This document shows, in pieces, positions 1-64,000 of a stretch of DNA of 64,000 bases (the first letter of the stretch is position 1; every line of letters starts with the position of its first letter). This stretch comes from an uncultured Actinomycetes bacterium. GTDB lineage: Bacteria > Actinomycetota > Thermoleophilia > UBA2241. The notes under the pieces were generated by a model that searched no databases, was not told the DNA's origin, and saw nothing but the letters and a program-made list of their open reading frames with translations. The stretch is taken from positions 19,185 to 83,184 of the forward strand of contig CAVYCN010000014.1 in the NCBI GenBank assembly GCA_963767005.1. Reading direction: 5' to 3'. A program made the translations under genes and the position numbers.

Positions 1-795
1 CAGCGCGACGGCGGCGACGATCAGCACCACCACCACCGCGTTGAAGATGCGCACGATCTTCTGGGCGGTCGACAGGTCCTGGGACTGCAGCAGGGTGATC
101 TGGGCGAAGCCGGCCGGCAGCGTCACGCCGAGCGCCTGCGAGAGCTGCTGCTCGGCCTGGCCGGGCGGCGTCGCCGCTGAGATCTCGGGGATCGGCCGGG
201 GCAGCAGGCGCGGCGCCCGCTGCTGCACGGCGATGAGCGCCTTCGACAGCAGCGGCAGCAGGTTCAGCTCGAGCTTGCCGCCGTTCGCGCGGAGCGCTCC
301 CGGCTTGTTCTGCAGCACGTTCACGACCTGCCGGTGCGCCACCCGGTTGACGGTCACCCAGACGTCGTAGGCGGTCGGGCTGGTCACGAACCGCTCGATG
401 GTGCGCTGCAGGAAGGTCTGCAGCCAGCCCTGCAGCGCGATCGCGATCGGATCGGCCAGGGGCTGGAGCCGGGGCGGCAGGGCGTTCTGGGTGCGCTGCC
501 CGATGTCGATCGTGTCGGTGCCCTGCTGGGCGAGGTAGACGCTCAGGTCGTGGGTCACCGCCGGGTCCTTGGCGATCGGCGCGACGGTCGCGACCCAGGT
601 GTCGGTGTTGAACAGGAAGTCGTGCGCCCAGAGCGTCACCGAACCGACCAGCACGACGAGCACCGCGACGACCACGAGCGCGCCGACCAGCCAGTTGCGC
701 CGGCGCACGTGCGCTCGTCCGGCGCCGCGCTCGCCGAGCCAGGTCGAGACGGCTCGCCAGGTCGACGACCGTTCTTGTCCCGCGCCCTTGCTCAT
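1..795 (-). CDS. Integral membrane protein, 3' end runs off the window
   Basis: Open minus frame from ATG at 795 (MSKGAGQERS...NWLVGALVVVAVLVVLVGSVTLWAHDFLFNTDTWVATVAPIAKDPAV...) with an N-terminal TM helix and a further TM at the window edge; missing from the ORF track because it has no stop in the window. Confidence 0.75.
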   Translation of the reverse strand, partial: MSKGAGQERSSTWRAVSTWLGERGAGRAHVRRRNWLVGALVVVAVLVVLVGSVTLWAHDFLFNTDTWVATVAPIAKDPAVTHDLSVYLAQQGTDTIDIGQRTQNALPPRLQPLADPIAIALQGWLQTFLQRTIERFVTSPTAYDVWVTVNRVAHRQVVNVLQNKPGALRANGGKLELNLLPLLSKALIAVQQRAPRLLPRPIPEISAATPPGQAEQQLSQALGVTLPAGFAQITLLQSQDLSTAQKIVRIFNAVVVVLIVAAVAL

Positions 796-949
796 GGATC
801 GTCCACCCGCCTCGCCGCGCTCGCCTCGCTCGCCCCCGTGTCTGTGGTGTGTCCGCCGGCGCGCGGCCCAGAACCGTTCAGGCGATCGCCGGCGTGTTCG
901 GCGGCGCCGGCGCGTTCGCACCGCGCCGGCGCGCGGCATCGGGCCATCG

Positions 950-1666
950 TCAGCCTTGGTCGCTGCTGCGGGCGTGCTGCCCGTACAGCGACACGAGCAG
1001 CGCCACCGCGGTCACCAGGAAGATCTGCCCGAGCATGGCCTCGAAGAGCGACAGCACGCGGGCGAGGCTGGTCGCCGGCGTGAGGTCGCCGTAGCCCACT
1101 GTGGTCATGGTGATGAAGCTGAAGTAGACGAAGTCGGCCGGCGAGTGACTGCCGGCCTGCGCGAAGAAGCTGCCGGTGGCGCGGTGGACGCCGACGAAGA
1201 CGTAGGCGAACGTCAGGCCGATCAGCACGTAGATCGAGACCGCCCCGAACAGGAGGCGCAGCGTGACCTGCCTCTCCATGAAGATGCGGCGCAGGATCAG
1301 GGGCGGCGTCGCGACGAGCATCGCCGCGAGCAGGAAGAACCCGGCTCCCTGGAAACGGGTGGTGTCGAACACGGCCTCGAAGACCGCGAACAGCGTGATG
1401 CAGGCGCCGGCTGCCAGAGCGATGCGCGTGACGCGGCGGGGCGCGCCCGCCGTGATGAGACCGATGACGAGGGTCACCGCCACCAGCGGCGTGGAGATCA
1501 GCGTACCCCACACGCCGACCGGCAGGATGAAGGCCAGCAGGACGTCGGTCAGCACCAGGGCGAGGAGCAGAGGGTAGCGCGCCGAGCCGCGCAGGTGCGG
1601 CGCCTCCTCGAGGCGTCGGTAGGCGCGCGCCGCGCGCGTGTCGCGTCTGTCGCCGGGCGGCGTCAC
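950..1666 (-). CDS. Two-TM potassium channel family protein (Ion_trans_2) with extra N-terminal TM helices
   Basis: Pore/selectivity motif YFSFITMTTVGYGD. Confidence 0.9.
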   Translation of the reverse strand: MTPPGDRRDTRAARAYRRLEEAPHLRGSARYPLLLALVLTDVLLAFILPVGVWGTLISTPLVAVTLVIGLITAGAPRRVTRIALAAGACITLFAVFEAVFDTTRFQGAGFFLLAAMLVATPPLILRRIFMERQVTLRLLFGAVSIYVLIGLTFAYVFVGVHRATGSFFAQAGSHSPADFVYFSFITMTTVGYGDLTPATSLARVLSLFEAMLGQIFLVTAVALLVSLYGQHARSSDQG

Positions 1667-1681
1667 GGTCTCACCCGTCGG

Positions 1682-1722
1682 GGGCGCGGCGGGGCGGACC
1701 TGCGGTCCGCCCCGCCGCGCCC
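1682..1722 (-). terminator. GC-rich hairpin downstream of the DUF1269 gene
   Basis: gggcgcggcggggcggacc-tgc-ggtccgccccgccgcgccc, 19-bp inverted repeat. Confidence 0.6.
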
Positions 1723-1763
1723 GCCGCGCTCGATGATGTCCGGCGGGCGGGTCGGCGACCGGC

Positions 1764-2282
1764 TCAGGCCGCGGCCGCCCGCTCGGTCCCCTCGTGCTTG
1801 CGCGCGCCGAAGGCGTGCTTGAGCTGCTTCTCCTGCTCCTCGGTCAGGTTCGTGCGCACGACCCTGGCGTTGGTACCCTCGACCTCGGCCAGGAACTTGT
1901 CCTCGGTCTTCTGGGCGATGATCAGGAACCAGCCGGCCTTGCCGGGCGGCACCGCGTCGCCCATCTGCTGGAGCACCTGCTGGTCGATGCCCGTCTTGCC
2001 GAGCTTGCCGAAGAGCGCGCCCAGGCCGGCTCCGAGGGCAAGCCCCAGGAACGGTATGAAGAACAGCAGGCCGAAGAGCATGCCCCAGAAGGCGCCGCCC
2101 ATGGCGCCCGCTCCCACCAGATGGTGGCCGTGCTTGACGTGCGGCTTGCCGTCCGGGTCGCGCACGACCTCGGCGGCGTCCTGGAGCTGGACGACCATGT
2201 CGCGCTGCATCTGCTCCAGCTTGAAGCCGAAGTTGTCGGCCTCGGCTTCGGTGTCGAAGCCCAGGACCATCATCTCGCTCAT
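1764..2282 (-). CDS. DUF1269-like membrane protein
   Basis: MSEMMVLGFD...DAAEVVRDPDGK...GAMGGAFWGMLFGLLFFIPFLGLALGAGLGALFGKL..GID glycine-zipper pattern; GGAGG RBS. Confidence 0.85.
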   Translation of the reverse strand: MSEMMVLGFDTEAEADNFGFKLEQMQRDMVVQLQDAAEVVRDPDGKPHVKHGHHLVGAGAMGGAFWGMLFGLLFFIPFLGLALGAGLGALFGKLGKTGIDQQVLQQMGDAVPPGKAGWFLIIAQKTEDKFLAEVEGTNARVVRTNLTEEQEKQLKHAFGARKHEGTERAAAA

Positions 2283-2460
2283 CCATTCCTCCTTGTCTTG
2301 CCTGCCGTCCGTCGCTTGTGCAAGAAGAGAGCCCGCCTCGGGCCGGCGCGCGCCCTCCCCGGGAGGCCGGAGGCGGCGCCGCTGCAAGGCCGCGGCGCCG
2401 TTCCCGTGATGATGGCGGGCGGCTTACCCGGGGCGCGCCGCGGACAAGCCGTTCGCCGCG

Positions 2461-3189
2461 CTAAGGGGCGACGTGCGACCTGGCGTGGAGCTCGCGCCAG
2501 CGGGCGCCCTCCTTGCGCAGCCTGAAGGCGACGACGATCGTGACGATGCCCCACGCCACGGCCGCGAGGCCGACGAGCACGCCGACGAGCGTGATGGTCG
2601 CGCCCGGCCAGACGATCATGAGGACCCCGAGCACACCGAGCGCGAGGCCCACGAGCAGGTCGTGACCTCGTGTCGCGGGCGCGGCGCGGAGCGCTCCCGC
2701 GGCCCGCACGACACCCCACAGCAGCACGGTGATACCGCCGACGACGGCGACGACCCTGAGGGTCTCGCCGGGCCAGACGAGCAGGACGAGCCCGCCGACG
2801 ACGGCGATCGCGGCCGCGCTGAAGCGCGCCCATGGCGCTCCCCCGCCGCGCACGGTGACGAGCTGCGCCACGCCGGCGAAGATCAGGAACAGGCCGGTGA
2901 GCCACACGAGGGCGGTCAGGCTGCCGAAGGCCCGGCTCAGCACGATGAGGCCGAACACGATACCGACACCGCCGAACGCGGCGAGCCAGCCCCAGTTGGC
3001 CGCCGCCCAGCCGGCCTGCCGGTCGAGCTCCCGCGCCTCGGCCGACGTGACGCTGATCTCTGGTTGGACGACGATGCGTTCCTCGCCGGCCGGCCGGCCG
3101 GCCCGTTCCTGCTCGCCCCTGTCGAACGGCGTGGCGGAGCGATCGGCCCCACCCACGTCGAAATCGTGGTCTTCTTGCGGAGTGCTCAT
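2461..3189 (-). CDS. HdeD/DUF308 family acid-resistance-like membrane protein
   Basis: Two repeats of a GxxxLxWP..T TM unit, about 6 TM; GGAGG RBS before MSTPQ. Confidence 0.8.
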   Translation of the reverse strand: MSTPQEDHDFDVGGADRSATPFDRGEQERAGRPAGEERIVVQPEISVTSAEARELDRQAGWAAANWGWLAAFGGVGIVFGLIVLSRAFGSLTALVWLTGLFLIFAGVAQLVTVRGGGAPWARFSAAAIAVVGGLVLLVWPGETLRVVAVVGGITVLLWGVVRAAGALRAAPATRGHDLLVGLALGVLGVLMIVWPGATITLVGVLVGLAAVAWGIVTIVVAFRLRKEGARWRELHARSHVAP

Positions 3190-3256
3190 ACCCCACCTCC
3201 ATGGGCCTGCGCTTCGCTTTGCGGTCCCGGCCACACGACGGCGGCCGGGCCGCTCC

Positions 3257-3754
3257 TCAGGCGGCCCCTCTCGCCTCGATGTCGATGGCGACGAGGTCGT
3301 CGGGGTGGATCCACTGGTCTGCCAGCGCGACGCCGCCGGAGCGGGTGATCGCGTCGCGCAGGGGGATCGCCCAGCGGTGCTCGAGCACCGCGATGGCGGC
3401 CGTCATGCCGGCCGGGATGGCGTCGGCGAGGTACCAGACCTCAGCGGATTCGAACAGAGAGCCTTCGGCCACGGCGGCTACGCCAGCCTCGGCTCCCGCC
3501 TCGATGCCCTCGTCATCGGCCGCGCCGAGCCCGAGCAGGGCGCCGGCCACGGCACCCAGCTTGGCGAGCTCGGCGCTGTCGCTGATCTCCACCTTCGTGA
3601 AGGTACCGTCGTCGTTGTGGTGCACGACGAGCAGGTCGATGAGCCGCACGATGTCGTGCTCCATGAGCTTGCGGAGCTCGCGCAGGGCCTCGCCCCGGAA
3701 CGTCGCGTCGGTGTCGTACCCGATCGCCAGGAGCTGCACTGGTCCGAGCGTCAT
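3257..3754 (-). CDS. DUF1269/DUF6325-like protein
   Basis: MTLGPVQLLAIGY...IVRLIDLLVV...AIAVLEHRWAIPLRDAITRSGG pattern. Confidence 0.75.
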   Translation of the reverse strand: MTLGPVQLLAIGYDTDATFRGEALRELRKLMEHDIVRLIDLLVVHHNDDGTFTKVEISDSAELAKLGAVAGALLGLGAADDEGIEAGAEAGVAAVAEGSLFESAEVWYLADAIPAGMTAAIAVLEHRWAIPLRDAITRSGGVALADQWIHPDDLVAIDIEARGAA

Positions 3755-3770
3755 ATCGTCACTTCCTCGC

Positions 3771-4055
3771 TCACATGCTCTGCAGGATCTTCTGCTTTTC
3801 GAGGTCGAACTCAGCCTGGGTCAGGACGCCCTGGTCGAGCAGCTCCTTGAGCTGCCTGAGCTGGCCCATCTTGTCTTCGGTCGAAGCCGGCCCCGGTCCG
3901 GCCGGCGGGGCCTGCGCCTGCTGTGCCTGCAGCTCGGTGATCTGCGCATCTTGCTGCGCCGTGCTCTCGCGTGACTGCTGGACTTTCTTGCCCGCGTAGT
4001 AGGCGGTGCCGCCCACGACCGCGGCGCGCATCAGGGGTCTGCGGCGAACCAACAT
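3771..4055 (-). CDS. SHOCT domain protein
   Basis: RRRPLMRAAVVGGTAYYAGK N-terminus; C-terminal QLRQLKELLDQGVLTQAEFDLEKQKIL SHOCT motif. Confidence 0.85.
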   Translation of the reverse strand: MLVRRRPLMRAAVVGGTAYYAGKKVQQSRESTAQQDAQITELQAQQAQAPPAGPGPASTEDKMGQLRQLKELLDQGVLTQAEFDLEKQKILQSM

Positions 4056-4258
4056 GTCTCTGCCCTCTCCGGCTGGTTCAGGGCGGGCGGTCCGCCCCGC
4101 GACGACCACGGCCGCATTCCCCTTCGCGCCCTCGCCGAAGCCGTTCCCCGTCGACGACGCGGCCCGCGCGGCGAACGGATTGAAGCCCCCCGGCCGCGGC
4201 AATAGGCGGGCGGTCAGGGGTGGCGCGGCGGCCTGTCGCGACTCGTCAGGAGGGTTCC

Positions 4259-5339
4259 ATGGAAGAGCCCGGGCACGGGCCCCTCGCGGAGGATGTCGCC
4301 GGCGGCGTGACGCCGGCCCTACGGCTGCTGCTGACGCTGGCGGCCGGCGCGATCCTTCTGCTGGCGCTGCGGCTCGCGGCTTCGATCGTCGATCCGATCG
4401 TGCTCGCCCTGGTCGTCACCGTGGCGGTCTCGCCCCTGCTCACTGGGCTCATCAGGCGCGGTGTGCCCGCCTGGCTGGCCTGGTTGCTCACCGTGATCGT
4501 GACCCTGGCCGCCGTCGCCTTCGTCGTGGTCGTCGGGCTCACCGGCATCGCCCGGCTGATCGCCGAGATCCCGCGCTACCAGTCCGAGCTCGCGGCGCGC
4601 TGGCAACACGCCAAGACGGCGCTGCAGCACGCCGGCCTGAACTCGAGCGGCCTGACGCAGGGTCACAGCGCCTTCCTCGACCCGCAACGCGTCACGAAGG
4701 TCGCGGTGCACGTCCTGCAGGTGGCCAAGCGCGCCGTGTCGACCGGGCTGCTCACCCTGCTGCTCGTGCTCTTCATGCTGGGCGAGGCGGCGAGCGTCGG
4801 CCTGCGCTTCGTGGCCACGCCGCCGCGGGTGAGCAAGACTCTCGCCCGCCTCGAGGTCTTCACCAGCGACATGCGTCAATTCGTGCAGGCGACCACGATC
4901 GCCGGCCTCGTCGCGGGCGCGGCCGTCACGGTCTTCCTGGCGCTGATCGGCGTCCACTACCCGCTGCTCTGGGGCCTGTTCGCCTTCTTCATGACCTTCA
5001 TCCCGACGCTCGGCCCGCTGCTCGCCATCGCGCCGCCCACGTTCCTCGCGCTGCTCGAGTCGGGCTGGAGCAAGGCGCTGTATCACGGCGATCGGCATGT
5101 TCGTCGTCTTTTCGATCGTCGGCAACCTCGTCGGCCGGCGGCTGATCGCGCGCCGCACCAACCTCTCGACGCTCGCGGTGGTCCTGTCGGTCGTCCTCTG
5201 GGGCTGGGTCCTCGGTCTGCTCGGCGGCCTGCTGGCCGTACCCATGACGCTGCTCGTGCGGCGCCTGTTCATCGAAGCCTACGACGAGTCGGGCTGGGCG
5301 ACCGCGCTGCTCGGGCGCGTCGCGCGACCGCGCTCGTAG
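4259..5339 (+). pseudogene. AI-2E family transporter with a +1 frameshift near 5081 (pseudogene or sequencing error)
   Basis: LLWGLFAFFMTFIPTLGPLLAIAPP in one frame, continuing as ITAIGMFVVF...WGWVLGLLGGLLAVPMT in the next; removing one T at about 5081 joins them. Confidence 0.8.
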
Positions 5340-5389
5340 GGTGTCGCGAGGACGGCGCCTCCGACGCTCTCTCCCCTCCGTCGGACGTG

Positions 5390-6124
5390 CTACTTGAAGA
5401 TGTTCACGGCGCGCGCGACGACCAGGCCGAGCAGCGCCAGCGACACGCTCGACTGTGCCACCATGGCGAGCTTCGCCCAGGCGGCCAGCGGCATGACGTC
5501 GGTGGGGCTGAACGCCGTGGCGTTGGTGAAGCCGACGTACAGGTAGTCGACGAAGCGCGGGCGCCAGCCGTCGGGGGCGATCTCGGGGGCGAGCTGCTGC
5601 GGGAAGGCGAAGTCCGGGTGGGCCGGGAGGCCGTGCGCGCGACGCGCCGGTCCGCCGCTGTCGAGCTCCCAGTAGAGCAGGCCGAAGGCGAGGCAGTTCG
5701 ACGTCCAGACCATCGCGCCGGCGGCGAGCAGCGTGTTCGCCGAGGCGGTGGCCTGGCCGCCGCGGATGAGCTCGGCGATGAGCTCCACGGTGCACCACAG
5801 GGCGTTGCCGGCGAGCAGCGCGACGAGCGCGACGGTCAGGGTGCGCTCGAGCCGTGAGACCCGGTCGATCTTGCCGGGGTCGCCGGCGATCACCGCGACG
5901 AGCAGCAGGCCCTCGACCAGCGGCACCGGCCAGCGTGGCCGGACGATCAGGCTGTGGGGCAGAAAGACGGTCAGCAGGACGAGGGCCACGACGGCTGTGG
6001 CCATCGGCCAGCGCGCCTCGCCGACGACCGTGACCGGGTCGCGGCCGGCGCCGGCGTCGGGCGCTGGTCCGACCGCGCGGAGGTCGCGCCGTCCGGTCAC
6101 CCGCAGCCATCTGCGCGAGGTCAC
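5390..6124 (-). CDS. DUF1345-like membrane protein
   Basis: GEARWP...YWELDSGGP..R...PDFAFPQ...WRPRFVDYLYVGFTNATAFSPTDVMPL; GTG start overlaps the upstream stop (GTGA). Confidence 0.85.
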   Translation of the reverse strand: MTSRRWLRVTGRRDLRAVGPAPDAGAGRDPVTVVGEARWPMATAVVALVLLTVFLPHSLIVRPRWPVPLVEGLLLVAVIAGDPGKIDRVSRLERTLTVALVALLAGNALWCTVELIAELIRGGQATASANTLLAAGAMVWTSNCLAFGLLYWELDSGGPARRAHGLPAHPDFAFPQQLAPEIAPDGWRPRFVDYLYVGFTNATAFSPTDVMPLAAWAKLAMVAQSSVSLALLGLVVARAVNIFK

Positions 6125-6294
6125 CCGACACCTCGTCGGGGAGGCGACGAGGGCGGCGAGCCGGCGACCGGGCGGGGGCGTGGCGCGAGCGCGACGGTCA
6201 CGAGATAGGCCACGACGACCCCGACGATGATGAGGTAGCCGCGGTCGCGCAGGATCGCCGTCGGGTCCCGGGGTGCCGGCCCTGCCGCGGACAC
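6121..6294 (-). CDS. 57-aa single-TM protein, possible internally deleted remnant of a ClC-type channel gene
   Basis: MSAAGPAPRDPTAILRDRGYLIIVGVVVAYLVTVALAPRPRPVAGSPPSSPPRRGVG*; GAGG RBS; GTGA overlap with the next gene; below the ORF-track size cutoff. Confidence 0.55.
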   Translation of the reverse strand: MSAAGPAPRDPTAILRDRGYLIIVGVVVAYLVTVALAPRPRPVAGSPPSSPPRRGVG

Positions 6295-6323
6295 CGGGTG
6301 CGTCCTCTAGCGGCGCGCGCGCG

Positions 6324-7187
6324 TCACGACCCGGTGTGCCGTTCGGGCCGCGTGTCGAGCGCGTCGAGGCTCCCCTGCGCGGCCGCGGCGCCGCTGCGAT
6401 CGCCGCCCGGGCCGCGCAGGACATAGGCGAAGCCGACGGCGATGAGGGCGCCGGCGAGCGGCCCCACGACGTAGGCCCAGTAGTGGGAGAAGTCCCAGAG
6501 CGCGAGGTCGGGGCCGAAGGAGCGCGCCGGGTTCATCGAGGCGCCGCTGACCGGGCTCGACCACAGGCCCGCCAGGATGATGTAACCGCCGACCCCGAGG
6601 GCGCCGAAGACGCCGACGTTCTGGGCACCCGACGCCGTGCCGAGGATGGTGCTCACCAGGCCGAAGGTGAGCAGGAGCTCCATCGCCATGGCCTGGACCG
6701 TGCTGATGCCCGGGCCCGGTTCGGTGGCGCCCAGCATGCCGACCTTGCCGAGCAGGGCCCAGAGCACGAGGCAGGCGAGCGTGGCGCCCAGGAGCTGGAC
6801 GGCGACGTAGCCCGGCACCCGGCGCCAGGGAAAGTCGCCGCGCGCCGCGAAGGCGACGCTGACCGCCGGGTTCAGGTGCGCGCCGGACACCGCGCCCATG
6901 AAGAGGATGATGGCCATCACCATGAGCCCCGGGGCGGTGACGGCGGCGCTGCGACCGATGGCGCCGTGAGAACGGGCGTCGACCACGGCGCCACCCGCTC
7001 CGACCAGCACGAGCAAGAACGTGCCGACCAGCTCGGAGATCAGCCGGCGCCACTCGTGCCGCGGGTCATCGAAATCCCAGGACTTGCCGAACTCGAGCTC
7101 GAGCAGGCCGGCCGCCCGGTGGCGAGCCGCCTCGCTGGCGACGTCGCGGTGCTGGCCGCCTGGTCCCGCCTCTCCAGCCACGTTCAC
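6324..7187 (-). CDS. MIP/aquaporin family channel
   Basis: SGAHLNPAVS and SGASMNPARSFGP dual NPA motifs; start approximate. Confidence 0.93.
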   Translation of the reverse strand: MNVAGEAGPGGQHRDVASEAARHRAAGLLELEFGKSWDFDDPRHEWRRLISELVGTFLLVLVGAGGAVVDARSHGAIGRSAAVTAPGLMVMAIILFMGAVSGAHLNPAVSVAFAARGDFPWRRVPGYVAVQLLGATLACLVLWALLGKVGMLGATEPGPGISTVQAMAMELLLTFGLVSTILGTASGAQNVGVFGALGVGGYIILAGLWSSPVSGASMNPARSFGPDLALWDFSHYWAYVVGPLAGALIAVGFAYVLRGPGGDRSGAAAAQGSLDALDTRPERHTGS

Positions 7188-7362
7188 CTCGGCTCTCCCT
7201 CGAGCGGTCGGGGGTCGGCACCAGCCGGGACTCCCGCGGATCACGTGGATGCCGCTTTCCCGGGCGGCGGCGGCGACAATCCGTCGTACGGCCGCCCGGT
7301 GGCGTTACGACAGCGCGACGAGCAGCGCGCGACGGCGTGAGCGGGTGCGGCGCGCGGGAACG

Positions 7363-7740
7363 ATGCCGGCCGTGACCTACGTCGAGTTCATGGAGCACGT
7401 CGCGCGAGTCTTCGAGGCCGTCGGTGTGGCGGTGCTGGTCGGCGGCTTCGCGCTGGGCATCGGGCGGGCGCTGATGAACGTGGTGCGCGGGGGACCGTCG
7501 GCGCCGTACGACGTGCTGCGCGGCTCCTTCGGGCGCACGCTCCTGCTCGGCCTCGAGGTGCTGATCGCCGCCGACCTGATCCACACCGTGGCCGTCGAGC
7601 CGACCGTGACCAACGTGCTGACGCTCGCCCTGATCGTGGTGATCCGCACGTTCCTGAGCTTCTCGGTGGGCATCGAGGTCGAGGGCCGGGTCCCGTGGCG
7701 CCGGCGCCACGACGCGACCGAGGGCCCGCCGTCGCACTAG
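7363..7740 (+). CDS. DUF1622 family membrane protein
   Basis: GRTLLLGLEVLIAADLIHTV...LALIVVIRTFLSFS signature. Confidence 0.88.
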   Translation: MPAVTYVEFMEHVARVFEAVGVAVLVGGFALGIGRALMNVVRGGPSAPYDVLRGSFGRTLLLGLEVLIAADLIHTVAVEPTVTNVLTLALIVVIRTFLSFSVGIEVEGRVPWRRRHDATEGPPSH

Positions 7741-7741
7741 A

Positions 7742-7798
7742 GCCCGCCGTCGCGCCAGGTCCCGCCGTCGCGCCAGGGCCCGCCGCCGCGTCGCCAGG
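7742..7798 (+). repeat. About 3 imperfect tandem copies of an 18-bp unit (gcccgccgtcgcgccagg)
   Basis: Copies at 7742, 7760 and 7778; resembles the 3' end of the DUF1622 gene. Confidence 0.75.
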
Positions 7799-7901
7799 GC
7801 AGGCAACGGGATTCGAACCCGCGAGGACGGGGACAGGGCAACGTGTCGACAACAGGTCGCCGTCCCGGCCGCGGCGCAAGCCACGCCAGAGGGAGGCGCT
7901 C

Positions 7902-8348
7902 ATGAACGGCACGACCGGACGAGGTTTCGGCTGGATCGCATTCGCCGGCTACGTCCTCATCATCGGCGGTGCGTTCAACATCATGGACGGCATCGTCGCA
8001 CTCTCCCGCTCGAGCTTCTTCGTGTCGGGGGCCCACTACGTGTTCAGCGACCTGCGCACGTGGGGCTGGATCGTCCTCGGCCTCGGCGTCGTCGAGGCGC
8101 TGGCCGGCTTCAGCATCTTCACGGGGAGCCAGTGGGCGCGCTGGTTCGGCATCGGCATCGCGAGCCTGAACGCCATCGGCCAGCTCATGTTCGCGCAGGC
8201 CTACCCGCTGTGGAGCCTGATCATCATCGGCGTCGACCTGCTCGTGATCTACGGCCTGGCCGTCTACGGCGGGCCCGCGGAGGCGGCGGCGCGCATCGAA
8301 GGGATCGAGGAGGCGGAGCGGCAACAGCAGCAGCGACGCGCGGCCTGA
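7902..8348 (+). CDS. DUF7144-like 4-TM membrane protein
   Basis: GWIAFAG...GAFNIMDGIVAL...DLRTWGWI...WARWFGI...YPLWSLIII; GGAGG RBS. Confidence 0.8.
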   Translation: MNGTTGRGFGWIAFAGYVLIIGGAFNIMDGIVALSRSSFFVSGAHYVFSDLRTWGWIVLGLGVVEALAGFSIFTGSQWARWFGIGIASLNAIGQLMFAQAYPLWSLIIIGVDLLVIYGLAVYGGPAEAAARIEGIEEAERQQQQRRAA

Positions 8349-8406
8349 CCTTGCCGGCATGGTGAGCGTCGTGGAGCGGTCCGAGGAATAGAAGGGGCCG
8401 CCGGCG

Positions 8407-8444
8407 GGCGCGGCGGCCGGGCCGTACGGCCCGGCCGCCGCGCC
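8407..8444. terminator. 38-bp perfect palindrome (hairpin/terminator)
   Basis: ggcgcggcggccgggccgt|acggcccggccgccgcgcc. Confidence 0.6.
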
Positions 8445-8485
8445 TCGCGAGCGGCGGCACGTGAGAAACGAAAGGAGGGGGACAG

Positions 8486-8860
8486 ATGTCAGACACGTCT
8501 GCCGAGCGGTTCTTCGAGGAGCTCGGCACGGCCAAGGTGCGCCTGCTCCAGAACACATCGGGCACCGTACTCGTCGAGATCCGCGGCGGGGCCCGGGCCG
8601 AACGCTGGTACCTGACCATCCACCGCGGCGAGGTCAGTGTCGCGCGCTCGGGCAGGGACCCCGATTGCGTGATACGGACCGACAAGGAGACGTTCGAGTC
8701 GATCCTCTCGGGCAGGCTGAACGCCATGGCGGCGCTGCTGCGCGGCCTGCTCGAGGTCGAGGGCAAGGTGAGTCTGCTGGCGGCGCTCCAGGCGCTCTTC
8801 CGGCCGTCGGCCGGGGCGAGCGAGCAGCGCGAGGCCATGCACGTGGGGAGGCGGGGATGA
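8486..8860 (+). CDS. SCP2 sterol/lipid-binding domain protein
   Basis: WYLTIHRGEVSV...PDCVIRTD...GRLNAMAALLRGLLEVEG; AAGGAGG RBS. Confidence 0.85.
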   Translation: MSDTSAERFFEELGTAKVRLLQNTSGTVLVEIRGGARAERWYLTIHRGEVSVARSGRDPDCVIRTDKETFESILSGRLNAMAALLRGLLEVEGKVSLLAALQALFRPSAGASEQREAMHVGRRG

Positions 8861-10902
8861 GCACCGACGTGAAGATCCTCGACGGCAACACCTTCGTGGT
8901 GAGCGACAACGCGGGCGACATCGAAGCGTCGCTGACCGATCCGACCGGCCTGTTCTCGTTCGACACGCGCTACCTGTCGCGCTGGGTCCTTACGGTCGAC
9001 GAGCAGCGGCTGATGCCGCTGTCGGTCGACGACCTGCAGTACTACGAGGCGCGCTTCTTCCTGGTGCCGGCCACCGGCACCGTCTACGTCGACGCCAAGC
9101 TCTCGGTGATCCGGCAGCGCGCCGTCGGTAACGGCTTCCGTGAGCAGCTCACGTTGCTCAACCACGACGAGCAGGCGGTCGACCTGACCGTGCGCATCGA
9201 GGCCGACTGCGACTTCGCCGACCTGTTCGAGGTCAAGGACGCACTGGAAAAGCAGGGCGAGTACAGCCGGCGCGTCGACAACGGCCGGCTCGTGCTCGGC
9301 TACCGGCGCGACACCTACGAGCGCGAGACCTGGATCACGGCGAGCGCCGCCTGCCAGGCGGACGAGCACGGCCTGACCTTCGCGGCGCACATCGAGCCGC
9401 ACGGCGAGTGGAAGACCGACCTCGAGGTCGCGGTGACGGGCCTGGCCGGCCCGGTCGCCGCGCGGCCCGGTCGCCGCAACCATCGTCCCGACATGGAGCG
9501 CAGCCTCACCAAGTGGCTCGCCGAGGCGCCCAAGCTCGAGTGCGACTCCGACGCCCTCGTGCGCACGTACCGCCGCAGCCTCGTCGATCTCGCCGCCCTG
9601 CGCTTCTCGCCGCCGGTCCTGGCCGGTCACAGCCTGCCGGCCGCGGGGCTGCCCTGGTTCATGACGATGTTCGGGCGCGACAGCATCTTCACCAGCCTGC
9701 AGGCCCTGCCGTTCACGTCGGAGCTCGCCGCCAGCACGCTTACGGCGCTCGGCATCTGGCAGGGCACGCGGCGCGACGACTTTCGCGACGAGGACCCCGG
9801 CCGCATCCTCCACGAGATGCGCTACGGCGAGATGACGGCCTTCGAGGAACGTCCCCACTCGCCCTACTACGGCTGCGCCGACGCCACCATGCTCTACGTG
9901 GTGCTGCTCGACGAGTACGAGCGCTGGACCGGCGACACCAAGCTCGTGCGGGCACTCGAGGCCAACGCCAGAGCGGCCCTGGACTGGATCGACAAGTACG
10001 CCGACCTGCAGGGCAACGGCTACGTCGCCTACCAGCGGCGCAACGAGAAGACCGGCCTCGAGAACCAGTGCTGGAAGGACTCCTGGGACTCGATCTCGTA
10101 TCGTGACGGCCGCCTGCCGGGGTTCCCGCGGGCCACCTGCGAGCTGCAGGGCTACGCCTACGATGCCAAGGTGCGCGGCGCCCGCCTGGCGCGGCTCGTC
10201 TGGAAGGACCCCGAGCTCGCCGAACGGCTCGAGCGCGAGGCCGCCGACCTCAAGCGGCGCTTCAACCACGACTTCTGGGTGAGTGAGGGCGAGTACTTCG
10301 CGCTCGCGCTCGACGCCGACGGCTCCCAGGTCGACGCCGTCGCCTCGAACATGGGCCACCTGCTGTGGAGCGGCATCGTCGACAAGACCAAGGCGAAGGC
10401 GGTGGTCCGTCACCTGATGGGGCCCGACATGTTCTCGGGCTGGGGCGTGCGCACGCTGGGTCGCGGCCAAGGCCGGTCCAACCCGATCGGCTACCACGTC
10501 GGCACCATCTGGCCCTTCGACAACTCGTTCATCGCCTGGGGCCTGCGGCGCTACGGCTTCAAGGCCGAGGCGGCCAGGGTCGCGGCCGGCATCTTGGACG
10601 CGGCCGACTTCTTTGACGGCCGCCTGCCCGAGGCGTTCGGCGGCTACCCGCGCGAGCAGACCAAGTACCCGGTGCAGTACCCGACGGCCTGCAGCCCGCA
10701 GGCCTGGTCGACGGGCGCGCCCATGCTGTTCCTGCGCACCATGCTCGGCCTGGAGCCGATCGAGGATCATCTGATCATCGACCCGGCGCTGCCGCAGGGC
10801 ATCGGTCGCCTGGAGCTGCTCGACATCCCCGGCCGCTGGGGCCGCGTCGACGCCTTCGGACGCGGCACGGTCGACGTGGAGCGCGCGCTACGAGCGGCCT
10901 GA
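8857..10902 (+). CDS. Amylo-alpha-1,6-glucosidase / glycogen debranching family protein
   Basis: GLFSFDTRYLS, AAGLPWFMTMFGRDS, PGRILHEMR, NQCWKDSWD, YHVGTIWPFDN, CSPQAWS; ATGA overlap with SCP2. Confidence 0.92.
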   Translation: MSTDVKILDGNTFVVSDNAGDIEASLTDPTGLFSFDTRYLSRWVLTVDEQRLMPLSVDDLQYYEARFFLVPATGTVYVDAKLSVIRQRAVGNGFREQLTLLNHDEQAVDLTVRIEADCDFADLFEVKDALEKQGEYSRRVDNGRLVLGYRRDTYERETWITASAACQADEHGLTFAAHIEPHGEWKTDLEVAVTGLAGPVAARPGRRNHRPDMERSLTKWLAEAPKLECDSDALVRTYRRSLVDLAALRFSPPVLAGHSLPAAGLPWFMTMFGRDSIFTSLQALPFTSELAASTLTALGIWQGTRRDDFRDEDPGRILHEMRYGEMTAFEERPHSPYYGCADATMLYVVLLDEYERWTGDTKLVRALEANARAALDWIDKYADLQGNGYVAYQRRNEKTGLENQCWKDSWDSISYRDGRLPGFPRATCELQGYAYDAKVRGARLARLVWKDPELAERLEREAADLKRRFNHDFWVSEGEYFALALDADGSQVDAVASNMGHLLWSGIVDKTKAKAVVRHLMGPDMFSGWGVRTLGRGQGRSNPIGYHVGTIWPFDNSFIAWGLRRYGFKAEAARVAAGILDAADFFDGRLPEAFGGYPREQTKYPVQYPTACSPQAWSTGAPMLFLRTMLGLEPIEDHLIIDPALPQGIGRLELLDIPGRWGRVDAFGRGTVDVERALRAA

Positions 10903-10919
10903 ACCGGCACGTCGCGCGC

Positions 10920-11123
10920 ATGGAGGCGCGCCGGCTGCCCGACGGGCGGCCGGCGCGCGAACGACGGCTGCCGCCCGGCGCCGACGAGGACCGCGGTCTG
11001 CTTCCCGATCTCGCCGGAGGCCCGGACCGTCGCCGGCTGGTCGTCGCGGTCGTCGCCGCCGTCATCGTGGTCGGCGCCATAGTCTTCTGCCCTACGACCG
11101 CCGCGCCGAGCGGCCGCCGGTAG
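10920..11123 (+). CDS. Short single-TM ORF, possibly a truncated gene remnant
   Basis: 67 aa with RRRLVVAVVAAVIVVGAIVF; ends within a duplicated copy of the MFS 3' end. Confidence 0.35.
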   Translation: MEARRLPDGRPARERRLPPGADEDRGLLPDLAGGPDRRRLVVAVVAAVIVVGAIVFCPTTAAPSGRR

Positions 11124-11146
11124 CCGATCGGCGCCGCGGTACCGCC

Positions 11147-12550
11147 CTACGGCTGCCGCGCCGAGCGGCCCGGCAGGAAGACGGCGGCGACGAGGCCGAT
11201 CACGCCGATGCCGGCCAGGGCGATCATCGCCAGGGCGTAGGCGTGGTTTCCCGACGCGAGGTCGGAGACCAGGATCGTGCCGGCGATCGCCGTGCCGAGC
11301 GACGACCCCAGGTTGGACACGCTGCGCGACAGGCCCGAGATCTCGCCCTGCTTCTCCTCGGGGAAGGCCGACTGCACGATGTTGACCGACGGCGTGAGCA
11401 TGGTCCCGACGCCGAGACCGATCAGGAACAGCGCCGGTAGGAACAGCAGGATGCTCGACGAGATGTGGGCGAAGCCCAGCCCCAGACCTATGCCGGCCAG
11501 CGTGACGACGAAACCGGCCACGACGAGCGTCTTCTGTGCGTAGCGTTCGGCGAGGCGCCGCTGGGTGACCGACGACAGCAGCACGCCGACCGTCGCCGCC
11601 GTGAACGTCAGGCCGGTCTCGATCGCGCTGAAATGGCGCACCGTCTGCAGGTACACCGAGACGACGAACGAGACGCCCATGAGCAGCAGCCATTGCACGT
11701 TCTGGGTCACGAGGCCGAGGTTGGAGGTGCGGTCGCGAAACAGCGAGGTCGACAGGAGCGGCTCGCGGCCGGCGCGCTCGCGGGCGCGCACATGCAGGAA
11801 GAACCAGGCCAGGACGGCGGCGCCGGCCAGCAGGAAGGTGACGAAGAGCCCGTTGTTGCTGCCCGCCTGCAGGATGCCGATCACCACGAAGAACATGCCG
11901 ATCGCCGACAGCACGGCGCCGAAGGTGTCGAACGGGCGCGTGCGGTCGGCCGCGACGGGGTCGACGATCCGCCGGGAGAGGACGATGATCACGGCCACGA
12001 TCGCCGCCTGCAGCAGGAACGACACGCGCCAGCTGATCGTCGTCGTGATGAGGCCGCCGATCAGCGGTCCGGCCGCTGACCCGACGCCGGCCATGGCGCT
12101 GATCAGGCCGAACGCCCAGGCGCGCGACTTCGTGTCCTTGAAGGCCATCGTCGTCAGGATGTACACGGGCGGGATCAGCAGGGCGGAGCCGACGCCCTGG
12201 AAGGCAGAGTAGCCCACGATGAGCACCGCGAGGCCGGGCGCCAGGGCGGCGATCACGGCCCCGGCGCCGTAGATGGTGAGCCCGCCGATCAGGCAGGCCT
12301 TGCGGCCCAGGATGTCGGTGAGCTTGCTGCCCGGGATCATGAGGGCGGCCATGGTCAGCAGGAACAGGGTGATGGCCGTCTGGACGCCGTGCACGGTCGT
12401 GCCGATGTCCTTCGCGATGCTGCCGATCGCGACGTTCATGTTCGAGCCCGCGAAGCTGCACACGAACTGGGCCAGGGCGAGCGGCAGCAGCATGGCCCGC
12501 GGCGACAGCACGCCGCTCGTGGCCGTGGTCGCCGGCGCGGTCGGGCTCAC
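11147..12550 (-). CDS. MFS transporter (14-TM DHA2-like)
   Basis: GSKLTDILGRK motif A variant, GPLIGGLITTTISWR; GTGA overlap with DUF2252. Confidence 0.9.
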   Translation of the reverse strand: MSPTAPATTATSGVLSPRAMLLPLALAQFVCSFAGSNMNVAIGSIAKDIGTTVHGVQTAITLFLLTMAALMIPGSKLTDILGRKACLIGGLTIYGAGAVIAALAPGLAVLIVGYSAFQGVGSALLIPPVYILTTMAFKDTKSRAWAFGLISAMAGVGSAAGPLIGGLITTTISWRVSFLLQAAIVAVIIVLSRRIVDPVAADRTRPFDTFGAVLSAIGMFFVVIGILQAGSNNGLFVTFLLAGAAVLAWFFLHVRARERAGREPLLSTSLFRDRTSNLGLVTQNVQWLLLMGVSFVVSVYLQTVRHFSAIETGLTFTAATVGVLLSSVTQRRLAERYAQKTLVVAGFVVTLAGIGLGLGFAHISSSILLFLPALFLIGLGVGTMLTPSVNIVQSAFPEEKQGEISGLSRSVSNLGSSLGTAIAGTILVSDLASGNHAYALAMIALAGIGVIGLVAAVFLPGRSARQP

Positions 12551-14019
12551 ACGCCCGTCTCGGCCGGCACCGCGCCGCGGGCGATGGCCGCGGTCAGCAG
12601 CTCGAAGTCGCGCTCCATCTGGTCGGCGTATGCCTCGGCGAAGTCGACGAGGGCACGTTCGAAGCGGTCGCTGCGGCCCAGGTACGTCGCGATCACGACC
12701 GGGTCGCCGGCGCGGGCGTGGGCACGGGCCAGGGCCCAGCCGCAGGCGGCGCCGTACAGCGCGAGGCCGGCCGCTACGCGCGCGCCTTCGAACGAGCCCT
12801 TCATGTCGCGGAGCTGACGCCAGTAGAAGTCGCGGTGCTGCGCGCCGGCCCCGCGGATCCAGCCCAGGAAGATGTCGCTCGCGGCCTGCATGAGCCGCTG
12901 GCCAGCGACCACGCGATGCCCGCAGTTGGCGTGCCGGCTGCGGCCGAGGTAGGGCTCGAGCACGGACGGCCCGGCCTCCTTGACCTGCAGGAAGAGGGGG
13001 TCCTCGCCGCTGCGCCCGACGAGAAGGCCGATCAGGCAGATCGTGCCGACGCTGCCGACCCCGACGACCTTCTGGGCGAGGTCGACCATGGTGAAGCGCT
13101 CGAGCAGCACGCGGCGGTCGTCGGGCAGCGTCTTGCGATAGTCGACGTACCCTTGACGGACGATCCTGCGAAGCTCCTGCTGCTCGAGGGGCAGGTGCAC
13201 GACGAGCGGCGGGTCGTCGACGATCTCGCGGCGGCCGTCGACGACGCGCGTCAGCTTGTTGAAGGCCTGCAGGCTGTCGCGCGTGCGTGCCTTGGCTTCG
13301 GTGGCGCGCGCGTTGCGCTCGGCGCGGCGCGCCACCTTGCCCTTGGCCAGGCTCCCGATCTCGCCCTGCAGGTCGTCTGCCGCGACACGCGAGTACCACA
13401 CCTCGAGCTCGCTCATCTCGGCGTACGAGAGCATGCGTTCGCGGTAGGAGCGCACGGCGGCGAGGGCCGCGTCGCGTCCGCCGCGAGCGTCGAAGCCGGC
13501 GTCGCGGGCGGCGATCACGAAGCTCGCGGCGAGGCGCTTGACGTCCCACTCGAACGGCCCCGGCAGGGTCTCGTCGAAGTCGTTGATGTCGAACAGCAGG
13601 GTCCGTTCGGGCGACGCGAACAGGCCGAAGTTCGAGAGGTGGGCATCGCCGCAGAGCTGCGTCGTGACGGCGGTGTGCGGCAGCGTCGCGAGGTCGGCGG
13701 CCATGACGGCGGCCGAACCGCGGAAGTAGGCGAAGGGCGACACGGACATGCGTCCGTAGCGGATCGGCACGAGCTCCGGCGCCCTGTCAGGGTCGCCGGC
13801 GCGGAGCAGCTCGACCGGGTCGGGACGGTCGGCCGCCGGTTGCCAGCGGGCGTGGTCGCCGCGCGGCAGCGCGCGCCGGGCCTCGCGGCCCAGACGGCGG
13901 CGCTCGGCGGGCGAGCTCACGGACCCGAGGGGCGTGGTGCCGATGGGGATGTCGGCCGGAGCGACCGCCTGGGCGCCCGTCGAGGGGCCGCGGTCCGCTC
14001 GCGAAGATGCCGGGCTCAT
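12547..14019 (-). CDS. DUF2252 family protein (kinase-like)
   Basis: RYGRMSVSPFAYFRGSA, CGDAHLSNFG, FDINDFDE, KVVGVGSVG, LFLQVKEA, FYWRQLRDMKGS. Confidence 0.92.
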   Translation of the reverse strand: MSPASSRADRGPSTGAQAVAPADIPIGTTPLGSVSSPAERRRLGREARRALPRGDHARWQPAADRPDPVELLRAGDPDRAPELVPIRYGRMSVSPFAYFRGSAAVMAADLATLPHTAVTTQLCGDAHLSNFGLFASPERTLLFDINDFDETLPGPFEWDVKRLAASFVIAARDAGFDARGGRDAALAAVRSYRERMLSYAEMSELEVWYSRVAADDLQGEIGSLAKGKVARRAERNARATEAKARTRDSLQAFNKLTRVVDGRREIVDDPPLVVHLPLEQQELRRIVRQGYVDYRKTLPDDRRVLLERFTMVDLAQKVVGVGSVGTICLIGLLVGRSGEDPLFLQVKEAGPSVLEPYLGRSRHANCGHRVVAGQRLMQAASDIFLGWIRGAGAQHRDFYWRQLRDMKGSFEGARVAAGLALYGAACGWALARAHARAGDPVVIATYLGRSDRFERALVDFAEAYADQMERDFELLTAAIARGAVPAETGV

Positions 14020-14195
14020 CGAAACTCCTTCCCGTCGCCTGAGACGACCGATCCGGCGCTGGGCGTCGACCGGTCCGGCGCGCGCAGCATCGTGAGGCGG
14101 CGCGGCGCCCAGGCTTCGGTATATGCCCGTCGGGTGGACGGTCGGTCAGGGTGCCGTTTGCGTCGGGCGTCACGGCGGCGTGCGCCGCGGGAGCG

Positions 14196-15575
14196 TCAGG
14201 GATGCGGCTGGAGCGGCAGTTCGCGGCGCGCCCGGCGAAACTCCTCGACGTCGGGCCAGTCGAGGCCGCCGGAGGGGCCGGCGTAGCGCGCCCGTTCGTA
14301 GAGGACGATCAGGCGGGCACGTGTGGCGCCGGCCTCGTCGGCGGTCAGACAGGTGTCGAGGTAGCGCCGCACCGTCTGCGACGGTGCGCGCTCGTGGCCG
14401 GCCCGGCGCAGCGTCCGCTCGAGCCGGCGGTACTCGGCGCGCAGGGCTTCGGCAGGCGTGCGGTCGCGCTCGACCAGGCGCCGCAGGCGGCGCGCCAGGC
14501 GGCGGCCGGCGCCGCGCAGCTCGGGCTCGTGCGCCAGGTGCTCGTGCTCCTCGATCACGGTGTCCTCGGCCGCGCGCCGCTCGACCCTGAGCGAGCGCGT
14601 CACGAGCCACACGGCCAGCGCCGCGAGCGCGACCAGAGCGCAGAGGCCGGCGACCTCCGCGACGATGGGATTGCTGTGGCTCGGCCGCGGGGTGGTCGTC
14701 TTGAGCGGGTTCGAGGACGAGGGCTTGATGGCGATCGTGTGCAGGTGGAGGTGGAACGGCGCGACCAGCGCGGCGATCGCGCGCACGACGAGGTAGGCCG
14801 CGCCGGCGGCGGCATAGCCGACGCCGTCCTGCAGCCCGCGCAGACCGGCGGCCAGGGGCCCGCCCAGGCAGGCGAGCGCGCCGTCGAGCGGCGCCGCGGT
14901 CAGCAGCAGGGCGAGCGCCAGGGCGACCAGGTCGACGAGCAGCATCACGCCGATCCAGCGGACCGGGGCGGCGCCGCCCTCGACCGCGGCGGCGATCGAC
15001 CGCAGGCGCGCGACGACGATCAGACCGGCGGCCGCCATCACGGCGACCGCCACGAGCAGCCCGGCGCCGGCCGGCCCGTGGCCGCCGAGCGACGCCAGGA
15101 ACACGACCACGAAGACGAGCAGAAAGCAGCGCAGGGCGCGCCGCAGGGCCCGGTCCGGGTCGATCTCGGCGCGGCCGATGAGCACGCCGAGCTCGAGGCA
15201 GACGGCGACCACGACGACGGCGCGCGTGACCGTGGCGCTCGTCGTGCGCAACCCGTGCGGCGCGGCGACCGCGACGAGCGCGGCCGCCGCGCCGATGCCG
15301 AGCGCGAGCAGCGCCAGGCGGTAGCGCGCCGGCGCCGCCGTCACATGGGGCGCCGGCTCCGCGCCCCGGGCCAGCGCGGCCGCCGCGTCGGCGGCGGCCG
15401 CGCGCCGCGCCCGGGACGCGAGCAGGCTCGCCGTCGCGATCAGGCAGAAACAGAGCGCCACCGGGCCGGCCGGCGCCGACGAGGTGAGCAGCGCCGTGAG
15501 AGTGCCCACCCAGAGCGCCTCGAGCAGCGCCGCCAGGAGCGGCGCGCCGGCGTCGAGCCAGGGCGAGCGCATCAT
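14196..15575 (-). CDS. Multi-TM protein with C-terminal DUF4129
   Basis: Many hydrophobic helices then EYRRLER...R.PSQTVRRY...LIVLYERARY; start overlaps the DUF58 stop. Confidence 0.75.
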   Translation of the reverse strand: MMRSPWLDAGAPLLAALLEALWVGTLTALLTSSAPAGPVALCFCLIATASLLASRARRAAAADAAAALARGAEPAPHVTAAPARYRLALLALGIGAAAALVAVAAPHGLRTTSATVTRAVVVVAVCLELGVLIGRAEIDPDRALRRALRCFLLVFVVVFLASLGGHGPAGAGLLVAVAVMAAAGLIVVARLRSIAAAVEGGAAPVRWIGVMLLVDLVALALALLLTAAPLDGALACLGGPLAAGLRGLQDGVGYAAAGAAYLVVRAIAALVAPFHLHLHTIAIKPSSSNPLKTTTPRPSHSNPIVAEVAGLCALVALAALAVWLVTRSLRVERRAAEDTVIEEHEHLAHEPELRGAGRRLARRLRRLVERDRTPAEALRAEYRRLERTLRRAGHERAPSQTVRRYLDTCLTADEAGATRARLIVLYERARYAGPSGGLDWPDVEEFRRARRELPLQPHP

Positions 15576-16798
15576 CTGCCTCCGGCGAGAGGCAGGGCAT
15601 CGGCCGACCGCCAGTCGATGCCGGCGTCGACGCGGCAGTCGACCAGGTGGGCGAGCTCGGGCGGCGGCGTGCCCACGAAGACGACCCGGGTCGTCGCCTC
15701 GCGTCGGAGCGCCTCGATCGCGGCGGCGAGCTCGTCGTCGAGCAGGGCGGTGACGAGCAGGTAGTCGGTGGCGTCGCGCGGCGCGGCGGCCTCGGCGGCG
15801 AGCAGACGCTCGAACGGCATTGGCGGCCAGAGCGCGACGCGGGCGAGCGTCTCGAGGACCTCGCCGAGCGAGTCGGCGGCCGGCTCGATGCTCACGCCGG
15901 CCGCCCCCCGCGTGAGCTGGGCGTTCGACAGCAGGCCGACCGCAAAACCGAGCGAGGCAACACCGGCCGCGAGCGAGGCGCCGACCACGCAGAGCGTCTC
16001 CATGACCTCGGTGTCGAGCCCTTCGTAGATGTAGCGGACGGTGCGCAGGTTGAGGGCGATCATGGCCTGGGCCGTGACCGTGGGCTCGAAGAGGTTGGTG
16101 ACGAGCTCGCGGCTGCGCGCCGTGGCGCGCCAGTTGATGACGCGGGGCGGGTCGCCGCGGCGGTACGGCCGCGAGCCGACGAGGCCGGTCGGGTCGCGGG
16201 CGAGCGACAGGCGCGCCGGCGCGTCGATCTGGGGGCGCCCGAACAGCGGCACGAGGTCGGGCACGGCGAGCACCTTGGGCAGCACCAGGAGCCGGTCGAC
16301 CCCGGGGATCTCGCGCTCCGCCGAGGAGATCCCGAGCGGGTCGCCGGCCTCGGCCGTGGCCGGGCCGAACTCGTGCAGGCCGCGCTCGCGACAGCGCACG
16401 CGGTGGCGTCGGGCGACGCGTTCCCACCAGCGCAGCGCATAGGTGTGGTCGAGGATCCGCACGGTACTCTCGCCCGAGTACCGCACGGCGAAGCCGAGCG
16501 GCTCGACGGCGGCGGGCCAGCGGTCGCGCAGGCGCAGCCACAGCACCGGCAGCCACTTGTGGTTGGTCACCTCGAGGCGGACCTCGACCTCGTCGCCCCA
16601 GCCGACCACCGAGCGCGACAGCCGGCGCGAGTAATCGAGGCCGTCGAAGAGGTGGCCGCGGGCGCAGGCGGCGGCCGCGCCGAGCAGGGTCGCGGCGAGG
16701 GCGCCGAGCACGAGGGCGCGGGCGTGGACGAGGGCGCCGGCGATCACGCCGAGCGCCCCGCAGACGAGGATCAGGCGGAGCTGAGCCGAGCGCAGCAC
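15572..16798 (-). CDS. DUF58 domain protein
   Basis: RGLHEFGP...GDPLG...RPYRRGDPPRVINWRATAR. Confidence 0.9.
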   Translation of the reverse strand: MLRSAQLRLILVCGALGVIAGALVHARALVLGALAATLLGAAAACARGHLFDGLDYSRRLSRSVVGWGDEVEVRLEVTNHKWLPVLWLRLRDRWPAAVEPLGFAVRYSGESTVRILDHTYALRWWERVARRHRVRCRERGLHEFGPATAEAGDPLGISSAEREIPGVDRLLVLPKVLAVPDLVPLFGRPQIDAPARLSLARDPTGLVGSRPYRRGDPPRVINWRATARSRELVTNLFEPTVTAQAMIALNLRTVRYIYEGLDTEVMETLCVVGASLAAGVASLGFAVGLLSNAQLTRGAAGVSIEPAADSLGEVLETLARVALWPPMPFERLLAAEAAAPRDATDYLLVTALLDDELAAAIEALRREATTRVVFVGTPPPELAHLVDCRVDAGIDWRSADALPLAGGR

Positions 16799-16813
16799 GG
16801 GATGTCCGTTTCG

Positions 16814-17941
16814 TCAGTCGTCGGCGGGCGACTCGACGGGCGCGGCGACCGCGGCGAGCAGGCCCTCGACGACGTCCTCGGGGCGGCGGCGCTCGGCCGC
16901 CGCGTCGCGCGAGAGCAGCAGGCGGTGCGAGAGCACCGGCACGGCCAGCCCGCCGACGTCGTCGGGGATGACGTAGCCGCGGCCGGCCAGGGCCGCCGAC
17001 GCCTGGGCCGCGCGCATGAGCGCGAGGGCGGCGCGCGGGCTGGCGCCGAGCGCGACGTCGGCGGCCTCGCGCGTGGCGCGTACGAGGTCGACGACGTAGC
17101 CCTCGACCGGCGGCGCGACGTGGACCGCGCGCACGACGGCCTGGGCGGCGAGCAGCTCCGCGGCACCGGCCACCGGACGCAGGGCGGCCAGCGGGTCGTC
17201 GGTGCGGAAGCGGCCGAGCATGGCCGTCTCCTCGGCGCGGCTCGGATACCCCATGCGCAGGCGCAGCAGAAAGCGGTCGAGCTGCGCTTCGGGCAGCGGG
17301 AAGGTGCCCTTCAGCTCGACGGGGTTCTGCGTGGCGAGCACGAGGAACGGGCGGGGCAGCGGGTGCGAGGTGCCTTCGATCGTGACCTGGCGCTCCTCCA
17401 TCGCTTCGAGGAAGCTCGACTGCGTGCGCGGTGTCGCGCGGTTGACCTCGTCGGCGAGCACGAGGTTGGCGAAGATCGGCCCGGGGCGAAAGTCGAACTC
17501 GGCGCTGCGCTGGTCGAACACCTCGCTGCCGGTGACGTCGGCGGGCAGCAGGTCGGGCGTGCACTGCACGCGCACGAAGCGCAGGCCGAGCGACGCGGCC
17601 AGGGTGCGCACCAGGAGCGTCTTGGCGACGCCGGGCACGTCGTCGATCAGCACGTGGCCCTCGGCGAGCAGGGCGACCAGGACCAGGCGCACCTGCTCGC
17701 GCTTGCCGACGATCACGCGCTCGACCGCGCTCGCCACGTCGTGTGCCAGGCGCTCGACGGGCGCGACGTCGGTGGCGCCGGTCGCAGCCGGGGCGGCGGC
17801 GGTCGCAGCCGGGGCGGCGGCGGTCGCAGCCGGGGCGGCGGCGGTCGCAGCCGGGGTGTCGACGGCCGCCGGCCGTGCGTCGGGTGCGGTCGTGATGGTC
17901 GGAGGGTGCTGTCGCTGCGGGTCGGCGTCCACGGGAGCCAT
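16814..17941 (-). CDS. moxR: MoxR family AAA+ ATPase
   Basis: GHVLIDDVPGVAKT, QCTPDLLPADVTG, LADEVNRATPRTQS, ATQNPVE..GTFPLPEAQLDRF; GGAGG RBS. Confidence 0.93.
   Translation of the reverse strand: MAPVDADPQRQHPPTITTAPDARPAAVDTPAATAAAPAATAAAPAATAAAPAATGATDVAPVERLAHDVASAVERVIVGKREQVRLVLVALLAEGHVLIDDVPGVAKTLLVRTLAASLGLRFVRVQCTPDLLPADVTGSEVFDQRSAEFDFRPGPIFANLVLADEVNRATPRTQSSFLEAMEERQVTIEGTSHPLPRPFLVLATQNPVELKGTFPLPEAQLDRFLLRLRMGYPSRAEETAMLGRFRTDDPLAALRPVAGAAELLAAQAVVRAVHVAPPVEGYVVDLVRATREAADVALGASPRAALALMRAAQASAALAGRGYVIPDDVGGLAVPVLSHRLLLSRDAAAERRRPEDVVEGLLAAVAAPVESPADD
17779..17856. repeat. 21-bp in-frame tandem repeat (about 3.7 copies) encoding PAATAAA in the MoxR N-terminus
   Basis: cggtcgcagccggggcggcgg at 17779, 17800, 17821 and partial at 17842. 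Confidence 0.9.
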
Positions 17942-18045
17942 CCTCCGCCAACCGTGGCCGCGTGGCAAACGGACGTGCTCGCGACTCAGACGGGGACCGG
18001 CAGGCGCGGCGTCCGCGCCGGGACGGCGTCGCTCGCCGGTCTCTG

Positions 18046-18222
18046 CTAGATGTCGAGGTAGCGGTAGGCCTTGTAGCCGGCCCAGACGCCGGCGAGCCCG
18101 CCGATGGTGCCGCCGGCGAAGCTGCCGAGTCCCCAGGCGCTCGCATGGAGCAGCACGACCGGCAGGTAGGCGCCGACGAGGCCGCCGACTGTGAACCCGG
18201 CGTAGACGATCGTCTTGCCCAC
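18046..18222 (-). CDS. Small Gly-rich 2-TM membrane protein (58 aa)
   Basis: MGKTIVYAGFTVGGLVGAYLP...GGTIGGLAGVWAGYKAYRYLDI; AGGAG RBS before GTG. Confidence 0.7.
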   Translation of the reverse strand: MGKTIVYAGFTVGGLVGAYLPVVLLHASAWGLGSFAGGTIGGLAGVWAGYKAYRYLDI

Positions 18223-18502
18223 GGTCCCGATCTCCTGTGTGAGGGCGGCCGCGTGCCGCCGCGTCGTCACCGGTATCGGTGGGCCGGTCGCCGTGCTTGA
18301 GGGCCGCCGGCTCTGCGGTAGCATGGACCACGTACGGGCGCCTCCGTAAACGACGGATGGCGCCGCGACACCGGCCCCAAGGCATAGGTTCTGTTGCAGC
18401 GCGGGCGCTCGCTCCGCGGGCGCCCGCGCCGATTCCGGTCACGGGGGGTTGCCATGGATCGTCCCGTGCGGCGTGCGACCCTCGTCGCGATCGCGAGCAA
18501 TC

Positions 18503-18529
18503 GATACTTTCGGCCGCGACCCGCGTCTA
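18503..18529 (+). promoter_or_regulatory. Candidate ECF-type (autoregulatory) promoter
   Basis: GATAC-N16-CGTCTA upstream of the ECF sigma gene, resembling GAAAC-N16-CGTC. Confidence 0.35.
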
Positions 18530-18647
18530 ACCGGCGAACGAAGATCGACCTTCTGCGCCGAGATAGGACTGCATGGCATCAGTGGCACAGGCTCTGGAGC
18601 CGGGCATCGCGCCGCCGCGCGATGACCGGACGGTCGGGGTCGCCCGG

Positions 18648-19316
18648 ATGACGGGGGTGACCCACGCCGGAGACGTAGGCGCTCGGGACCGGGCCGAGGT
18701 CGCCGCCGACGGGGCTCCCCGCCTCGCCGCCGACGGGCCCGCCCGCCTCGCCGCCGACGGGGCCGACGACGAGCCGGCCGCGGTCGTGCAGGCACAGGTC
18801 GCGGCCGCGCGGCGCGGCGACGCCGATGCCTTCGCCGACCTCTTCATGGCCCACGAGCGTCGCCTGCGGCTGCTGGCGTTCGGTGTGCTGCGCGACCCCG
18901 ACCTGGTCGACGACGCCCTGCAGGAGACGGCGCTGCGCGCCTTCCGCGCGCTCGGCAGGTTCCGCGGCGAGGCCCGCGTGGGCACGTGGCTGCACCGCAT
19001 CACGGTGCGCGTCTGCCTCGACATGATCGACGACGCGCGGCGTCAGGCGGCGCTCGCCCAGCGCGCCCGGCCCGTCGAGCTTGCCGCCGCCGACCCCGAC
19101 GTCGCCGTCGACGATCACACCCGGCTGGCCGCGGCCCTCGCCCAGCTCTCGCCGGCGCAGCGCGCGGTCGTCGTGGTCGTGTTGCAGCTCGGGTTCGACC
19201 TGTCGACGGCGGCGACGATCCTTGCGGTGCCGCGCGGCACCGTGGCCTCACGACTCTTCGCGGCCCGCCAGACGCTCATGGCCGCGCTCGACACCAGGGA
19301 GGGACCGCATGTCTGA
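18648..19316 (+). CDS. ECF RNA polymerase sigma factor
   Basis: GDADAFADLF...DALQETALRAFRALGRFRGEARVGTWLHRITVR; region 4 ILAVPRGTVASRL; start uncertain (18573 or 18648). Confidence 0.9.
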   Translation: MTGVTHAGDVGARDRAEVAADGAPRLAADGPARLAADGADDEPAAVVQAQVAAARRGDADAFADLFMAHERRLRLLAFGVLRDPDLVDDALQETALRAFRALGRFRGEARVGTWLHRITVRVCLDMIDDARRQAALAQRARPVELAAADPDVAVDDHTRLAAALAQLSPAQRAVVVVVLQLGFDLSTAATILAVPRGTVASRLFAARQTLMAALDTREGPHV

Positions 19317-19875
19317 CGCCCCCGACGAGCTGATCGCCGGCCTGCAGGAGCTCGCCGGGCGCGAGCTCCCGCCGGCCGGCGAGCGCTTCGAAGCCGGCGT
19401 GCGCCAGGCGCTCCGCTGGGACCAGCGTCGCCGTCGCGACCAGCGCCGCAGGCTGGTCGTGGCCGGCTGCCTGATCGCCCTGCTGGCCGCCCTCGGCGTC
19501 GCCCTGGCGCTACCGGTGACCGCTCGCTACCTGCCGCTGCCGATCGGCCGCGAGCTGCGCCGCCTCGACGCGCAGACGAGCGGCCTGCGCTCGCAGCTCG
19601 CCGCGCAGACGGCCGCCGACGTGCGCCTGCGCCATCGGCTGGCAGACACCGTGCTCGTCGAGCAGTCGGCGTCGCGCCACGCCAAGGCGCACCACCGCGC
19701 GCGCCATCAGACCGGCGCCGCGACGGGCCGCTCGTGGTCGTACGGCTGGGTCTGGGTCGGAGCCACGCCGACCCCGAGCCCGAGCACCCGCCCGGTCATT
19801 GCGCCGCCGCTCGCCTCGACCCCAAGCTCGACGCCGACCCCGAGCTCTACGCCTACCGCAGAGCCGTCGCCCTGA
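19309..19875 (+). CDS. Single-TM putative anti-sigma factor
   Basis: Overlaps the sigma stop; one TM (LVVAGCLIALLAALGVALAL), coiled coil and P/S/T tail. Confidence 0.6.
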   Translation: MSDAPDELIAGLQELAGRELPPAGERFEAGVRQALRWDQRRRRDQRRRLVVAGCLIALLAALGVALALPVTARYLPLPIGRELRRLDAQTSGLRSQLAAQTAADVRLRHRLADTVLVEQSASRHAKAHHRARHQTGAATGRSWSYGWVWVGATPTPSPSTRPVIAPPLASTPSSTPTPSSTPTAEPSP

Positions 19876-19913
19876 ACCCAGCCGCCGGGACTCCGGCAGA
19901 GGGAGGTCTCGAC

Positions 19914-21863
19914 ATGAACCGGACGCTCCACCGCTTCCTGGCCCCGGCTCTTGCCATCATCGTGCTCGGCGCGGCGGTCGGCGGCGCGTTCGCCGGACCG
20001 GCGCGCGCCGCCGTGACCTCGCCCGACGGCCTGTGGACCTGGGCGCGGCCGCTGCCGTTCGACTACCCCGCGCAGGCGCTCGCGGCGCCCTCGCCGGGCA
20101 CGCTGTTCGTGGCGACGACGCCGAACGACCTGCTCACCACCACCGACGGCGGCGCGACCTGGGGCTGGAGCCATACCGGCGCGGTCGCCGGGTTCATGCA
20201 GCCGTCGGCGCTCGACTTCGTCTCGGCGACCGACGGCTGGGTGAGCGGCGGCGACGCGGCCGGCGACTTCGTCGTGCTGCGCACGACCGACGCCGGCGCG
20301 ACCTGGCAGTCGAGCCTCACCGCCCCCGGCATCAAGCCGATCCCCGGCTTCTCGACGACCGTCGTGCGGTTCAGCGACGCCTCGTCGGGCTGGGTCGTAG
20401 CGAGCCAGGGCGACGACGTCGGCAGCCTGGACGTCGCGGACACGACCGACGGCGGCACGACCTGGACCAGCCATGACGGCCTGCCCGCCGGCGCCACCGC
20501 CGACACCGAGTACACGCACTTCGACGCGCTCGCGCCGCTCGGCCCCGGGGCCGCGGTCTTTCTGGAGACCGACGTCATCGTCGGCGGCACCCTCGGCGCC
20601 CCGAAGGTCTGGCGCACGACCGACGGCGGCGCCGCCTGGACGCACACCGCCACGCTGGCGGGCGATGCCCTGATCGGCGACGTCGCCTTCTCCTCGGTCA
20701 CCGACGGCTGGGCGGTGGGCACCTTCCTGTGGCACACGACCGACGGCGGCCTGACCTGGCACCGCGTGCGCGCGGTCCCGTCGGGTCTCGGCGGCGACCT
20801 CGAGGTCCACGGCAACGACATCTGGGACGTGGGGACCGGTGGCGCTGCGCACTCGACCGACGGTGGCGCCCACTGGACGACGACCACCGCCGTGAGCGGC
20901 CGCCTGGTGAGCTTCGCCGACGCCGCCGACGGCTGGGTCGCCGACGGCTCGATCTACCGGCACACCACCGACGGCGGTGCGACCTGGACCCGCGTGACGA
21001 GCCGCGCGCCAACTCAGATCGCGAGCCTGAGCGCCACGCCCGATGGCGCGGTCTGGGGCGTTGCCGGCCCTGTCGTCCTCTCATCCGACGGCGGCCTGCA
21101 CTGGCGCTCCGTCACCCGGCGCGCGGCGGCCGCCGTCGCGGCGATCAGCGCCCGGCGGGCCTGGGCGGTCGGCGCCAAGGGCCTGATCATGCGCACGACC
21201 GACGGCGGCCACCACTGGACCCTGCAGGCCAGCCACGTGGGCGTGACACTCGCGAGCGTCGACTTCACCGACGCCGGCCATGGCTGGGCCGGCGGCGCGG
21301 GAGGGGTCATCCTGCGCACGATCGACGGTGGCCGGCACTGGCACGTCACCCGCGAGCCGAAGGGCGGTCTCATCACGCGGCTCTCGTTCGCCGACGCCGT
21401 GCACGGCCTGGCCCTGGGCACCAGGTCTGGGGGCTTCCTCGTGACCGCCACGGGCGGGCGCACCTGGTCGTTCCACCGCTTCACGACGCTGGGCAAGTCC
21501 TTCGTGGCGACGACCGTGCTGATGCAGGACGCCGCGCACGGCCTGGTCATCGGTCAGCCGGGGCCGCAGTGCTACACGACGAGCGACGCCGGGCTCACCT
21601 GGCAGCCCGGCAGCGTGATCCCCGGCGGCGAGGTCGTCGCCGGGCGCGACTACGTGCGCGTCGCGCAGAGCGGCACCGCGCTCTGCGCGGTGAGCCGCTG
21701 GGGTGACGTCGCCACCAGCAGCGACGGCGGCACGACGTGGTCGAACGAGGGAGTGGTCATGGGGGCGATGAACAGCGTGGCGTTCGTCGGCGCCGACGAG
21801 CTCCTGATCAGCGGCTCGCCCGGGGTGATGACGCGCGACCTGACGACGGCGCCGTTGCCGTGA
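19914..21863 (+). CDS. Secreted YCF48/BNR (Asp-box) beta-propeller protein
   Basis: Signal peptide; more than 10 TTDGG.TW Asp-box repeats; GGAGG RBS. Confidence 0.88.
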   Translation: MNRTLHRFLAPALAIIVLGAAVGGAFAGPARAAVTSPDGLWTWARPLPFDYPAQALAAPSPGTLFVATTPNDLLTTTDGGATWGWSHTGAVAGFMQPSALDFVSATDGWVSGGDAAGDFVVLRTTDAGATWQSSLTAPGIKPIPGFSTTVVRFSDASSGWVVASQGDDVGSLDVADTTDGGTTWTSHDGLPAGATADTEYTHFDALAPLGPGAAVFLETDVIVGGTLGAPKVWRTTDGGAAWTHTATLAGDALIGDVAFSSVTDGWAVGTFLWHTTDGGLTWHRVRAVPSGLGGDLEVHGNDIWDVGTGGAAHSTDGGAHWTTTTAVSGRLVSFADAADGWVADGSIYRHTTDGGATWTRVTSRAPTQIASLSATPDGAVWGVAGPVVLSSDGGLHWRSVTRRAAAAVAAISARRAWAVGAKGLIMRTTDGGHHWTLQASHVGVTLASVDFTDAGHGWAGGAGGVILRTIDGGRHWHVTREPKGGLITRLSFADAVHGLALGTRSGGFLVTATGGRTWSFHRFTTLGKSFVATTVLMQDAAHGLVIGQPGPQCYTTSDAGLTWQPGSVIPGGEVVAGRDYVRVAQSGTALCAVSRWGDVATSSDGGTTWSNEGVVMGAMNSVAFVGADELLISGSPGVMTRDLTTAPLP

Positions 21864-21865
21864 GC

Positions 21866-21909
21866 GCCGCGGCGGGCGGGTTCGCTCACGCGAACCCGCC
21901 CGCCGCGGC
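21866..21909. terminator. Bidirectional hairpin terminator between convergent genes
   Basis: gccgcggcgggcgggttcgc-tcac-gcgaacccgcccgccgcggc, perfect 20-bp stem. Confidence 0.8.
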
Positions 21910-21934
21910 TTACCGTGCCTGCCGGCCTCTGATC

Positions 21935-23793
21935 CTAATGTGCGGGGCCGGTCGTCAGCGTGACGCCGGTGGTGTGCTGCTTTCCGGCCTTGTCGGTCCA
22001 GGTGATCGTGACCTTGTCGCCGGGGTGGTACTGCGTCATGAGGTCGGTGAGGCCGGTGGCGGAGCTTGCGGTCTGGCCGTTCACCGCCGTGATGACGTCG
22101 CCCTTCACGAGGCCGGCCTTGGCCGCCGGCGAGCCTGAGAGCACGCCGAGGATGGCGGCGCCCGAGCCCGACTGGGTGGCCGCGACCGAGAGCTTGACCC
22201 CCAGGAACCCCGTCGGCCCGATGTGGACCGTCGCCGACGACTGGTTGTGCTCGATCTGCGAGACGATCGTCATCGCGGTGTCGATCGGCACCGCGAAGCC
22301 CTGGTTCTGGGCGTTGAACGTGAACGTGCCCGAGGCCGCCGTGTCGACTCCGACCACCCTGCCGGCGGCGTCGACCAGCGCCCCGCCCGAGTCGCCCGGC
22401 TCGATGGCGGCGTTGGTCTGGATCAGGCCGGTGAGGTGCCTGGTCGTGCCGGTCACGCTGTCGCCGGCCGTGATCGAGCGGTTCAGCGCGACCACCTTGC
22501 CGCCGGCCGCGCTCGGCGTGCCGTCGAGGCCGCCGGCGTTGCCGATGCCGACGACACCGGCGCCGACCGCGAGCGCTGAGGAGCTCCCGAGCGTCGCGGT
22601 GGTCAGGCCCGAGGCGTGCTGCAACTGGATCAGGGCCACGTCCTGGGTGGCGTCGTAGCCGAGCACTTTGGCGGAGTAGGTGCGGCCGTTGCCGACGTCG
22701 GTGGCGGTGATCGTGCTGGCGCCGTCGACCACGTGGTTGTTGGTGAGTACGAGGCCCGACGAGCTGATCACGATGCCGGTCGCCTCGGCCTGACCCGTGG
22801 AGTCGGCCAGCAGCACGTGGATGTCGACCAGGCTGGGGGAGACCTTCGCGGCGATCTGCGAGACGTTGCTCGGCGAACCCGGCGCGGCGCTGGTCGAGCC
22901 GCTCGAGCCGCTGCCGCCGTTGCCGAACGGCGACAGGCCGCCGCTCCCGCTGCCGTTGCCGTTGCCGAACGGCAGGCCGTTCGCGCCCGAGTTGCCGTTC
23001 TGTGTCTGTTGAGCGCTCGAGCCGTGCGTGAGCCAGAAGCCGTGCGCGATGCCGAGGCCGAGGAACAGACCCACGGCGAGCAGTACGACCCAGATCGCCA
23101 CGATCGGCAGGTAGGCCGGACGTCGCCGCGCCGCGGCCGGCGGTTGGGCAGAGGCCGGACGCTGCCATGGGCCGTACGGCGGCGGCGGGGCCGCCCCCCA
23201 CGGTTGCTGCGGCGGCGGTGTCCAGCCACCCGTCGGCGGCGGCCCCCAGCCTTGCGGCTGCTGAGCGCCGGGCCAGGTCGCTGTGCCTGCGGCTGCTGGG
23301 CGCCGGGCCAGGTCTGCTGTGCCTGCGGCTGCTGGGCGCCGGGCCAGGTCTGCTGGGGTGACGGCGGCGGTGCGACCGGCCAGCCTTGCTGCGGCGGTTG
23401 GGCGCCGGGCCACGCCTGCGGCTGCTGCGGGGCCTGCGGCGGTTGGGCGCCGGGCCACGCCTGCGGCTGCTGGGCGCCGGGCCAGGTCTGCTGTGCCGGA
23501 TCGCCCGGCGGCGGGCTCCAGGCCGGCGGTGGAGTCGGGCTCCACGGCTGCCAGGGCGTGCCCCAGGCCTGGGGCGGAGCCGTCCAGTTCGTCTGCTGGT
23601 CGGTCCAGGGCGCCTGCTGGTCGGCGCCGGGGACCTCGGGCGCGGCGGGCTCCTGCGGGCTTGCTCCGGTGCCCGGGCTCGCGCCCGCGGGGGCGCCTCC
23701 CGCCGGGTTCTCGGTGGGCTGGTCGGCGGGCCGGCGAACGTCGCCCTCCTCAGGGGCTGACGAAGGCCCGCCCTGGTCGGTCGGATCAGACAT
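21935..23793 (-). CDS. htrA: HtrA/S1C serine protease with PDZ domain; 1-nt deletion near 23280 in the N-terminal repeat region
   Basis: LTNNHVV, DVALIQL, IQTNAAIEPGDSGGAL catalytic motifs, PDZ and TM; N-terminal part (MSDPTDQ) lies in another frame. Confidence 0.88.
23255..23495. repeat. Imperfect tandem repeats encoding (T/A)WPGAQ(Q/P)PQ
   Basis: About 6 copies of gggcgccgggcca-containing units; boundaries approximate. Confidence 0.85.
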
Positions 23794-23868
23794 GCTCCCT
23801 CCGCATGGCGGCTGCCGATGAGTCTCGAGTGTGTTTACCACATTGTTGGGTGGCGCAGTGTGGACGGA

Positions 23869-23896
23869 CTGAGCGAAAGCTTGGGAAACGCTGAGA
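23869..23896 (-). promoter_or_regulatory. OmpR/MprA-like direct-repeat boxes upstream of htrA
   Basis: Minus strand TCTCAG-N5-CCCAAG-N5-GCTCAG, 11-bp period. Confidence 0.5.
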
Positions 23897-23964
23897 ATAG
23901 GCCGGCCGTGCGGAGTGCCGACGGCGGCCGGACATGCGAGACTGCAACGCGCACGAGTGTGGGA

Positions 23965-23987
23965 TTAGCTCTCTGACAGAGTAAAAT
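23965..23987 (+). promoter_or_regulatory. Candidate MarR operator overlapping a -10 box
   Basis: TTAGCTCT-CTGAC-AGAGTAAA imperfect palindrome overlapping TAAAAT, about 50 bp before marR. Confidence 0.45.
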
Positions 23988-24034
23988 AGCGCGACGCCCG
24001 CTGGGAGAAGCCGGGCGCCGAGAGACGAGGAACC

Positions 24035-24541
24035 GTGCACGGATCAGACTACGCCGACGACGAAGGGCAGACGACGACGGAGACGTCGGGTCGCGAGCTC
24101 GGGGACGAGCTCGCGGCGGCGGTCAACCGGCTGCGCCGCGCGCTGCGGCGGGCAACGCGACGCCACCCGCCGTTCGAGCCGCTGCCCCACAACCAGATCG
24201 ATCTGCTGCGGCTCGCCGCCGAGCGGCCCGGCGTGAGCGTCGCCGCCGCCGCGGCGGCCCTGTCGCTTGCGCCCAACACCGTGAGCACGCTCGTCAACGA
24301 GCTCTGCCGCGCCGACCTGCTCGCGCGCGTCGTCGACGACGCCGACCGGCGCGTCGCCCGCCTGTCGCCGACCGCCGCGGGCCTCGACCGCATGGCCGCC
24401 TGGCGCGACCGCCGCGCCGAGATCCTCGCGGCGGCGCTCGGCGACCTCGGCGGGCCCGACCGCGAGGTGCTCGCGGTCGCGCTGCCGGCGCTGGAGCGCC
24501 TGATCGACGCGCTGGAGCGCCGCGAGGGGGTCGAGCCGTGA
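24035..24541 (+). CDS. MarR family transcriptional regulator
   Basis: LSLAPNTVSTLVNEL...LLAR..DDADRR winged HTH. Confidence 0.88.
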   Translation: MHGSDYADDEGQTTTETSGRELGDELAAAVNRLRRALRRATRRHPPFEPLPHNQIDLLRLAAERPGVSVAAAAAALSLAPNTVSTLVNELCRADLLARVVDDADRRVARLSPTAAGLDRMAAWRDRRAEILAAALGDLGGPDREVLAVALPALERLIDALERREGVEP

Positions 24542-25389
24542 CCGTGGCCGTCTCGCGGCCCGGCACGGATCGTAGCGGCGTGATGCCCGACGCGAAGGCC
24601 GTGGTCTGTCGCGACCTGTCCTACTCGTTCGGCGACCGTCCGGCCGTCGACCACGTGAGCCTCGAGGTCGAGACGGGCGAGGTCTTCGGGCTGCTCGGGC
24701 CCAACGGCGCCGGCAAGACCACGACGATCCGTATCCTCACGACCCTGCTGCCGCTCGTGGCCGGCAGCGCGACGATCTTCGGCCTCGACGTCGCGCGCCG
24801 CCGCATGGCGGCGCGCCGCCTGCTCGGCTACGTGCCCCAGCAACTGTCGGCCGATGCCGCCCTGACCGGGCGCGAGAACGTCGCGCTCTTCGCCCGCCTG
24901 TACGACGTGCCGCGCGCCGGGCGGCGCGACCGGGTCGACGAATCGCTCGGCCTCATGGGCCTGAGCGAGGCGGCCGGCCGTCTCGCCTCGACCTACTCGG
25001 GCGGCATGATCCGCCGCCTCGAGCTGGCTCAGGCTCTGGTCAACCGGCCCCGCCTGCTCGTGCTCGACGAGCCCACGATCGGGCTCGACCCCCTCGCCCG
25101 CGCCGGTGTGTGGGAGCGGGTCCTCGAGCTGCGTCGCACGACCGGCATGACCGTGCTGCTCACCACGCACTACATGGAGGAGGCCGAGCAGCTCTGCGAC
25201 CGCGTCGCGCTCATGCACCTGGGCCGGCTGCGGGCCGTGGGCTCACCGGCCGACCTCGAGGCGGAGCTCGGCGCCGACGCGACGCTGCAGGACGTGTTCG
25301 CCCACTACACCGGCAGCTCACTCGACGACACCCAGGGAGGCTTTCATGAGACGCGCCGAGCTCGTCGCGTCGCCCGCCGCCTGGGCTGA
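24538..25389 (+). CDS. ABC transporter ATP-binding protein (DrrA-like)
   Basis: GPNGAGKTT, YSGGM, LVLDEPT, TTHYMEEA. Confidence 0.95.
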   Translation: MTVAVSRPGTDRSGVMPDAKAVVCRDLSYSFGDRPAVDHVSLEVETGEVFGLLGPNGAGKTTTIRILTTLLPLVAGSATIFGLDVARRRMAARRLLGYVPQQLSADAALTGRENVALFARLYDVPRAGRRDRVDESLGLMGLSEAAGRLASTYSGGMIRRLELAQALVNRPRLLVLDEPTIGLDPLARAGVWERVLELRRTTGMTVLLTTHYMEEAEQLCDRVALMHLGRLRAVGSPADLEAELGADATLQDVFAHYTGSSLDDTQGGFHETRRARRVARRLG

Positions 25390-26179
25390 GGAGCTGAGCG
25401 ACGGCCCGGGCGGCGCCCTGCGCCGCCTCGGCCGTCGCGCCTGGGCGCTGTGTCTGGCCGAGGCCCAGAAGCTGCGCCACGACCAGACCGAGGTCTTGAC
25501 GCGCGCCATCCAGCCCGCCCTCTGGCTGCTCATCTTCGGCGAGACCTTCAGCCACCTGCACGCGATCCCCACCGGCGGCGTGCCCTACCTCGCCTACATG
25601 GCGCCCGGCATCCTCGCTCAGTCGGCGCTCTTCATCTCCATTTTCTACGGCATCCAGATCATCTGGGAGCGCGACGCCGGCGTGCTCGCCAAGCTGCTCG
25701 TGACGCCGACGCCGCGCGTGGCCCTGGTGACGGGCAAGGCCTTCGCCGCCGGCCTGCGCGCCCTCGTGCAGGTGCTCGTCGTCCTCGTGCTGACCGCCCT
25801 GCTGGGCGTGCCGCTCACCCACGACCCGCTGCGCCTGCTGGCCGCCGCCGGCCTCGTCGTGCTAGGCGCCGCCTTCTTCTGCACGCTCTCGGTGACGATC
25901 GCCGGCCTCGTGCTACGGCGCGACCGGCTCATGGGCATCGGCCAGGCCATCACCATGCCGCTCTTCTTCGCCTCGAACGCGCTGTACCCGATCGCCTTCA
26001 TGCCGGCCTGGGTGCGCGTGGTGAGCCGCGTGAACCCGCTGAGCTACGAGGTGGACGGGCTGCGCGGCCTGCTCGTGGGCACGCCGGCCCATCTGGGGCT
26101 CGACGTCGCCGTGCTGTTCGTGGCCGCCGCCCTGGGCGTGACCGTGGCCTCGAGCCTGCTTGGGCGGCTGGCGCGCTAG
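25346..26179 (+). CDS. ABC-2 type permease
   Basis: IQPALWLLIFG...YLAYMAPGIL...MPLFFASNALYP...NPLSYEVDGLR; GGAGG RBS. Confidence 0.92.
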   Translation: MRRAELVASPAAWAEELSDGPGGALRRLGRRAWALCLAEAQKLRHDQTEVLTRAIQPALWLLIFGETFSHLHAIPTGGVPYLAYMAPGILAQSALFISIFYGIQIIWERDAGVLAKLLVTPTPRVALVTGKAFAAGLRALVQVLVVLVLTALLGVPLTHDPLRLLAAAGLVVLGAAFFCTLSVTIAGLVLRRDRLMGIGQAITMPLFFASNALYPIAFMPAWVRVVSRVNPLSYEVDGLRGLLVGTPAHLGLDVAVLFVAAALGVTVASSLLGRLAR

Positions 26180-26188
26180 GGGACGCCG

Positions 26189-27721
26189 GTGAGCCAGACC
26201 ACGTCGCCGTCAGTCCGTCCGGCCGCGGCCGACCCGCCGCGGCACACCGGCCTCGCCCTGCTCGTCGTCGTCACCGGCGTGCTGATCGCCGCCGTCGACA
26301 CCACGATCGTGGTGCTCGCGCTGCCGGTCCTCGAGCGCTCGCTGCACGTGCCGCTGTCCGGCATCATCTGGGTGATCATCTCGTACCTGCTGGTCGTCAC
26401 GATCCTGTCGACGCAGGTCGGCCGCCTCGGCGACATGTTCGGCCGCGTGCGCATGTACGAGGTCGGCTTCGGCGTGTTCGTGCTGGGCTCGCTGCTCTGC
26501 GCCCTGGCGACCGGCGAGGCCAGCATAGTCGCCTTCCGCGTGCTGCAGGGGGTGGGCGGCGCCCTGATCAGCGCCAACAGCGGCGCCGTGATCGCCGACA
26601 CCTTTCCGGCCGAGCGCCGCGGCCGCGCCTACGGCTACACGAGCGTGGGCTGGAGCGCCGGCGCCGTGCTCGGCATCCTGCTCGGCGGCCTCATCACCAC
26701 GTACATCTCGTGGCGCTGGATCTTCGGCATCAACGTGCCGATCGGCATCGCCGCCATCCTGCTGGCGCTCCGGGTGCTCCACGACCGCGGCGAGCGGCGC
26801 CGCCACCGCGTGGACTTCGCCGGCATGGCGCTCCTCGGCGGCGGGCTGTTCTGCGTGCTGTGGGCGATGACCCGGCTCGCCACGACCGCCGCCGACGCGC
26901 GGCTCGTGGCCTTCCTCGTAGTCGGTGCCGTGCTGCTCGTCGCGTTCGTGCTCCTCGAGCGCCGGCTGGCCGAGCCGATGCTCGACCTCTCTCTGTTCCG
27001 CGTGCCGACCATGAGCCCCACGCTGCTCGCCGCGCTGGTCCAGAGCCTCGCCAACTTCGCCACCCTGTTCCTCGTGACCATGTACCTGCAGGGCGTGCGC
27101 GAGCTCTCCCCGCTGCACGCCTCGCTCGTGCTCGTGCCGGGCTACCTCGTCGGCGCCTTCATCGGGCCCCTGGCCGGCCGGGTCGCCGACCGCTGGGGGG
27201 CGGTCTGGCCGGCGACCCTGGGCCTCGCCATCCAGTGCGGCGCCCTCGCGGTGTACGCGAACCTTGGCCTCACCACGCCGCTCTGGGTGGTCGCCGTCGC
27301 GGCCGTGGTGAACGGCATCGGCTCGGGCGCCTTCTTCCCGGCCAACAACGCCGCCGTCATGAAGGCCGCGCCGGGTCGCCTGTTCGGCGTCGCGTCGGGC
27401 GTCTTGCGCACCTTCGCCAACGTCGGCATGGTGTTCTCGTTCTCGGTCGCCATCCTGATCGCGGCGAGCTCCATCACCCGCGGCCTTGCCTTCGCCATCT
27501 TCGTCGGCACGACGCAGCTCACACCGCCGCTCGCCCGCGCCTTCACCACCGGTGTCCACTCGGCGTTCTACGCGTCCATGGCCTTCATGGTCTGTGCCGC
27601 TGTGTTGTCGGCCGTCCGCGTGCGGCATCAGCTCCGTCCGCGTCAGGCCGCAGCCGGCGCGGGCGGCGCGGGCGGCGCCTGGGAGGGCGGGACCGTCAGA
27701 AAGGAGAGCGAGCATGCCTGA
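26189..27721 (+). CDS. MFS drug:H+ antiporter (DHA2-like)
   Basis: DTTIVVLALP, GRLGDMFGR, WRWIFGINVPIG. Confidence 0.92.
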   Translation: MSQTTSPSVRPAAADPPRHTGLALLVVVTGVLIAAVDTTIVVLALPVLERSLHVPLSGIIWVIISYLLVVTILSTQVGRLGDMFGRVRMYEVGFGVFVLGSLLCALATGEASIVAFRVLQGVGGALISANSGAVIADTFPAERRGRAYGYTSVGWSAGAVLGILLGGLITTYISWRWIFGINVPIGIAAILLALRVLHDRGERRRHRVDFAGMALLGGGLFCVLWAMTRLATTAADARLVAFLVVGAVLLVAFVLLERRLAEPMLDLSLFRVPTMSPTLLAALVQSLANFATLFLVTMYLQGVRELSPLHASLVLVPGYLVGAFIGPLAGRVADRWGAVWPATLGLAIQCGALAVYANLGLTTPLWVVAVAAVVNGIGSGAFFPANNAAVMKAAPGRLFGVASGVLRTFANVGMVFSFSVAILIAASSITRGLAFAIFVGTTQLTPPLARAFTTGVHSAFYASMAFMVCAAVLSAVRVRHQLRPRQAAAGAGGAGGAWEGGTVRKESEHA

Positions 27722-28472
27722 GATCCTGCCGGGAGTCCGCGTCGCCGCGCTGCTGCCGCCCACGGGGGCACAGACCGGCGTCATGAACGCCTGCCTGCTG
27801 GTCGACCGCGGTCGCGTCACGGTGGTCGACGCCGGCCTGCCGGGGAGCGCGCCGGCGATCCTCGCCGAGCTGAGCGAGGCCGGCCTCGAGCCGGCCGCCG
27901 TGCGGCGCGTGATCATCACCCATCACCACATCGACCACGTCGGCGGTCTGGCCGATCTCGTCGCGGCGACGGGCGCCGAGGTCTGGGCGCACCGCGACGA
28001 CGCGCCGACGATCGAGGGCGCGGTCGCGCGTCCCGGCCTGCCGCCCGAGCGCGTCGCCGCCATGCTCGAGTCCGTGCCGGAGGAGCAGCGCGCGGCGGCG
28101 GCGGAGCGCATGAAGAAGATGCGCGAGGTGACGCCGGCGCCCGTCGACCTGCGCCTGGTCGGCGGCGAGGAGCTCGAGATGCTCGGCGGCGTGCGCGTCG
28201 TCCACAGCCCCGGCCACACGGCCGGCCACCTCTGCCTGTACTTGCCGGCGCTCTCGCTGCTGATCGCCGGCGACCTCATGCGCCTCGAGGACGGCGCGAT
28301 CCGCGAGTCGCCGTCGGGCTACGCCGCCGACGCCGCGCAGTCGCTCGAGTCGGCCCGGCGGGTCGCCGGTCTCGGCTTCGAGGCCTTCGTCGGCTATCAC
28401 GGCGGCTACGTGGTCACGGGCGCCGCGGCGCTGCTCGCCGGCAGCCTGACGAGCCCGGCCGGCACGGCCTGA
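27714..28472 (+). CDS. MBL-fold metallo-hydrolase
   Basis: THHHIDHVGG, PGHTAGH, AGD and terminal H motifs; AAGGAG RBS. Confidence 0.92.
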   Translation: MPEILPGVRVAALLPPTGAQTGVMNACLLVDRGRVTVVDAGLPGSAPAILAELSEAGLEPAAVRRVIITHHHIDHVGGLADLVAATGAEVWAHRDDAPTIEGAVARPGLPPERVAAMLESVPEEQRAAAAERMKKMREVTPAPVDLRLVGGEELEMLGGVRVVHSPGHTAGHLCLYLPALSLLIAGDLMRLEDGAIRESPSGYAADAAQSLESARRVAGLGFEAFVGYHGGYVVTGAAALLAGSLTSPAGTA

Positions 28473-28479
28473 GCGGTCG

Positions 28480-28974
28480 ATGAAGACCGCCGTCGCCTTC
28501 GTCCACATCTTCTTCGCCACCGTCTGGCTCGGCGGCTCGTTCTTCTACGCCGTGGTGCTGCTGCCCCGCCTGGCCGTGCTCGAACCGGCCGGGCGGCTGG
28601 CCCTGCGGCGCTCGCTGCGCGCCGTCGTGACGCCGCTGCTCGCGGCGAGCGCCGCCATCACGATCGTGAGCGGCCTCGTCATGATGGTCCAGCTTCACGC
28701 CCTGCACCCCGGCAGTTTCTCGCACAGCCGCTGGGGTCAGGCGCTGATCGCCGGCACGCTGGCCTCGGTCGCCGCCCTCGTGGTCGCCGTCGTCGCCGAG
28801 TCGGGCGCGCGGCGGGTCGAGGCCGCGCCGGCGACGGCCGGGGCGTCAGAGGCCGCGGCCGACGCCGGCGCGGCGGACGGCGCCGGCGGCCCTCACGAGA
28901 CCGCCCTGCGGGCCGTCGGGCTCGCCCTGCTCGTGGCCGCGCTCGCCACCATGGCGCTCGCGCGGTACAGCTGA
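28480..28974 (+). CDS. 4-TM membrane protein (CopD-like N-terminus)
   Basis: VHIFFATVWLGG. Confidence 0.65.
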   Translation: MKTAVAFVHIFFATVWLGGSFFYAVVLLPRLAVLEPAGRLALRRSLRAVVTPLLAASAAITIVSGLVMMVQLHALHPGSFSHSRWGQALIAGTLASVAALVVAVVAESGARRVEAAPATAGASEAAADAGAADGAGGPHETALRAVGLALLVAALATMALARYS

Positions 28975-29016
28975 CCTGATAGGCACGGGGCTGGAGGGGG
29001 TAGGCTCGGAGGCGCG

Positions 29017-29532
29017 ATGGTAGAGACGGGGGTCACAGAGACGCGCACCTGGTATGACACGATCACGCCGCGCGCCGGCGTGGGGGTGCAGCTCGTCTCG
29101 GGCGCGGCGCTCTGGCTCGTCGCGACCGGCATCCTCGTCGTGCGCGGCGTTCTGTTCATCGAGCGCCCCGGCTCGCCCTTCAGCGTCTGGATCCTGCCGA
29201 TCGCGGCCGTCGCGATCGCGCTCGGTGCCGTCAAGGCGCGCCTGATCCTGCTGCCGTACGCAGGCCGTGCGGTCGCCCGCATCGAGGGACGCGGTCGCGC
29301 CTGCTACTTCGGCTTCTTCGCGCCGAAGTCGTGGCTCTTCGTGGCGGGCATGATGGGCGGGGGGATGTGGCTGCGATCGACGGCGCTCGTCGACCACTGG
29401 TGGGGAAGGGTCGGTCTGGCGACGCTCTACCTGGCGGTGGGCACCGCGCTGGCGCTGGCAGATCGCGTCTTCTGGGCGGCGGTGGTGCGCCGCGGACGCC
29501 GTCCTGTCAGCAATCGTCGCCCCATTTCTTGA
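29017..29532 (+). CDS. Hypothetical 4-TM membrane protein
   Basis: Hydrophobic helices, C.FGFF..KSW..V..M motif; GGAGG RBS. Confidence 0.7.
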   Translation: MVETGVTETRTWYDTITPRAGVGVQLVSGAALWLVATGILVVRGVLFIERPGSPFSVWILPIAAVAIALGAVKARLILLPYAGRAVARIEGRGRACYFGFFAPKSWLFVAGMMGGGMWLRSTALVDHWWGRVGLATLYLAVGTALALADRVFWAAVVRRGRRPVSNRRPIS

Positions 29533-29859
29533 AGGTGACGGGCAAGCCGATCGCCGCCTGCCCCAAGTCTCCTGCCGCTGACCCCATGTCGTTCTCCCCC
29601 GAACGTTCCTTGCGCGAAAGGCCCCCTCTACGACGACCCGGGCGCCTCTGTCTGACTGGTCGAGCGTAGCCTGACAGGCCGCCGGAGGGCGGTCTACGGA
29701 ACGAATGTCTAGGCGCGGGACGCCGCGTCGCTCGCGACGCGCCCCCAGGGGGTACATCCGTCTAGTCGCCTTCGGTCTGGCCGGTCCGCTGCCGAGCCTT
29801 GAAGGAGAGGAAGTCACGCGACGCCCGGACGTCCGGGTCGGGGAGGTGCTCGAGGGCAG

Positions 29860-30645
29860 ATGGCGGAGTGGCGGTTCCGCGACGGCGGCGGTTGCTATGC
29901 GGGCAGTGAGGCGATCGAGCGCGCCCTCGAGGCCGATGGACGAAGGACCCTGACTCACGGCAGCCTGCTGCTCGAGCTCAGTCACGAGGACAGGCCGCGG
30001 CGGCAGCCGCCAGTGGCGCTCGAGCGGCGCCTGACCCTGGCGGTCACGGCGCTGGACTGGGCCGGTGTGCGGGTGGTGGGGGAGGGGCCCGCCGCCTGGC
30101 GGAGCGACCCCATCCCGCTGCTCGGCCACAAGAAGCGGTCGCGCCGACCCCAGCGAGTGAACGACGTGCTGCTGGGGGTCGCCGGCCGGAGCTTCTTCGC
30201 CACCGTGCACGACGAGCTGCATCGTCGCCAGGACGGCGGTCAGATGACGACGCGTCCCCTTGCCGCACCCGTGACACACGAGATCGTCGCTCCGGCCGCG
30301 GAGCCCGTCGTCGAGATCCGCGTGCGGCGGGCCGCGCCGGTCGTCGAGACGGTCGAGCCGGCCGTGCGGCGGGCCGCGACGGTCGTCGAGACGGTCGTCG
30401 AGGCATTCGTTCCGCCGGTCGCCGCGCCGGTCGTCGAGGCGCCCCGGTCGGCCGCGACCGTGCTCGCAGTGCGCTGCAAGTCGTGTGGCGCGCCCTTCCA
30501 GACGCCGGTCCAGTTCGACGAGGAGAGCCTGCGCACGGTGGAGCTGCCGACCCGCGCGTACCGCTGTCCGCGCTGTCGTCGCACCGAAGAGTACGGGCGC
30601 GACGACCACACGCTGTCGGCCTACCCGCTGTCGGTCGAGGCCTGA
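29860..30645 (+). CDS. Hypothetical protein with C-terminal zinc ribbon
   Basis: CKSC...CPRC after a V/E/P/A-rich repeated linker. Confidence 0.6.
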   Translation: MAEWRFRDGGGCYAGSEAIERALEADGRRTLTHGSLLLELSHEDRPRRQPPVALERRLTLAVTALDWAGVRVVGEGPAAWRSDPIPLLGHKKRSRRPQRVNDVLLGVAGRSFFATVHDELHRRQDGGQMTTRPLAAPVTHEIVAPAAEPVVEIRVRRAAPVVETVEPAVRRAATVVETVVEAFVPPVAAPVVEAPRSAATVLAVRCKSCGAPFQTPVQFDEESLRTVELPTRAYRCPRCRRTEEYGRDDHTLSAYPLSVEA

Positions 30646-30685
30646 GCGGCGGCGCCGCGGCCGGCGCGCGTCGCGCCTCCCGCCG

Positions 30686-32995
30686 TCACCTGCCGCGCTT
30701 CGACAGCCAGGTCTCCTTGGTGACGAGGCCGTCGCTGAAGGCGAGCACGCGGTTGCGGCCGGCCCGCTTGGCCGCGTACATCGCCCAGTCGGCCTTGTCG
30801 AGGAGCTCGTCCTTGGCGGAGGCGTCGTCGGGGAAGGTCGCCACGCCGACGCTCACCGACAGCCTCCGACCGCCCGTCTCGCAGGACCGTTCGACGTCGG
30901 CGCGGATGCGCTCGGCGGCCTTGAGGGCGCCGTCGGTGTCAGTGTCGACCAGCACCAGGACCAGCTCCTCGCCGCCGTAGCGGGCGGCCAGGTCGACGCG
31001 CCGGCCGACCGCTTCGATCACCCGGGCGACGCGGGTGAGCGCCTCGTCGCCGGCCTTGTGACCCCAGGTGTCGTTGTAGACCTTGAACTGGTCGCAGTCG
31101 CAGAACAGCAGCGACAGACGGGTCTTCTGGCGGCGGGCGCGCTCGATCTCTTCTTCGAGCCGTTCGTGCAGGTAGCGGTGGTTGTAGAGGCCGGTGAGGC
31201 CGTCGGTGATGGCCTCGACCTCGGCCCGGCTGAAGCGGATGGCGGCGGCGCGGAGCATGGCGGTCAGCGGATGGCTGCGCTCGACCTGTCGCGACCAGTC
31301 CGCGGCGGCGACGGCCGGGATGTCGACGTTGAGCGCGCCGACCGCGCGGCCGTCGCGGTCGCGCAGGGGCACCATGCCCGAGACCCACACGCCGAAGTCG
31401 TCGGCCGTGAGGATGTTCGAGATCATCTCCTCGCCGGAGAACACGCGGACGAGCTCGTCCTCGGCCAGCCAGGGGTCGCCGCAGTGCGACACGTCGCTCG
31501 TGGCCTCGCCCGTGTCGAGCACCGTGATGCAGCCGTCGGGTGTCATGGCGAAGCTCGTGATGAAGCGCACCGGCGCGTGGGTGTCGCGAAAGGCGCGCAG
31601 CGTATCGACCATCTCGCGGTACTCGGGCCGCTCCTCGTCGGCGCGGCTGCGTAGCAGGGTGTGCCGGGCGGGGTCGATCAGGCGGGCGGCCTGGGCGGCG
31701 AGCTCGGCGGCCTGGTTGCGCCGGCCGCGGAGCTGGCGCAGCACGCGGCGGAACGCCTCGACCATCTCGGGGTCGAACTGCGTGCCGGCGCAGCGCCGCA
31801 GCTCGGCGAGGCACTGGCGATAGGACAGGGCACGGCGGTAGGGCCGCCGGCACGACATCGCGTCGTAGCAGTCGACCACGCACATCGCCCGGGCCACGAG
31901 CGGGATCGCCGCGCCGGCGAGGTGATCGGGGTATCCCGAGCCGTCGAAGCGCTCGTGGTGGTGGCGCACGCCGGCGACGAGCTCGTCGTCGAACAGCGGC
32001 CGCACGATCTCGGCCGAGATGCCGGGGTGCTGGCGCATGAGCTCCCACTCCTCGGAGGTCAGCGGACCGGCCTTGAGCAGCACGCGGTCGGAGACGCCGA
32101 TCTTGCCGATGTCGTGGCAGAAGGCGGCGTCCTGCAGGGCGGCGAGGCGCTCCTCGGGCCAACCCAGCTCCTGGCCGAGCATCGTCATGTAGGCGGCGAC
32201 GCGGCCGGCGTGACCGAGCGTGTAGTAGTCCTTGGCCGACAGCGCCGACGAGAGCGCCCGCAGGTTGGCCAGGTGCAGGCGCTTGACCTCGTCGTAGAGC
32301 TGGGCGTGCTCGATCGCCAGGGCGACGAGGCGGGCGACGGCCTCGCCCGTGGCGAGCTCGTCGGCGGTGAAGCGGCGCTCGACTCGGTCGAGCACGGTGA
32401 CGAGGCCGATCATCTTCTCGTGGGCGATCAGCGGCAAGTCGACCTGGCTGTGCATGCCGTAGCTCGCCATGCTGTCGCGTTCCGCGCGACCGAGGAGCGG
32501 GTCGTCGAGGCTCGCGGTGGGGATGGGGCGCCGCATCTGGATGGTGCGCAGCTTGCTCGGCCACTCGGCCAGCGCCAGGCGCTGGCCGAGCCAGGTCGCA
32601 TCGACGGCGCCGTCGGTCACCGAGGCGATACAGAGCAGGTGGTCGTCGCCGTCGAGCCGGTAGATGTTGCAATCGGGCACGGCGAGCGCCGTGGACAGGC
32701 GCCGCGCGGCCGACACCAGGACCTCCGGGAGCTCGAGGCTCGAGGCGAGCTCGACACTGGTCTCGAACAGCAGACGGTAGAGGCGAGGATCGTTCGCCAC
32801 CGGCTCCAGGGCAGCGTCCGCGGGGAGCGCGGCGTCGAGGTCGTGGCGGTCGAACCGGCGCTGGCCGGTGGGCGTGCGGCGGCTGGGGATACGGCCCTCG
32901 TCGGCCCAGCGCCGCACGGTGGACGCACTCACGCCGAGCAGGTCAGCAGCCTGCTGTACGCGCAGGGGCCGTCGGGTGTCGAGACTCGCCCTCAT
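30686..32995 (-). CDS. MerR/Xis-type HTH + GAF + HD-GYP + Cache-like + GGDEF c-di-GMP enzyme
   Basis: AADLLGVSASTVRRWADEGRI..RTPTGQRRF; GAF; HDIGK...HHERFDGSGYP; DGLTGLYN...RRVDLAARYGGEEL. Confidence 0.88.
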   Translation of the reverse strand: MRASLDTRRPLRVQQAADLLGVSASTVRRWADEGRIPSRRTPTGQRRFDRHDLDAALPADAALEPVANDPRLYRLLFETSVELASSLELPEVLVSAARRLSTALAVPDCNIYRLDGDDHLLCIASVTDGAVDATWLGQRLALAEWPSKLRTIQMRRPIPTASLDDPLLGRAERDSMASYGMHSQVDLPLIAHEKMIGLVTVLDRVERRFTADELATGEAVARLVALAIEHAQLYDEVKRLHLANLRALSSALSAKDYYTLGHAGRVAAYMTMLGQELGWPEERLAALQDAAFCHDIGKIGVSDRVLLKAGPLTSEEWELMRQHPGISAEIVRPLFDDELVAGVRHHHERFDGSGYPDHLAGAAIPLVARAMCVVDCYDAMSCRRPYRRALSYRQCLAELRRCAGTQFDPEMVEAFRRVLRQLRGRRNQAAELAAQAARLIDPARHTLLRSRADEERPEYREMVDTLRAFRDTHAPVRFITSFAMTPDGCITVLDTGEATSDVSHCGDPWLAEDELVRVFSGEEMISNILTADDFGVWVSGMVPLRDRDGRAVGALNVDIPAVAAADWSRQVERSHPLTAMLRAAAIRFSRAEVEAITDGLTGLYNHRYLHERLEEEIERARRQKTRLSLLFCDCDQFKVYNDTWGHKAGDEALTRVARVIEAVGRRVDLAARYGGEELVLVLVDTDTDGALKAAERIRADVERSCETGGRRLSVSVGVATFPDDASAKDELLDKADWAMYAAKRAGRNRVLAFSDGLVTKETWLSKRGR

Positions 32996-33076
32996 CCACG
33001 GAGAGGTATCGGCTCGTCACCCTCTGTTCTTGACCACTCCTGTCAGGGTCGTAGGCCCGAGACCGACGTGTCTCCG

Positions 33077-33736
33077 TCAGACGTACGACCGCACCGCGCG
33101 CCAGAGGCCGCCGGGCCGGAAGTGAAGGTAGGTCGTGTGCTCGAGCACGAGCCGGTCGTCGCCCTGGAAGACGCCCGGCACGTGGCCGCGGTGCAGGCGG
33201 ATCGACGCGTAATGCTCCGGCGCCACCGACGTCGCCCGGCGGTGGACCTCGTTGCCCTGCCACAGCTCAGGGCCATCGGGTCGGGCGAAGAGGATCAGGT
33301 TGCCGTAGCGGCCGTGCTCCGCGCCCAGGTCGTAGTAGCTGAGCAACCCGAGCCCGGCGTAGCGCGGGAAGGTGTCCACGAGCTCGGCTTCGAGCTCGAA
33401 GAGCGCCGTGTGGTCGACGCCCGTGCGGAGCTGGCCGAAGAAGCCCACGAAGCTGGCGTCGCGGGCGACCGCGAGTGCGTCCCAGTCGGGCACGACGAGA
33501 TATTGGCGGCGCGACTCCTCGTCGCTGCGCCCGGGCAGGGCGATCGTGCCGTCGGCCACCCAGCGCCGCACGATCGCGCGCTCCCGGGCGAGCATCGTCG
33601 CCAGGACGGCGAGGTCGGCCCGCGTGGCGCCTACGCCCGCGAAACTGTGGCCGCGGGCGGCGTCGCGCGGCCCGTAGCGCACGATCTCGGAGCCCATCGT
33701 GCCGCTTGCGCTGTCGGCCATCGGACGCTGCTTCAT
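33077..33736 (-). CDS. Hypothetical protein (possible dimeric alpha+beta barrel fold)
   Basis: FVGFFGQ...LLSYY...YGNLILF...W...VHRRA...HYASIRLH. Confidence 0.7.
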   Translation of the reverse strand: MKQRPMADSASGTMGSEIVRYGPRDAARGHSFAGVGATRADLAVLATMLARERAIVRRWVADGTIALPGRSDEESRRQYLVVPDWDALAVARDASFVGFFGQLRTGVDHTALFELEAELVDTFPRYAGLGLLSYYDLGAEHGRYGNLILFARPDGPELWQGNEVHRRATSVAPEHYASIRLHRGHVPGVFQGDDRLVLEHTTYLHFRPGGLWRAVRSYV

Positions 33737-33841
33737 CGGGCCGCCGACCTCCTTCCTGCGCTGCAGTTGTTGCAGGGTCTCGGCGGCGGCAAACCAGGGG
33801 CGGCCGTTGGCCGGCGTCCGGCCTCGTGCAGGGATGCGCCC

Positions 33842-34366
33842 TCAGGCCGGCAGAGGGCGCACCGGGTAGCGGATGACGGTCTTCATCTGCTTCGCCTCGG
33901 GGCGCGACAGGTACTCTTCTTCGTGGGCGCCGGCGATCTCGTGGCCGCTCTTCGCGATGAAGGCGCGCAGCCGCTCGACGGTCGGCACCTCGCCGGCGTA
34001 GGGGCCGAGGTGGAGGATGTGGGCGACGGTGCCGTACTCCCAGGTCTCGAGCGCGACCGGCACGTCCGGGACAGTCTGAGGCAGCTCGTCGGTCTCGTCG
34101 GGCACGGGGATGCCCCACAGCCCGACCCACTGGTCGCGCGGCGTGTCGAACGGCAGCGGCCAGCGCGCCCGCGGCGGCCCGATCCTGTACTCGACACCGC
34201 GCGGCTTGAGCACCGTGAACTTGAGCGTGTACACCGCTCCGAAGAGGGCGGGGAAGACCTGACCGCCGGTCTCGTTCGGATCGCCCACGGCGCGCACTAC
34301 CGCCATCTTCTGGGACGGCATCTCGCAGAGCGCCGGCTTCTGACGGACGCCGAACGGTAGCGCCAT
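33842..34366 (-). CDS. GyrI-like small-molecule binding protein
   Basis: GDPN...ALFGAVYTLKF...ILHLGPYAGE..TV...HEEEYLSRP...KTVIRYPV. Confidence 0.85.
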   Translation of the reverse strand: MALPFGVRQKPALCEMPSQKMAVVRAVGDPNETGGQVFPALFGAVYTLKFTVLKPRGVEYRIGPPRARWPLPFDTPRDQWVGLWGIPVPDETDELPQTVPDVPVALETWEYGTVAHILHLGPYAGEVPTVERLRAFIAKSGHEIAGAHEEEYLSRPEAKQMKTVIRYPVRPLPA

Positions 34367-34385
34367 GGCTCCCCCTCCGGACAGC

Positions 34386-34847
34386 CTAGGCTGCCGGCAG
34401 GCGCTTCTCGAGCACGAGCATGTCGGGCCGGTCGGCGACCGGCCGGGGCACGAACTCGTGCCCGCTGTAGAGATGCCGCGAGGGCTCGTCGGCGGCCGGC
34501 ACGAAGGCTTGCAGCCGGTCGACACGCTCCGCGAAGGCGATGCCCTCGACCCAGGCGACGAGCTGATGGGCGACGGCCTGGGCCTCGTGGGCCGGGCTGA
34601 CGCAGAGGCAGCGGACCTCGAGCGCCTCGGGGCCGCGCTCGACGGCGACGTAGCCGGCGATCTCGCCGGCGGTCTCGGCGACGTACACGTCGGCCGTGGC
34701 GAGCAGCTCGAGGACCTGGTCGGGGCGGTAGAGGTCGGGGTGGCCGAAACCGGCGGCGAGCGGCTGCAGGGTCTCCTGGGCGAGGTAGAGGAGCATGCTC
34801 TCGTCGCCGCTTCGCAGGGCACGGATGTCGACCTTCACGCGTGTCAT
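34386..34847 (-). CDS. GNAT family acetyltransferase
   Basis: YVAETAGEIAGYV...LCVSPAHEAQAVAHQLV...HLY motif pattern. Confidence 0.75.
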   Translation of the reverse strand: MTRVKVDIRALRSGDESMLLYLAQETLQPLAAGFGHPDLYRPDQVLELLATADVYVAETAGEIAGYVAVERGPEALEVRCLCVSPAHEAQAVAHQLVAWVEGIAFAERVDRLQAFVPAADEPSRHLYSGHEFVPRPVADRPDMLVLEKRLPAA

Positions 34848-35911
34848 GTCCACCCTCCCGGCTGGTCGATCATGTCCTCTTCCTGATGGATTGTATACCG
34901 CAGTGTCGCCCAGATGGTGATGCTCACGGCGAGGCCGATCAGCGCCTCGAGCTGCTCGAGGTAGAAGGCGAAGACCTGGCCGATGAAGATCGACAGCAGG
35001 GCGGCGCGCAGGAACCAGCGATAGGCGGCGAGGCGCGAGCGGCGCAGCGCGACGATCCCCATGACGACGAGGGCGCCGACGCCGAGCGAGGCCGCGAGCG
35101 AGCCGGTGCGGGCGAACTGCAGGGCGCTGTGGGTCACGGTGCGGAGGCTCACGTCGGGCGTCTCGGCGAGCTCGGCGACGCGCAGCACGCCCTCGACGAA
35201 CGACACGAGCGAGGCCGCGACGAAGACGGCCACGACGACGCCGCCGAACCACGGACGGGCCACCGCCTCGCGGTAGAAGCGGTCGAGACGCCGGCGTACG
35301 AGGACGACCCAGTGGGGCGCGGGATCGGGCACCGGCTCGACGCGGTGCAGGACCGCGGTGAGCGCGCCGACCAGAGGCTCGTCCTGGTCGCAGCGCGCGA
35401 GCAGCGCCAGGGCGCGCTGCTTCTCCTCGACGTCGAGGTCGCGGATGACGGCTTCTTTGGTGAGCTCGAGAGCGTTGGCGAGGCTCGCTTCGGGCGAGCG
35501 CGGCCCATGGCTCGACAGGCGCCGGAACACGAGCACGAGCACGACGAAGATGATGTAGATGAGCGCGATCGTCGGCCGGAAGAAGTAGTCGCTGTTGCGG
35601 GTGATGACCTTGCCGAGCTCGTCGACGCACACGCCGAAGCCGGCGCCGCCCATGACGGCGGCGATCTCGGCCGACAGCCGGCTGAGCGAGACCAGCAGCA
35701 TGACGATCGCCGCCAGCATGCCGGCGCCGCCCCACACCATGTGCGAGATGTGCAGATGAGAGCCGCCCAGCGTCGGGTAGGCGCTCACGGCCAGGATGAA
35801 CCGCACGATGAGCAGCGCCGTGACGGCGGCCACGAGGAACGCTTCGAGCAGGCCGCCGGCGTCGTAGCGCAGCACGAGCATGTGCCGGCGGAAGGGGTTC
35901 AGGCGGGCCAT
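34844..35911 (-). CDS. Uncharacterised polytopic membrane protein
   Basis: HLHISHMVWGG and GFGVCVDELGK...DYFFRP motifs; about 9 TM. Confidence 0.8.
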   Translation of the reverse strand: MARLNPFRRHMLVLRYDAGGLLEAFLVAAVTALLIVRFILAVSAYPTLGGSHLHISHMVWGGAGMLAAIVMLLVSLSRLSAEIAAVMGGAGFGVCVDELGKVITRNSDYFFRPTIALIYIIFVVLVLVFRRLSSHGPRSPEASLANALELTKEAVIRDLDVEEKQRALALLARCDQDEPLVGALTAVLHRVEPVPDPAPHWVVLVRRRLDRFYREAVARPWFGGVVVAVFVAASLVSFVEGVLRVAELAETPDVSLRTVTHSALQFARTGSLAASLGVGALVVMGIVALRRSRLAAYRWFLRAALLSIFIGQVFAFYLEQLEALIGLAVSITIWATLRYTIHQEEDMIDQPGGWT

Positions 35912-35964
35912 CGCGGCCCTTCTGTCTTGTCTTGGGTCAGGCGGGCCATGGCCGCCCTCTCGCG

Positions 35965-36804
35965 TCAGAACGGGTAGGAGCCCAGGACCTTCAGCCAGGT
36001 GAGCTTGCAGCCGAGGCACTTGAGGGCCTGGGCGATCGGCGGGTCGGTGACCCGGCCGACCATGTCGATGAAGAAGATGTAGTCGCCGAGGCCCTGCTTG
36101 GAGGGCCGCGACTCGACCTTCGTCAGGTTCACGTAACGGTAGGCGAACTCGGACAGGATCATGAGCAGGCTGCCGGGCTGATCCTGGTCGATGCCGCAGA
36201 CAATGCTCGTCTTGCAGGCGACGCTCGGGTCGAGCGGCGCTTCGTCGCGGCTCACGAAGACGAAGCGCGTGCGGTTGTCGGCGGCGTCCTCGATGTCGTC
36301 GGCCACGACGACGCACTCGTACATGTCGGCGGCCAGGCGGTTGCCGATCGCCACCCAGGGGCGGTCGACGCGGCTCACGCGGCGCACGGCCTCGGCCGTC
36401 GAGTCGGTGGCCTCGTGCTCGACGCCGTCGAGGTGCTCGCGGATGAACTCGCGGCACTGTCCGTAGGCGTGCGGGATGCTGACGATCTTGGTCACGCGCT
36501 CGAGCTCGACGGGGCGGCGGGCGACGAGCTGCTGGTGCACCTGCCAAGTGACCTCACGCACGATGCGCAGCTCGTCGAAGCCGAAGGCAAGGCTGTCGAG
36601 GGTGACCACGACTGAGCCTTCGATCGAGTTCTCGATGGGCACGATGCCGAGTGGCGCCTCGCCCGATTGCACCGCCTTGAGCACCTCGCTGATCGACGGG
36701 TAAGGGAAGGGGTGGTAGTCGCCGGCCGGCATGTTGGCCAGCAGGACCTCTTCGCTGAAGGTGCCCTCGGGGCCGAGGAAGGCCACCGGTCGCGAGACGG
36801 TCAC
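35965..36804 (-). CDS. pheA: Prephenate dehydratase
   Basis: FLGPEGTFSE, VPIENSIEGSV, NRTRF, VNLTKVESRPSK, LGSYP. Confidence 0.95.
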   Translation of the reverse strand: MTVSRPVAFLGPEGTFSEEVLLANMPAGDYHPFPYPSISEVLKAVQSGEAPLGIVPIENSIEGSVVVTLDSLAFGFDELRIVREVTWQVHQQLVARRPVELERVTKIVSIPHAYGQCREFIREHLDGVEHEATDSTAEAVRRVSRVDRPWVAIGNRLAADMYECVVVADDIEDAADNRTRFVFVSRDEAPLDPSVACKTSIVCGIDQDQPGSLLMILSEFAYRYVNLTKVESRPSKQGLGDYIFFIDMVGRVTDPPIAQALKCLGCKLTWLKVLGSYPF

Positions 36805-37385
36805 AGGCGCTCCTCGGGAGCGTCGTCGGCCGGCGGCGGGGCGAGCGGCTCGGTCGGCGCCGGCGGCACGCCGGGACCGGCGGCCGCCGGCTTGCCGGTC
36901 CAGCCGGCGAGGGCCTGCTCGACCACGGTGACCTCTTCGGGCGACAGCGCCCTGTCGGGCACCGAGCGGCGCAGCTCCTTGACGTAGATGCGGGCGTAGT
37001 CGCGCGAGTGGATCATGCTGATCACGAGGCCCGACGCCGTCTCGTCGAGCAGCGCGATCGAGGCGCTCTGCTCGCCGCCGATGTCGCGGAAGGCGTCGTA
37101 GCGCACGATCGAGCGGCGCGAGAAGGTGCGGTCGAGGTCGGCGCGCTGCGCCGTGATCACGCCGTCGAGGGCGGCCACGGCGTCGCGCAGGTTGCGCACC
37201 TGCTCCTCGAGGTCCTGGGCGTGGCCCACCAGGTCACGCTCGCCGTGGACGCCGAGCACCGCGACCTGGGCGCGCCGCAGACGGCGCAGGCCGCTCGCGA
37301 GTCGCACGACCAGCACGAGCAGGACCACGCCGAGCACGGCGGCGCCCAGCGCCAGATAGGGGGCGATGTCACGCAGATCCTGCAT
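36801..37385 (-). CDS. DUF4446 family protein
   Basis: N-terminal TM plus coiled coil; VRYDAF.DIGGEQS.SIALLD....GLVIS.IHSR...RIYVK. Confidence 0.85.
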   Translation of the reverse strand: MQDLRDIAPYLALGAAVLGVVLLVLVVRLASGLRRLRRAQVAVLGVHGERDLVGHAQDLEEQVRNLRDAVAALDGVITAQRADLDRTFSRRSIVRYDAFRDIGGEQSASIALLDETASGLVISMIHSRDYARIYVKELRRSVPDRALSPEEVTVVEQALAGWTGKPAAAGPGVPPAPTEPLAPPPADDAPEERL

Positions 37386-37391
37386 GGGGCC

Positions 37392-38489
37392 CTACTTCAG
37401 GACCGGGACGATCGTGAATGTCGCGTGGTTGTTGCTCAGGTGCTTCTCGCCGGGCACGGGGCCGGCCACGACGGTGAGAGTCAACGACTTGGTCATCGCG
37501 GCGGCGGGGATCTGCCAGCCGGTCACGGTGGCGGTGCGCTTGCCGTGCAGCGGGATGTTCGGGATCGACGTCGTGAAGGTCTGCGGCGCCGAGATCCCCG
37601 GACCGGTCATGGTGGCCTTCACCGTGACGTTGCTCTCGGCGCTGCCGCCCTGGTTCTCGACGGTGACGAGCACCTGCAGGCCGATCGAGGCGACGAAGTG
37701 GGTGGATGCGCCCACCGTCAGCGTCGTCGTCTTGCCGTTGCTGCGGACGGCGACGCCGCCCAGGCCGACCCCGTGCACGCCGGTGAGCTTGGTCGACGAC
37801 GAGATCGTCGCCAGGGCGGCCTGCAGGGCGCTCGCGCTGAACACGTTGCTGTGCGAGAAGAAGCTCACGGCCGGCACGGCCACGTTGCTCACGCCGTCGG
37901 CCGCCATGGCCTGCTGCGCCTGGCGGTAGAAGAGCTCGTTGTAGTAGACGTCGGGCCCGGTGAAGTAGCCCGACAGGGCCGCCAGCTTCTTGGCGGTCGC
38001 GGCCTTGTTCTTGCCGTTCAGGGCGGCGATCAGGCCGTCCCTCACCTGCTCGACGCCGGCCAGGCGCACGAGCTGGCCCTGCACGAGGATCTGGTGCAGC
38101 GCCTTGAGCTTGCCGGGCGGGCTGATGCGCTCGGTGCGCTGGGTGATCTCGGTCTGCGCCTGGACCAGGGTGGTGAGCTGGGTCACGAGCTGAGTACGGC
38201 CGTAGCGCGTGGGGTCGGAGAGCAGCGCCGCGATCGGCTTGCCCACCTTGTTCGCGGCGTCGCTCTGCACCTGCTGCACCTCGGTGAAGTACGTGCGATA
38301 CGACGACTCCTTGGCGTTCTGCTGGCAGGAGCGGATGACGAGCGCCAGCACGAACACGATCACGAAGAGTGCGACGAGCGCGATCACCAGGCGCTGGATA
38401 CGCAGGCGCGTGCGGTTGCGGCGGCGGCGCGGGCGCGGCGCGGGGCCTGATACCTGGGTTACCTCTGCGTCATCGTCGAAGAACGACAC
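37392..38489 (-). CDS. Membrane-anchored exported protein with C-terminal CARDB/Ig-like domain
   Basis: TM followed by RSC; C-terminal VTVENQG...E..V.V...PVPGEKHLSNN. Confidence 0.75.
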   Translation of the reverse strand: MSFFDDDAEVTQVSGPAPRPRRRRNRTRLRIQRLVIALVALFVIVFVLALVIRSCQQNAKESSYRTYFTEVQQVQSDAANKVGKPIAALLSDPTRYGRTQLVTQLTTLVQAQTEITQRTERISPPGKLKALHQILVQGQLVRLAGVEQVRDGLIAALNGKNKAATAKKLAALSGYFTGPDVYYNELFYRQAQQAMAADGVSNVAVPAVSFFSHSNVFSASALQAALATISSSTKLTGVHGVGLGGVAVRSNGKTTTLTVGASTHFVASIGLQVLVTVENQGGSAESNVTVKATMTGPGISAPQTFTTSIPNIPLHGKRTATVTGWQIPAAAMTKSLTLTVVAGPVPGEKHLSNNHATFTIVPVLK

Positions 38490-38551
38490 TAGGCGCTCCA
38501 CGCACTCAAGCCCGCCTGAGCGGTGACGGCGAAGCCGATCGCCGGCACTAG
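38490..38551 (+). repeat. Degenerate dispersed copy of the 59-bp hairpin repeat
   Basis: taggcgc...gcctgagcggtgacggcgaagccgatcgccggcactag matches the 40447 unit. Confidence 0.8.
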
Positions 38552-38568
38552 AGCTCCGGCCGGAGGAT

Positions 38569-38655
38569 TGGTGGGCGAGGCGGGATTTGAACCCGCAAGC
38601 TCTTGCGAGCACTAGGTCCTGAACCTAGCGTGTCTGCCAATTTCACCACTCGCCC
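38569..38655 (-). tRNA. tRNA-Leu(CAG)
   Basis: GGGCGAGTGGTGAAATTGGCAGACACGCTAGGTTCAGGACCTAG...GCGGGTTCAAATCCCGCCTCGCCCACCA; long variable arm, encoded CCA. Confidence 0.97.
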
Positions 38656-38751
38656 CTGTGGACCCCGAACAGGGTCAAGACTATACCACAGCGAATACTG
38701 GGCGGAAGGGCGAGACAAGCTCGGCCCCAAGCAGGACCGGAGGCTCCAGAG

Positions 38752-40449
38752 GTGGCTGTGCCGTCGTACGAGCAGACGCCGCTCTACACCGCCTGGCGGG
38801 AGCGCTACGAGATCGTCGGCCGCATCGGCGCCGGCGGCTTCGCCGACGTCTACGAAGCGTTCGACCGCCAGGCCGGCGCCGAGGTGGCGCTCAAGGTGAT
38901 CGACGAGCGCGGCGTGCCGCCCGGCCGCGTCGTGCGCGAGGTCGAGGCCGCCGAGGCGCTCGACCACCCCGCCATCGTCGCCCTGCTCGACTTCTTCTCG
39001 GACGGCCGGCGCAGCTTCCTGGTGTGGGAGCTCGTGCGCGGCCAGTCGCTCGCCGAGCTCGCCGGCGAGCTGCGCGACGACGAGGCGATGCTCGCCGCCG
39101 CGCAGCTCTGCGACGCGCTGGCCTACGCCCACGCGAGCGGCGTCGTGCACCGCGACGTCAAGCCCGAGAACGTGATGATCGACACGCACGGCCGGGTCAA
39201 GGTCATGGACTTCGGCATCGCCCGCCTGGCCGGCGCCGACACGATGACGGCCGAGGGCGAGCTGCTCGGCACGGTGGCCTACATGTCGCCCGAGCAGGCC
39301 GCCGGGCGGCGCGTGGGGCCGGCGACCGACGTCTACTCGGCCGGCGTGCTGCTCTACGAGCTGCTCGCCGGCAGTAACCCCGTGCGCGGCGCGACCGCCG
39401 GCGAGACCGTCGGCAACATCCTCGCCGGGCGTATCGCCCCGCTCGAGACCGCGCGCCCCGACCTGCCCGCCGAGCTCTGCGACGCCGTCGCGGCGGCCTG
39501 CAGCCTCGACGCCCGCGACCGCCCGGCGGCAGCCGACCTGGCGGCCTCGCTGCGCGGCCTCGCCGGCCGCCTCGCCGGTGGCCGCCGCCTGCGTCCCGCA
39601 CGGCTGCTCGCGCCGCTGCGCCGGCTGCACGTGGTCGCCGAGCGCGGCCTGGGCGCCGGCCTCGCGGCCGGCGCGCTGGCCGCGCTGCTCGCGCGCCTGC
39701 CGGCCTACCCGGCCGGCTGGACGCTGCCGCTCGCGCTGGCCGTCGTCGTCCTGTGGATCGTGCTGCCCGGAGCCGGCCTCGCCCTGGCGCTCGGCGCCGC
39801 CGCGTTCCCGCTCTTCAACGTCTCGGCCGCCGCCGGCCTCGCCTACCTGCCGGTCGCCGTGGTCGTGGCGATCGGCTTTCGCCGGCGGCCGCTCTTCGCC
39901 GTCTGGCCGGCGCTCGCCCTGCTGCTCGCGCCGGTCGCCGGCACGCTGCTGGCCGGGTGCGCAGCGGCCGTCTTCGGCCGCCGCCGCGCGCCGTTCCTGG
40001 CCGCCTGGACGGGGTTCGTCGTGTACCTGGTGCTGAGCATCACGGCGCGCACGCGCGACGCCTTCGCCGGCTACCAGACGCCGGGCCTGGCGGCCCGGCG
40101 CCTGCTCACGGCCGGCGACCCCGTGACCGCGTTCGTCAGCGTCGCCCATCTCCTGACGAGTCGCGCCTGCCTGTTGCAGGCCGCCCTGTGGGCCGGCCTC
40201 GCCCTGGCGCTGGCGGCCGCCGCGCGCCCCGGCCGGCTCGAGGCGCGACTGTGGCCGTGGTCGCTCGCCTTCTGCATCTTCTACCTGGCCGCCCGCGTCG
40301 TGCCGGTGTCGCTCTGGGGTGCGTCCGCCGGCGCGCGCGAGCTGCTCCTGAACGTGATCGTGGCCGCCTTGGTGAGCGGCGCCGTGCTGGCGCTCGCGCC
40401 GGCCGCTGCACGCCCGCTCGAGCCGGCCGGCGAGCCGCTGTGGGAGTAG
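38752..40449 (+). CDS. Hanks-type Ser/Thr kinase with polytopic C-terminal membrane domain
   Basis: GAGGFA, VALK, HRDVKPEN, DFG, YMSPE, DVYS; many C-terminal TMs. Confidence 0.92.
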   Translation: MAVPSYEQTPLYTAWRERYEIVGRIGAGGFADVYEAFDRQAGAEVALKVIDERGVPPGRVVREVEAAEALDHPAIVALLDFFSDGRRSFLVWELVRGQSLAELAGELRDDEAMLAAAQLCDALAYAHASGVVHRDVKPENVMIDTHGRVKVMDFGIARLAGADTMTAEGELLGTVAYMSPEQAAGRRVGPATDVYSAGVLLYELLAGSNPVRGATAGETVGNILAGRIAPLETARPDLPAELCDAVAAACSLDARDRPAAADLAASLRGLAGRLAGGRRLRPARLLAPLRRLHVVAERGLGAGLAAGALAALLARLPAYPAGWTLPLALAVVVLWIVLPGAGLALALGAAAFPLFNVSAAAGLAYLPVAVVVAIGFRRRPLFAVWPALALLLAPVAGTLLAGCAAAVFGRRRAPFLAAWTGFVVYLVLSITARTRDAFAGYQTPGLAARRLLTAGDPVTAFVSVAHLLTSRACLLQAALWAGLALALAAAARPGRLEARLWPWSLAFCIFYLAARVVPVSLWGASAGARELLLNVIVAALVSGAVLALAPAAARPLEPAGEPLWE

Positions 40450-40630
40450 GCGCGCAGCGCAGCCACGCATGCCTGAGCGGCGACGACGAAGTCGACCGCC
40501 GGCACTAGGCGCGCAGCGCAGCCACGCATGCCTGAGCGGCGACGACGAAGTCGATCGCCGGCACTAGGCGCGCAGCGCAGCCACGCATGCCTGAGCGGCG
40601 ACGACGAAGTCGATCGCCGGCACTAGGCGC
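40447..40630 (+). repeat. 59-bp tandem repeat, 3 copies plus 7-bp partial, containing a hairpin
   Basis: TAGGCGCGCAGCGCAGCCACGCATGCCTGAGCGGCGACGACGAAGTCGA(C/T)CGCCGGCAC at 40447, 40506 and 40565; no spacers. Confidence 0.95.
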
Positions 40631-40789
40631 AGGAGTCGACGGTCGCGGTCCGCGGAGACGCCGCCGCTCGTGCCGGCGTGAGCACGGGACCCCAAGGCGA
40701 GCCCGTGTGGCGTGGCCGCTCCGGGGAGATGAACCTGTGGTAGGCTACTTCGTCGCAGATGAAGCCGGCCGTCCGGCAGGGAGCTTCCG

Positions 40790-41593
40790 GTGAACGTCCT
40801 CAAGTCGATCGAGAAGCACATGGAGAAGATGGTCGAAGGCCTCTTCGGCCGTGCCTTCAAGTCGAGCGTGCAACCGGTCGAGCTCGCCCACAAGCTCGCC
40901 AAGGAGATGAGCGACCACAAGACGGTGGGCGTGTCGCGCATCTACGTGCCGAGCGAGTACGACGTCTACCTGTCGCCCAGCGACCACGAGCAGCTGAGCT
41001 CGTTCGAAGGACCGCTCGCCGAGGATCTCGCGAGCTACCTCGTGGCCTTCGCCAACCGCGAGGGCTGGACCCTCGTGGCCGCGCCCCGCATCGCCCTGCA
41101 CGCCGACGACGACCTCGCCCTGGGCGAGTTCGGCATCGCCACGCAGATGGGGGCGCCGGCGCCGTCCGAGCGGGTCCTGCCGGTCGTGCCGTCGCCGGTC
41201 GGCACCGTCGCCAAGCCGCCGGCCGGCCTGTCGCAGACCATCGTCTTCCAGCCGCCCGCGGCCGCCGCGGCGGCCGCGGACGCCGTCGCGACCGAGGCGC
41301 CGCCGCGACTGTGCGGGGTGCTCGTCGCCGGCGAGCGCGCGTACCGCCTCGACGCGCCTGCCACCGTGCTGGGCCGCAGCCGGCAGTGCGACGTCGTCTT
41401 GAACGATCCGAACGTGTCGCGGCGCCACGCCGAGGTGCGCCGCGAGGGCGACGACGGCTGGGTGCTCGTCGACCTGGGCTCCACCAACGGCGTCCTCGTG
41501 AACGGGCAGGAGGTGAAACGCGCCGCGCTCGCCGACGGCGACCGGCTGCAGCTCGGGACCACCGGCCTGCGCTTCGAGACGAGACCGTGCTAG
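40790..41593 (+). CDS. fhaA: FhaA (DUF3662 + FHA)
   Basis: FKSSVQPVELAHKL...; LGRS..CD....D.NVSRRHA...DLGSTNG. Confidence 0.92.
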   Translation: MNVLKSIEKHMEKMVEGLFGRAFKSSVQPVELAHKLAKEMSDHKTVGVSRIYVPSEYDVYLSPSDHEQLSSFEGPLAEDLASYLVAFANREGWTLVAAPRIALHADDDLALGEFGIATQMGAPAPSERVLPVVPSPVGTVAKPPAGLSQTIVFQPPAAAAAAADAVATEAPPRLCGVLVAGERAYRLDAPATVLGRSRQCDVVLNDPNVSRRHAEVRREGDDGWVLVDLGSTNGVLVNGQEVKRAALADGDRLQLGTTGLRFETRPC

Positions 41594-42177
41594 ACACCGT
41601 CCTCTTCGTCCTCAAGATCGCCTTCCTCGTCCTGCTGTTCCTGTTCGTGCTCTTCGTCGTGCGCCGCACCGTGCGCGACGTGCGCGCCGGCAGCGCGCCG
41701 CAGGCGGCGCCGCCGGCGCGGCGCCCGCCCGAGGCGGTCGCGCCGCCGGTCGAGGCGCCCGCGGCCGACCTCGCGGCTGCCGCACCGAGCGTGCCCGAGC
41801 CGACGCCGGCCGAGCGCCGCCGCCGCCGCGAGCGGCGCGAGGCCGAACGCACCATGCCGGGCGAATCGCTCGACCTCATGGCCCATATCGAGCCGCGCCT
41901 CGTCGTCGAGGCGAGCCCCGTGCTCGAGACCGGCACCGCGATCAAGCTCGAGGGCTGGATCATGATCGGCCGCTCGCCGGCCAGCGACCTCGTCCTCGAC
42001 GACCCCTACGTGTCGCAGACGCACGCACGCGTCGTGCCGCGCGGGCAGCTCCACTTCGTCGAAGACCTGGGCAGCACCAACGGCACTTTCGTGAACGGGC
42101 GTGAGGTGGTCGAGGCGCAACTCCTCCTCGACACCGAGCTGCGCATCGGCGAGACGGTCTTCCGCTACGAGGAGTGA
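41587..42177 (+). CDS. fhaB: FhaB/FipA-like FHA protein with N-terminal TM
   Basis: LKIAFLVLLFLF; IGRS...DPYVSQTHA...DLGSTNGTFVN. Confidence 0.88.
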   Translation: MLDTVLFVLKIAFLVLLFLFVLFVVRRTVRDVRAGSAPQAAPPARRPPEAVAPPVEAPAADLAAAAPSVPEPTPAERRRRRERREAERTMPGESLDLMAHIEPRLVVEASPVLETGTAIKLEGWIMIGRSPASDLVLDDPYVSQTHARVVPRGQLHFVEDLGSTNGTFVNGREVVEAQLLLDTELRIGETVFRYEE

Positions 42178-42184
42178 CGGGCCC

Positions 42185-43543
42185 GTGAGCCTCGTCGCCC
42201 GCCACGCCGCGCTGACCGACATCGGTCTGCACAGGACGACCAACGAAGACTCGTTCGTCGCCGAGCCCCCGCTGTTCGCCGTCGCCGACGGCATGGGCGG
42301 GGCGCAGGCCGGCGAGGTCGCGTCGGCCCTCGCCCTCGAGACGCTCGCCGAGGCCCTGGCCGGGCAGGCCGACCTGCCCGCCGCCGCCGGCAGCGCCAAC
42401 GGCCGCGTCTGGCGCGCGGCGCGCTCCGACCGGGCGCGCAGCGGCATGGGCACCACCCTGACGGCCGTGCTGCTGCGCGGCGACCGCCTCGAATACGCCC
42501 ATGTCGGCGACAGCCGTCTCTACCTGTGGCGCGACGGGCGCCTGCAGCAGGTCACCGACGACCACTCGCTGGTCGGCGAGATGGTGCGCGAGGGTCACCT
42601 GAGCCGCGAGGCGGCCCAGACCCACCCGCAGCGCAGCATCCTGAGCCGCGCCCTGGGCACCGAGCCCGACGTCGAGATCGACACCGGCGAGCTCCCCCTG
42701 CGGGCCGGCGACGCCGTGCTGCTCTGCAGCGACGGACTCTCGTCGATGGTGACCGACGACACGATTGCGGGCGTGCTCGCGGCGCTCGACGAGCCCGCCA
42801 GGGTGGCGCGCCGTCTGGTGAGCGAGGCCAAGAGCGGCGGCGGCCACGACAACATCACGGTCGTGGTGCTGCGCTTCGAGCGCGCGGACGGCGCCGACGG
42901 CGACGACGACGAGGACACCCTTGTGCCGGGCGGGGCGGCGGCTGTAGCCGCCGCCCCGCCCGGCACCCCGCCCACGCAGCTCTCGTTCGACGCCGCCGAT
43001 GGGCAGGCCGCACCGCCCGATGGGCAGGCGGCACCAGTCGGCGGGGCCGTGACGCCCGCCGACGGCCAAGCGGCCCCTGCCGGGGCACCGGCCGACGAGG
43101 CCGCGGCTTCCGGTGAGGCACCAGTCGGCGGGGCCGTGACGCCCGCCGACGGCCAGGCAGCCCCCGGCGAGGGACCGGCCCCCGAGGCGGCCGGCGCCGG
43201 CGCAGCCGCGGCGCCCGATGCGCAGCCCGCCGCCGCGCCGCGCCGCCGGCGGCGCCGGCGGCTCTGGCTCGCCGTCGTCCTGGTCGTGGTGCTCGCCGCG
43301 TGCCTCGGCGGCGGCGCGACCCTGGGCAGCCTGTACTTCGTCGGCGATCACGACGGCAACGTCACGGTGTTCCACGGCGTGCCGGTGACGGTCGCCGGCC
43401 TGAAGCTCTACGACCCGTACCTCGAGACGACCACGCCGCTCGCGGCCGTGCGGCCGGCCGTGCTGGCCCGCGTCGAGCGTCACGACCTGCACCGCAAGGC
43501 GGCGGCCCTGGCCCTCGCCCGCGAGGCGCAAGGCCAGCCGTGA
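42185..43543 (+). CDS. pstP: PP2C-family Ser/Thr phosphatase
   Basis: TDIG..R..NED, VADGMGG, GMGTT, HVGDSR, CSDGL, GGHDNIT; C-terminal TM. Confidence 0.93.
   Translation: MSLVARHAALTDIGLHRTTNEDSFVAEPPLFAVADGMGGAQAGEVASALALETLAEALAGQADLPAAAGSANGRVWRAARSDRARSGMGTTLTAVLLRGDRLEYAHVGDSRLYLWRDGRLQQVTDDHSLVGEMVREGHLSREAAQTHPQRSILSRALGTEPDVEIDTGELPLRAGDAVLLCSDGLSSMVTDDTIAGVLAALDEPARVARRLVSEAKSGGGHDNITVVVLRFERADGADGDDDEDTLVPGGAAAVAAAPPGTPPTQLSFDAADGQAAPPDGQAAPVGGAVTPADGQAAPAGAPADEAAASGEAPVGGAVTPADGQAAPGEGPAPEAAGAGAAAAPDAQPAAAPRRRRRRRLWLAVVLVVVLAACLGGGATLGSLYFVGDHDGNVTVFHGVPVTVAGLKLYDPYLETTTPLAAVRPAVLARVERHDLHRKAAALALAREAQGQP
43031..43155 (+). repeat. 38-bp direct duplication in the PstP linker
   Basis: gcaccagtcggcggggccgtgacgcccgccgacggcca at 43031 and 43118. 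Confidence 0.85.
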
Positions 43544-43586
43544 GCCGGCTCGCCGCCGACCCCGTGCGCCGCCGGCGTCGGCTGCC

Positions 43587-44909
43587 GTGAGCCGCCGCAA
43601 CGTCGAGCTCCTCCTGCTCGTGCTGGTCGGTGTGACGGCGACGGTCGCCTACGCCTCGGTGTACGCGGCCCGCTTCCACGAGCTCAGCCGTGATTCGGTC
43701 ACGACCGGCGCCCTGTTCGTCGTGCTGTTCCTCGTCGTCCACCTGGCCGAGCGCCGCTACCTGGCCCAGGCCGACCCGTATCTCGTGCCGATCGCCGCGC
43801 TGCTCAGCGCGATCGGCCTGACCGAGATCTACCGCATCTCGCCGGCCCTCGCCTGGAAGCAGGGCGAGTGGCTGCTGATCGGCGTCGTGCTGTTCGTGGC
43901 CACGGTGATCGTGGTGCGCGACGTGCACCGGCTCGACAGCTACCGCTACCTCATCGGCCTGCTCGGCCTGCTCCTGCTCGCCGTGACGGCGGTGCTCGGC
44001 ACCAACGTCAACGGCGCCCGCCTCTGGATCCGCGTGGCCGGCTTCTCGATCCAGCCGTCCGAGTTCGCCAAGATCGCCATCGTCGTGTTCCTGGCCGGCT
44101 ATCTCGACCAGAACAAGGAGATGCTGTCGGTGCCGACGTCGCGCCTGCTCGGCCTGCCGGTGCCGCCCCTCAAGTACTTCGGACCGCTGCTCGTCATGTG
44201 GGTGCTGTCGCTGCTCATGCTGGTCTTCATGAAGGACTTCGGCATGTCGCTGCTGTTCCTGGCCACCTTCATCGCCATGCTCTACCTGGCGACCACCCGG
44301 CTCGCCTACGTGGTCGCCGGCGCCGCCCTGTTCGCGGTGGGCGCGGGCGGCGCTTACCAGTACGTGGCCCACGTCCACGAGCGCTTCGCCATCTGGCTCG
44401 ACCCCTGGCGGACGGCCACGACGAGCGGCTACCAGCTCCTGCAGTCGCTGTTCGCGATGGCCGACGGCGGCATCGTCGGCGCGGGCTTCGGTCGCGGTTA
44501 CCTGCTCTACGCCAATCACGTGCCGACGGTGCCCGAGCTGCCCACCGACTTCATCTTCAGCGCGATCGCCAACGAGCTCGGGGTCACCGGCGCGATCGGC
44601 GTCATCCTGCTCTACCTGCTCTTCGCCTGGCGCGGCTTTCACGTGGCCCTGCGCGCCGGCGACGGCTTCTCCAAGCTGCTCGCGGCCGGCCTCGCCATCG
44701 TGTTCGGCCTGCAGAGCTTCATCATCATCGGCGGCGTCACGCGTCTGATCCCGCTGACGGGCATCACGCTGCCCTTCGTGAGCTACGGCGGCAGTTCGCT
44801 CACCGCCAACCTCATCCTGGTCGCGCTGCTCCTCATGGTGTCTCACCGCAGCGAGGTGCTCGAGGCCGGCACCGCGAGCGAGCGGCTGCGTCTGGCGGAG
44901 CTCGCGTGA
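43587..44909 (+). CDS. rodA: FtsW/RodA/SpoVE SEDS protein
   Basis: GARLWI....SIQPSEFAK, TDFIFS, PLTGITLPFVSYGGSS. Confidence 0.95.
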   Translation: MSRRNVELLLLVLVGVTATVAYASVYAARFHELSRDSVTTGALFVVLFLVVHLAERRYLAQADPYLVPIAALLSAIGLTEIYRISPALAWKQGEWLLIGVVLFVATVIVVRDVHRLDSYRYLIGLLGLLLLAVTAVLGTNVNGARLWIRVAGFSIQPSEFAKIAIVVFLAGYLDQNKEMLSVPTSRLLGLPVPPLKYFGPLLVMWVLSLLMLVFMKDFGMSLLFLATFIAMLYLATTRLAYVVAGAALFAVGAGGAYQYVAHVHERFAIWLDPWRTATTSGYQLLQSLFAMADGGIVGAGFGRGYLLYANHVPTVPELPTDFIFSAIANELGVTGAIGVILLYLLFAWRGFHVALRAGDGFSKLLAAGLAIVFGLQSFIIIGGVTRLIPLTGITLPFVSYGGSSLTANLILVALLLMVSHRSEVLEAGTASERLRLAELA

Positions 44910-46336
44910 ACCGCGCCATCGTCCGCCTGTTCATCGTCGGGGTGATCCTCATGGCCGCCCTCATGGTGAACGTCGTCTGGATCCAGGTGTTCCACGCGTC
45001 CAGTCTGCAGGCCGCGCCCGAGAACCACCGCGTGATCGCCCAGCAGCTCCGCGTGAAGCGCGGCCTGATCGTCGGCTTCGACGGCTCGGTCATCGCCGGC
45101 GTCCGGCAGCGTTCCGGCTTCTACTATCGGACCTATCCGCACGGCGCGATCGCGCCCCAGATCGTGGGCTACGACAGCGCGCGCTACGGCCAGACGGGCA
45201 TCGAAGCCGCGATGAACACCTACCTGAGCGGCGCCGACGTCGGCACGAGCGGCCTGATCGACCGCCTGCTCGGCCGGCACAGCCCGGGCGCCAACGTGCG
45301 CCTCACGATCGTGCCGGCGGTGCAGAAGGTGGCGCAGAGCGCGCTCGGCGGGCAGGTCGGCGCGATCGTGGCGCTCGACCCCCGGACGGGCGCCGTCATC
45401 GCCGCCGCCTCGGCGCCGACCTACGATCCGGCGTCGATCGACAGCGCGTTCCCGCGCCTCTCGCGCGAGCGCGGCGCGCCGCTGCTGTCGCGCGCCACGC
45501 AAGGCCTCTACCCGCCGGGCTCGTCGTTCAAGGTCGTCACGGCGACCGCTGGCCTCAGCCTGGGCAAGGTGAAGCCGACGACGACCTTCGACGACACCGG
45601 CACGTACTCGATCTACGGCGGCAAGGTCACCAACTACCACGGCGAGGTCTACGGCCGGCACGACTTCACCCAGGCCCTCACCTATTCGATCAACACGACC
45701 TTCGCCAAGGTCGGCACCCTGCTCGGTCAGCCCGCCCTGATCGACCAGATGCGAAAGTACGGCTTCTACCAGACGCCGCCGCTCGAGCTGCCGGCCGGCC
45801 TCGTGTACCCGAGCGGGCGCTACAGCGGCGCCCACCTGCTCGCGCCGGGCGCCGCCATGGACCCGCTCGCCCTGGCCTGGGCCGCCGTCGGCCAGGAGAA
45901 CGTGCTGGCCACGCCGCTGCAGATGGCCCTGGTGGCGGCCGGCGTGGCAAACGGCGGCCGGGTGATGAAGCCCTATCTCGTGCAGCGCGTGACGAGCAGC
46001 ACGGGGCAGACGCTCGAGACGGCCGCGCCGAGCGTCTGGACGACGGCGACCTCGGCCGCCACGGCGCAGACGCTCAACACCATGATGCAGCAGGTCGTGA
46101 ACGCCGGCACCGGCACGGCGGCCGCGCTCTCGGGCATCCAGGTGGCCGGCAAGACCGGCACGGCCCAGCGCGGCTCGAGCAACGTGGCCTGGTTCATCGC
46201 CTTCGCGCCGGCCGCCGCTCCGAAGGTGGCGGTGGCCGTCACGATCGAGAACACGCAGTTCACCGGCGGCGATGTGGCGGCGCCGCTCGCCGCCCAGGTG
46301 ATCAAGGCCGCCCTGGCGCAGGCGGCGCTGCCGTGA
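44906..46336 (+). CDS. pbpA: Class B penicillin-binding protein
   Basis: PGSSFK (SxxK), SIN (SxN), KTGT. Confidence 0.93.
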   Translation: MNRAIVRLFIVGVILMAALMVNVVWIQVFHASSLQAAPENHRVIAQQLRVKRGLIVGFDGSVIAGVRQRSGFYYRTYPHGAIAPQIVGYDSARYGQTGIEAAMNTYLSGADVGTSGLIDRLLGRHSPGANVRLTIVPAVQKVAQSALGGQVGAIVALDPRTGAVIAAASAPTYDPASIDSAFPRLSRERGAPLLSRATQGLYPPGSSFKVVTATAGLSLGKVKPTTTFDDTGTYSIYGGKVTNYHGEVYGRHDFTQALTYSINTTFAKVGTLLGQPALIDQMRKYGFYQTPPLELPAGLVYPSGRYSGAHLLAPGAAMDPLALAWAAVGQENVLATPLQMALVAAGVANGGRVMKPYLVQRVTSSTGQTLETAAPSVWTTATSAATAQTLNTMMQQVVNAGTGTAAALSGIQVAGKTGTAQRGSSNVAWFIAFAPAAAPKVAVAVTIENTQFTGGDVAAPLAAQVIKAALAQAALP

Positions 46337-46403
46337 GCGTGGGGGCGGCCGTCGTCGGGCAGGACTCCACGGTCCCGTGTGGTAACGTGACGGCGAGGAG
46401 CTC

Positions 46404-48326
46404 GTGACGGACGGATTCGAACAGGGACAGCTCATCGCCGGCCGCTACCGCGTGCTGCGCAAGCTCGGGGCCGGCGGCATGGCCGACGTCTATCTCGCCG
46501 AGGACGCCACGCTCGGCCGGCGCGTCGCCGTCAAGGTGCTGCTCCAGCGCTACGCCGGCGACGCCCAGTTCGTCGAGCGCTTCCGGCGCGAGGCCCAGGC
46601 CGCCGCCCGCATCAACCACCCCAACATCGTCAATATCTACGACTGGGGACCGGTCGACGGCACGTACTACATCGTCATGGAGTACGTGGAGGGCGAGACG
46701 CTCAAGGACCACATCCGCCGCGAGGGCCGCTACGGCCCGGGCGAGGCGGTGCGCATCGCCCTCGAGCTGCTCGGCGCGGTGCAGGTCGCTCACGCCGCCC
46801 ACATCGTGCACCGCGACATCAAGTCGCAGAACATCCTGATCGACCCGTCCGGGACGGTGAAGGTCACCGATTTCGGCATCGCCAAGGCCGACGACTCGCA
46901 GATGACCGAGGCCGGCTCGATCCTGGGCACCGCCCAGTACCTCGCCCCCGAGCAGGCCAAGGGCGAGCCGGTCGACGAGCGCAGCGACCTCTACTCGGTG
47001 GGCGTCGTCTTCTACGAGATGCTGACCGGCACGCTGCCCTTCCGCGGCGACAGCGCCGTGACCGTGGCCCTCAAGCACGTGAGCGAGCAGCCGCCCGAGC
47101 CGGCCGAGCTCGTGCCGGGCCTGCCTTACTCGCTCAACCAGATCGTGCTGAAGGCGCTCGCCAAGAGCCCCGACCAGCGCTACAGCACGGCTGCCGAGTT
47201 CAGCGCCGACCTCGTGGCGGCGCGCAGCGGCGGGCCGCTGCTGGCCGCCACCTACGACCCCTCGCTCGAGCGCACCACCGTGCAGCCGCCCGACGCGGCC
47301 GAGGGCACGACGCGCGTCCTGCCCCGGGCGGCGCCCGGGGCGGTCGCCGGCGCCACCGGCGTCACCGCGGTGAGCCCCGGGCGCCGCCGCCGCAAGCGCT
47401 CACCGTGGCCCTGGATCGCGCTCGTCGCCTTCGTCGTGATCGCCGCCGTCGCCGGCGTGCTCGTGTGGCGCGCCTTCTTCGACACGACGACGGTCGCCGT
47501 GCCCCCGGTCGTCGGCCAGACTCAAGCCTCGGCGACCGCCGAGCTGCGCGCCGATCACTTCGGCGTCAAGGTGCACGATGATTACTCCGACCAGTACGGC
47601 GTCGGCCTCGTCACGAGGCAGCAGCCGATGACCGGCTCGAAGCTCGCCAAGGGCGGCACGGTCGACATCTGGGTGAGCCGCGGAGCGGCGTCGACGACTC
47701 TGGAGAATCTCGCCACCCTGAAGCCGGCCGCCGTGAAGGTCTATCTGGCCGGGTTCGGCCTGGTCGGCCGCGAGCTCTTCGGCACGTCGGCGAGCGTGCC
47801 GAAGGGCGAGGTCTACCGCCAGCAGCCGGTCGCGGGCACGAGCGTCAAGCGCGGCGCCACCGTCACGTACTGGGTCAGCAGCGGCCAGCCTCAGGTGAAG
47901 GTCCCCGACCTGTCCGGGGACGACCAGACGCAGGCGACCGCCGACCTGCAGGCCGTCGGCCTGCTGCTCGGCACCGTCGGAACGACGACGAGCGACAGCG
48001 TGCCGCTCGGCGACGTCGTCAGCCAGGACCCACCGGCCTTCACGCTCGTCCCCAAGGGGAGCAAGGTCACGATCGTGATCAGCAGCGGCTCGCCGTCGCC
48101 GAGCGTCTCGCCCTCGGCGAGCGCCTCGGACTCGCCGACCACGGTGCCGAGCGTGGTCACCATGCCCGAGGCTCAGGCCGAGATCCTGCTGCAGAACGAC
48201 GGCTTCGTGGTGCGCGTCAGGCGCGGCACGAGCTCGCTCGGCTCGGGCTACGTCTACGACCAGGACCCGGCCGGCGACAGCACGGCGGCGGCCGGCAGCG
48301 TCGTCATCATCTGGGTCGCCAAGTAG
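46404..48326 (+). CDS. pknB: PASTA-domain Ser/Thr kinase
   Basis: GAGGMADVY, HRDIKSQN, DFGIAK, GTAQYLAPEQ; TM; about 4 PASTA repeats. Confidence 0.95.
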   Translation: MTDGFEQGQLIAGRYRVLRKLGAGGMADVYLAEDATLGRRVAVKVLLQRYAGDAQFVERFRREAQAAARINHPNIVNIYDWGPVDGTYYIVMEYVEGETLKDHIRREGRYGPGEAVRIALELLGAVQVAHAAHIVHRDIKSQNILIDPSGTVKVTDFGIAKADDSQMTEAGSILGTAQYLAPEQAKGEPVDERSDLYSVGVVFYEMLTGTLPFRGDSAVTVALKHVSEQPPEPAELVPGLPYSLNQIVLKALAKSPDQRYSTAAEFSADLVAARSGGPLLAATYDPSLERTTVQPPDAAEGTTRVLPRAAPGAVAGATGVTAVSPGRRRRKRSPWPWIALVAFVVIAAVAGVLVWRAFFDTTTVAVPPVVGQTQASATAELRADHFGVKVHDDYSDQYGVGLVTRQQPMTGSKLAKGGTVDIWVSRGAASTTLENLATLKPAAVKVYLAGFGLVGRELFGTSASVPKGEVYRQQPVAGTSVKRGATVTYWVSSGQPQVKVPDLSGDDQTQATADLQAVGLLLGTVGTTTSDSVPLGDVVSQDPPAFTLVPKGSKVTIVISSGSPSPSVSPSASASDSPTTVPSVVTMPEAQAEILLQNDGFVVRVRRGTSSLGSGYVYDQDPAGDSTAAAGSVVIIWVAK

Positions 48327-48426
48327 CCCGGCGGGCGCCGCCCGCTGCTCTTCGCTCCTCGCACATCGTGCCGCGCTCGTGGCTGACCCGAAGGTCGCGC
48401 CGTCGCCTTCGAGGGCGACCCTTGCC

Positions 48427-49422
48427 TCAGGCGTGCGCGAAGGCGATCACGTACACCAGGTACGCCGCGTACATCGAGCCGGCGCCGCAGAGCGTGAACC
48501 ACGTGAGCTTGTGGCGCAGGCGCAACTGGGCCGAGAAGACGATCCCCGACGTCAGGGCGAGCAGGCCGCTCACGAGACCGGTGCGGGTGAGCTGCCACGA
48601 GGTGAAGATCAGGCCGATCGACACCGGGAAGGTGCTCTGGAAGACCATCGCGCCGGTGATGTTGCCGAGGGCCAGGGTGTCCTTGCCCTGGCGCACCCAG
48701 ATGATCGAGTTGAACTTCTCGGGCAGCTCGGTGGCGAGCGGGCTCAGGATGAGCGAGACGAGCAGCGGGTCGATGCCGAGGCTCGTGCTCACGTGCTGCA
48801 CCTCGCCGACGAAGAAGCGCGCGCCGAGCACGATGCCCAGCGTCGCGACGATCACCTGCAGGATGATGCGGCGCCGGTGGGGCATGACCGGGTGGCGGTG
48901 AAAGTAGAGCGGCTTGGTCTCGCCCTCGAGTTCGCCGCCGCCCGCCATCGTGCGCCACACGTACCAGCCGTAGGCGACCAGCAGGCAGGGCGAGAGGATC
49001 CACTTGAAGTGGTGCACCGGCACGACCCCGGCGACCATCGCCGCGCCGTAGGCGATCACGAAGAACGACAGGTCGCGGCGCAGGACCGTCTCGTTGATCG
49101 AGAAGTCGAGCGTGCGCCGGCGGCGCAGGTAGAAGACCACGACGGCGCCGCCGGTGACCACCATCGTGAGGCTCGACAGCATGAACGGCGCCCCGAGGAT
49201 GGCGCCGATGCCGATGTCCTTCGAGCCGCTCGAGTGGGTGAAGAGGATGGCGATGATCGGGATCAGCGTCTCGGGCAGCGCCGTGCCGACCGCGGCGAGC
49301 ACGCTGCCGACCGCCCCTTCGCCGAGCTCGAAGACGCGCCCGAACCACTCGATGCCGTTCGTGAAGAGCTCAGACGAGAGGAGGATGAGCCCGAGGGCGG
49401 CGAGCAGGTAGACGACGGTCAT
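48427..49422 (-). CDS. Sodium:calcium (CaCA) antiporter
   Basis: alpha-1 GTALPE and alpha-2 ATELPE repeats, ALGNITG. Confidence 0.9.
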   Translation of the reverse strand: MTVVYLLAALGLILLSSELFTNGIEWFGRVFELGEGAVGSVLAAVGTALPETLIPIIAILFTHSSGSKDIGIGAILGAPFMLSSLTMVVTGGAVVVFYLRRRRTLDFSINETVLRRDLSFFVIAYGAAMVAGVVPVHHFKWILSPCLLVAYGWYVWRTMAGGGELEGETKPLYFHRHPVMPHRRRIILQVIVATLGIVLGARFFVGEVQHVSTSLGIDPLLVSLILSPLATELPEKFNSIIWVRQGKDTLALGNITGAMVFQSTFPVSIGLIFTSWQLTRTGLVSGLLALTSGIVFSAQLRLRHKLTWFTLCGAGSMYAAYLVYVIAFAHA

Positions 49423-49499
49423 GGCCCGGGCAGCTTACCACGCGCCCCGGCGGGCGCTCCCGAGCATCGCGGCCGGACGGGCGACGGGGGCCGCACGGA

Positions 49500-49545
49500 C
49501 GACGGGCGGGGCGGGGCCGCTTAAGCGGCCCCGCCCCGCCCGTCG
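49500..49545. terminator. 46-bp perfect palindrome downstream of the NCS2 gene
   Basis: cgacgggcggggcggggccgctt|aagcggccccgccccgcccgtcg. Confidence 0.7.
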
Positions 49546-49560
49546 CTTCCGCTTCTGCTT

Positions 49561-51051
49561 CTAGCCGATGTTGAAGACCTTGCGGATGAACGGGAAGGCG
49601 AAGTAGATGACGAAGCCGAGCGAGGCGGCGTACATCATCCAGTGCACCGTCCTGGCCTTGCCCTGAGCGATCTTGATGAGGCAGAACGAGATGAAGCCGG
49701 CGCCGATGCCGTCGGTGATCGTGTAAGTGAGCGGCATGATCGTGATCGTCAGCACCGCCGGCAGGCCGAACGAGATGTCCGAGAAGTCGATGCCCGAGAA
49801 CGGCCTGCGCTGACCGCTCTCCTCGTGCTCGGCCATGCCCTCGCCCTCGGTCAGGGTGCGCATCATCATGAAGCCGACGATGATCAGGGCGGGTGCGGTG
49901 GCGTTGGCCGGCACCACCCCGGCGATCGGCGAGAAGAACATCGACACGACGAAGAGCGCGGCGATGATCACCCCGACCCAGCCGGTGCGGCCGCCGACGC
50001 CTACGCCGGAACCCGACTCGATGTAGGTGGTCGCCGACGACGACGACACGACGCCGCCGGCGATGGCGGCCACGGAGTCGACGATCAGGGGCTTGACCAC
50101 GTCGGGCAGGTCGCCGTTTTTGTCGAGGTAGCCGGCCTGGCCGCCGACCCCGATCAGGGTGCCCATGGTGTCGAAGAAGTCGGACAGCATGAGGCTGAAG
50201 ACCCAGAGGATGGTGGCCGCGATGCCGAGCTTGCTGAAGGCCGAGAAGTCGAAGTGGCCGACGACGCCGAAGTCGGGCGCCGCGAAGATCTTGCTCGGGA
50301 TGACGGCCGTCCCGGGGGCGAAGGAGGTCTTGCTGTAGGCGTAGTTCAGGATGATGGCGAAGATCGTCGAGAAGACGATGCCGAGCAGGATGGCGGCTTT
50401 CCAGCCGCGCGCCAGCATGATGATCGTCACGGCGAGGCCGAACAGGGTGACGGCCACCGGCACGCCGATCAGGTTGCCGAGCAGCACCGGCGTGCTCGAG
50501 GCGCTGCCGACCACGACGATGCCGCCGTCGACCAGGCCGATGAACAAGATGAAGAAGCCGATGCCGATGGCGATCGCCTTCTTGAGCTGCAGGGGGATCG
50601 CCCGGAAGATCGCCTCGCGCAGCCCGGTGAGCACGAGGATGGTGATGACGACGCCCTCCATCACGACGATGCCCATGGCGCCCTTCATGGTGAGGCCGCC
50701 GGCGGCGACCAGGCTGAAGGCGACCACGGCGTTGATGCCGAGACCGGGGGCGAGCGCGTAGGCGCGGTTCGTGTAGAGACCCATGATCAGGGTCATCACG
50801 GCGGCGACCAGGCAGGTCGACGTAAGCACAGCCGCGAACGGCAGACCCTTGGGCTCGAGCGCCTTGATGCCGGCGAAGCTCAGGATCGACGGGTTCACGA
50901 AGATGATGTAGGCCATGACCATGAAGGTCGTCAGACCCGCCAGGGTGTCGCGCCGCAGCGTCGTGCCGTTGGCCTTGAACTTGAAGAAGCGTTCGAGCGC
51001 TCCCCCGCCGGGCGCCTGAACCGGGGCGGCGGTATCGGACCCCACTGACAT
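49561..51051 (-). CDS. NCS2 family purine permease (AzgA/PbuG-like)
   Basis: AGLTTFMVMAYIIFVNP, APGLGINA, DFFDTMGT, TTYIESGSG..GGRTG; GGAGG RBS. Confidence 0.93.
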   Translation of the reverse strand: MSVGSDTAAPVQAPGGGALERFFKFKANGTTLRRDTLAGLTTFMVMAYIIFVNPSILSFAGIKALEPKGLPFAAVLTSTCLVAAVMTLIMGLYTNRAYALAPGLGINAVVAFSLVAAGGLTMKGAMGIVVMEGVVITILVLTGLREAIFRAIPLQLKKAIAIGIGFFILFIGLVDGGIVVVGSASSTPVLLGNLIGVPVAVTLFGLAVTIIMLARGWKAAILLGIVFSTIFAIILNYAYSKTSFAPGTAVIPSKIFAAPDFGVVGHFDFSAFSKLGIAATILWVFSLMLSDFFDTMGTLIGVGGQAGYLDKNGDLPDVVKPLIVDSVAAIAGGVVSSSSATTYIESGSGVGVGGRTGWVGVIIAALFVVSMFFSPIAGVVPANATAPALIIVGFMMMRTLTEGEGMAEHEESGQRRPFSGIDFSDISFGLPAVLTITIMPLTYTITDGIGAGFISFCLIKIAQGKARTVHWMMYAASLGFVIYFAFPFIRKVFNIG

Positions 51052-51325
51052 CCTGCGACCTCCCTTTGCCATGAACGAGAACGAGACCCCCTCCGGACGT
51101 CTCGGTTGAGGAGCGTATGTGACCGGGGCGGGCGGTGCAAACGGCTCGTGCGCACTGCCTTTGGGCCAAGCCGCGGCCCGCGGAAAGCACGCAGATTTCC
51201 CCGGTGCGCGCCCGCCCAACCGCGGCTGGCCGGCGCCGCGTCTTCGAGGACGTTTGACAGGCCGGGGCGGCGCCGATATCTTCAGCGGCTGCGCGACGCC
51301 GACCAGAAAGGACGACCACAGCTTC

Positions 51326-52588
51326 GTGGATGCCGACCCCGGCCGATTAGCGCTTTCCGAGCTCGAGTCGATGAGGGTCGTCGACCCGTCGGGCGCCGAC
51401 CTCGGCGAGCTGCTCGACGTGCTCGCCTCCCTGTCCAGCGAACCGCCCGTCGTCGCCGGCTGCATCGTGGGCCGCGACGACGAGCAGCTCCGCGCGGCCT
51501 GGGACCAGATCGCCGAGATCGACGTCGACGCCCGCCGACTGGTGCTGTCGGCCACGGCCGACCAGCTCGCCGGCGCGTCGCTCGCCGGCGACGAGATCGC
51601 CCTGGTCGACGCGGTGCTCGACAACCAGGTGCTCGCCGTCGAGCGCCGCAAGTTCGTGCGCGTACAGGACGTGCTGCTCGACGTCGGCGAGGGCCGTCTC
51701 GTCGTCGCCGGTGTCGATGCCTCGAGCGGCGCGGTCATGCGGCGCATGGGTCTCGGTTTCCTGTCGCGGCGCCTGGCGGCGCGGCCCGGCGACTTCGTCC
51801 CCTGGAGCGACGTCAATCTCATCTCGGTGCGCCTGTCGCAGGCCAACTTCATCGACGCCATCGCCGAGATCGCCCAGCTCCACCCGGCCGACCTCGCCGA
51901 CGTGATCGGCCAGGTCGGCCCGCGTCAGCGCGCCGCCGTGCTGGCCGCGCTCAACGACCCGCTCGCCGCCGACACTCTCGAAGAGATGGACGACGAGCTC
52001 GCCTCGGCGGCGCTCGTCGAGATGCCGCGCGAGCGTGCCGCCGGCGTCATCGGCCACATCGAGCCCGACGACGCCGCCGACATGCTGGCCGACCTGCCCG
52101 ACGAGGTGGTCGAGGAGATCCTGGCGCGTCTGCCGGCCGACCTCGCCCTCGCGCTGCGCGGTCTGGCGAGCCACCCCGAGCACTCGGCCGGCGCCCTCAT
52201 GACGACCGACGTCGTCGCCCTGCCGGGTGTGCTCGACGCCGCGGCGGCGCTCGTGAGCATCCGCGACCAGCAGCCCAGCGCCACCGCTCTCGCCGCCATC
52301 TTCGTGGTCGACGACGACGGCCGCCTGTCCGGCGCGCTCGGCCTGCCCGAGCTCGTGCTCGCCGATCCCGGGCGGTCGCTGGCCGCGCTCATGGACCCGG
52401 ACTGGCCGCGTGCCGCGGTCGACACCCAAGAAGACGAGGTCGGCCGCCTCATGACCAAGTACGACCTGCTGGCGCTGCCCGTGGTCGACGACGACGGCCG
52501 CCTGATCGGCATCGTCACGCTCGACGACGCGCTCGACGCGATCGTGCCGGCCGACTGGAAGACGCGCCTGCCGCGCCTGTTCCGCTAG
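51326..52588 (+). CDS. MgtE intracellular N-domain/CBS protein (no TM domain)
   Basis: LHPADLADVI, PDDAADML, SAGALMTT, KYDLLALPVVD..GRLIGIVTLDD. Confidence 0.88.
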   Translation: MDADPGRLALSELESMRVVDPSGADLGELLDVLASLSSEPPVVAGCIVGRDDEQLRAAWDQIAEIDVDARRLVLSATADQLAGASLAGDEIALVDAVLDNQVLAVERRKFVRVQDVLLDVGEGRLVVAGVDASSGAVMRRMGLGFLSRRLAARPGDFVPWSDVNLISVRLSQANFIDAIAEIAQLHPADLADVIGQVGPRQRAAVLAALNDPLAADTLEEMDDELASAALVEMPRERAAGVIGHIEPDDAADMLADLPDEVVEEILARLPADLALALRGLASHPEHSAGALMTTDVVALPGVLDAAAALVSIRDQQPSATALAAIFVVDDDGRLSGALGLPELVLADPGRSLAALMDPDWPRAAVDTQEDEVGRLMTKYDLLALPVVDDDGRLIGIVTLDDALDAIVPADWKTRLPRLFR

Positions 52589-53181
52589 GCCGGGATGGTG
52601 GCCGGCTCCGGGCCGGCCTGCTCGGCGGCGCGCCGGCGGCGCGGCACGGCGACGAGCGTCTCGAGCTCGAGTCGGTAGCGGCCCACGTGGCCGGCCGTGC
52701 GCACCCGCGTGAAGCCGCTGCCCTCGAGCACCTGCGCGTTGAAGAGATTGAGCTCGCGCAAGTAGCCGACGAAGCGCTCGTCGGGGCTCGGATGGCGCAG
52801 GGCGTAGGCCTCGAGCGCCGCGATCCGGCGCAGCTTGAGGGCAGCGACGACGTCCTGCAGGAGGAACTGGAAGCCCGAGAGGAACTGCTCGTCGTAGAAG
52901 AAGGCGCAGGCGAGCAGGTACGAGTCGGGCGAGGGTGAGCCGGCCGGCAGGCCGGCGCGTACCAGGGCGGCCGGCACGACCTGCATCCAGCCGAGCACGT
53001 CGGCGCCGTCGTCGAGCAGTGCCCGGCCGAACATGCCGGCCTCGGCTTCGATCGCCGCCTCCCAGCTCGGGCGCTCGACGCCGGTCGCTATGGGCCCGTG
53101 GGCAGGCTGCCACCACGTGCAGACCATGCACTCGGCGGGCAGGAGGTCGCGACTGGCGACGTTCAGGTCGACGCACTTCAC
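52585..53181 (-). CDS. GNAT-like hypothetical protein
   Basis: CMVCTWW...GWMQV.P...SPDSYLLAC...ALEAY; resembles actinobacterial Rv3916c-type proteins. Confidence 0.65.
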   Translation of the reverse strand: MKCVDLNVASRDLLPAECMVCTWWQPAHGPIATGVERPSWEAAIEAEAGMFGRALLDDGADVLGWMQVVPAALVRAGLPAGSPSPDSYLLACAFFYDEQFLSGFQFLLQDVVAALKLRRIAALEAYALRHPSPDERFVGYLRELNLFNAQVLEGSGFTRVRTAGHVGRYRLELETLVAVPRRRRAAEQAGPEPATIPA

Positions 53182-53525
53182 GTCGCGGCGGCGGGCCCCC
53201 AGACGATGTCGTCGATGTGGACCGCGATCTCGTCGAGGTCGATACCCGTCATGCTATGGAGGTACGAGCCGACGGCGGTGCGGATCTGGGGCACGAGCTC
53301 GGGCAGCCGCGCCGCCGGGGTGATGTCGACGTGCAGGTCGAGCACGAGCCTTCCCTCGCGCTCCTCGAGACGCACCGGGCCGAGCCGGTCGAGGTGCACG
53401 CGCTCGCCGAGCGACTGCAGGGTGGAGCGGTGCAGGTCGGCCAGGCCGGGCAGGCCCTTGATCGCGTCCCAGACGTAGGTCGCGACGACCTCGGGCGAGT
53501 AGCTCTTGTTGGCAAAGTCGCTCAA
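53178..53525 (-). CDS. Asp23/Gls24 family envelope stress protein
   Basis: SPEVVATY...PGLA.L...V...IR..V..YL..MTG......VHIDDI; TTG start. Confidence 0.75.
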   Translation of the reverse strand: MSDFANKSYSPEVVATYVWDAIKGLPGLADLHRSTLQSLGERVHLDRLGPVRLEEREGRLVLDLHVDITPAARLPELVPQIRTAVGSYLHSMTGIDLDEIAVHIDDIVWGPAAAT

Positions 53526-53578
53526 TGCCGCCTCGCGTGTCGGCGGGTCGGATGCCCGCGCTCCGGCTGACCGCCCGA

Positions 53579-53618
53579 TTATAGCGAATTGGACCCCGCC
53601 GCCGGCTCGCTCTATACT
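53579..53618. promoter_or_regulatory. Overlapping divergent sigma70-type promoters
   Basis: Minus-strand TATAAT at about 53579-53584; plus-strand TTGGAC-N18-TATACT at 53589-53618. Confidence 0.5.
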
Positions 53619-53691
53619 CACGCTTCGGTGACCCGGGCGCACGCCGCAGGTCGCCTCTCTTCCTTGTCACCCGGTTCGTACGGACGGTCAC

Positions 53692-55125
53692 ATGGCCACC
53701 ATCTATCGCGCCGAATGGCTGCTTCCCATCTCCGCCCCGCCCGTCAGGAACGGCGCCGTGGCGGTCGACGGCGAGCGCATCGTCGCCGTGGGCACCCTGC
53801 CAGAGGTGCTCGCCGCCTGCGCCGGCGCCAGCATGGTCGACTTCGACCAGGCCGTGCTGCTGCCCGGTTTTGTGAACGCGCACAGCCACCTCGAATACAC
53901 GAGCTTCCGCGGCATGTTCGACGACCGGCAGTTCGGCGACTGGATCATCGACCTGGTCGACGTCAAGGCCTCGCTCACGCCCGACGAGTATCTGTGGAGC
54001 GCGCGCCTCGGGGCCCTCGAGGCGCTGTCCTCGGGCGTCACGACCATCGCCGACACCACCTACACCGGCGAGACCCTGACCGCGGCGACCGAGGCCGGCC
54101 TGCGCGGCGTCGCCTACCTCGAGGTCTTCGGCATCGACGACAAGCGCCTCGACGAGACGCTGGCCGACCTCGACGAGCGTCTGGCGCGGGCCCGCAAGCA
54201 GGCCGGCCCGCGCCTCGAGATCGGTATCGCGCCGCACGCCCCGTACACCGTGTCGAGCCGCCTGTTCCAGACGCTCGCCGGCCTGGCCCGCGAGCGTCAC
54301 ATGAAGGTCGCCAGCCACGTGGCCGAGAGCCGCGAAGAGGTCACCTACATCCGCTCGGGCTCCGGCAAGTTCGCCCACGACTATCGCGAGAAGATGGGTT
54401 GGGAGCGCATGCTGATCCAGCCCTACGGCGTGAGCCCGATCAAGTACCTGCAGCAGTGGGGCGTGTTCGACGAGAGCTTCCTCGCGGTGCACTGCGTCCA
54501 GGCGAGTATCGACGACATCCGCATCCTGAAGGCGGCGGGCGCCGCCGTCGCCCACTGCCCCAAGAGCAACGCCAAGACCGGCTGCGGCATCGCTCCGCTG
54601 CACGACCTGCTGCGGCAGGGCGTGCGGGTCGGCTTCGGCACCGACAGCCCGGCGGCCAGCAACATCATGGACATGTTCGACGAGATGCGCACCGCCCTGT
54701 TCCTGCACCGCGGCGTCGAGCGCGACGTGCGCGTGCTGAACGCGCAACAGTGCGTCCGGATCGCCACCCTGGGCGGCGCCGAGGCGCTCGGCTTGGCCGA
54801 CCGGGTGGGCTCGCTCGAGCCCGGCAAGCAGGCCGACCTGATCGCCGTCGACGTGTCGGGCTCGCACTTCATCCCGATCGACGACCCCTACTCGGCCCTC
54901 GTGTACGGCGCCAACCAGGACGACGTCCTGTTCACGGCCGTGGCCGGCGAGGAGCTCTATCGCGACGGCCGCTTCGCCCGGCTCGAGGCCGACACGGTCC
55001 GCGCCGAGAGTCGCCGCGTGCGCGCCAAGCTGCAGGCGCGGGTGCGTGCGGGCAGGGTGCAGGTCGGCGCCGCCGAATCCGGCTGGTGGCATACATCGTC
55101 GCCGGCCGATACGAGGGAGAGCTGA
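53692..55125 (+). CDS. Amidohydrolase (MtaD/aminofutalosine deaminase-like)
   Basis: PGFVNAHSHLE, PHAPYT, HVAES, VHC, HCPKSN, GTDS. Confidence 0.88.
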   Translation: MATIYRAEWLLPISAPPVRNGAVAVDGERIVAVGTLPEVLAACAGASMVDFDQAVLLPGFVNAHSHLEYTSFRGMFDDRQFGDWIIDLVDVKASLTPDEYLWSARLGALEALSSGVTTIADTTYTGETLTAATEAGLRGVAYLEVFGIDDKRLDETLADLDERLARARKQAGPRLEIGIAPHAPYTVSSRLFQTLAGLARERHMKVASHVAESREEVTYIRSGSGKFAHDYREKMGWERMLIQPYGVSPIKYLQQWGVFDESFLAVHCVQASIDDIRILKAAGAAVAHCPKSNAKTGCGIAPLHDLLRQGVRVGFGTDSPAASNIMDMFDEMRTALFLHRGVERDVRVLNAQQCVRIATLGGAEALGLADRVGSLEPGKQADLIAVDVSGSHFIPIDDPYSALVYGANQDDVLFTAVAGEELYRDGRFARLEADTVRAESRRVRAKLQARVRAGRVQVGAAESGWWHTSSPADTRES

Positions 55126-55787
55126 TGCTTCTCAACCGCAAGCGCGTGAAGTTCTGGCAGAAGATCATCTTCGGCTTCATGGCCGCGCTCATGGCGTCGT
55201 TCCTGATCTTCGGCTACTCGGGCATCGCGTCGGGCTGCAGCCACGGCTCGGCATCGAACACGGGCAACAGCGGCTACGACTCGCAGATCAAGGCCGCGCT
55301 CAAGCAGCTCGCCAAGGACCCGCAGAACGCGGCGGCGCTGATGAGCGCCGCGCAGGCCTACACGGCGGCGGCCGGGACGATCGCGAGCGGCCAGGTGGCG
55401 ACCTCGCAGCAGACGACCGACCTCACAAACGCCCTCACCTACTACGAGCGCTACGTCAAGCTGCCCGACTCGCGGCTCGGGTCGGCGGCGGCCGGGCTGC
55501 GCGTCAACGCCCTGATCTCCGAGGCGGCGATCTACGGCGACCTCATCGACTACAAGAGCGCCGTGGCGACCTACGAGCGCGCCCTCAAGATCCAGCCGGC
55601 ACGCTCGGAGTTCTACCTGACCATCGCCGCCGACGAGATCAACGCCGGCGACAAGACCGCCGCCATCAAGGCCTACAAGAAGTTCCTCGCCCTCGACCCG
55701 AACTCGCAGTACGCCGCCCAGGTCAAGACCGCGCTGGCGGAGCTCCAGGGCACGGCCTCGCCGTCGCCCTCGCCGAGCGCGACATGA
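55125..55787 (+). CDS. Membrane-anchored TPR protein
   Basis: N-terminal TM; AVATYERALKIQP and AIKAYKKFLALDPNS TPR motifs. Confidence 0.85.
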   Translation: MLLNRKRVKFWQKIIFGFMAALMASFLIFGYSGIASGCSHGSASNTGNSGYDSQIKAALKQLAKDPQNAAALMSAAQAYTAAAGTIASGQVATSQQTTDLTNALTYYERYVKLPDSRLGSAAAGLRVNALISEAAIYGDLIDYKSAVATYERALKIQPARSEFYLTIAADEINAGDKTAAIKAYKKFLALDPNSQYAAQVKTALAELQGTASPSPSPSAT

Positions 55788-55809
55788 TGACGCGAACGAT
55801 GGGACAGCC

Positions 55810-56154
55810 ATGACCGACTTCTCGAGCCAGCAGTCGCAGCTCACCGACGGCCTCGGCCTGGTCGAGGTCAGCGGCGAGGTCGACCTCTACACGGCGCCGC
55901 GCTTCAAGGAGGACCTCGTCGCGCTCATCGAGACCGGCGTGGAGCACGTGATCGTCGACCTTTCGCGGGTGACGTTCATCGACTCCACGGCGCTCGGCGT
56001 GATCATCAGCGGGGTCAAGCGCCTGGCCGAGCGCGAAGGCCGCCTGGCGATCGTCGCCGGCTCGCGGCCCGTGGTGCGCATCCTCGCCGTCACCGGCCTG
56101 GACAAGATCCTCACCGTGTTCGACACGCGCGCGGCGGCGCTCGCCGCGTTCTAG
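55810..56154 (+). CDS. STAS anti-sigma factor antagonist (BldG/RsbV-like)
   Basis: GEVDLYTAP...VDLSRVTFIDSTALG...ILAVTGLD. Confidence 0.92.
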   Translation: MTDFSSQQSQLTDGLGLVEVSGEVDLYTAPRFKEDLVALIETGVEHVIVDLSRVTFIDSTALGVIISGVKRLAEREGRLAIVAGSRPVVRILAVTGLDKILTVFDTRAAALAAF

Positions 56155-56382
56155 GGCCGACGATCCGAGCGCGTCGTCGCGCTCGGGCCGGCGGCACAGT
56201 GCGCCCGGCCCGGTGGCGTCGCCGCCGGTCCGGCGCCGTGACGGCCGTGTGAGCCTTGCCCGGCTGGGGCATACCGTAGACCGCCCGAGGGGACGGCGCC
56301 TGTCGACAAGGCACCGGTCGCGGTGGTACAAGTCGCCTACCTCATCGCCGGACGCAGCAACGACCAAGGATGGACCGCGCCT

Positions 56383-58671
56383 GTGAGACTCATCGTCACC
56401 GAGAAGGATTCGGCCGCGCAGAAGATCGCCCAGATCCTGGGCGGCCACGTGCAGGTCAAGGAGCACGGCCGCGGCCGCCAGCGGGTCAAGTCGTACGCCT
56501 TCGAATGGCAGGGGAAGCCGACCGTGTCGGTCGGCCTGCGCGGCCACGTCATGGAGACGGTCTTCCCCAACACGTACCGGCGCTGGAGCCTCAAGTACCT
56601 GGAGCGCATGATCGGCGCGCCCGACCTCGCCTGGGTGATCGACGGCGGCAGCGTCAGCACCGTGGCCGCCCTGCGCGCCGTCGCCAAGGGCGCGACCGAG
56701 ATCATCGTCGCCACCGACTACGACCGCGAGGGCGAGCTGATCGGCGAGGAGGCGCTGCACATCCTGCGCGGCGACGCCCTGCGGCGCCATCCCAACGACA
56801 AGCCCGAAAAGCCGGCTCGCGCGGCCGCGAGGACCGGGAAGGCGGCGGGACGGGCGCGTCCCGCTCCCGTCCCGCCGCCGCCCGTGCTCGACGGCGACGG
56901 CGACGGCGGCGTGCAGATCAAGGCCGTGGTGCCGGCCGCCGTGGTCGACCGCCATCACCGGGCGCGCTACTCGGCGCTCACGCCCGACGAGGTCAAGCGC
57001 GCCTTCGCCAAGCTCGACACGCTCGACTTCAAGCTCGCCGAAGCGGCTCACACGAGGCAGGACATCGACCTCATCTGGGGCGCCGTGCTGACCCGCTTCA
57101 TGTCGCTGGCGAGCTATCGCTACGGCGCCGACTACCTGTCGATCGGCCGCGTGCAGACGCCGACGCTGCGCCTGGTCGTCGATCGCGAGCTCGAGCGCCG
57201 CGCCTTCGTGCCGGTGCCCTACTGGGAGATCAAGGCCGAGCTCGAGGCCGGCGGCGGCGAGCGTTTCACGGTCGACCACGGTCACGGCCGTTTCCTCGCC
57301 GAGGACGAGGCCCGCACGGCCCTCGACGGGGCCCAGAGCAAGACGGGCGAGGTCACGGCCTACGCCACGACGCCGCGCTCGCTGGCGCCGCCGCCGCCGT
57401 TCAACACGACGGCGCTCATGAGCGCCGCCTCGGGCGCCGGCATCGCGCCGTCGCGGGCCATGAAGGCGGCCGAGTCGCTCTACCTCGACGGCCTGATCAG
57501 CTACCCCCGTACCGACAACACCGTCTATCCCTCGTCGCTCGACCTGCACGCCGTGCTGCGCACGCTGACCGCCCACCACGCGGTCGGGTCGATCGCCACC
57601 GAGCTCGCCGACCAGACGACGCTCAAGGCCACGCGCGGCAAGAAGCGCACGACCGACCACCCGCCGGTCTATCCCGTCGGCGTGCCCAAGGGCGAGCTGC
57701 GCGGCGACCAGGCCCGCGTGTACGACCTCGTCGTGCGGCGCTTCCTGGCCACGCTGCTGCCGGCCGCGGTGATCGAGGGCCAGCGCCTCGACGTGCGGAT
57801 CGGCACGCAGCCCTTCGTCGGGCGCGGCAGCCGGGTCGCCAAGCCCGGGTTCCTGCGCGCCTGGCAGCCCTACACCTCGGACCGCGAGCGCCCGCTGCCG
57901 CAGGCGGCCGTCGGCGACGTGCTCGACGTGCTCGGCGTGCGGCTCGACGCCAAGGAGACCCAGCCGCCGGCGCGCTACGGCCAGGGGCCGCTCATCGAGA
58001 AGATGGAGGACCTCAACCTGGGCACCAAGGCGACCCGCGCCGACATCATCCAGCACCTCTACGACCGCAACTACGTGCGCGACAACCCGGTCGAACCGAC
58101 CGAGCTCGGCATCGCCGTGATCCGCGCCTTCGACGCGGCCATGACCGCCGCCCCGCTCGACATCTCGTCGCCGGCCATGACGGCCCGCCTCGAGCAGGAG
58201 ATGGACGGCATCGCCGAAGGCGGGCTGCGCGGCGAGCAGGTGGTGCACGACAGCCAGGAGCTGCTCGCCCAGGCCCACCGGCTGCTCGAAGCGCACATCG
58301 AGGCGATCCGCACCGAGATCAAGGGCGCCGTGCGCGAGGACATGACCCTCGGCGTGTGCTCCACCTGCGGCGGCGAGCTGCGCATCCTGCGCGGCAAGAC
58401 CGGCAAGCGCTTCGTGGCCTGCGTGGGGAAAGAGGGCGACGAGGCGAAGGTGCCCGAGGGGGCGCCCGAGGGCACCCGGCCGCGGCGCGGCTGCGGGCAG
58501 ACGTTCCCGCTGCCGCAGCGGGGTGCTATCATCGCCAGAGGGACCACCTGTCCCGAATGTGGGTGGCCCGAGATCTCCGTGCTCAAGTCGGGCGGCCGCG
58601 GCCGGCCGTGGCAGCTCTGTCTGGACCCCGATTGTCCCACCAAGGAGAAGTACAAGAAGCGCGTGACCTAG
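56383..58671 (+). CDS. topA: Type IA DNA topoisomerase
   Basis: LIVTEK, GH, ATDYDREGE, SIGRVQTPTL, ISYPRTD, HPPVYP, LGTKATR; C-terminal Zn ribbons. Confidence 0.95.
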   Translation: MRLIVTEKDSAAQKIAQILGGHVQVKEHGRGRQRVKSYAFEWQGKPTVSVGLRGHVMETVFPNTYRRWSLKYLERMIGAPDLAWVIDGGSVSTVAALRAVAKGATEIIVATDYDREGELIGEEALHILRGDALRRHPNDKPEKPARAAARTGKAAGRARPAPVPPPPVLDGDGDGGVQIKAVVPAAVVDRHHRARYSALTPDEVKRAFAKLDTLDFKLAEAAHTRQDIDLIWGAVLTRFMSLASYRYGADYLSIGRVQTPTLRLVVDRELERRAFVPVPYWEIKAELEAGGGERFTVDHGHGRFLAEDEARTALDGAQSKTGEVTAYATTPRSLAPPPPFNTTALMSAASGAGIAPSRAMKAAESLYLDGLISYPRTDNTVYPSSLDLHAVLRTLTAHHAVGSIATELADQTTLKATRGKKRTTDHPPVYPVGVPKGELRGDQARVYDLVVRRFLATLLPAAVIEGQRLDVRIGTQPFVGRGSRVAKPGFLRAWQPYTSDRERPLPQAAVGDVLDVLGVRLDAKETQPPARYGQGPLIEKMEDLNLGTKATRADIIQHLYDRNYVRDNPVEPTELGIAVIRAFDAAMTAAPLDISSPAMTARLEQEMDGIAEGGLRGEQVVHDSQELLAQAHRLLEAHIEAIRTEIKGAVREDMTLGVCSTCGGELRILRGKTGKRFVACVGKEGDEAKVPEGAPEGTRPRRGCGQTFPLPQRGAIIARGTTCPECGWPEISVLKSGGRGRPWQLCLDPDCPTKEKYKKRVT

Positions 58672-59354
58672 CGGTCCGCCCGGCGGGTCGCGGCTTCTTC
58701 GTCACCCTCGAGGGCATCGACCGCTGCGGCAAGACCACCCAGGTCGCGCGCCTCTGCGCCGCCCTTGCGGGTCGCGGCCTGCCGGTGGGCGTCGCGGGCG
58801 TGCCGGGGGGCTCGCTGCGCGAGCCCGGCGGCACGCCCGCCGGCGAGGCCATCCGCGACGTCCTGCTGCACCGCGCGCACGACGTCGGCCCCTGGACCGA
58901 GGCGCTGCTCTACGCGGCGGCCCGCGCCCAGCTCGTGACCGACGTGGTGCGGCCCTCGCTCGAGGCCGGCCTGATCGTGGTGCTCGATCGCTACGTCGAC
59001 TCGTCGCTCGCCTACCAGGGCTGGGCGCGCGGCCTCGGCGTCGACGCGGTGATCCAGGTGAACGAGCGCGCGACCGGCGGCCTGTGGCCCGACCTCACCC
59101 TGTTGCTCAGGGTCAGCCCCGAGCGGGCGGCCGGCCGCGCCGGTGGGCCGCCCGATCGGCTCGAGTCCGAGGGCGCGGCGCTGCAGGGGCGTGTGGCCGC
59201 CGGCTACGACGAGCTCGCGCGGCGCTACCCCGAGCGCATCGTCGCCGTCGACGGCGAGCGTCCGGTCGACGACGTCGCGCTGGCCGTCGAGCGTGCCACG
59301 CTGGCCGCGCTCGACGCCGCGGGCTACGCGGTCGGAGACATCCGTGCCGGCTGA
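58632..59354 (+). CDS. tmk: Thymidylate kinase (start uncertain)
   Basis: FVTLEGIDRCGKTTQ, REPGGT, EALLYAAARAQ, DRYVDSSLAYQG. Confidence 0.9.
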   Translation: MSHQGEVQEARDLAVRPAGRGFFVTLEGIDRCGKTTQVARLCAALAGRGLPVGVAGVPGGSLREPGGTPAGEAIRDVLLHRAHDVGPWTEALLYAAARAQLVTDVVRPSLEAGLIVVLDRYVDSSLAYQGWARGLGVDAVIQVNERATGGLWPDLTLLLRVSPERAAGRAGGPPDRLESEGAALQGRVAAGYDELARRYPERIVAVDGERPVDDVALAVERATLAALDAAGYAVGDIRAG

Positions 59355-60510
59355 GGCACAGGCCGGACACGCCGCGGCGCCCGGCGCCGCCGCGCCCTTT
59401 GCCGACATCCCGGGCCAGGCCCGCGCCAAGGCCTACGTGGCGGGCTCGCTCGCGCGCGGCGCCGGCCACGCGTACCTGCTGGCCGGCCCCGAGGGCCTCG
59501 GCAAGCGCCGCTTCGCGCTCGAGCTCGGCGCCCGCCTGGTGGCCGCCTGCGGCGCCTGCGGGCACTGCGACGAGTGCGAGCGCCTCGCCCGCGGCGCGCA
59601 CCCCGACCTGGTCGTGATCGAGCGCGAGGGCGAGTTCATCCGCATCGAGCAGATCGCCGCGCTGATCGCCGACCTCGCCCTCAAGCCGTTCTCGTCGACC
59701 CACCGCGTCTGGGTCATCGTCGAGCCCGAGCGCATGAACGTCGAGGCCGCCAACACCTTCCTGAAGAGCCTCGAAGAACCGCCCGCCGACGTCCACTTCA
59801 TCCTCGTCTCCAACGCGCCCGAGCGGGTCCTCGAGACGATCCGCTCGCGCTGCCAGCCGGTCGAGTTCCAGCCCGTCGCCGACGACGAGCTCATCGCCTG
59901 GCTGGGCGCCCGCGAGGCGCTCGACGAGGAGCAGGCCACGGTGGTCGCGCGCCTCGCCCACGGCTCGCTCGAGCGCGCCCTGCGGCTGCTCGCCGACGAG
60001 CGCGGGCCGCAGACCCGGCGGCGCTACCTGCACCTCGCCGCCGGCATCGCCCTGCACGACCGCGACGCCGAGCGCGCCTTCGTCGACGAGGTCGGCAGCG
60101 CCGAGGCCGCGGCGGTCGGGACCGTCGAAGCCGAGCACGCCCGCCGCCGCGACGAGCTCGAGCGCACCGTGTCCGACGAGCGCGAGCGCGCCTTCCACGG
60201 GCGCCGCCTCGACGCCCTGCAGCGCCGTGAGCAGGCGCGCGTCTCGCGCCTGGCGGCGCTCGACGCGCTCGACCACCTGGCGAGCTTCCTGCGCGACGTC
60301 TGGGCGGTCGGTCTGGGCGCCGCCGGGGCCGTCTCCAACCGCGACCGCCTGGCCGAGCTCGAGCACGCGGCCGTGGCTCGCCCCGACATCTGCGTGCGGC
60401 TACTCGAGGTCGTCGGCCGTACGCGCACCGATCTGTCCCTGAACGTCGACCGCAGGCTCGCTCTGCAGGCGATGTTTGCCCGGTTCCAGGAGGTCTGGGA
60501 AAGTGCCTAG
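59344..60510 (+). CDS. holB: DNA polymerase III delta' subunit
   Basis: HAYLLAGPEGLGK, CGACGHCDEC, HPD, AANTFLKSLEEPP, TIRSRC. Confidence 0.93.
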   Translation: MPAEAQAGHAAAPGAAAPFADIPGQARAKAYVAGSLARGAGHAYLLAGPEGLGKRRFALELGARLVAACGACGHCDECERLARGAHPDLVVIEREGEFIRIEQIAALIADLALKPFSSTHRVWVIVEPERMNVEAANTFLKSLEEPPADVHFILVSNAPERVLETIRSRCQPVEFQPVADDELIAWLGAREALDEEQATVVARLAHGSLERALRLLADERGPQTRRRYLHLAAGIALHDRDAERAFVDEVGSAEAAAVGTVEAEHARRRDELERTVSDERERAFHGRRLDALQRREQARVSRLAALDALDHLASFLRDVWAVGLGAAGAVSNRDRLAELEHAAVARPDICVRLLEVVGRTRTDLSLNVDRRLALQAMFARFQEVWESA

Positions 60511-61321
60511 AATCGTCAACGTCGTCTTCGCGGACGGCGGCAGGACCTACCGTTTCGACCCCGGCTCCCTCGAGCTCGCCGTCGGCGACCAGGTGGTCGT
60601 CGAGACGAGCCGCGGGGCCGACCTGGGGCGCGTCGTCGAGGGTGCTCGCGAGGCGGCCGACGAAGAGCTGAAGCAGGCCCTCCGCCGGGTCCTGCGCGCG
60701 GCCTCGGCGGCCGACCTGCAGAAGCTCGCCGACAACCGCGCGCGTGAGCGCGAGGCCGTGCTCGTCGCCCGCGAGCTCGTCGCCGTGCAGGGCCTCGACA
60801 TGAAGGTCGTGGCCGCTGAGTGCGCCTTCGAGGGCAGCCGCGTGACCGTGTCGTTCGTGGCCGAGGAACGCGTCGACTTTCGCGAGCTCGTCACGGCACT
60901 GTCCGACCGTCTCGGCCGGCGCGTCGAGCTGCGCCAGGTGTCGTCTCGCGACGGCGCTCGCCTCGTCGGCGGCTTCGGCCCCTGCGGCCGCCCGCTGTGC
61001 TGCTCGAGCTTCTCGGGCGATCAGGAGCCGGTCTCGATCCGCATGGCCAAGGATCAGAACCTGCCCCTCAACCCCTCGAAGATCTCGGGCTGCTGCGGTC
61101 GCCTGATGTGCTGTCTCAAGTACGAGCACGGCGTCTACACGTCGTTCAAGCAGCGCGCCCCGCGCCGCGGCGCCATCGTTATGACGCCGGCGGGCAGGGG
61201 AAAGGTCACTGAGCTCCTGGCCCCGGCCGACAGCGTCGCCGTCGACCTGGGGGAGGGGCGTGTCATCACCTGTCGCCTGGCCGAGCTGGCCGCCGAGGCG
61301 GCCGACAAGGAGGAGCAATGA
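60503..61321 (+). CDS. ricT: PSP1/RicT (YaaT) family protein
   Basis: RVDFRELV, GGFGPCGRPLCC, MAKDQNL.LNPSKISG.CGRLMCCLKYE. Confidence 0.92.
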   Translation: MPRIVNVVFADGGRTYRFDPGSLELAVGDQVVVETSRGADLGRVVEGAREAADEELKQALRRVLRAASAADLQKLADNRAREREAVLVARELVAVQGLDMKVVAAECAFEGSRVTVSFVAEERVDFRELVTALSDRLGRRVELRQVSSRDGARLVGGFGPCGRPLCCSSFSGDQEPVSIRMAKDQNLPLNPSKISGCCGRLMCCLKYEHGVYTSFKQRAPRRGAIVMTPAGRGKVTELLAPADSVAVDLGEGRVITCRLAELAAEAADKEEQ

Positions 61322-61551
61322 GCGCGACCCGCCACGTCGTCCTGAACGTCCCCGACGTCGCCTGCATGCACTGCAAGGCGGCCGTCGAGGGCGCGGTCTC
61401 GGGCCTGGCGGGCGTCGACTCGGTCGAGGTCGACGTCGACAGCAAGAGCTGCACCGTCTACCTCGAGCCGGACGCCGACCTGGGCGCCGTGAAGGCCGCG
61501 ATCGAAGACGAGGGCTACGCCGTGGCCGGCGAACACGAGTTCGCCGTCTAG
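61318..61551 (+). CDS. copZ: Heavy-metal-associated (HMA) chaperone
   Basis: VACMHC motif, AIEDEGY. Confidence 0.85.
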   Translation: MSATRHVVLNVPDVACMHCKAAVEGAVSGLAGVDSVEVDVDSKSCTVYLEPDADLGAVKAAIEDEGYAVAGEHEFAV

Positions 61552-61623
61552 GACGGGGCCGGCGCCCACGGCGGCGGGGTGGTGCGCGGCGCGGCGGGCT
61601 GGTACCATATGCGACCGTGTCCT

Positions 61624-61699
61624 GGGCCGTTAGCTTAGTTGGTAGAGCAGGGGACTCTTAATCCCAAGGTCGAAGGTTCGAATCCTTCACGGCCCACCA
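61624..61699 (+). tRNA. tRNA-Lys(CTT)
   Basis: GGGCCGTTAGCTTAGTTGGTAGAGCAGGGGACTCTTAATCCCAAGGTCGAAGGTTCGAATCCTTCACGGCCCACCA. Confidence 0.97.
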
Positions 61700-61769
61700 G
61701 ACTCCCCCCGCAAATCGCACTCTTCGCAGAGTGCCACCCTCTCCCCCGTGCCGCCAAAAGCCCCGAATT

Positions 61770-61830
61770 TGACCACGGTTTGACCACGGAATCTCGGCGA
61801 GGCCCCGGCGTTGACCACGGATGACCACGG
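61770..61830 (+). repeat. Four TGACCACGG direct repeats, putative integrase arm-type sites
   Basis: Two pairs at 61770/61781 and 61812/61822 between the tRNA and the int stop. Confidence 0.75.
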
Positions 61831-61836
61831 GATCGC

Positions 61837-63119
61837 TCACTTGTAGAGGTCGGCCAGCATGGTCACGGCCGACTCCTGCATCGAGGGAATGACGTGGCTG
61901 TAGCGGTCCATCGTGAAGGCCACCGAGGAGTGGCCGAGGATCTCCGAGACGACCTTGACCGGCACGCCCGCCTCGAGCATCCGCGTCGCCACCGTGTGCC
62001 GCAGGTCGTGCAGGCGGATGCGTGGCACCTTGGCCGCCTCGACCGCGGCGTCAAAGAGCTTGGTGACGCGGTCGGGGTGCATCGGCTGGCCGCTCTCGCG
62101 TGTGAAGACGTAGCCGGTATCGGTCCACGTCTCGCCCCACTCCGCGGCGTCGTCGGCCTGCCGTGCCGCCTGCTCGCGCAGGGCGGCGACCGTGGTGGCG
62201 TCGAGCGGCACGGTGCGCCGGCCGCGGGCCGTCTTGGGCTCGGACTCCTGCACCTGGTAGCCGACCGACACGAGGGTGTGGCGGATCGACAGGCGGCCAA
62301 GCTCGGCGCCCTCGTCGTCGTCGGCTGGCGGGATGAACTGGACATCGTCCCAGCGCAGACCGACCGCTTCGCCGCGGCGTAGGCCGGCACAGGCCAGCAG
62401 GCGCCACAGCGGATACTCGCGCGACTCGCGGGTCGCGGCCAGGAAGGCCTTGACCTCGGCCGCCGTCCAGCACTTCATCTCGTGGCGATCCTCGCCCTGA
62501 GCCCGCGGCGGTGAGGCCGCGTCGGCAACGTTGCGGGCCACGTAGTTGCGCCGCACGGCCAGCTCGAGCGCACTGTGCAGGGTGACGTAGATGTGGCCGA
62601 TGGTGACCGGCGAGAGGCCTGTGCGCCCGCGGCCCTTGCCCTCGGCGGCGAGCTTGCCCAGGGCGGCGTCGATCGCCGCTCCGGAGAGCTTCTGCAGCCG
62701 CAGGTGCCCAGCAGGGGCACGAGGTGGGCGTGCACGTGCCCCTTGTACGAGGCGTAGGTGGAGGCGCGCACGGTCGGCTCGACGGCCGGCAGGAACTCGT
62801 CGACGAGGAACTGCCGCACGGTGAGCTTCGAGGGCTCGACGTAGCTCGAGTCCGACAGGGCGACCTTGGCCTTGTCGAGCGCGGCCTGCGCGGCCTTCTG
62901 CGTCTTGAAGCCGACGACGGTCTTCTGGCGTCGCTTGGAGGCCGTCTCCAAGGGCCCGCCGCAGTGCGGGCAGACCTCGAGCGGCTCACCCTCGAGCCAC
63001 CACCAGGCGTCGCGCGGCTTGCTCTCCGCGCACGTGCGGCAGACCTGCACCTGCTGATCGCCGAACTCGAGCCGGTACTCCCAGCTCCCCGTCCCGCGCC
63101 TGCGCGTGCTGCCCCTCAT
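61837..63119 (-). CDS. int: Tyrosine integrase with a 1-nt frameshift near 62706
   Basis: GLRRGE, EPKT, HDLRH, LGHS and YSH catalytic residues; N-terminal part MRGSTRRRG... is in another frame (ctgggcacc vs expected ctgggccac). Confidence 0.9.
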
Positions 63120-63319
63120 CGCTTGGTCGCCTCCCGCTTGAACGCTTCGATCGCCTTCGGTGCGATGCGCCACTCGCCGCGCCGCACGGGACCACCGGCG
63201 GTGCGGTGCGCTTCGATCAGGCCGGCCTCGCACCAGCCCGTGATGCTGCGCCGGCTGACGCCGAGCAGATTGGCGGCCTCGCCGGCGGTCAAGAACTTCA
63301 CGCGCGGCGTCTTCGTCAT
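63116..63319 (-). CDS. Excisionase-like HTH protein
   Basis: FLTAGEAANLLGVSRRSITGWCEAGLI.A.R..G..WRI; ATGA overlap with int. Confidence 0.85.
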   Translation of the reverse strand: MTKTPRVKFLTAGEAANLLGVSRRSITGWCEAGLIEAHRTAGGPVRRGEWRIAPKAIEAFKREATKR

Positions 63320-63703
63320 GGCCTCCGCTCCGTGTCCTTGTTTGCCTTGGTTGCCTTCTACAGTCAAGTATCGACCACGAGGCGGCGGAACTCAAGGGCA
63401 TGGGCGGTGAAGTCGTCGCCCGACGAGGATACACGGAGGGGCACTCGCGTTGCGCCAACTTGCGTGTGGCACGAGTAGTGCTATCATAGTCGCGCGGGAC
63501 CCAGATGGCGAAGGGTTCGTGGGCGAAGCGCGCGTGACGCGTAACCTCGCCCGGCCGGGGGTGATTCACCCCCAGGGTCGCCCTACGCGCCCGATGGCGG
63601 GACAGCGTAGGCCCCAGGACCAGCGCCCGAACAGGCGGCTCGGTGAGCCCGAGTCGAAAGATGTATCGCACTCTCGTGCGATGCGACCCTGAACGGAGCG
63701 CTC

Positions 63704-64000
63704 ATGGATACCCGCACGCATCCCACCCCCGGACCGCCTAGCCACGTCTCCACTGGCGGCCGCGCCGCCGAGCCGGACCCCCGCACGATGGGCCGCGACG
63801 AGCTGGCCGCCTACCTGCGCGGCGTGCCGACCACCTCGCTGTGGCCCTTCGCTGGCCGCGCGCTAGGCAACCTGAGCCGCCCGGCGACCTATCGCGCAGC
63901 ATCGCGCGGCTCCATCCCAACCCTGGCCCTGGGCTGTCGCAAGCGCGTGGTGGCGTCGGTGTGGCTCAGCCGGGCGCTCATGCTCGACAACGAGGGGGTG
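63704..64000 (+). CDS. Second Xis/AlpA-like DNA-binding protein (partial)
   Basis: MDTRTH...PTTSLWPFAGRALGNLSRPATYRAASRGSIPTLALGCRKRVV...; GGAG RBS; open to the window end. Confidence 0.65.
   Translation, partial: MDTRTHPTPGPPSHVSTGGRAAEPDPRTMGRDELAAYLRGVPTTSLWPFAGRALGNLSRPATYRAASRGSIPTLALGCRKRVVASVWLSRALMLDNEGV

Follow-up and report, generated by a model that had tools for sequence, protein, structure and literature searches.

A predicted DNA-binding c-di-GMP enzyme with a cytoplasmic Cache domain, and a candidate operator over its own WhiG-type promoter, in Thermoleophilia

In the window, i.e., the whole analysed stretch of 64,000 nucleotides from an uncultured Thermoleophilia bacterium, one gene encodes a multidomain protein, P0001, with the following features.

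30686..32995, minus strand: gene for the 769-residue HTH-GAF-HD-GYP-Cache-GGDEF protein P0001 (open reading frame with an ATG start)
32825..32965, minus strand: MerR/BldC-like winged HTH, residues 11–57 (Pfam HTH_17 at 11–55, E 8e-13, and MerR at 13–48; BldC chains 6amk/6ama)
32312..32731, minus strand: GAF domain, residues 89–228 (Pfam GAF, E 1e-10)
31766..32257, minus strand: HD-GYP phosphodiesterase domain, residues 247–410, with Tyr at the position of the third-metal Glu and an RxYR substrate motif (Pfam HD_5, E 5e-30; family alignment)
31310..31723, minus strand: single Cache-fold domain without membrane helices, residues 425–562 (predicted model, structure search, relatives)
31208..31297, minus strand: soluble helix leading from Cache into GGDEF, residues 567–596 (model helix, low-to-medium confidence)
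30749..31213, minus strand: GGDEF diguanylate cyclase domain, residues 595–749, with GGEEL and an RxxD I-site (Pfam GGDEF, E 1.5e-47; TIGR00254; family alignment)

The domain order HTH, GAF, HD-GYP, Cache-like, GGDEF, proposed in a preliminary description, is confirmed by the Pfam matches and by the model of the middle segment (residues 425–592), which has no Pfam match. The motifs listed there (HDIGK, HHERFDGSGYP, RRVD, and GGEEL), as well as the middle segment itself, are all present in the translation. The full-length model has a mean pLDDT of 84.7; the dimer prediction for residues 252–750 scored 0.01. The middle segment was matched by 182 of 5292 candidate proteins, and the majority of the 120 matches listed have the same Pfam set as P0001, which excludes the explanation that the fusion is an artefact of assembly or annotation. 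The architecture is frequent within its lineage, one of the Thermoleophilia, where the family is present in multiple copies. No conserved neighbourhood of the gene was found outside the closest orthologues, and hence no operon partner can be assigned to it.

The HD-GYP signature of P0001 comprises the HD dyad, additional His and Asp metal ligands, and HHExxDGxGYP. The ligands H262, H294-D295, H323, H346-H347-E348, and D378, together with GYP, are found in 99–100% of 114–120 family rows, and the guanine-binding motif RxY(K/R) is also present, both of its arginines, R384 and R387, being kept in 118 of 120 rows. As in PmGH from Persephonella marina (PDB 4MCW), a GAF domain precedes HD-GYP; the two proteins align over 193 residues (E 6e-33) and share the HD, HHE, GYP, and RxY(K/R) motifs, whereas HTH, Cache, and GGDEF are absent from PmGH. 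They also differ at the position of Glu185 of PmGH, which is occupied by Tyr258 in P0001 and by Tyr in 113 of 114 rows, in place of the Glu or Asp of the trinuclear HD-GYP subfamily. This replacement suggests that the site likely holds two metals and yields pGpG. In the GGDEF domain (170 bits against TIGR00254), GGEE is found in 114–116 of 116 family rows and D633 and N641 in 116 of 117, and the I-site R665/D668 is kept in every row having a residue there; the final letter of GGEEL is Leu in P0001 and Phe in 112 of 116 rows. With catalytic residues near-invariant in 114–120 rows, both domains have intact catalytic motifs, in agreement with the intact-looking HD-GYP and the RxxD I-site of the earlier description.

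Possibly, just one of the two activities matters in vivo, most likely that of the phosphodiesterase, GGDEF being mainly a c-di-GMP- or protein-binding module. Many tandem DGC/PDE proteins work with one half (PMC5052742), and the Streptomyces phosphodiesterase RmdB contacts WhiG via its GGDEF domain (PMC13232838). HD-GYP is the most conserved domain of P0001 in the close family, and among 55 distant members a simple pattern detects GG[DE]E[FL] in 43 and the I-site in 45. However, the active-site, metal, and substrate residues of GGDEF are conserved in 98–100% of close-family rows, and we consider a single relevant activity quite unlikely.

The middle segment was modelled as one Cache/PDC domain (pLDDT 84) with the long N-terminal helix and PAS-like core that define the Cache superfamily fold. 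Foldseek gave seven matches at E ≤ 0.001, each of them to a Cache/PDC sensor, and in a structure comparison (Z up to 13.1, with an rmsd of 3.1 over 136 residues) the top 47 rows are extracytoplasmic sensor domains, as judged by their titles. Pfam Cache models gave no match for P0001 (of 50 alignment members, four matched the best model, sCache_3_2, at E 0.01), and the best E-values of a PDB sequence search with the Cache alignment (0.02–0.04; IclR C-terminal domain, CitA sensor) were not significant. An ESM Atlas search of this domain gave 0.88 at best (unnamed clusters) and 0.80–0.81 for sCache clusters, and is regarded as a lead only. No membrane helix was found in P0001, the maximal 19-residue Kyte-Doolittle mean (1.54) falling within HD-GYP. 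Hidden membrane helices around Cache were rejected, as there is no hydrophobic segment and the flanks are hydrophilic in all 67 HD-GYP-fused rows. The preliminary description had noted a Cache-like segment lacking membrane helices, to be checked by modelling as a Cache/PAS-like fold; the confident model, the structure search, and the hydropathy profile agree with it on both points.

The usual, although not obligatory, placement of Cache outside the cytoplasm between two membrane helices is thus absent in P0001. Its sequence relatives do lie between two membrane helices, ahead of HAMP, GGDEF, kinase, or cyclase outputs, and their second membrane helix aligns with the soluble helix 567–596 of P0001. 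As in single Cache sensors (CitA/DcuS/DctB folds; formate sCache 8PY0), a long first helix is combined with a PAS-like sheet; unlike them, the P0001 domain is unscored by Pfam, has soluble helices in place of both membrane helices, and is inserted between two opposing enzyme domains. Cytoplasmic Cache domains have precedents in YkuI_C and Diacid_rec (PMC4822843). Derivation from membrane-flanked sensors, i.e., the internalisation that had been supposed earlier, is the most likely direction given these relatives. The membrane-free clade and its close membrane-bound relatives provide a clean case for an outside sensor reused inside the cell, and the domain points to a Cache family, with some 6400 representatives, for which the Pfam models are poor.

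Among membrane-flanked single-Cache relatives, 28 positions are conserved in 80% or more; six of them are altered or variable in the membrane-free family. These are, in P0001 numbering and with the letters of the relatives, Tyr480, Met482, Phe491, His504, Ser539, and Gly556, each kept in 82–100% of 17 membrane-flanked single-Cache receptors and replaced or variable in 68 membrane-free rows. Such replacement, as well as the lower identity of Cache in the close family (62%) compared to both enzyme domains (75%, 85%), would suit a Cache domain that senses no ligand and acts as a rigid helical spacer or a dimer joint coupling HD-GYP and GGDEF. This reading concerns Cache only and is compatible with any of those discussed for the rest of the protein. 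On the other hand, Cache is present in all members examined, has conserved polar positions of its own (Thr481, 91%; Asp494, 93%; Asn527, 74%; Trp537, 97%), and is more conserved than GAF (54%); we place the likelihood of a non-sensing spacer or joint slightly below even.

Two further features lie immediately upstream of the gene.

33006..33033, minus strand: predicted WhiG (sigma-28) promoter, with −35 TCAAG at 33033–33029 and −10 GCCGATAC at 33013–33006
33026..33045, minus strand: conserved candidate operator of about 20 bp over the −35 box, family consensus TGGnAGAnTTGG-TCAAGTT (family upstream alignment)

The predicted −10 box is located 10 nt ahead of the P0001 ATG. The pattern T(A/C)AA-N16-GCCGATAA, based on the consensus given in PMC8325347 and a 2026 preprint, occurs within 200 bp of the start, and the genome encodes WhiG (above the TIGR02479 cut-off) and one single-motif RsiG, as expected for a WhiG regulon. 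It also encodes type IV pilins, and the strict promoter pattern is present upstream of pilin genes as well; no flagellin (PF00669) was found in the genome. The strict pattern was counted 16 times in the genome at spacer 16, four times at spacer 15, and 0–1 times at 12 other spacers, while enrichment is far lower for a looser pattern, with 55 matches at spacer 16 vs 5–39. A WhiG-type promoter at the fixed distance was found in 28 of 33 and in 9 of 10 HTH-bearing loci, compared to 101 of 3300 shuffles. An Rfam search yielded only two tRNAs and no match at the P0001 promoter. Based on these motifs, the gene is likely transcribed by WhiG, the c-di-GMP-controlled sigma factor.

The HTH head matches BldC chains 6amk/6ama at E 6–7e-4. 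The DNA-contact residues of BldC, T27, R30, W31, R47, and R48, all have counterparts in P0001 that are conserved in its family (T26, 99/100; R29, 101/101; W30, 100/101; R46, 103/103; R47, 98/103), so that the MerR-like winged HTH with contacting Thr, Arg, and Trp and the wing Arg-Arg pair is shared with Streptomyces BldC (PMC5859096). In contrast to BldC, a stand-alone protein of 68 residues (PMC5859096), the HTH of P0001 is a part of a 769-residue chain and scores 44.2 bits against the BldC family model NF033787 (NCBIfam; cut-off 77); Gln replaces His46, the dimer salt bridge E16–R22 is absent, and neither is conserved in the P0001 family. Further HTHs of this type, both stand-alone and GAF-fused, are encoded in the same genome.

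The candidate operator covers the −35 box, with its centre at the beginning of the box; conservation drops to background in the flanks and the mid-spacer. Of 73 HTH-bearing upstream regions, 66 have the site in a leave-one-out search, including 13 that lack a WhiG −10 box; among 730 shuffles it was found in 14. Among held-out loci, it is present in 48 of 49 with a Gln/His HTH wing and in none of five with a Glu wing; 4 of 139 Gln/His-wing members fell below the site threshold. It was found neither in 12 hand-picked members without an intact HTH nor at 19 other WhiG-type sites of the genome. The Glu-wing clade is nested among site-bearing members, keeps the WhiG −10 box, and has a different conserved dyad at the same position; loss of DNA binding, considered by analogy with BldC H46E, was dropped because the clade carries its own conserved site. 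Since the site is kept or changed together with the HTH across relatives, P0001 likely controls its own gene. The DNA-binding role assigned to it initially thereby gains a candidate site that co-varies with the HTH in these alignments. Head-to-tail binding to 9–10-bp direct repeats is a mark of BldC-type heads; the symmetry of the P0001 site is ambiguous, scores for a direct repeat at offsets 9–10 (11.1 and 10.8) and for a dyad (9.8) being similar. BldC and CarH bind repeats of 9–11 bp, and those of CarH overlap the −35 box (PMC5859096, PMC9304148).

A different explanation is that the site is not read by P0001 but represents a second, housekeeping extended −10 promoter or a site of another regulator, co-inherited with the 5' end of the gene, with the HTH having other targets or no specific ones. 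The left half of the site resembles TG-n-TAnnnT, with conserved purines at the would-be start; of 14 members lacking a WhiG −10 box, 7 have TAnnnT and all have nAnnnT. At the same time, TAnnnT occurs at the site in only 15 of 122 WhiG-type members, the P0001 gene itself having CAGGAG, and the columns to the right of the hexamer are conserved with or without a WhiG promoter. The presence of other HTHs of the same type in the genome also speaks for co-inheritance. The promoter adjoins the HTH, and hence N-terminal domain swaps would remove both; the Glu-wing switch is a single event, and kin in the above counts are not independent. The independent-pairs test is underpowered, as just three pairs lie on well-supported branches (p 0.5 by sign test), and used an earlier coding in which five site-bearing members were scored negative. 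However, the Glu-wing clade and members with a decayed HTH retain the 5' end of the gene, yet the site is changed or lost. The raw count of the 17-mer pattern is 32 vs 21 for the reversed control, and only the locations of its matches are informative; among 30 matches fetched, the 17-mer belongs to no further gene having a WhiG −10 box. This explanation is, in our view, unlikely.

Our favoured reading, that of a cytoplasmic dual c-di-GMP enzyme transcribed by WhiG whose HTH would act on the 20-bp site over its own −35 box and damp its own transcription, has about an even chance of being correct. At low c-di-GMP, WhiG would be released from RsiG, as has been shown for relatives (PMC8325347); it would then transcribe the P0001 gene and the type IV pilus genes, as their promoter motifs suggest. 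P0001, probably a dimer, would cut c-di-GMP to pGpG at the two-metal HD-GYP site and, judging by the motifs, make c-di-GMP at the product-inhibited GGDEF site. The balance of the two activities would be set by GAF and the membrane-derived Cache, which is predicted to lie between, and in line with, the last helix of HD-GYP and the one leading into GGDEF. Finally, a pair of HTHs on the operator would keep sigma from binding; the resulting negative loop may be tuned by the state of the nucleotide or of the sensors, in the manner of the trigger enzyme PdeL. A MerR-type head repressing from repeats over the −35 box has a precedent in CarH, a B12-dependent light sensor that, unlike P0001, lacks an enzyme domain (PMC9304148).

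Alternatively, P0001 could bind the same site but activate its WhiG promoter, forming a switch rather than a damper. Activator-dependent promoters often have off-consensus −10 boxes, and those of many site-bearing members deviate from the consensus by 1–2 letters. PdeL activates its own gene (PMC5052742), and BldC both activates and represses (PMC6428758). However, the site extends across the −35 box, and it is also kept in the 13 members without a WhiG −10 box, lying there on top of a TAGAAT-like hexamer; a repressor would fit both geometries, an activator would not. Judged on site geometry alone, repression is most likely, and activation seems rather improbable.

On this favoured reading, P0001 would be a PdeL-like autoregulating dual enzyme inside the RsiG-WhiG feedback loop, most likely a self-repressor. 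Like PdeL (YahA) of E. coli, it combines an N-terminal HTH with a c-di-GMP phosphodiesterase domain; PdeL binds its own promoter region, for which P0001 has a candidate site. PdeL consists of a LuxR HTH and EAL without cyclase or sensor domains, binds far upstream, and activates (PMC5052742), whereas P0001 has a MerR/BldC-like head, HD-GYP with GGDEF, GAF, and Cache, and its candidate site lies over a WhiG-type −35 box. HD-GYP trigger enzymes are named in the review sections consulted only as a possibility (PMC5052742). Single-motif RsiG, WhiG, and WhiG-type promoters before pilin and DGC/PDE genes are shared with the known RsiG-WhiG systems; in the parts of those accounts covered here, neither a target enzyme bearing a DNA-binding domain nor an operator lying over the promoters is described. 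The main text of a survey of HD-GYP architectures, as distinct from its tables and supplements, mentions no DNA-binding, HTH, or Cache domain. Literature searches on the architecture or its upstream site returned no paper, and the supplementary WhiG target lists of PMC8325347 and of the 2026 preprint, outside their scope, may name a family member. What appears to be new here is a WhiG-type promoter with a candidate site over the −35 box of a gene for an HTH-bearing dual enzyme, the same genome also encoding WhiG, RsiG, and type IV pilins.

If true, this would be a second structural solution to the PdeL-style DNA-binding trigger enzyme, with HD-GYP and a cyclase in one chain, and would show promoter-level tuning of the feedback loop of c-di-GMP, RsiG, and WhiG that has been suggested for early-branching Actinomycetota. 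A further proposal, which we hold to be unlikely, is that the paralogues are, throughout the lineage, one-protein c-di-GMP homeostats, each making and breaking the signal, in which a Cache sensor of membrane origin would flip the activities and nucleotide occupancy would gate the HTH at a co-evolving operator on their own WhiG promoter, wiring an HD-GYP trigger enzyme into the RsiG-WhiG switch for type IV pili. Given the predicted 20-bp site and the natural HTH/site variant, a 60-residue domain and two oligonucleotides would be enough to test the claim of DNA binding.

In a genome search with the site matrix, the four best matches are the four intact-HTH paralogues, which is circular, as they belong to the training set; 30 further matches score above 13 bits. 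Origin of the site as a relic reading frame was rejected, since neither the frame nor the open reading is conserved upstream of family genes. Translated, the letters of the site would give an amphipathic peptide, and three thioredoxin-like genes show a chance match to the site.

The gene at window positions 30686–32995 on the minus strand encodes a 769-aa protein, P0001, in which Pfam recognizes four domains:

aa 11–55, HTH_17/MerR
aa 89–228, GAF
aa 247–410, HD_5
aa 595–749, GGDEF

No Pfam match was obtained for aa 425–592, and no membrane helix was found in P0001 (hydropathy mean ≤1.54 in every 19-residue window). In the full-length model, built from 94 aligned relatives (mean pLDDT 84.7), a low-confidence linker (59–67) carries the HTH, a helix at 409–437 connects the HD-GYP terminus with the opening helix of the middle domain, and a helix at 567–596, of lower confidence, enters the GGDEF domain. 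Pfam, hydropathy and the model thus agree with the domain layout and the absence of membrane helices given in the preliminary description. P0001 is presumably dimeric.

The middle domain, which had been likened to Cache sensors, has a Cache fold. With its model (pLDDT 84), Foldseek returned seven matches at E ≤ 0.001, all of them Cache/PDC sensors, with the formate sCache 8PY0 and the sensor of CitA at the top; a wide structure search gave DctB at Z 13.1, with no cytoplasmic PAS or GAF entry before rank 48 (Z 7.3). Cytoplasmic Cache domains, e.g., YkuI_C, the precedent for this part of P0001, and Diacid_rec, have been reported (PMC4822843). A profile built from 50 middle segments matched 6403 representatives. 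Among the best 150 of these, proteins outside the family carry the Cache domain after or between hydrophobic helices and upstream of HAMP, GGDEF, kinase, or class III cyclase outputs, and the membrane-associated relatives align with P0001 over the entire middle domain. A quick, unrooted tree of 138 segments (partial matches excluded) separates 68 membrane-free HD-GYP-fused rows and nine fragments from 53 membrane-associated rows and eight tandem repeats (SH-aLRT 99). Because the membrane form spans many output types and also other Actinomycetota (11/11 fetched loci), with the free form seen in two families, the domain was probably internalised from a membrane-bound ancestor. The proposed role as a ligand sensor fared less well than the fold: among 17 membrane-flanked single-Cache receptors, which are the most query-like ones and no fair sample, 28 positions are conserved at 80% or above, and the free clade shows substitutions or variation at six of them. 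That clade has conserved positions of its own, and we consider ligand sensing by P0001 about evenly balanced.

Repeats of the same Cache family make up the tandem proteins P0121, P0172, and P0237; further repeat proteins include P0126, P0138, P0165, P0170, P0179, and about 20 more. Their layouts are either up to five tandem copies behind one N-terminal hydrophobic helix or 950–1400-aa chains of repeated helix-Cache-helix units, with no output domain in the few scanned with Pfam.

The middle segment matched 182 of 5292 candidate proteins, and most of the 120 listed among them share the Pfam set of P0001. Seven matches belong to the window's genome: six long HD-GYP-middle-GGDEF ORFs with a single GAF or several, plus one prematurely ending ORF. 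In a paralogue at G000:C4 518038–519492, the frame stops just past the Cache domain and a second HD-GYP piece lies in a different frame, reflecting either a broken gene or an assembly error. Class-wide, matches occur in 58 of 301 genomes, namely 49/55 in the window's taxonomic family, 7/55 in a second, a single weak match among 52 genomes of a third, and none in the remaining families sampled. The Actinomycetota label is carried by 78/79 fetched genome records, mostly Thermoleophilia.

Of the rows for 120 close relatives, 98–100% retain the HD-GYP motifs for metal and substrate as well as the active site and I-site of GGDEF, which suggests that P0001 possesses both activities. Mean identity to P0001 is 85% for HD-GYP, 75% for GGDEF, 68% for the HTH, 62% for the middle domain, 54% for GAF, and 10% for the HTH-GAF linker. 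In the alignment to PmGH, the precedent for the GAF-HD-GYP part, Glu185 is replaced by Tyr258, the mark of a two-metal subfamily that tends, with exceptions, to halt at pGpG (10.1101/2021.11.05.467447).

Upstream of the gene, TCAAG-N15-GCCGATAC, ending 10 nt before the ATG, fits the WhiG consensus (PMC8325347; 10.64898/2026.01.14.699351). Genome-wide, the strict pattern occurs 16 times at spacer 16, four times at 15, and 0–1 times at 12 other spacers; a looser pattern is more weakly enriched. The genome encodes WhiG, scoring above cut-off, and a single-motif RsiG, as well as eight prepilin-type motifs, two pilin genes being preceded by WhiG-type sites; no flagellin match was found in it. In Rubrobacter, the precedent for WhiG-driven DGC/PDE genes, the RsiG-WhiG switch is reported to drive several DGC/PDE genes as well as genes for pili (PMC8325347). 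A fixed-distance WhiG-type promoter precedes 28/33 and 9/10 HTH-bearing family loci (shuffles 101/3300), and transcription of the P0001 gene would depend on WhiG. Two ORFs adjoin the gene:

window 33077–33736, minus strand: upstream ORF of 219 aa
window 29860–30645, plus strand: convergent ORF of 261 aa with a terminal CxxC...CxxC zinc-ribbon-like motif

The former has no Pfam or NCBIfam match and was not detected next to the closest orthologue (genome G226), where a GyrI-like gene further up is conserved; the latter is conserved only next to the closest orthologue.

The −35 box is overlaid by a candidate operator (window 33026–33045, minus strand) that is conserved and co-varies with the HTH. 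In 37 promoters, conservation covers 12 bases on the left side of the −35 box and four on its right, with farther-upstream and mid-spacer positions at background level. A first matrix, built from the close subfamily (match, score above zero), was positive for 27/31 close-subfamily loci (leave-one-out) and 14/19 distant HTH members, for 0/12 members with absent or decayed HTH, hand-picked for a detected WhiG-type promoter, and for 0/19 other WhiG-type sites of the window's genome. A 24-column matrix found the site in 66/73 HTH-bearing upstream regions (shuffles 14/730), 13 of the 66 having no WhiG −10 box. With this matrix fixed beforehand, 159 new loci were fetched and 103 excluded, 50 as duplicates of loci already used, 33 as truncated, and 20 because their HTH lay in a different frame. 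Among 54 held-out HTH-bearing loci, the site precedes 48/49 with Gln or His in the wing and 0/5 with Glu; the single held-out HTH-less member with a WhiG promoter has no site. Training loci included, the counts are 70/72 for Gln, 65/67 for His, and 0/11 for Glu. L184, which is among the few Gln-wing loci lacking the site, lies on a contig from a bin labelled Alphaproteobacteria, presumably through misbinning or transfer. A 17-mer pattern has 32 matches in 61 genomes against 21 for the reversed control; 23 of 30 fetched matches lie 47–50 nt upstream of a family gene, and the other seven have no −10 box.

The Glu-wing clade nests among site-bearing members, has other residues at wing positions 42 and 45, and retains the −10 box. 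It has its own dyad, GAAGT-N7-ACTTC, covering the −35 position (13/16 columns in 9–11 of 11 sequences vs. 4–8 in the upstream flank). The five matches of this variant in 89 genomes all precede Glu-wing genes; as these appear to be known genes, the search establishes no more than its absence elsewhere. In four members (L068, L066, L035, and L039, the last at G000:C10 92414–97789), a HisKA_7TM membrane domain and PAS replace the HTH, as verified by Pfam for L068 and L039; the WhiG-type promoter is retained and the operator-like site is absent. Promoter and HTH are physically linked, so linkage alone accounts for these exchanges. The sequences behind the co-variation are kin, the Glu-clade switch is a single event, and an independent-pairs test gave three supported pairs (p 0.5).

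These data give an even chance to a self-repressing dual c-di-GMP enzyme, whose HTH would bind the site over its own −35 box, with c-di-GMP or a ligand possibly gating its action. Repression would follow from the site's position on the −35 box, as with CarH (PMC9304148), and from retention of the site in a second type of promoter geometry; activation by P0001 of its own gene seems unlikely. It is also rather improbable that something other than P0001 reads the site. Weighing against binding by P0001, the left half of the site looks like an extended −10 box, a match seen in 7/14 members that lack a WhiG −10 box but in just 15/122 that have one. The HTH shares DNA contacts with BldC, although it scores below the family cut-off and lacks BldC's dimer bridge. 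BldC sites are described as 9–10-bp direct repeats (PMC5859096), and the candidate site scores nearly equally as such a repeat and as a dyad.

Each part of the system has a precedent, including PdeL, an HTH-bearing phosphodiesterase acting at its own promoter (PMC5052742). A literature search, mostly of listings and abstracts, found neither the domain combination nor an operator over a WhiG promoter tracking a fused HTH; these two features appear to be new.

In a 2200–2300-aa subfamily (L047, L128, L129, L135, L143–L145), the operator-like site occurs without a WhiG −10 box, and an inverted repeat GCAGG...CCTGC is conserved farther upstream. The same kind of HTH is also found in HTH-GAF proteins of 335–376 aa with no enzyme domain:

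G000:C19 4122–5129
G000:C15 24871–26001
G000:C2 564195–565298
G000:C2 666613–667734

Their genes are preceded by TTGAC-type upstream boxes, and the copies on C19 and C15 are almost identical, with a shifted C-terminus in one.

Follow-up and report, generated by a model that had tools for sequence, protein, structure and literature searches.

MIRUs occur in tandem arrays and use DTGA as their target, and we know of no enzyme assigned to their movement. Described in excerpts of PMC12548453 as short actinobacterial repeats that are seemingly mobile and enter gene boundaries without doing much damage, they resemble in these respects the repeat family reported here. A second group of counterparts comprises the REP, BIME, and REPIN repeats, with which this family shares short intergenic bulged hairpins, a conserved mismatch, an AG-ending tetranucleotide at the foot of the stem, CT ends, locus-uniform tandem copies, and a copy number that varies between genomes (as characterized in portions of PMC8266576, PMC3333891, and PMC3733652). 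The enzymes acting on REPs are described as requiring the stem mismatch, and their AG-ending guide selects the CT that is cut; excision circles and rolling amplification have been proposed for these repeats, and BIME arrays are uniform within a locus (portions of PMC8266576 and PMC3333891). Further parallels are offered by the Ssn nucleases with NTS/SRM repeats, which likewise involve single-strand hairpin repeats (excerpts of PMC11893778), and by the CGTC-tagged REPs, which are likewise reported to be without a dedicated transposase (excerpts of PMC3733652). The literature searched contained no description of the present family.

The window, i.e., the whole stretch of 64,000 nucleotides analyzed here, carries two loci of this family, namely an array and a single diverged unit (Table 1). 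The array is a tandem repeat with a period of 59, 3.1 copies, and 99% matches in a repeat scan of the window, which bears out the three near-identical copies seen in a first-pass annotation and now extends them to 40630. Its unit cores occupy 40448-40502, 40507-40561, and 40566-40620 in a profile alignment, with units 2 and 3 identical and unit 1 differing from them by C/T. The junction reading CACTAGGCGC given by that annotation holds at the three later junctions only (ACTAG at 40504, 40563, and 40622); at the left end the sequence is GAGTAG, and the kinase gene stops at its TAG (40447-40449). In the genome G011, the same site holds two units. The kinase has a long membrane region, precedes the fhaA cluster, and is present in 9/12 genus genomes (E<=1e-80). 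The single copy was also correctly recognized: it lies between two ACTAG repeats, 18 bases from the 3' end of tRNA-Leu(CAG) (38569), and the A-T to G-C change on both sides of its stem is real in the alignment. Unrelated tandem repeats are found elsewhere in the window at 23253-23497, 17774-17856, and 43030-43188 (periods 36, 21, and 87).

Table 1. Coordinates of the repeat loci and their neighbors in the window
Feature	Position	Strand	Basis
Three 59-bp units arranged head to tail, followed by 8 nt (CTAGGCGC) of a fourth	40447..40630	+	sequence, repeat scan, alignment
Ser/Thr kinase gene, a host and no cargo, ending in the TAG with which the array begins	38752..40449	+	sequence, homologs
Lone diverged unit (core 38491-38545) with an ACTAG direct repeat on either side (38488-38492 and 38547-38551)	38488..38551	+	63.3 bits
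tRNA-Leu(CAG), neighbor outside the element	38569..38655	-	tRNA/Rfam search
Hairpin 1 in unit 2; C-GCA-G loop (40517-40521) on a 10-bp stem, with a C.A mismatch and a bulge of 2 nt	40507..40533	+	covarying pairs 4-28, 5-27, 8-22, 9-21, 12-18
TGAG at the foot of hairpin 2; putatively in the place of a REP-type guide tetranucleotide, by analogy	40533..40536	+	67/83 units; guide rule in a portion of PMC8266576
Hairpin 2 in unit 2; C-GAA-G loop (40546-40550) on a 10-bp stem, with a single bulged base	40537..40560	+	covarying pairs 34-55, 35-54, 36-53, 37-52
GGAG 6 nt ahead of the GTG codon (38489) that starts the 362-aa gene; probably a co-opted ribosome-binding site	38496..38499	-	sequence

In the genome of the window (G000; 3.44 Mb, 100% complete, 4.87% contamination), an iterated DNA profile recovered 142 units at E<=1e-3, against 0 in a reversed-genome control. 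These form 106 arrays (82 single, 14 double, 8 triple, and 2 quadruple), always head to tail, with periods of 58 (20), 59 (14), or 54 (2) and a unit length of 58/59 bp. Long overlaps that are 92-99% identical between contigs C6/C9, C5/C13, C15/C19, C6/C15, and C6/C17 indicate a strain mixture in the assembly. Since some contigs overlap, a few arrays may have been counted twice, yet no two arrays have a left flank in common. The genome-wide abundance, together with a terminator search that gave no match, rejects a local slippage duplication of a terminator, and the copies elsewhere and the covariation described below sustain the earlier idea of a dispersed element that is REP-like and specific to the lineage, with bulged GNA hairpins that covary.

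The exact motif was detected in 10/11 congeners, 1/13 other genomes of the same family, and 0/16 from other families. Within the genus, a covariance model gives at least 62 matches in each of 8 genomes, 5, 5, and 8 in three others, and 0 in G001; among 77 same-family genomes of other genera it gives one strong match, and the eight weak single matches in other genera look like chance. On a midpoint-rooted tree of three genes from 11 genomes, high copy number is seen in three clades and the low-copy genomes form one, with G001 being sister to two high-copy genomes. Searches of viruses returned no full unit, three partial matches, and none for hairpin 1; plasmids gave no match to the unit, Rfam has no family matching it, and no second CTAG-bounded repeat family was found in G000. 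We thus recognize a genus-wide family of 58/59-bp non-coding units of uncultured actinobacteria, each with two bulged GNA-loop hairpins and bounded by (A)CTAG.

Both hairpins of the unit have C-GNA-G loops; the one stem-loop originally annotated per unit is hairpin 2, and the bulged hairpin in the first half of the unit had been missed. In a test on 83 full-length units, each drawn from a different array, two-sided Watson-Crick changes at seven pairs, viz., 5-27, 8-22, and 12-18 of hairpin 1 and 34-55, 35-54, 36-53, and 37-52 of hairpin 2, were as frequent in 0/2000 shuffles, and those at pairs 4-28 and 9-21 were matched by 1/2000. A pairing of the opening C-T with the linker gained no covariation support in these 83 units. 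When 97 units, taken from the window and from fetched loci, were compared, 84 cells proved altered on both sides as against 19.8 in shuffles, and slid structures had far lower scores, although most of these loci were chosen by a pattern that fixes hairpin 1 and kinship inflates the counts. The C-GNA-G loops are kept in 63/83 (hairpin 1) and 62/83 (hairpin 2) units, with all four N seen, the C.A mismatch in 62/83, and the TGAG ahead of hairpin 2 in 67/83. Lone copies fold little or no better than shuffles (z -0.6 to -2.0); the structure is therefore established by covariation in the family and not by the folding of single copies. A.C pairs are more numerous than G.T pairs in hairpin 1, and a fold of the bottom strand, where these would be wobble pairs, accommodates this equally well. 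GNA is described as the sole triloop giving a very stable DNA mini-hairpin, and the RNA form of a related GCGAAAGC hairpin is reported as much weaker than its DNA form (excerpts of PMC13037366). The GNA triloops and the use of both orientations favor DNA over structured RNA.

The ends of the units point to a directional target. Left ends, recognizable in 63/106 arrays, have A (50/63), C (58/63), and T (38/63) before AG, with weak conservation further out; right ends, recognizable in 49/106, show A/C in 44, C in 37, T in 21, A in 30, and G in 32 of 49. As the next base is T in merely 2/49, the target is polar, and the orientation of the unit is fixed relative to the ACTAG word. (A)CTAG occurs at both unit ends and once at empty sites, a configuration in which a target-site duplication and a shared core look alike. 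On whether the AG derives from the element or the target, empty orthologs have another stop in 15/37 cases compared with a baseline of 32/98 (p=0.42). Terminal inverted repeats are absent, as 103/113 units match at <=6/10 positions, and the original description of the element as MITE-like is accordingly not supported.

With genes called in G000 by our own codon-pair script (3009 genes), 0/106 arrays lie inside a called CDS. In 30/106 arrays (28%) a gene's stop codon is provided by the first TAG, an opposite-strand gene finishes at the right end in 20/106, and a stop end is overlapped in either way in 48/106. CTAG is rare in this genome (1075 sites, 425 of them at stops), and free harmless sites lie at stops for 27% of ACTAG and 3% of ACT; as the 27% predicted for an ACTAG target matches the 28% observed, the availability of ACTAG already predicts the overlap with stops. 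With 52 of 78 ACTAG-ending genes free, about a third are filled. Strand shows no bias relative to GC skew (48 vs 58).

This placement bears on an alternative, distinctly unlikely in our estimation, whereby the unit acts at the RNA level as a 3' stabilizer, U-less terminator, or translation brake that is selected at gene ends and spread by gene conversion. The arrays beginning at stop codons and their absence from called genes would accord with such a role, as would the persistence of some sites across species and in the sole copy outside the genus, the bottom-strand G.U pairs that would complete hairpin 1, and the stalling of ribosomes described for E. coli REPs within 15 nt of a stop (portions of PMC12306157). 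However, the ACTAG target accounts for the stop overlap, arrays between co-directional genes lie in both orientations to transcription (45 sense, 20 antisense), and the covariation of pair 12-18 closes the loop such that the bottom strand has no cUNCGg tetraloop; the blank terminator and Rfam searches and the existence of a genome without any copy (G001) also speak against it.

What the unit combines, i.e., a polar core at both ends, no inverted repeats, strand-specific DNA-type hairpins that keep their irregularities, and head-to-tail arrays, fits single-strand cut-and-join chemistry. We therefore consider it somewhat better than an even proposition that a tyrosine nickase acting in trans, which was not found in these genomes, spread the units as non-autonomous mobile elements of the single-strand kind. 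In the proposed scheme, the enzyme would bind the folded top strand in exposed single-stranded DNA and cut within the CTAG core at both ends; joining of the cut ends would yield a circle of ~59 nt or a rolling copy, which would enter an ACTAG in the chromosome and be left with the core on either side. Arrays could then arise by rolling copying or by slippage after insertion. Given that CTAG is rare and mostly at gene ends, we propose that copies survive where the TAG stop is re-created.

With respect to the established classes, the unit is, like a REP, an intergenic, high-copy, imperfect hairpin with a mismatch (0/106 in CDS; C.A in 62/83). It differs in having CTAG/TGAG instead of GTAG (GTAG is at the left end in 6/106 arrays), in carrying its two hairpins in direct orientation on a single strand and not as an inverted REP-iREP pair, in its 5-nt polar target, and in a genus without RAYT; a REP/BIME assignment is rejected for want of a GTAG-type (or GGAG/GTGG-type) tag and of a repeat-flanked Y1 transposase gene. 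MIRUs differ in their insertion at start codons with a coupled mini-ORF, as opposed to ACTAG, mostly TAG stops, and two GNA hairpins, and membership is rejected with 5/106 arrays abutting an opposite-strand start as against 48/106 overlapping a stop end. The SRM motif of the Ssn/NTS-SRM repeats was found in 0/106 arrays and no small GIY-YIG gene is flanked by the repeat; an IS5/IS630-type MITE is discounted by the lack of terminal inverted repeats and the dissimilarity to those of the CTAG elements of the genus. The family is hence a real, structured, REP/MIRU-like small orphan repeat, yet neither a REP, MITE, attC, nor Ssn repeat.

Comparison of orthologous loci shows both filled and empty sites. 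The tRNA locus is empty in 7/8 relatives; in these, tRNA and kinase remain neighbors and the junction has a single ACTAG (4 genomes) or ACTGG (3). The bracketing of these genes by copies, to which the first-pass annotation drew attention, is thus incidental, and a composite element around them is rejected. No precise empty site was found, the relatives compared being too distant and several empties being deletion remnants. Among 22 arrays examined in G011, 20 are syntenic, of which 9 are filled in G000 and 11 are empty or remnant.

The units themselves indicate an old dispersal. None of 113 is identical to a unit in a different array, the commonest nearest distance being 6/55, and hence there is no sign of present activity; within arrays, 22/48 units have an identical sibling, and many arrays finish in partial units. 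Orthologous units were compared at 9 sites, 8 of them G011 loci and the ninth similarly close; the differences amount to 4-6 bases in 4 units and to 8-14/55 in the other 5, which have 1-3 compensated pairs and 7-91 non-orthologous G000 copies equally close to them. The difference between arrays, the identity within them, and the divergence of orthologs suggest that dispersal is old and that arrays are fast-changing, with units being replaced or converted.

These same dynamics could be read without any dedicated enzyme, as an old repeat upheld by slippage, ectopic conversion, and a template-switch correction of palindromes that produces two-sided changes without selection, a reading we hold improbable to much the same degree as an RNA-level role. 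It draws on the siblings restricted to their own arrays, the partial terminal units, the five divergent orthologs with compensated pairs, as from conversion, and a blank search for a mobilizer (see below). Still, it leaves unexplained how units came to enter about 100 unrelated sites that share one polar 5-nt word, and why copy number is high in three separate clades, and template switching would erase the mismatch and bulges, which are both kept.

The single-strand mobile element that we prefer calls for an enzyme, and the HUH partner suggested at the outset did not materialize. Y1_Tnp (PF01797) was detected in 0/12 genus genomes and in 2/89 of the family, both in low-GC stretches without the repeat; the REP-associated transposase model matched 0/10 congeners and nothing in G000, with 121/401 matches among class genomes and 1/79 in this family. 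At 30 class-level RAYT loci (L411-L440) the repeat is absent and unrelated repeats occur instead. Many class-level RAYT-like genes are flanked by short palindromes of the GGGGTCAGAC/GTGCCAGGCAC type. Rep_trans was found in 0/12 genus genomes and its motif set is absent from G000 and the fetched loci, such a Pfam blank being weak for an unannotated protein; a fitting HUH motif and DUF559 were each found nowhere in G000, and Y2_Tnp in 0/5 genus genomes, a blank that carries no information as the positive control was also silent. Neither a multi-copy CTAG-bounded ORF of 1.6-2.1 kb of unknown type in G000 or the fetched loci, nor a gene flanked by half-units, was found. Reverse transcriptase occurs in 0/12 genus genomes, and GIY-YIG matches are mostly two large conserved genes per genome, with a copy at 1/25 loci about 1.3 kb from the match. 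The searches for IS110, DDE, reverse transcriptase, tyrosine recombinase, GIY-YIG, and Rep_trans yielded no gene that follows the copy number or has units on its flanks, and the genus searches recovered none of the repeat-flanked RAYT/TnpA or IS110 genes that had been envisaged. A Pfam scan near closely spaced arrays (51/79 genes, 20 regions) revealed housekeeping or unmatched genes. Neighbors without a G000 homolog comprise 897 ORFs at 277 loci, with 41 within 700 bp of a copy and 34 clusters; the 13 clusters scanned yielded DUF308, BON, one HNH-associated repeat protein, and one pyrimidine-dimer glycosylase, each single.

The genus also contains two DDE_Tnp_1 insertion sequences that are CTAG-bounded with 12-15-bp inverted ends (L191 in G000:C9, L201-L204, L190, L195, and L199), and in one case such a copy has landed in a repeat array, within its last CTAG (L195:1098). 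Their presence, including one in G000, and this juxtaposition could suggest that the unit is a MITE-like passenger of these transposons, with CTAG as a 4-bp target duplication. We regard this as very unlikely: the unit is without a terminal inverted repeat and its ends are unlike those of the DDE elements, the target is polar, and 3 high-copy genomes lack DDE matches, which do occur in low-copy genomes.

A complete integron with an integrase gene and five canonical 87-93-bp attC sites is present at G000:C12:167665-172100 (L381:1009-2148 and beyond), with cassettes that we take to be HicA/HicB-type and nucleotidyltransferase-HEPN pairs. The least probable reading that we weighed, to which we give only a faint chance, makes the unit a substrate of a site-specific recombinase, either this type of integrase or IS110, using a CT/CTAG core. 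Judging from the sequence, GCCT..AG in tandem copies might pair with the next CTAGGC in an attC-like fold, and IS110 is present in 7/12 genomes; but the RYYYAAC/GTTRRRY boxes of attC (the 59-base element) were found in 0/106 arrays by the same kind of scan that found the five real attC sites, IS110 is missing from 5 high-copy genomes with the repeat at no IS110 locus (including the one IS110 of G000), and 0/30 tyrosine-recombinase loci scanned have a full unit.

Returning to a single-strand nickase, its leading candidate, which we place well below even odds, would be a Rep_trans-like protein of CTAG-targeting insertion sequences without terminal inverted repeats; a lost HUH enzyme of the RAYT/TnpA type comes second and is rather unlikely. 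The CTAG target, the lack of inverted repeats, and the hairpin ends of the unit are traits expected for a miniature of a CTAG-targeting Rep-like element. A bolder form of the former option, which we consider doubtful, is that the unit is the 58-59-bp minimal substrate of CTAG-targeting, Rep_trans-like rolling-circle transposons that fills a third of ACTAG gene ends by re-creating the amber stop and has been thrice co-opted as a ribosome-binding site; if true, it would be the smallest passenger of a new transposase class. In any case, this is a well-defined short repeat family with a polar 5-nt target, whose natural variants reveal which of its pairs, loops, and mismatches have been retained. 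Should its mover be a single-strand nickase, the unit offers a ready 59-nt substrate with which to find and assay that enzyme; until then it stands as an orphan hairpin repeat. It illustrates how a mobile unit can occupy about a third of one class of gene ends with proteins unaltered and be reusable as a ribosome-binding site.

The latter use is suggested by three G000 arrays that start with the variant GGCGCTCC, which places GGAG on the opposite strand 6-9 nt ahead of a start codon; all three, including the one at 38489, are among the 5/106 arrays abutting an opposite-strand start. A loose screen flagged 5 arrays, 3 of them with a start versus 2/101 others (p=5e-4, post hoc), and two variants of the GGCGCTCC type in relatives sit at stops instead. 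At the tRNA locus, the insertion splits the 362-aa gene from a G-rich site and an ATG that are present in three relatives. This conserved gene (37392-38489 of the window, minus strand) has no Pfam match and has the repeat at its start in both G000 and G011. At another site, the end of a gene that we take from its motif to be of the GGDEF type (G000:C8:70913; L079, L087, L148, L152, and L229), a unit is found in several species, including low-copy genomes and the sole copy outside the genus, and this site is possibly ancestral or selected.
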